Below are positions 1-10,572 of a stretch of 10,572 bases of DNA, in pieces. Under the pieces are notes generated by a model. That model had not been told where the DNA came from and did not search any database. It worked only from the letters and a program-made list of their open reading frames with translations. The stretch spans positions 1 to 10,572 of the IMG/VR virus record IMGVR_UViG_2526164633_000021; one strand, written 5' to 3'. The stretch's first letter is position 1, and each line of letters opens with the position of its first letter. Made by a program: the position numbers and the translations under genes. Source of the DNA: a virus (taxonomy: Duplodnaviria; Heunggongvirae; Uroviricota; Caudoviricetes).

Positions 1-489
1 TTGTTTCCTGTCATGACCGTTTTTAATCAGCCTCGCTATTTGCTCATGCTGTTCTTTTGTCAGCTTCGGTCGACGTCCGCCTGTGCGCCCCCGTGCGCGC
101 GCTGCCGCCTGTCCGGCCAGTGTACGTTCAACAATTAATTCACGTTCCATTTCAGCCAGGGCACCCATCACGTGGAAGAAAAAACGCCCCATTGGAGAAG
201 ATGTATCTATGCTGTCGGTCAGACTGCGAAAATTAATCCCTCGCTCCCGTAGTTCTCCGACGAGAGAAATCAGATGTTTCATGCTTCGCCCGAGGCGATC
301 CAGTTTCCAGACAACCAGCGTGTCACCTTTTTGAAGGTGCTTTAAAGCGCGTTTTAATCCCGGTCGGTCTGTCTTTGTTCCGCTTAATTTATCTTCAAAT
401 ATTTGTTCACATCCTGCACAAACAAGAGCGTTTCGTTGCAGGTCTGTATTCTGGTCATTTGTTGATACCCTTACATAACCAATCAGCAC
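1..489 (-). CDS. DNA invertase, second copy (Gin/Pin/Cin/Hin-family serine recombinase); N-terminal 163 codons, 3' end lies beyond the window start
   Basis: Reverse complement of 1-489 matches 3576-4064 with 6 substitutions and no indels. In the invertase frame these give 3 synonymous and 2 non-synonymous changes (Q->H, L->Q). Translation starts MLIGYVRVSTNDQNTDLQRNAL from a GTG at 489-487. Confidence 0.85.
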   Translation of the reverse strand, partial: MLIGYVRVSTNDQNTDLQRNALVCAGCEQIFEDKLSGTKTDRPGLKRALKHLQKGDTLVVWKLDRLGRSMKHLISLVGELRERGINFRSLTDSIDTSSPMGRFFFHVMGALAEMERELIVERTLAGQAAARARGRTGGRRPKLTKEQHEQIARLIKNGHDRKQ

Positions 490-543
490 ACTGAATCTCC
501 CGTCCAAAAGCGCAAATCATGCCATGCAGGCCGGAAACGGCCG

Positions 544-569
544 TTATCTAATACCTCGGTTTACAGGAA
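544..569. other. Site-specific recombination crossover site (gix/pix/cix/hix-like), left
   Basis: TTATCTAATACCTCGGTTTACAGGAA: a 26-bp site of two 12-bp half-sites around a 2-bp core, fitting the Gin-family half-site pattern TTATCNAAAACC. It is the inverted partner of 3496-3521, differing at one base. Confidence 0.8.
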
Positions 570-1457
570 ACGGTAAACAAGGCTGGTAACGCCGTTCAGC
601 GTTCCGGCGATAAAATGACCGGAGAACTGAAAATTGGAACGATGAATGCGCTGCGAATTTTTAATGATGCCTTCGGTCTTATTTTCCGCCGTTCAGAAGA
701 GTCCCTTCATTTCATCCCTACGGCTGAAGGACAAGGCGAAAACGGTGATATCGGCCCATTAAGGCCATTCGCTATAAATCTAAGAACAGGTGCTATATAT
801 GTCAGCCACGGGGCCAAAATTGAAGGAGGTCTAGCTATTGGTGCTACTGATAACGCACTGGGTGAAAACTCCATTGTTCTGGGAGATAACGACACCGGAT
901 TTAGGCAAGATGGAGATGGTATTATTAGCTTCTATTCAAATGGTTCGCGCATCGGACATATTGATGGGTTAGGATTACATCTTTATAAAGATATTGAATC
1001 TAATTGCAGCAATTTTAGATTAAAAAGTAATTACCGCCACCACATTACATTCACCAACGAAGACGGAAGTATTCGTATGTTTTTGTGGAAAGATAACGGT
1101 GGTGATGGTGTTCATATTAATAACGGTTCAGATGGTGGTGGTGATTTCATTTTTAAAACAGATGGGGGATTTGCGCTGGGAAGTGGTGCGCAAGTTGCGT
1201 CTAGTGGCGATATTTATGGTTCAGTGTGGGGAAACAACTGGTTAAGCACATGGCTGCATAATCATGTCGTTCGGGATATTCGTCTTGGCAGCATTGAATA
1301 TAAAAACGTATGGCGCGACTACGGCTTTGGCGATGCGTCAGGTTATGTTTTAACAGCCGCAATTAACGGCAATGCGGATGATCTTGTCGACACTGTTGCC
1401 AGAAGGCCAATTCAGAAATTGATTGGGGGAATATGGTACAACGTGGGGAGTGTTTAA
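552..1457 (+). CDS. Tail-fibre variable C-terminal cassette 1 (receptor-binding part); no own start, frame opens directly after a TAA at 549-551 inside the crossover site
   Basis: Open frame from 552 to the stop at 1455-1457. The N-terminal peptide [26 protein letters not shown] is encoded across the site. The GDKMTGEL-type motif and a Gly/Asp/Asn-rich beta-type sequence are typical of side tail fibres. The C-terminus [30 protein letters not shown] is shared with cassette 2. Confidence 0.8.
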
Positions 1458-1458
1458 G

Positions 1459-1986
1459 ATGATGCACTTAAAAAATATTACTGCTGGCAACCCTAAAACA
1501 AAAGAACAATACCAGCTAACTGAAAAAGCGGGCGTGGTATGGCTCTTTTGCGAAGATGGCAAAAACTGGTATGAGGAACAAAAGAATTTTCAGCCAGACA
1601 CCATAAAAATTGCTTACGATGAGAACAACATCATCGTTGCTGTCAGTAAAGACGTTTCAACTATTAATCCTGAAGGTTTTAGCGTCGTTGAGGTTCCCGA
1701 TATAACAGCCAACCGCCGCGCTGATGATTCAGGAAAGTGGATGTTTAAGGATGGAGCTGTAGTTAAACGGATTTATACAGCAGACGAACAGCAACAACAG
1801 GCCGAATCACAAAAGGCCGTATTGCTTTCCGAAGCTGAATCAGTCATCCAGCCGCTGGAACGCGCTGTCAGGCTGAATATGGCAACAGACGAGGAACGCA
1901 CACGACTGGAAGCATGGGAACGCTACAGTGTTCTGGTCAGCCGTGTGGATACGGCAAATCCTGAATGGCCACAAAAGCCTGAATAA
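1459..1986 (+). CDS. Tail fibre assembly protein (Tfa; Mu U / P2 G-like chaperone) for cassette 1
   Basis: ATGATG start 1 nt after the cassette-1 stop, with GGGGAG about 10 nt upstream. The N-terminus [20 protein letters not shown] is identical to the opposite tfa; conserved [13 protein letters not shown] and [12 protein letters not shown] blocks; the C-terminal third is divergent. Confidence 0.85.
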
Positions 1987-1992
1987 AAATTA

Positions 1993-2010
1993 AGGCCCGC
2001 TATCGGGCCT
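1993..2010. terminator. Bidirectional intrinsic terminator hairpin between the two convergent tfa genes
   Basis: AGGCCCG-CTAT-CGGGCCT stem-loop in the 28-bp gap between the tfa1 stop (1984-1986) and the tfa2 stop (2015-2017). The minus-strand sense is followed by a T-rich tract (TTAATTTTTATT); the plus-strand tail is weaker. Confidence 0.6.
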
Positions 2011-2014
2011 TGTC

Positions 2015-2548
2015 TCATTCAGGTTGTTCGGGAAATGTTACTGGCAGGCTGGAGGTGTCTGTAGATTCGACTTTCTGCGCATAGAGCATCCACTCAGTTA
2101 ATTTTTGTTTATTCTCGTCGGAAATGATGCCCAGCCGTAGCTGTGAGTCCCATAGCTGGGTTTTATCCCTGACAAGTTGCAACAGGCTTTGCTTTTCATT
2201 CTCTGCCTGCTGCCTCTGTTCCTCCTCGGTATAAGTTCGCTTTATCACTACGCCATCTTTGAACATCCATTTACCCGAAATATCAGCCCGGCGATTTGCT
2301 GTAATATCAGGAACCTCAACGACGCTTGCGCCTTCTGGATTAATTGCTGAAACATCCTTTTCAATACAAATAATAACGTTGTTGTGGTCATAGACCATTT
2401 TCAACGTATCAGGCTGAAAGTTCTTTTGTTCCTCATACCAGTTTTTCCCATCCTCTGTATAAAGCCATTTGATGTTAAATTGTTTCGTTAGCTGGTATTG
2501 CTCTTTTGTTTTAGGGTTGCCAGCAGTAATATTTTTTAAGTGCATCAT
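2015..2548 (-). CDS. Tail fibre assembly protein (Tfa) for cassette 2
   Basis: 177-aa ORF starting [23 protein letters not shown]. Its start lies 2 nt downstream of the cassette-2 stop. Mosaic similarity to tfa1: identical N-terminus, divergent C-terminus. Confidence 0.85.
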
Positions 2549-2550
2549 AA

Positions 2551-3513
2551 TTAAATACTCCCCGCGTTATACCACGTTCCATTAATGCAATACTGAATTG
2601 GCCTTGCCTGAGTTGTATCAATTAATTCATCACGGTTTCCGTTAACTGAACCTGTAACGACATAACCTGACCTGTCAGACCAGCCGGGACCATTCCATGT
2701 CTGAACAGATGACAGACCGCCAAGGCGAATACCTGTAATAAACCTTGAGTTACATTCTGCCTGCGTATATGCTCCAACATCTCCCGCAGAGGGTTTGCGG
2801 GTTGTGGTGTAAAACTCTGACCAGTTAGCTTCAAAGCCATAACCATCACGCGCTGAACGATAAAAGATACCGCCATTTCTGTAATTCACGCGGAACTGTA
2901 CAGCAGGGCAACTCCCCGCATTCATATTAAAGTGGAGGATTAATGTCGATGCGCCACTGATATCTGCATTATAAACGCCGCTATTCCAGTTCCAGCCAAC
3001 AGCTTTATCATTTGCAACCCTGCTTCCTGTTTGCCCTAAAGCAAATGCAGGCTGCTGGTTTTTCGTGTTGTAGTCTCGTCGCCAGCCAGGAGCGTAAGCA
3101 TCACCATGATTAATATAAGTGAATTGAGCGTTAGTGATTCCGCCGCCGCTGGACGTACTCGGCGTGGTAACGCGTATGGTCATTGCGCCGCGAGTGCCAA
3201 TAACTTCCACCACAGCACCTGCAAGACAAATATTTCCGCAACCTGTATCTGTAATGACCTTATTGTTTGCATAAGCCCATGAGCCTTTGCACATCCAGTA
3301 AGGATGGTTAAATGCTCCCTGACTCTCCAGCCACGAAATAAATTGCGCGGTTGTCCAGACCTGACTATCACCACCAATATTCAGCCATGCGCTATATGCG
3401 CGGCAGGCACCAATATTTTTGGTGAAGGTATCTTTTCCTGGAATATCTGCGCCGTTCTGGTTTTTCTGTAATGCGCCAGAAGCCTGATTTACCGTTTCCT
3501 GTAAACCGAGGTT
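2551..3513 (-). CDS. Tail-fibre variable C-terminal cassette 2; no own start, frame opens directly after a TAA (plus 3514-3516) inside the crossover site
   Basis: The minus-strand frame is open for 73 codons upstream of the first Met at 3294, back to the crossover site. The N-terminal peptide [16 protein letters not shown] mirrors cassette 1 and is followed by unrelated sequence. The C-terminus [31 protein letters not shown] is conserved with cassette 1. Confidence 0.8.
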
Positions 3514-4064
3514 TTAGATAATGGCCGTTTCCGGCCTGCATGGCATGATTTGCGCTTTTGGACGGGAGATTCAGTGTGCTGATTGGTTATGTAAGGGTAT
3601 CAACAAATGACCAGAATACAGACCTGCAACGAAACGCTCTTGTTTGTGCAGGATGTGAACAAATATTTGAAGATAAATTAAGCGGAACAAAGACAGACCG
3701 ACCGGGATTAAAACGCGCTTTAAAGCAGCTTCAAAAAGGTGACACGCTGGTTGTCTGGAAACTGGATCGCCTTGGGCGAAGCATGAAACATCTGATTTCT
3801 CTCGTCGGAGAACTACGGGAGCGAGGGATTAATTTTCGCAGTCTGACCGACAGCATAGATACATCTTCTCCAATGGGGCGTTTTTTCTTCCACGTGATGG
3901 GTGCCCTGGCTGAAATGGAACGTGAATTAATTGTTGAACGTACACTGGCCGGACTGGCGGCAGCGCGCGCACGGGGGCGCACAGGCGGACGTCGACCGAA
4001 GCTGACAAAAGAACAGCATGAGCAAATAGCAAGGCTGATTAAAAACGGTCACGACAGAAAACAA
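3480..4064. repeat. Right arm of the large inverted repeat (pairs with 1-585)
   Basis: Same comparison as for the left arm. How far the duplication extends past 4064 cannot be judged because the left arm runs off the window. Confidence 0.9.
3496..3521. other. Site-specific recombination crossover site (gix/pix/cix/hix-like), right
   Basis: TTCCTGTAAACCGAGGTTTTAGATAA on the plus strand, which is the reverse complement of TTATCTAAAACCTCGGTTTACAGGAA. From memory this is within one base of the phage Mu gix site. Confidence 0.8.
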
Positions 4065-4166
4065 CTGGCAATAATTTACAGCATTGGTATATCGACAATT
4101 TATCGTTACCACCCCGCAGGAGAATCAAGTGGAACAATTGAGAAGAGTAAACAAAATAACCGCTAA
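3576..4166 (+). CDS. DNA invertase (Gin/Pin/Cin/Hin-family serine recombinase), complete
   Basis: 196 aa from GTG 3576, with GGGAGA 6 nt upstream; the ORF track's 3558 start is a TTG without an RBS. MLIGYVRVSTNDQNTDLQRNAL...GDTLVVWKLDRLGRS...MGRFFFHVMGALAEMERELIVERT match the catalytic domain of small serine invertases, with a C-terminal HTH-like region. Start codon choice is tentative. Confidence 0.9.
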   Translation: MLIGYVRVSTNDQNTDLQRNALVCAGCEQIFEDKLSGTKTDRPGLKRALKQLQKGDTLVVWKLDRLGRSMKHLISLVGELRERGINFRSLTDSIDTSSPMGRFFFHVMGALAEMERELIVERTLAGLAAARARGRTGGRRPKLTKEQHEQIARLIKNGHDRKQLAIIYSIGISTIYRYHPAGESSGTIEKSKQNNR

Positions 4167-4190
4167 TCTGGCCATTAGCGGTTTTTGTGT
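4159..4190. terminator. Bidirectional intrinsic terminator between the convergent invertase and tail U genes
   Basis: ACCGCTAAT-CTGGCC-ATTAGCGGT, a 9-bp stem, followed by TTTTTGTG on the plus strand; the minus-strand side is also T-rich. The invertase stop TAA (4164-4166) lies in the stem; the U stop is at 4195-4197. Confidence 0.65.
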
Positions 4191-4194
4191 TAAA

Positions 4195-4689
4195 TCAGAA
4201 CAGCCCTTTAACGGAGCTGGCCGCGCTGTTAAGGGATGATGTGACCTTATCTTTGAAGCCGGACAGCATATCACTGAACGATGAGGATTGCAGGCGTTCC
4301 CGCAAATCCTCATCGCAGCGTTCAAGAGTCAGTGAAAACTCTATCTTTTTCGCCTTGCCGTAGCGATCAAACTCGGAACGGGTCGTATTCGTTTCAGTCA
4401 GTACATACATGCCGTAAATCTGCCCGACACCATCAATCAGAGGCCAGGGGCGTCCTGTATATGCCTGCGTGGTCAGCAACGAAAGCGACACTTCGCCACC
4501 TGTAATTTCAGGATAAAGCACGCCGGAAAGCACGATGCGATCATCACCTGCGCCGATATACTGCCAGCTTGCTGAACGGTTAACGCGTTCATTTTTCACA
4601 TGCCGCCAGCTTTTGTTTTGCTGTAACTGCTGATGCGGCAATGTGCGCAGCTCAAAAACAAACATGCCGTAGATCATCATCATGGCCAT
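4195..4689 (-). CDS. Tail protein U-like (P2 gpU family)
   Basis: 164-aa ORF placed directly after the tape measure gene, with size and position as for P2 gpU. The first of several N-terminal Met codons is taken as the start. Confidence 0.75.
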   Translation of the reverse strand: MAMMMIYGMFVFELRTLPHQQLQQNKSWRHVKNERVNRSASWQYIGAGDDRIVLSGVLYPEITGGEVSLSLLTTQAYTGRPWPLIDGVGQIYGMYVLTETNTTRSEFDRYGKAKKIEFSLTLERCDEDLRERLQSSSFSDMLSGFKDKVTSSLNSAASSVKGLF

Positions 4690-4695
4690 GACTCC

Positions 4696-7511
4696 TCAAT
4701 CTTTATCGTAAAAACTGCCACGCCCGGCACGGGCGCGCCGTTCCATTTCTGCCCTGACCATTTCGCCAATCAGTTTCGCCAGTTCGCGGGGATTCTGTGT
4801 AACAACGTTATGCAGATGAACATGAATTTCACCGCCAAATCCGGAGGCAACAGGCTCCCGGTTACGGGAAGTTGCAGGAACTGATGCCACTGGCGATCGT
4901 ATAGCCTCCGCCACCGGGCGGGAGCTGGCCGCAACAACAGGGACCAGCGCCGGAGGCAGCGGAGCCGGAACCACGGGTGTGATAGTAATTGCGGGGGCAG
5001 GCTTACTGACCTGCGCAATCTTCCGCTCCTGCCACTCCCCACGAACAGCAAGTGCGCGGGGCAGGTTCTTAAAGACAATATCGCCGGGGCCAATGCGTTT
5101 TTTCGCTCATCAACCAGCTTACCTGTGTTATCAGCAATTTTGCTGAGTCTGCGTAGCGTACCGGTATTGCTGTCTGTGAGCGGTTTGTTGTCTTTGGGTT
5201 TATCACCTCCGGTGCCATTGCCATTTTCCACAGGCTTCGGCAGATTGATTTTCGCCAGGTCCCCCTGAAGCAAGGCAACCTTGTCCTGAAGAATGGCCGC
5301 ACGCTGTGCGTCTTCGATTTTCTTGCGCGCCCTTTCCGCTTCATCCGGAAGCACACCGAGTTTTTCAAGTATCCACGCCAGCGTATCCAGTAGCATTTTT
5401 GCAGGTGTCAGAACAAGCTGTAACGCACCGCCAAGAACGTTACCGAATATCTCGCCAGCACTGGTACATTTATCCAGCGTTTCCTTGCTGGACTCCATCG
5501 GTGACAGCAGCGATTTAAACCAGTTAAACACCTGGCTGATCCCGCTTCCGATTGCGTCAAAAACAGGGCCAAACCGTTCAAAGGTTTCGCGCAACGGGGC
5601 CAGTCGCTCCATAATCCCACTGAACACCCCGGCATAAAACGCCTTGATGGGTTCCCAGTATTTCCAGATGAGAACCGCCGCAGCGACAAACGCTGCAGCA
5701 ATCAACCCGACCGGACTGAACAGCGCCCCGATAGCGCCTCCCAGTAAAGAAACGGAACCCGTCACCATTCCCCATAGTGCTGGCAGGACCCTGACAGCAT
5801 TCATTGATCCGGTCAGGAGAGAAAAACCAAGACGCAGTTTTGCCAGCGGGCCAGCAAGCACACCAATAGCTAGCGACAACGAGCCAACCGTTGCAGTCAT
5901 TGCCAGCAACGCACCGCCTGCTATCAGTAGCTGGCGCGTCAGTGTCGGATGGGCCTGCGCCAGCGCCGTCACCCTTGATACCACCCGTGTGAGCCACTGC
6001 GTGACAGAACGCAGCGGACCGTCAATCAGATCTGCAATGCGGATGCGCAACCCTTCCCATGCACTGCCGAGTGATTTCAGATCGCCGTCAAGGTTGTTGG
6101 CCATAACCTTTGCTGTGCGTTCAGCCTCACCGCGCGCGCCTTCAAGTTCTTTTCTCAGTTTGGGTAAGGAGCCGTCACCCGCTGCATCAACGAGCGCCAT
6201 AAACGATGTGAAAGCCTCTTCTCCGGCAATGTCCTTAAAGAACGATACCCGGTCAACTTCCCCGTATTTGCGGGTGGCTTTATAAAGGTCGGCCAGTACA
6301 TCCTCCATCGGGCGCATTTTGCCGTTCGCGTCAGAGACAGCCACACCCAGCTCTTTCAGCGCCTCTGCTGCCGCCTTTGGCGGTGATGCCAGACGAGCCA
6401 GGCTGGCACGCATTGCCGTCCCGGCATCACTCCCTCTGATGCCCATATTCGCCAGCACGCCCGCCATCGCAGCGGCCTGCTCCAGCGATATTCCCAGCTT
6501 ACCCGCCACCGGACCTGCATATTTCATGGTTTCGCCCAGCGCGCGAAGGTCAGTGTTGGTACGGGTAAACGCCGCTGTAAGCGTGTCGCCAACCCGGTCC
6601 ATCTGGTCAGCAGAGAGGCCGAACTGCGTCAGGATATTTGAGCCAATATCCGCCGTCTCGCCGAGATCCATACCGCCAGCCGTTGCCATGCTCAGCACGC
6701 CGGGAAGCGCAGCCTGAATGGCCTGCGGAGTAAAACCAGCCATTGCAAGAAATGCCTGTCCACTGGCGGCATCTCCAGCGGTGAACTGCGTTTCAGAGCC
6801 AAGTTTTAACGCCTGCTCACGCAGCGCCTTAAACTGTGGGCTGTTTTTGTCGATTCGCGTCAGTGCCTGAACGCGGGACATCTCTTTCCCGAACCCAATC
6901 GCGGGCTGCAAAAAACGCCCGGCAGCATAGCCGCCCGCCGCTGCCGCACCTGTTGCCAGTGCACCACCTGTTTTCAGTTTTCCCGCGGTTTCCTGCGCGC
7001 GCGAATACCGCTCACGCGCCCGCGTTACACGCGCAAGCGCCTGCCGTTCGCGTTCAAGCTGGTTGTTGTACTGTTCGGTGCGCCTGATGGCCTGTTGAAT
7101 GGTGTTATCGCTGCCTGTCAGGGAAATGCCGTGGCGTTTCAGCTCTCCGCCAAGCTCCCGCATTTTCTGAATTTCCCGTATGCGCGATTCATTCAGGCGT
7201 TCAAGCCGGGTGCTTAACTGCTGCATCAGCTTTTGTTGCTTTTCGCTGAGCACTGTACCCGTGTGTTGTAACTGATTAAGGGCGTTAAGCTGGCGTCGAG
7301 CTTTCACGATGCCAGCATCCGCTTTACTGACAGCGTCACGGGCGCGCTCAAATGAACGCGCCTGACGCTCGAGATTTTTGATCGCCCCCTGCGTTCGCTG
7401 GATGGAGTCACCAAACTGCCCCATCAGGCGGCGGGCGTTTTCGGCAGGCCGGGTCAGCCTGTCAACGGCGCTGAAAGCGACCCGGATATCAAGAGTCTTC
7501 ATTGTCTGCAT
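4696..7511 (-). CDS. Tail tape measure protein (P2 gpT-like); reading frame disrupted by a 1-nt deficit at an A6 run (plus 5097-5103)
   Basis: N-terminal frame runs 7511 to about 5100: coiled-coil, Ala/Gly-rich and hydrophobic segments typical of tape measure proteins. The C-terminal ~134 codons (...GGEIHVHLHNVVTQNPRELAKLIGEMVRAEMERRARAGRGSFYDKD) are in the -1 frame, ending at 4696. Total length 2816 nt is not a multiple of 3. Start may be ATG 7511 or 7502, or GTG 7538. Confidence 0.85.
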
Positions 7512-8018
7512 TCCCGCTGCGAAGTGCCGCCCGCTCACGCCAGCTAACCACTTCGCCGGGCGTCATCATGAAGATTTCGGCGGGCGACCAGTTAAAAATA
7601 ACGGCAATATCTGCCACAAAGTCTTCTATGTGCTCAAAGCACACAACCGTGATCAGGCTTCCGTCGCCTGTTCGTTCTTCCCGCCAGAGTCCGCACCGCT
7701 CAAAAAATTTACGGCAACCACACATAACTGAATAAAGTCACGGGATGCCATTTTTTTGATCGTCACTTCATCCAGTCGCGGTGATGTCACGCGTGACAGC
7801 AGCGTAAACATGGATTCCGCTTTCAGATTCAGCACATCAGACAACGACAAATCTCGCAGAGATCCAGCCTGCTCAATAGCTCCGGTGATCTCCACATACG
7901 TGATTTTTTCGCCGCCTCGCTCAATTGGTTGGGTAAGTTTTACGCCACGCTCACTGGTTTCTTTCACAGTGTCAGCAACGACCGTGTTTTCGGTATCGAT
8001 GTTTTTCGTCTCTTTCAT
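7489..8018 (-). CDS. E+E' tail chaperone fusion made by a programmed -1 ribosomal frameshift
   Basis: The -1 frame after the slippery site is open for ~71 codons (ERCGLWREERTGDG...NADNEDS) and ends at 7489-7491, overlapping the tape measure start. This is the same topology as P2 E/E' and lambda G/GT. Confidence 0.7.
7653..8018 (-). CDS. Tail assembly chaperone E (P2 gpE-like), zero-frame product
   Basis: 121-aa ORF immediately upstream of the tape measure, with AAGGAG 7 nt upstream of the ATG. Contains the slippery TTTTTTG near its 3' end, as in the P2 E/E' system. Confidence 0.75.
   Translation of the reverse strand: MKETKNIDTENTVVADTVKETSERGVKLTQPIERGGEKITYVEITGAIEQAGSLRDLSLSDVLNLKAESMFTLLSRVTSPRLDEVTIKKMASRDFIQLCVVAVNFLSGADSGGKNEQATEA
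7701..7707 (-). promoter_or_regulatory. Slippery heptamer T TTT TTG for the E/E' -1 programmed frameshift
   Basis: Plus strand CAAAAAA is minus strand TTTTTTG, in register as ..AAT TTT TTG.. in the E frame. The next codon in the -1 frame is GAG, continuing the E' ORF. Confidence 0.7.
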
Positions 8019-8040
8019 CAGGAAACTCCTTTCAGTCAGA

Positions 8041-8059
8041 GGCGACGCACTGCGCCGCC
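8041..8059 (-). other. Intercistronic RNA stem-loop between FII and E
   Basis: GGCGGCGCA-G-UGCGUCGCC in the mRNA sense. One stem position is a G-U wobble in the RNA, whereas on the other strand it would be an A-C mismatch. No T-tract follows, so this is not a classic terminator. Confidence 0.35.
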
Positions 8060-8072
8060 TGCATATTACTTA

Positions 8073-8585
8073 TCAGCCAAGCCCAAGCGCGGAACGGATG
8101 CGATCGGGCACAATGTCCTTGCCGTCCTTCCGGTAAATGAAGTTCAGCAGGTCAATCTCCCACAACGGGCGATCGTTAACACTCAGCTTGTAGTAGGTGT
8201 TTTTAATGGCGTAAGTGTGTGATGTGGCTTCGCCCTGTTTGGCTTCCCCCATATCAATTTCCGTCACACGTCCGCGCATTTCGACTTCATACAGGTCGCT
8301 TTCTGCATCGGTGTAGTATTCACCCGCAAAACGCAGCAGCGTGCCGTCAATCGTGCCGCCATACTTCAGGAACAGCTCACGAACTGCGCCCCCCATGACA
8401 AAGCTCGCATCAAGCGCGGAGTCGTCCAGACCGAGATCAATACTTACCGCACCCATCATGCCACCACCCCGGTAGCTGTCGGTTTTGCGCGTCAGCTTAG
8501 GCAGAGTGACGGACGTCACCTTACCCACTTCGTTTTCACCATCCACAAACAGCGTAAAAAAGCGAAGATGTTTTGGCACAGCCAT
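8073..8585 (-). CDS. Tail tube protein (P2 gpFII-like)
   Basis: 170-aa ORF: MAVPKHLRFF...KVTSVTLPKLTRKTDSYRGGGMMGAVSIDLGLDDSALDA matches the FII tail tube family. Its ATG overlaps the FI stop (TGATG). Confidence 0.9.
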   Translation of the reverse strand: MAVPKHLRFFTLFVDGENEVGKVTSVTLPKLTRKTDSYRGGGMMGAVSIDLGLDDSALDASFVMGGAVRELFLKYGGTIDGTLLRFAGEYYTDAESDLYEVEMRGRVTEIDMGEAKQGEATSHTYAIKNTYYKLSVNDRPLWEIDLLNFIYRKDGKDIVPDRIRSALGLG

Positions 8586-9768
8586 CAGGCACCTCCCAGC
8601 ACCGCAAATGCAGGTTCAAAGTATTCATCAGTAAACGTCTGGTAAAGCTCCATGTCTTCCAGTGGCGGAACGGGCGTATATTTGTAGCGAATACGCACAC
8701 GCCCCTGCGTAAATCCGTGGTGCTGTTATCCACCACGTCATACCAGCACTCCGCGCCAATCAGTTTCCCGGCAGTCACCAGTGAATCCAGTTTTGCCCTG
8801 ATGGCACTGATAACATCCTTCACGTTCGCAGGCGTCAGTGGACTGTCGATGGTTTCAAACTGCGCTTCTGCAATTGAATCAGCCAGCACCTGTGCGGTTC
8901 GGGTATACACCTCAAAGATGTAGGCGTTCGTTTCCGGTGTGCGGTTGCCCCAGAAGCGGAACCCGTTGCGACGAATAATGGTCGTGATTTCTTTGTTGTT
9001 GAGGCTGTTGGCATCGCTGTCTTCGGCCTGCAACGACCAGAACACATGCCTCGACATCCCCAGCACATTTTTAACCGGAACGTTGGACAGCGATTTGTGC
9101 CAGCCCTGCTCATGGTCAATGTACGCACGAAGGCCGCACGCATAGGCAGGCGCGGGGAACGTTTCGTTTTTGCCACTTTTCGGGTTGTAGGCGATGAAGT
9201 CCGGCCATAAGAGCATCACTTCACGTTCGTTGAATTTCTGGCGGTAGGTAATCGCTTCAGCCATCGTGTTACAGCCGCGACATGAGGCATACACAAATGC
9301 GCGCAGTTTACCCGCAATCACGCACAGGGATTTTGTCACCGCCTCCGTGTCCAGCTCCGGCGCGGCCAGAATACGCGGACGGTATCCGATGCTTTCATCC
9401 TGCTCTGCAACAAGCAGCGCATACATCCCCGTATAGCTGCCGTCAGATTCAGAACCACCGATAACCAGTTGATCCTGCGTTTTTCCGTCTTCTTCTTTGT
9501 GTTCAGCCACGCGAACGACGATCACCTTTGTGCTCACCTGGTCTGCGATGGCCTTAAGCGCACGATAAAGCGTCCCCGTTGTCCCGCATTTTCCCAGCAC
9601 GTCATTGACGCGGGTCAGCAGTGTGGGCTTGTTCAGCGGGAACAGCTTCGCGTCCGCATCATCCGCCGTTGCCACGATACCGATAACGCTGGAATCAACA
9701 TCGTTAATCGCTGTTACCAGGTCGGTATTTTCCGTAACACGGGCACCATGAAAACGAGTTTCACTCAT
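8585..9768 (-). CDS. Tail sheath protein (P2 gpFI-like); frame disrupted by a 1-nt deficit between plus 8702 and 8726
   Basis: The N-terminal ~355 codons match the sheath family (WPDF, IDHEQGWHKSLSNV, IIRRNGFRFWGNRT, YTRTAQV). The conserved C-terminus RIRYKYTPVPPLEDMELYQTFTDEYFEPAFAVLGGA is in the -1 frame. Length 1184 nt is not a multiple of 3. Confidence 0.85.
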
Positions 9769-9925
9769 AGCTTCAGCCCCTTGTATCCGTTAAATGATTC
9801 GGCAACAATCATCACCCACCACGCGCGTAATCTCACCCCTGCGCCGTTCTCCCGCCACGGCGACAACAAAAAGCAGTAACCCCCTCCGCACGCACATGCG
9901 ACCATGCCGCACAGGGAGGGAGCAG

Positions 9926-10572
9926 ATGACCGACACCACCATGCAATTGCTCAGTCAGGGCACAGACCCCGTGAAAATGCCGGATTTTGATATTCTCGCG
10001 GAGGGTAAAACGCTGTCAGGCGTGGCAGAGCGCCTGATGAGCCTGTCACTGACCGACAACCGGGGATTTGAGGCGGACCAGCTCACCATCACGTTGGATG
10101 ATGCGGATGGTCAGTTGCAGCTACCGCCACGGGGCGCGCGCCTGACGGTTCTCATTGGCTGGAAGGGAGAACCGCTGACAGAAAAAGGCACTTACATTGT
10201 TGATGAAATCGCTCACGAAGGACCGCCGGACAGGCTGACTGTTTCAGCCAGAAGCGCAGATTTTCGGGATGAATTTAACGTTAAACGTGAGGTGTCCTGG
10301 CATGATGTGACCGTTGAGCGTGTGGTATCCGCCATCGCTCATCGGTATGGTCTGAAACCGCAAATCAGCGAAATGCTGATGGATATCGAAATCGACCACG
10401 CCGACCAGACCGAAGAAAGCGACATGTCCTTCCTTACGCGCATGGCGGAAATGCTGGGCGCAATCACCACGGTAAAAAGCGGTAATCTGTTATTCATCAT
10501 GCCCGGTGGTGGCGTGAACGCACAGGGCCAGCCGTTGCCATCGTTCGCCATCACACGCAGCAGCGGCGATCG
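9926..10572 (+). CDS. Tail protein D-like (phage late control gene D / GPD family), N-terminal 215 codons; continues past the window end
   Basis: ATG at 9926 with AGGGAGGG 6 nt upstream. LMSLSLTDNRGFEADQLTITLDDADGQ and SARSADFR...WHD...ESDMSFLTRMAE match the conserved N-terminal region of P2 gpD, as recalled from memory. Confidence 0.85.
   Translation, partial: MTDTTMQLLSQGTDPVKMPDFDILAEGKTLSGVAERLMSLSLTDNRGFEADQLTITLDDADGQLQLPPRGARLTVLIGWKGEPLTEKGTYIVDEIAHEGPPDRLTVSARSADFRDEFNVKREVSWHDVTVERVVSAIAHRYGLKPQISEMLMDIEIDHADQTEESDMSFLTRMAEMLGAITTVKSGNLLFIMPGGGVNAQGQPLPSFAITRSSGD

Follow-up and report, generated by a model that had tools for sequence, protein, structure and literature searches.

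The window analysed here, a stretch of 10,572 nucleotides, covers the tail end of a P88-like prophage of the family Peduoviridae, probably of the genus Xuanwuvirus. The ICTV demarcation for genera is about 70% over the genome; the window, which represents 10.6 kb of a genome of ∼36 kb, is colinear with P88 over positions 1428-10572 and 95.8% identical to it at the nucleotide level across that part. Homologues of FI, FII, T, gpU and gpD are found together, as in the contractile-tail set typical of P2-type phages (Peduoviridae), and the E/E+E' chaperone pair with a T-rich slippery site, itself a P2-type feature, is also present (Table 1). The slippery heptamer, TTTTTTG, was read from the sequence on the minus strand at 7701-7707, inside the E/E' overlap, and E' is predicted to be reached through a -1 frameshift at this heptamer. 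The partial D protein scores 26.4 bits against PF05954, a domain carried by full-length homologues, and it is 99% identical to P88 gpD, the underlying DNA being 99.4-100% identical to P88 over the D stretch.

The organization differs from that of the canonical P2 F operon in that FI and D point away from each other on different strands. Profile matches and ORF positions bear out the original prediction as to the minus-strand location of U, T, E/E', FII and FI, and D does begin on the plus strand at 9926, 157 bp away from the FI start, as had been stated. The bidirectional terminator that had been proposed between U and the invertase gene, at 4159-4190, is likewise present, as a hairpin at 4158-4183. 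The tail operon, at its U end, and the invertase gene have this hairpin in common, and P88 keeps it as well; the invertase stop codon (4166) lies inside the stem, whereas U stops at 4195. The invertase gene, whose GTG start at 3576 is the counterpart of the P88 gp43 start, is context beside the inverted block and lies outside it.

Table 1. Genes, terminator and predicted promoter elements at the invertase-to-D end of the window.
Feature	Position	Strand	Evidence or remarks
Invertase gene, Gin-family serine DNA invertase	3576-4166	+	PF00239 (E 1.1e-50) and PF02796; converges on U
Intrinsic bidirectional terminator hairpin	4158-4183		10-pair stem, then T runs on both strands
U (gpU tail protein)	4195-4689	-	PF06995 (E 5.5e-39); phrog_76
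T (gpT tape measure), ORF as listed	4770-7502	-	PF10145 (E 2.2e-58)
E and E' tail chaperone genes	E 7653-8018; E' extension to 7489	-	E: phrog_103 (E 3e-35); E': PF06528 (E 1.3e-12)
FII (gpFII tail tube)	8073-8585	-	PF04985 (E 7.5e-47)
FI (gpFI tail sheath), ORF as listed	8536-9768	-	PF04984 and PF22671
FI-D divergent intergenic region	9769-9925		Exactly 157 bp
Predicted PF -10 hexamer, GATGAT	9808-9813	-	Invariant columns A9808, T9809 and T9812 in spacer alignment A3
Dyad, TCT-N12-ACA	9848-9865, centre 9856.5		Family consensus T(G/C)T-N12-ACA, flanked by GTT...ACAACAAAA
Predicted D extended -10, TG-n-GACCAT	9897-9905	+	Invariant columns T9897, G9898, A9901 and T9905 in spacer alignment A3
D (gpD baseplate hub), N-terminal 215 codons, continues past the window	9926-10572	+	phrog_52 (E 4e-97)

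Gene order in P2 and in relatives of the window

The P2 record gives the order FI-FII-E-E'-T-U-D-ogr as a single F operon, in line with the co-directional order taken as canonical in the original prediction. P2 has the same seven gene families as the window, the TTTTTTG heptamer for E+E', and ogr downstream of D, but the protein identities between the two are only 33-49%. In P2 the seven genes are co-directional on one transcript from the promoter PF, and the U stop overlaps the D start, whereas in the window the FI-U block is inverted and D forms a separate divergent unit. The window itself ends inside D; an ogr homologue follows D in P88, in E300082 and in 41 other loci. This departure from P2 had been read either as the record of an inversion of ∼5.6 kb in a rearrangement-prone, possibly defective prophage or as a different native arrangement in which D has its own promoter.

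Intact, inducible phages with the same divergent order, which had been named in advance as evidence against a recent inversion, exist. Gene order and orientations from the invertase gene to D, the 157-bp spacer and the hairpin are all the same in P88 and in Citrobacter phage phiSM, whose shared parts are 95.8% and 94.1% identical to the window in nucleotide sequence; the window differs from both in its 1-nt deletions in T and FI. P88 is mitomycin C-inducible and plaque-forming, with a burst size of ∼65 and a contractile tail by electron microscopy (PMC5285337), and phiSM forms plaques and lysogens (PMC6456863). Other deposited phages, P884B11 among them, and E. coli prophages adjoining ihfA show the divergent order as well. 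Of 5,426 complete E. coli genomes, 1,371 match the FI/D junction and 1,355 have it intact; these loci, like those counted next, are homologous and hence not independent. In a scan of GTDB species genomes that was keyed on two D peptide patterns and thus sampled mostly the D clade itself, 43 D-anchored loci were informative, and 42 of them have the arrangement J+ I+ H+ (inv+) U- T- E- FII- FI- D+ ogr+. The 42 loci are spread over ∼20 Enterobacterales genera, with D identities of 66-99%. SEN4 and SEN5 of Salmonella (Senquatrovirus; D identity 62% for SEN5) and Kp4871-3 of Klebsiella (Reginaelenavirus; 70%) have the order U- T- E- FII- FI- / D+ with a dyad-containing spacer of 153-157 bp, although, unlike the window, they are without an invertase gene. 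The canonical order was found only at D identities ≤52%, in a small comparison set of four loci (P2, Cartapus, a Gegavirus phage and Orbus).

Because the divergent order occurs in the functional phage P88, in 1,355 E. coli genomes and at 42 of 43 informative D-anchored loci, we conclude that it is the native, long-conserved order of the P88-like branch, and neither a recent rearrangement nor a sign of decay. The second of the two earlier readings is thus supported by the relatives, its promoter for D being a prediction that we take up below. The earlier argument that flipping the block would yield invertase> FI>...U> D> is right as evolutionary history, since this exact order exists in Cartapus (Elveevirus). 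Like the window, Cartapus is P2-type and has an invertible tail-fibre segment and an invertase gene adjoining the tail operon; unlike the window, it runs invertase> FI> FII> E> T> U> D> ogr> with all genes co-directional, and its D identity is 52%. The segment from PF through U (FI, FII, E/E', T and U), which stands opposite to D and ogr, represents a fixed ancestral inversion relative to P2, not an event in the prophage of the window. This old inversion defines the clade, probably with a single origin, and the few outgroups, together with textbook knowledge of other P2-type phages, suggest that the inverted state is the derived one.

Genomes or gene maps that contain the arrangement have been published, but in the literature that we searched on P88, phiSM, SEN4/5, Serratia PP4 and Peduoviridae inversions the inversion is discussed nowhere. 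When prophages are called or annotated, finding FI and D divergent in a P2-type element is no ground for recording rearrangement or decay. The divergent pair is instead a reliable marker of a large clade, to which Xuanwuvirus, Senquatrovirus, Reginaelenavirus and many unnamed enterobacterial prophages belong; about a quarter of complete E. coli genomes carry it.

Private frameshifts and the adjacent invertase

Relative to both P88 and E300082, T in the window has a 1-nt deletion at ∼5106, and the encoded sequence diverges from codon ∼799 (of 935) onward; relatives have a T frame that runs on to the equivalent of position 4696. None of the 1,366 E. coli genomes having the stretch shares this deletion. 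FI has a 1-nt deletion at ∼8708 relative to the same two sequences, absent in turn from 1,293 of 1,293 E. coli genomes having that stretch. Divergence of the FI protein sets in at residue 352 of 394, which leaves the final ∼42 codons in the wrong frame and extends the ORF into FII, whereas in relatives FI ends beside the FII start. The 3' ends originally listed for FI and T (8536 and 4770) are consequently products of these private deletions, while the strands and identities assigned to both genes stand. The 3' end of the invertase gene carries a 4-nt deletion relative to P88 and phiSM, and to the left of the left-hand gix site the window has an invertase-side flank where P88 and phiSM have the constant part of the tail-fibre gene.

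The deletions in T and FI and the odd left flank could be sequence or assembly errors. In either case the frameshifts are independent point events, unrelated to the orientation of the block. The suspicion of a defective prophage is unfounded as regards gene order, and may apply to this copy through its two private frameshifts, unless these are sequencing errors. Should the inverted block itself be an assembly artefact of this contig, the left end, which resembles an assembly path through an invertible repeat, and the two unusual single-base deletions would be its traces; yet positions 540-10572 are colinear with complete, independently assembled genomes and with phage records, and we give this explanation virtually no credence. 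A recent in-place inversion of ∼4195-9768 in this prophage, marking rearrangement-prone decay, would fit the order unlike that of P2, the invertase gene at one border, and the private frameshifts and odd left flank of this copy. It is nevertheless very improbable, given that order and spacer length are identical in functional phages and in the E. coli genomes, that the same order extends across ∼20 genera and down to 62% D identity, and that the frameshifts are independent of orientation.

The adjacent invertase also bears on a further explanation, according to which this Gin-family enzyme actively flips the FI-U block, and the window displays one of the two states of that block. A functional-looking invertase gene with gix sites does adjoin the block, and enzymes of the Gin type can act on sites in other prophages (bioRxiv 10.1101/2022.05.07.487787). 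However, the inverted 26-bp sites by which Gin/Hin-type segments are recognized are absent from the borders of the FI-U block. Real gix sites occur only at 544-569 and 3497-3522; the best gix-like match near 4190 or within 9769-9925 has 12 mismatches out of 26, which is the background level, and the longest inverted match between the two junction zones is 9 nt, in agreement with the original prediction that no repeat at the junctions would have mediated an inversion. Nor does the block appear in both orientations: the divergent junction is intact in 1,355 of the 1,371 matching E. coli genomes, 42 of 42 clade loci share one orientation, and not one junction in the opposite orientation turned up. 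The tail-fibre invertible segment (G segment), in contrast, was encountered in both states. Most clade members, moreover, share the orientation of the block without having any invertase gene, and a flip would part FI from its promoter geometry. We therefore consider active inversion of the FI-U block barely conceivable. The “duplicated invertase arm”, from which proneness to rearrangement had been argued, turns out to be an ordinary junction of the G segment in its other orientation.

The FI-D spacer as a predicted bidirectional late promoter

In all divergent loci the FI-D spacer measures 145-161 bp, and conserved blocks are visible in an alignment of 23 spacer sequences (A3) whose mean column identity is 59%. 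Late promoters of the Ogr/Delta type were recognized by a partial dyad, TGT-N12-ACA, centred ∼55 nt upstream of the start, together with a weak -35. The exact form TGT-N12-ACA has 0 matches in the window, the left half-site of the dyad in Table 1 being TCT, one mismatch from the ideal. The relaxed form T(G/C)T was taken after a fixed column in the 23-sequence alignment and after the imperfect sites of P2, whose own annotated activator sites also deviate (TGT-N12-CCA). Positions 9848-9865 are the sole match to T[GC]T-N12-ACAA in the window, and 41 of 43 distinct spacers have the dyad at the corresponding place in the alignment, the other two being without even the relaxed pattern. An extended version of the dyad motif recurs in the divergent P-O spacer of P88. 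We regard the dyad as a putative shared activator site of the Ogr/Delta type.

The predicted start of PF, at ∼9801 on the minus strand, lies 55.5 nt from the dyad centre. From the dyad centre to the FI ATG there are 78-88 nt in the inverted lineages, compared with 78-85 nt in canonical P2, Cartapus and Gegavirus (in P2 PF the activator dyad precedes the FI ATG by ∼83 nt). On the opposite face, the predicted start of D, at ∼9912 on the plus strand, is separated from the dyad centre by the same 55.5 nt and precedes the D ATG by 14 nt. The two predicted starts are hence 111 bp apart, as are the PP start (3016) and the PO start (3127) of P2, for which the P2 record annotates a single activator site. 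PP/PO consists, like FI/D, of back-to-back late units ∼155 bp apart around one central dyad. P2 is documented to use such a design for its P/Q and O... operons only, and the FI-D spacer, with a single activator site for two promoters, resembles a second such design.

These features suggest that 9769-9925 is a bidirectional, Ogr-dependent late promoter that gives D a start of its own; conservation of the dyad and of the -10-like elements points to promoter function, Ogr dependence and start sites rather than showing them. The inverted unit would have brought PF and its activator dyad along, so that the dyad came to stand immediately in front of D and could serve two late promoters arranged back to back, as in the PP/PO pair. 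PF would then read leftward through FI-FII-E/E'-T-U and end at the hairpin common to the invertase gene, and the D promoter would read rightward into D and, in complete relatives, onward into ogr.

It may also be that the order is native but that D does without an Ogr-dependent promoter sharing the PF dyad, being constitutive or otherwise regulated, or that the dyad is there for PF only. The D-side -35 is poor (TAACCC), and the predicted leader is just 14 nt long. On the other hand, the TG-n-nAnnnT motif is invariant and correctly spaced from the dyad despite the low mean column identity of the spacer, the geometry matches exactly that of P2 PP/PO, where one site serves both promoters, and D is a late structural protein that is needed in step with the other tail proteins. 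We judge separate control of D to be unlikely, while still giving it some weight.

As regards the steps by which a shared promoter would have arisen, we lean towards an ancient inversion that placed PF and its symmetric Ogr dyad upstream of D, after which a -10 element for D arose on the far side of the dyad, 55 bp away, and the arrangement was kept in ∼20 enterobacterial genera. The joint account, a clade-fixed ancestral inversion relative to P2 together with a predicted bidirectional late promoter built on a shared dyad, is in our view highly probable. If it is true, an inversion can split an operon while coordinated late control survives, and the FI-D spacer would offer a natural case in which one activator site was captured to build a second bidirectional late promoter. 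In the literature searched, we did not find such a capture described at FI/D.

An Rfam scan of the window gave no matches, and a generic sigma-70 scan returned a single site, inside D on the minus strand, which was fewer than in shuffled sequence and was disregarded. Two ORFs that overlap the spacer, 9469-9879 (+) and 9790-9942 (-), are hypothetical in P88 and SEN5 and were treated as spurious; spacer conservation is confined to short motif blocks. The first 12-18 residues of D are variable, and a breakpoint scar was considered as the source, but this is a weak indication since N-termini vary anyway.

Divergent gene order in the window and in functional relatives

Six-frame ORFs and profile searches of the window identified the genes listed below. 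Together with the hairpin and the 157-bp spacer, they confirm in all essentials the gene strands, the FI/D divergence and the bidirectional terminator of the original prediction. The departure from P2 is also real: the P2 record annotates FI, FII, E, E', T, U, D and ogr as one co-directional F operon, whereas in the window FI...U run opposite to D.

Features of the window
Feature	Position	Strand	Basis
Tail-fibre C-terminal segment and assembly gene (G segment)	615-1986	+	ORFs, profile searches
Alternative tail-fibre set (G segment)	2015-3294	-	ORFs, profile searches
Gin-family invertase gene	3576-4166	+	ORFs, profile searches
10-pair hairpin, terminator score on both strands	4158-4183	both	terminator scan
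gpU	4195-4689	-	ORFs, profile searches
Tape measure T	4770-7502	-	ORFs, profile searches
E/E'	7489-8018	-	ORFs, profile searches
P2-type slippery site TTTTTTG	7701-7707	-	within E/E' overlap
Tube FII	8073-8585	-	ORFs, profile searches
Sheath FI	8536-9768	-	ORFs, profile searches
FI-D spacer	9769-9925		157 bp
Predicted -10 hexamer GATGAT, FI side; GTGAGA 17 bp upstream	invariant A9808, T9809, T9812	-	23-spacer alignment
Dyad TCT-N12-ACA, window copy	9848-9865		23-spacer alignment
Predicted extended -10 TG-n-GACCAT, D side	invariant T9897, G9898, A9901, T9905	+	23-spacer alignment
gpD start, gene continues past window end	9926 onward	+	ORFs, profile searches

A further GC-rich hairpin with a trailing T run, which also scores as a terminator, lies on the minus strand at 4716-4737, within the T 3' end of relatives and just upstream of U. 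P88 keeps it too; it may act as an attenuator or may match by chance.

The divergent order had been read as the trace of a ~5.6 kb inversion in a rearrangement-prone prophage, or else as a native arrangement in which D has its own promoter. Three lines of evidence favor the native arrangement, one of them being its spread across genera (next section). First, functional phages share it. Escherichia phage P88 (genus Xuanwuvirus) aligns colinearly with window 1428-10572 at 95.8% identity, and its record lists the invertase on the plus strand, U, T, E', E, FII and FI on the minus strand and D again on the plus strand; FI and D are 157 bp apart, as in the window, and D is followed by an ogr-like ORF and by hok. 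Mitomycin C induction yielded P88, a plaque-forming phage with a burst size of ~65 whose tail is contractile in electron micrographs (PMC5285337). Citrobacter phage phiSM, 94.1% identical to the window and likewise divergent, forms plaques, lysogenises stably and has been described as fully functional and related to P88 (PMC6456863). Secondly, when a 571-bp FI/D junction probe was run against 5,426 complete E. coli genomes, the junction was intact in 1,355 of the 1,371 that matched, about a quarter of the collection; in E. coli E300082 the entire prophage adjoins ihfA with the gene order of the window. Functional relatives with a divergent FI...U / D order are what the original prediction itself had named as contradicting an inversion. 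Consequently, the order is native and a recent inversion in a rearrangement-prone prophage is refuted. Annotated genomes of functional phages that show the arrangement had been published before, and the papers examined do not remark on it.

Active switching of the block by the neighbouring invertase would also place FI...U opposite to D, but we reject it. The true gix sites, at which Gin-family invertases recombine, lie at 544-569 and 3497-3522, around the invertible tail-fibre G segment; our search near both block borders returned nothing gix-like with fewer than 12 mismatches in 26; no inverted match longer than 9 nt links the two borders; and all relatives examined (clade loci and E. coli genomes) carry the block in a single orientation. 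Moreover, most clade members lack the invertase gene, which is therefore not tied to the arrangement. An assembly artefact is excluded by the colinearity of 4195-10572 with many complete genomes. Phages 503458 and 520873 and E. coli ETEC-2264 carry IS100 (IS21-family) or ISVsa5 insertions within the tail region and are otherwise colinear with this stretch.

Distribution and probable origin of the divergent order

An alignment of 13 gpD homologues was used to fetch 44 loci from one-genome-per-species collections, and P88 proteins were placed on them by tblastn. The order J+ I+ H+ (invertase+ in some) U- T- E- FII- FI- D+ ogr+ was found in 42 of 43 informative loci, in a sample drawn mainly from the inverted clade since the scan patterns were derived from D. 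These 42 loci come from Salmonella, Citrobacter, Edwardsiella, Serratia, Kluyvera, Erwinia, Enterobacter, Pantoea, Mixta, Kosakonia, Pectobacterium, Brenneria, Izhakiella, Klebsiella, Raoultella, Yokenella, Trabulsiella, Symbiopectobacterium and others, and their D is 66-99% identical to that of P88. SEN5 (Senquatrovirus, 62%) and Kp4871-3 (Reginaelenavirus, 70%) are also divergent, whereas the order is canonical in P2 (49%), Cartapus (Elveevirus, 52%), ST15-OXA48phi14.1 (Gegavirus, 51%) and the one exceptional locus, Orbus (48%). All inverted genomes are thus closer to P88 in D identity than any canonical genome, in a comparison with few canonical genomes. The order derived by flipping the block in the original prediction, invertase> FI>...U> D>, is exactly that of Cartapus. 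The simplest history suggested by these alignments is one old inversion, now clade-defining.

One locus attributed to a Gram-positive host ('Vagococcus sp. WN89Y', NZ_JBQPOM010000071.1) carries a P88-like prophage tail region whose proteins share 93-99% identity with those of P88, and is probably contamination or a mislabelled assembly. In the complete genomes of E. coli E300082 (L002 21395-22504) and FDAARGOS_1059 (L052 1774-2574), the RefSeq annotation cuts gpD down to 266 aa, names it a 'VgrG/Pvc8 family' protein and places a small pseudogene fragment across the 5' portion, although by tblastn the similarity to D begins at the usual start. Some P88-like prophages may have a D gene that is disrupted or has been given a wrong start. 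In E300082, an additional ORF of 666 bp separates D from ogr.

A putative bidirectional promoter between FI and D

Mean column identity across 23 aligned FI-D spacers was 59%, with conservation only in short blocks. First among these is the dyad T(G/C)T-N12-ACA, whose longer form is GTT(G/C)T...ACAACAAAA. In 41 of the 43 distinct spacers it sits at the same alignment position, and the other 2 lack it; its copy in the table is the sole match in the window, where exact TGT-N12-ACA is absent. The starts predicted from the two -10 hexamers, ~9801 (-) and ~9912 (+), are each 55.5 nt from the dyad centre and 111 bp apart. The same spacing separates the P2 pO and pP starts (3016 and 3127), between which the P2 record places one 'activator binding site; pO, pP promoters' (3057-3087), and the 154-bp P-O spacer of P88 holds the same extended motif, GTTCT-N10-TACAACAAAAG. 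This conservation points to a putative bidirectional FI/D promoter with a shared activator, and a D promoter of its own, as originally proposed, is inferred from it.

The dyad centre lies 78-88 nt from the FI ATG in the inverted clade; for P2, Cartapus and Gegavirus, which have the canonical order, the figure is 78-85 nt. This agreement suggests that FI took its late promoter (PF) and the activator site along when it was inverted. The inverted unit would then be activator site-PF-FI...U, and D would have acquired a -10 element on the opposite face of the symmetric activator site. Transcripts from PF would end at the 4158-4183 hairpin, and those of D would reach ogr wherever the genome is complete; the terminator note in the P2 record describes late F-operon transcripts in the same way. 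The inferred promoter is the only mildly new element.

Frameshifts and the left flank

Compared with both P88 and E300082, the window has single-base deletions at ~5106, shifting the T frame after codon ~799 of 935, and at ~8708, shifting FI after residue 352 of 394. Both deletions fall outside homopolymers, and neither allele occurred among the E. coli genomes with those stretches (1,366 for T, 1,293 for FI). Either these are inactivating mutations unique to this copy or they are errors in the sequence; whether this copy is defective is a question separate from block orientation.

Window 1-599 is an inverted copy of 3466-4064 (97% identical), comprising a gix site and the 5' part of the invertase gene. 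The 'duplicated invertase arm' therefore exists, but its reading as a sign of rearrangement did not hold: the left junction (invertase, gix site, tail-fibre segment) is found unbroken in 151 complete E. coli genomes, with the full layout in FDAARGOS_1059, and represents the normal P88-like junction with the G segment in the other orientation. In the window the G segment has the invertase side at both ends, the left one without the constant part of the tail-fibre gene. This suggests that the assembly path ran through an invertible repeat or that the source had two copies of the prophage; gix-by-gix exchange between prophages, of a kind reported in an ST131 lineage (bioRxiv 10.1101/2022.05.07.487787), is less likely. 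Window 540-3950 (cassette and invertase gene) matches the G segment of Mu, D108 and SfMu, as well as the C segment of P1/P7, at 92-95% identity, and the rest of the window shows no similarity to these phages. By this similarity, the tail-fibre cassette is a module common to unrelated phage families.

Follow-up and report, generated by a model that had tools for sequence, protein, structure and literature searches.

The window, that is the whole stretch of DNA analysed here, is the entire contig AIHB01000045.1 (10,572 bp) of the E. coli DEC12B draft genome (GCA_000250235.2), an assembly of the 2012 era. It is 95.8% identical to phage P88 (Xuanwuvirus, Peduoviridae) over 8,981 nt, and both share the gene order D, sheath, tube, E, E', T, U, invertase and invertible fibre segment. 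All tail genes of the window are encoded on the minus strand, and the neighbours of the tape measure gene T match the Pfam families PF06528, PF06995, PF04985 and PF04984. Nucleotide identity and synteny with P88 assign the contig to a P88-like (Xuanwuvirus, Peduoviridae) prophage, of which it carries the tail module. In the related strain 12A this family is represented by three prophages. The features considered below are as follows.

4195..4689, minus strand: gpU-like tail protein (PF06995), with its ATG at 4689, 6 nt past the restored T stop
4696..5106, minus strand: last 135 codons of T (conserved C-terminus), displaced into the -1 frame, with 97-98.6% nucleotide identity to annotated intact T genes
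4770..7502 (open frame 4770..7538), minus strand: broken T ORF, GenBank EHX29049.1, 910 aa, the last ~110 residues out of frame
5103-5097, minus strand: heptamer A AAA AAC, which the broken T frame upstream divides as X XXY YYZ
Between 5106 and 5105, minus strand: missing base, the A of an ACG (Thr) codon; relatives GAG ACG AAA AAA CGN, window GAG CG AAA AAA CGC
5112-5107, minus strand: TGA TGA in the -1 frame, closing that frame just upstream
7653..8018, minus strand: E ORF; the E' frame reaches 7489 and overlaps the T start
7707-7701, minus strand: E/E' tail chaperone -1 frameshift site, T TTT TTG, in register and of the canonical P2 type
8707..8708, minus strand: private 1-nt deletion in the sheath gene (ORF 8536..9768); relatives TTACGTCAGG, window TTACGCAGG, i.e. 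TTACG[T]CAGG

The contig is short and bounded by repeats. An inverted repeat of 599 nt (97% complementary) links positions 1-599 with positions 3466-4064 and corresponds to two invertase copies, which flank the invertible tail-fibre segment with its fibre and assembly-protein cassettes (615-3294). The second, inverted, 97%-identical copy occupies the place of the constant part of fibre gene H, and the contig terminates within it. This copy could be a mis-join through the crossover sites, could stem from reads of the flipped orientation or of another prophage copy, or could be a real rearrangement.

The T gene has the core domain of tape measure proteins (PF10145, PhageMin_Tail; residues 228-427, E = 2e-58) and is located between the E/E' chaperone genes and gpU, and it is not the single uninterrupted ORF of family length (935 aa). 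At the break the T frame reads GAT GAG CGA AAA AAC GCA (5111-5094, minus strand), and beyond it the frame continues through about 110 Arg/Leu/Pro-rich codons to a stop at 4770. The out-of-frame continuation (4770-5096, minus strand) has no stop in these ~110 codons, and because it stays open the gene was called at the nearly full length of 910 aa and the break went unflagged in GenBank. The -1 frame begins with the codon GCG (5106-5104). Since TGA TGA at 5112-5107 precedes it, a switch of frame is only possible at or after 5106. Its translation, AKKRIGPGDIVFKNLPRALAVRGEWQERK...GGEIHVHLHNV...RAGRGSFYDKD, stops at 4696. The first-pass annotation had described both frames, the upstream one (GAG CGA AAA AAC GCA, then 110 codons rich in Arg, Leu and Pro) and a -1 frame encoding a conserved-looking T C-terminus that ends 6 nt before U. 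Direct reading confirmed both, and the T genes of the relatives bear out the second. Adding one A back yields a T of 935 aa that is colinear with its relatives. The broken ORF of 910 codons contains three in-register heptamers of the slippery type, A AAA AAC among them; the other two are G GGA AAA (6978-6984) and T TTT TTG (6909-6915), likewise on the minus strand.

To locate the missing base we used the relatives of the window, with alignments at the T site to P88, copies 1 and 2 of strain 12A, 14EC047 and E300082. P88 reads GAT GAG ACG AAA AAA CGT at this site and has the same six A's, in frame as Lys-Lys. The lost A lies between G5106 and C5105, outside any homopolymer and 2 nt upstream of the A6 run, so that the window reads GAGCGAAAAAAC across the deletion where the intact form is GAGACGAAAAAAC. 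In the alignment the extra base is present in all 121 covering loci. A pattern count over 127 loci agrees: ACG followed by A6 occurs in 126 of the 126 relatives containing the region, and CG followed by A6 in the window only. The junction had been placed at the A6 run itself and attributed to an undercalled homopolymer. The slippery register of this run stands, and the placement does not, as the lost A precedes the run. Nor does the undercall, since A6 is the standard length in all 126 relatives and none points to A7 as the norm in homologues. The A-run errors of long-read assemblies, invoked as context for the undercall, may not apply to a draft of this age, which is not obviously long-read.

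When a base is lost shortly before an in-frame AAA AAA dicodon, the nucleotides that follow fall into the A AAA AAC register automatically. The register is thus a by-product of the place of the deletion and no evolved signal.

Among more than 1,500 homologous copies the deletion is private to this one contig, as sequence comparisons at three levels show. First, a 61-nt query over the T site matched 1,366 complete E. coli records in 1,519 places; none of the 1,366 is identical to the window at its best place, and the best matches (98.4%) have a one-base gap. The three prophage copies of strain 12A all lack the deletion. Second, a 24-mer spanning the deletion had no match in collections of viral, genome and metagenome contigs, while the intact 25-mer matched at least 120 viral contigs. 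Third, an exact look-up among ~15 billion proteins found the 910-aa product on AIHB01000045.1 only. This product clusters with 13,557 tape measure proteins, of which the listed full-length members all have 935 aa. The earlier expectation of a single uninterrupted T ORF is borne out by the relatives, which carry an uninterrupted T of 935 codons. This includes P88 (YP_009113088.1) and related E. coli prophages, where T is a single protein; they resemble the window in gene order and in the 3' region of T, and differ from it in that the window lacks one A at 5105/5106 and its T is split.

The arrangement of the two frames could be taken for a second programmed -1 frameshift in the tail operon, in which case this lineage would make T by slipping on A AAA AAC. 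A canonical-looking heptamer is indeed in register (5103-5097) within the overlap of the 0 and -1 frames, right where the -1 frame opens (5106), and the same motif is a proven low-level site in the insertion sequence IS1 (PMC4066793). However, no homologue needs the shift: T is read without a break at 126 of 126 loci and at all 1,519 E. coli places, and not one of the 1,366 E. coli records has the sequence of the window at this site; the layout of T as two ORFs exists in one contig only. Neither this layout nor the register of the motif is conserved among homologues. A stimulatory element was found neither as a hairpin or pseudoknot 5-9 nt downstream nor as a Shine-Dalgarno-like sequence upstream. 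The 107 nt downstream fold at -36.8 kcal/mol against a shuffle mean of -38.2 kcal/mol (z = +0.44; 130 of 200 shuffles as good), in line with the first-pass annotation, which had seen no convincing stimulator close downstream, and direct reading of the segment 6-17 nt upstream (GGTAAGCTGGTTGATGAGCG) detected no element of the GGAGG/AGGAGG type. In addition, A_AA.A_AA.C is inefficient in E. coli, where bacterial ribosomes poorly tolerate the re-pairing from AAC to AAA (PMC4066793). With such a low-efficiency motif nearly all T would be the aberrant 910-aa form.

Two known frameshift systems can be compared with the T site. The IS1 insA-insB' pair uses the same heptamer, likewise without an established stimulator (PMC4066793); IS1 conserves both the motif and the arrangement in two ORFs, and makes its transposase as the low-level fusion, whereas the layout in the window is limited to one contig and results from a private deletion. 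The P2-type E/E' frameshift belongs to the same operon as T. The window keeps its T TTT TTG in register (7707-7701), and the -1 frame following it spans the GpE segment (PF06528) and ends at 7489. The E/E' site is conserved across the family and annotated in every relative, in contrast to the T site. The programmed reading is effectively refuted by this non-conservation, and we consider it extremely improbable. The first-pass annotation had already held it to be the less likely option, and the private layout and the in-frame homologues uphold that judgement.

A second private deletion of one nucleotide was found in the tail sheath gene (8707..8708). All 92 relatives compared at this site carry the extra base, and an exact copy of the window's sequence here was found in none of 1,100 E. 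coli records. The sheath product has 410 aa instead of 394; its last ~57 residues are garbled, and the frame overlaps the tube gene. This 410-aa protein is a singleton in an exact protein look-up, and the C-terminal sheath domain of the window is below the Pfam threshold. The break has no in-register slippery heptamer. Taken at face value, it would leave this prophage copy unable to build a sheath, whatever T does.

The sequence context is shared by the two losses. Each lost base is a singleton, and a run of the same base (6 and 3 long) lies exactly one T-A-C-G flow cycle away, which holds on both strands; the contexts are A-CG-AAAAAA in T and TTT-ACG-T in the sheath gene. As 3.3% of the window bases are in such a context, two of two would occur by chance with a probability of ~0.001, a value to be read with the fact that the pattern was spotted after the fact in two events. 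The shared context is a possible signature of over-correction in pyrosequencing, a reading that presumes 454 data for DEC12B. Indels in 454 data are documented to arise from carry-forward and incomplete extension (PMC3116506), and in a sister study contemporaneous E. coli drafts from the same centre were produced with 454 Titanium and Celera (PMC3491183).

We therefore favour, on the strength of the second private single-base loss and of the pyrosequencing-prone context of both, an artefact of base calling or assembly in the draft contig as the probable origin of the T deletion. Under this model one base, the A of the ACG (Thr) codon directly upstream of the in-frame AAA AAA, would have been dropped during base calling or assembly of the draft. 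Its loss divides the 935-codon T into an ORF of 910 codons, whose tail is out of frame, and a C-terminus stranded in the -1 frame. The intact T contains six in-frame XXX YYY dicodons in 936 codons, and a random deletion would fall in the codon preceding one of them in ~0.6% of cases; the flow-cycle model would explain why the loss is found beside the A-run. Errors are expected in repeat regions such as those of this contig, which is bounded by repeats and belongs to a prophage family that is multicopy in 12A.

We compared positions 3500-10572 of the window with the three 12A prophages and with strain 300709. The contig is a fine mosaic, in which 200-nt blocks without differences alternate among 12A copies 1, 2 and 3 and strain 300709. 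The substitutions that set the window apart from every 12A copy number only 14, of which 12 fall within 5631-5988, a segment that is unlike any 12A copy and 99.9% identical to strain 300709. The contig was also considered as a collapsed consensus of the three 12A copies. This is partly supported: most bases match some copy, and 5631-5988 matches none. Since this segment matches strain 300709 and no 12A copy, natural mosaicism explains the pattern at least as well, and the pattern as a whole fits either natural recombination or a mixed assembly. The repaired T and sheath proteins are absent from the collection of 15 billion proteins. Their absence says nothing, since mosaicism and private substitutions make the allele unique. 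The private substitutions are H164R in the sheath, one synonymous change in T and one change in D; T108I, which at first appeared private, is common to 13 genomes including 12A copy 2.

These private substitutions, with two of three in sheath and T counted as nonsynonymous, are evidence of some real divergence of the lineage and agree with a prophage in decay. They can be set against the artefact, together with the frameshifted T genes of other genomes such as 14EC047, as compatible with a real deletion, by which T and the sheath gene would both be pseudogenes in a decaying member of several related DEC12B prophages. Prophage decay is common. In 14EC047, RefSeq flags T and several fibre genes as frameshifted or partial, and the broken fibre genes lie beside the frameshifted T. 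Its T pseudogene (CR540_RS07635, 'frameshifted' according to PGAP) has lost one nucleotide as well, but elsewhere in the gene, by a change from G5 to G4 in a G-run equivalent to window position 5265; this is a true change of homopolymer length, unlike that in the window. The deletion of the window is, however, seen nowhere else and is missing from each of the three prophages of 12A, and an artefact better accounts for the flow-cycle context that the two losses share. We hold a genuine inactivating deletion to be the less likely of these two origins, if a serious one, and far ahead of a programmed frameshift. The earlier ranking, in which a 1-nt miscall or a recent inactivating deletion came first, thus holds, given a deletion private among more than 1,500 copies; only its A-run detail has to be dropped.

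If the deletion is genuine, T could be rescued at a low level, either by a few ribosomes that slip by -1 on A AAA AAC or by an RNA polymerase that adds an A, and in both cases the full-length protein would carry a Thr-to-Arg replacement. A run of six A's is short for transcriptional slippage. The rescued T is predicted to contain Thr797Arg (…VDERKKRIGPG…), with the junction peptide ...LVDERKKRIGPGDIVFK. Such rescue would be adventitious leaky suppression, with no programmed signal. Even where no stimulator is present, frameshifting on A_AA.A_AA.C in E. coli exceeds 0.10%, and the motif is in use in IS1 (PMC4066793). From a background of ~0.055% and ratios of 2.1-10-fold for constructs without stimulators (PMC4066793), we infer that at most roughly 0.1-1% of ribosomes would slip if the deletion were real. 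The low probability (~0.6%) of a random deletion near a slippery dicodon could also reflect survival of a leaky allele. However, the sheath break lacks an in-register heptamer and this copy would form no tails whatever T does; with tails impossible, a leaky T has no selective rationale. We regard it as improbable that a genuine deletion is combined with a -1 slip, or for a smaller share of the product with a transcriptional A insertion, to give a little full-length T with Thr797Arg. If this were true, slippage at the site would preserve part of the function of a frameshifted tail gene, as a natural 'saviour'.

A second programmed frameshift in a P2-type tail operon would be new biology, if true, and the evidence is against it. 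Close relatives, once compared, answer the question quickly, and they also put right the cause that had been assumed, as the loss is outside the homopolymer. The locus calls for caution in the annotation of recoding: wherever an in-frame XXX YYY dicodon closely follows, the loss of one base automatically yields a textbook heptamer in register, which can pass for a recoding site.
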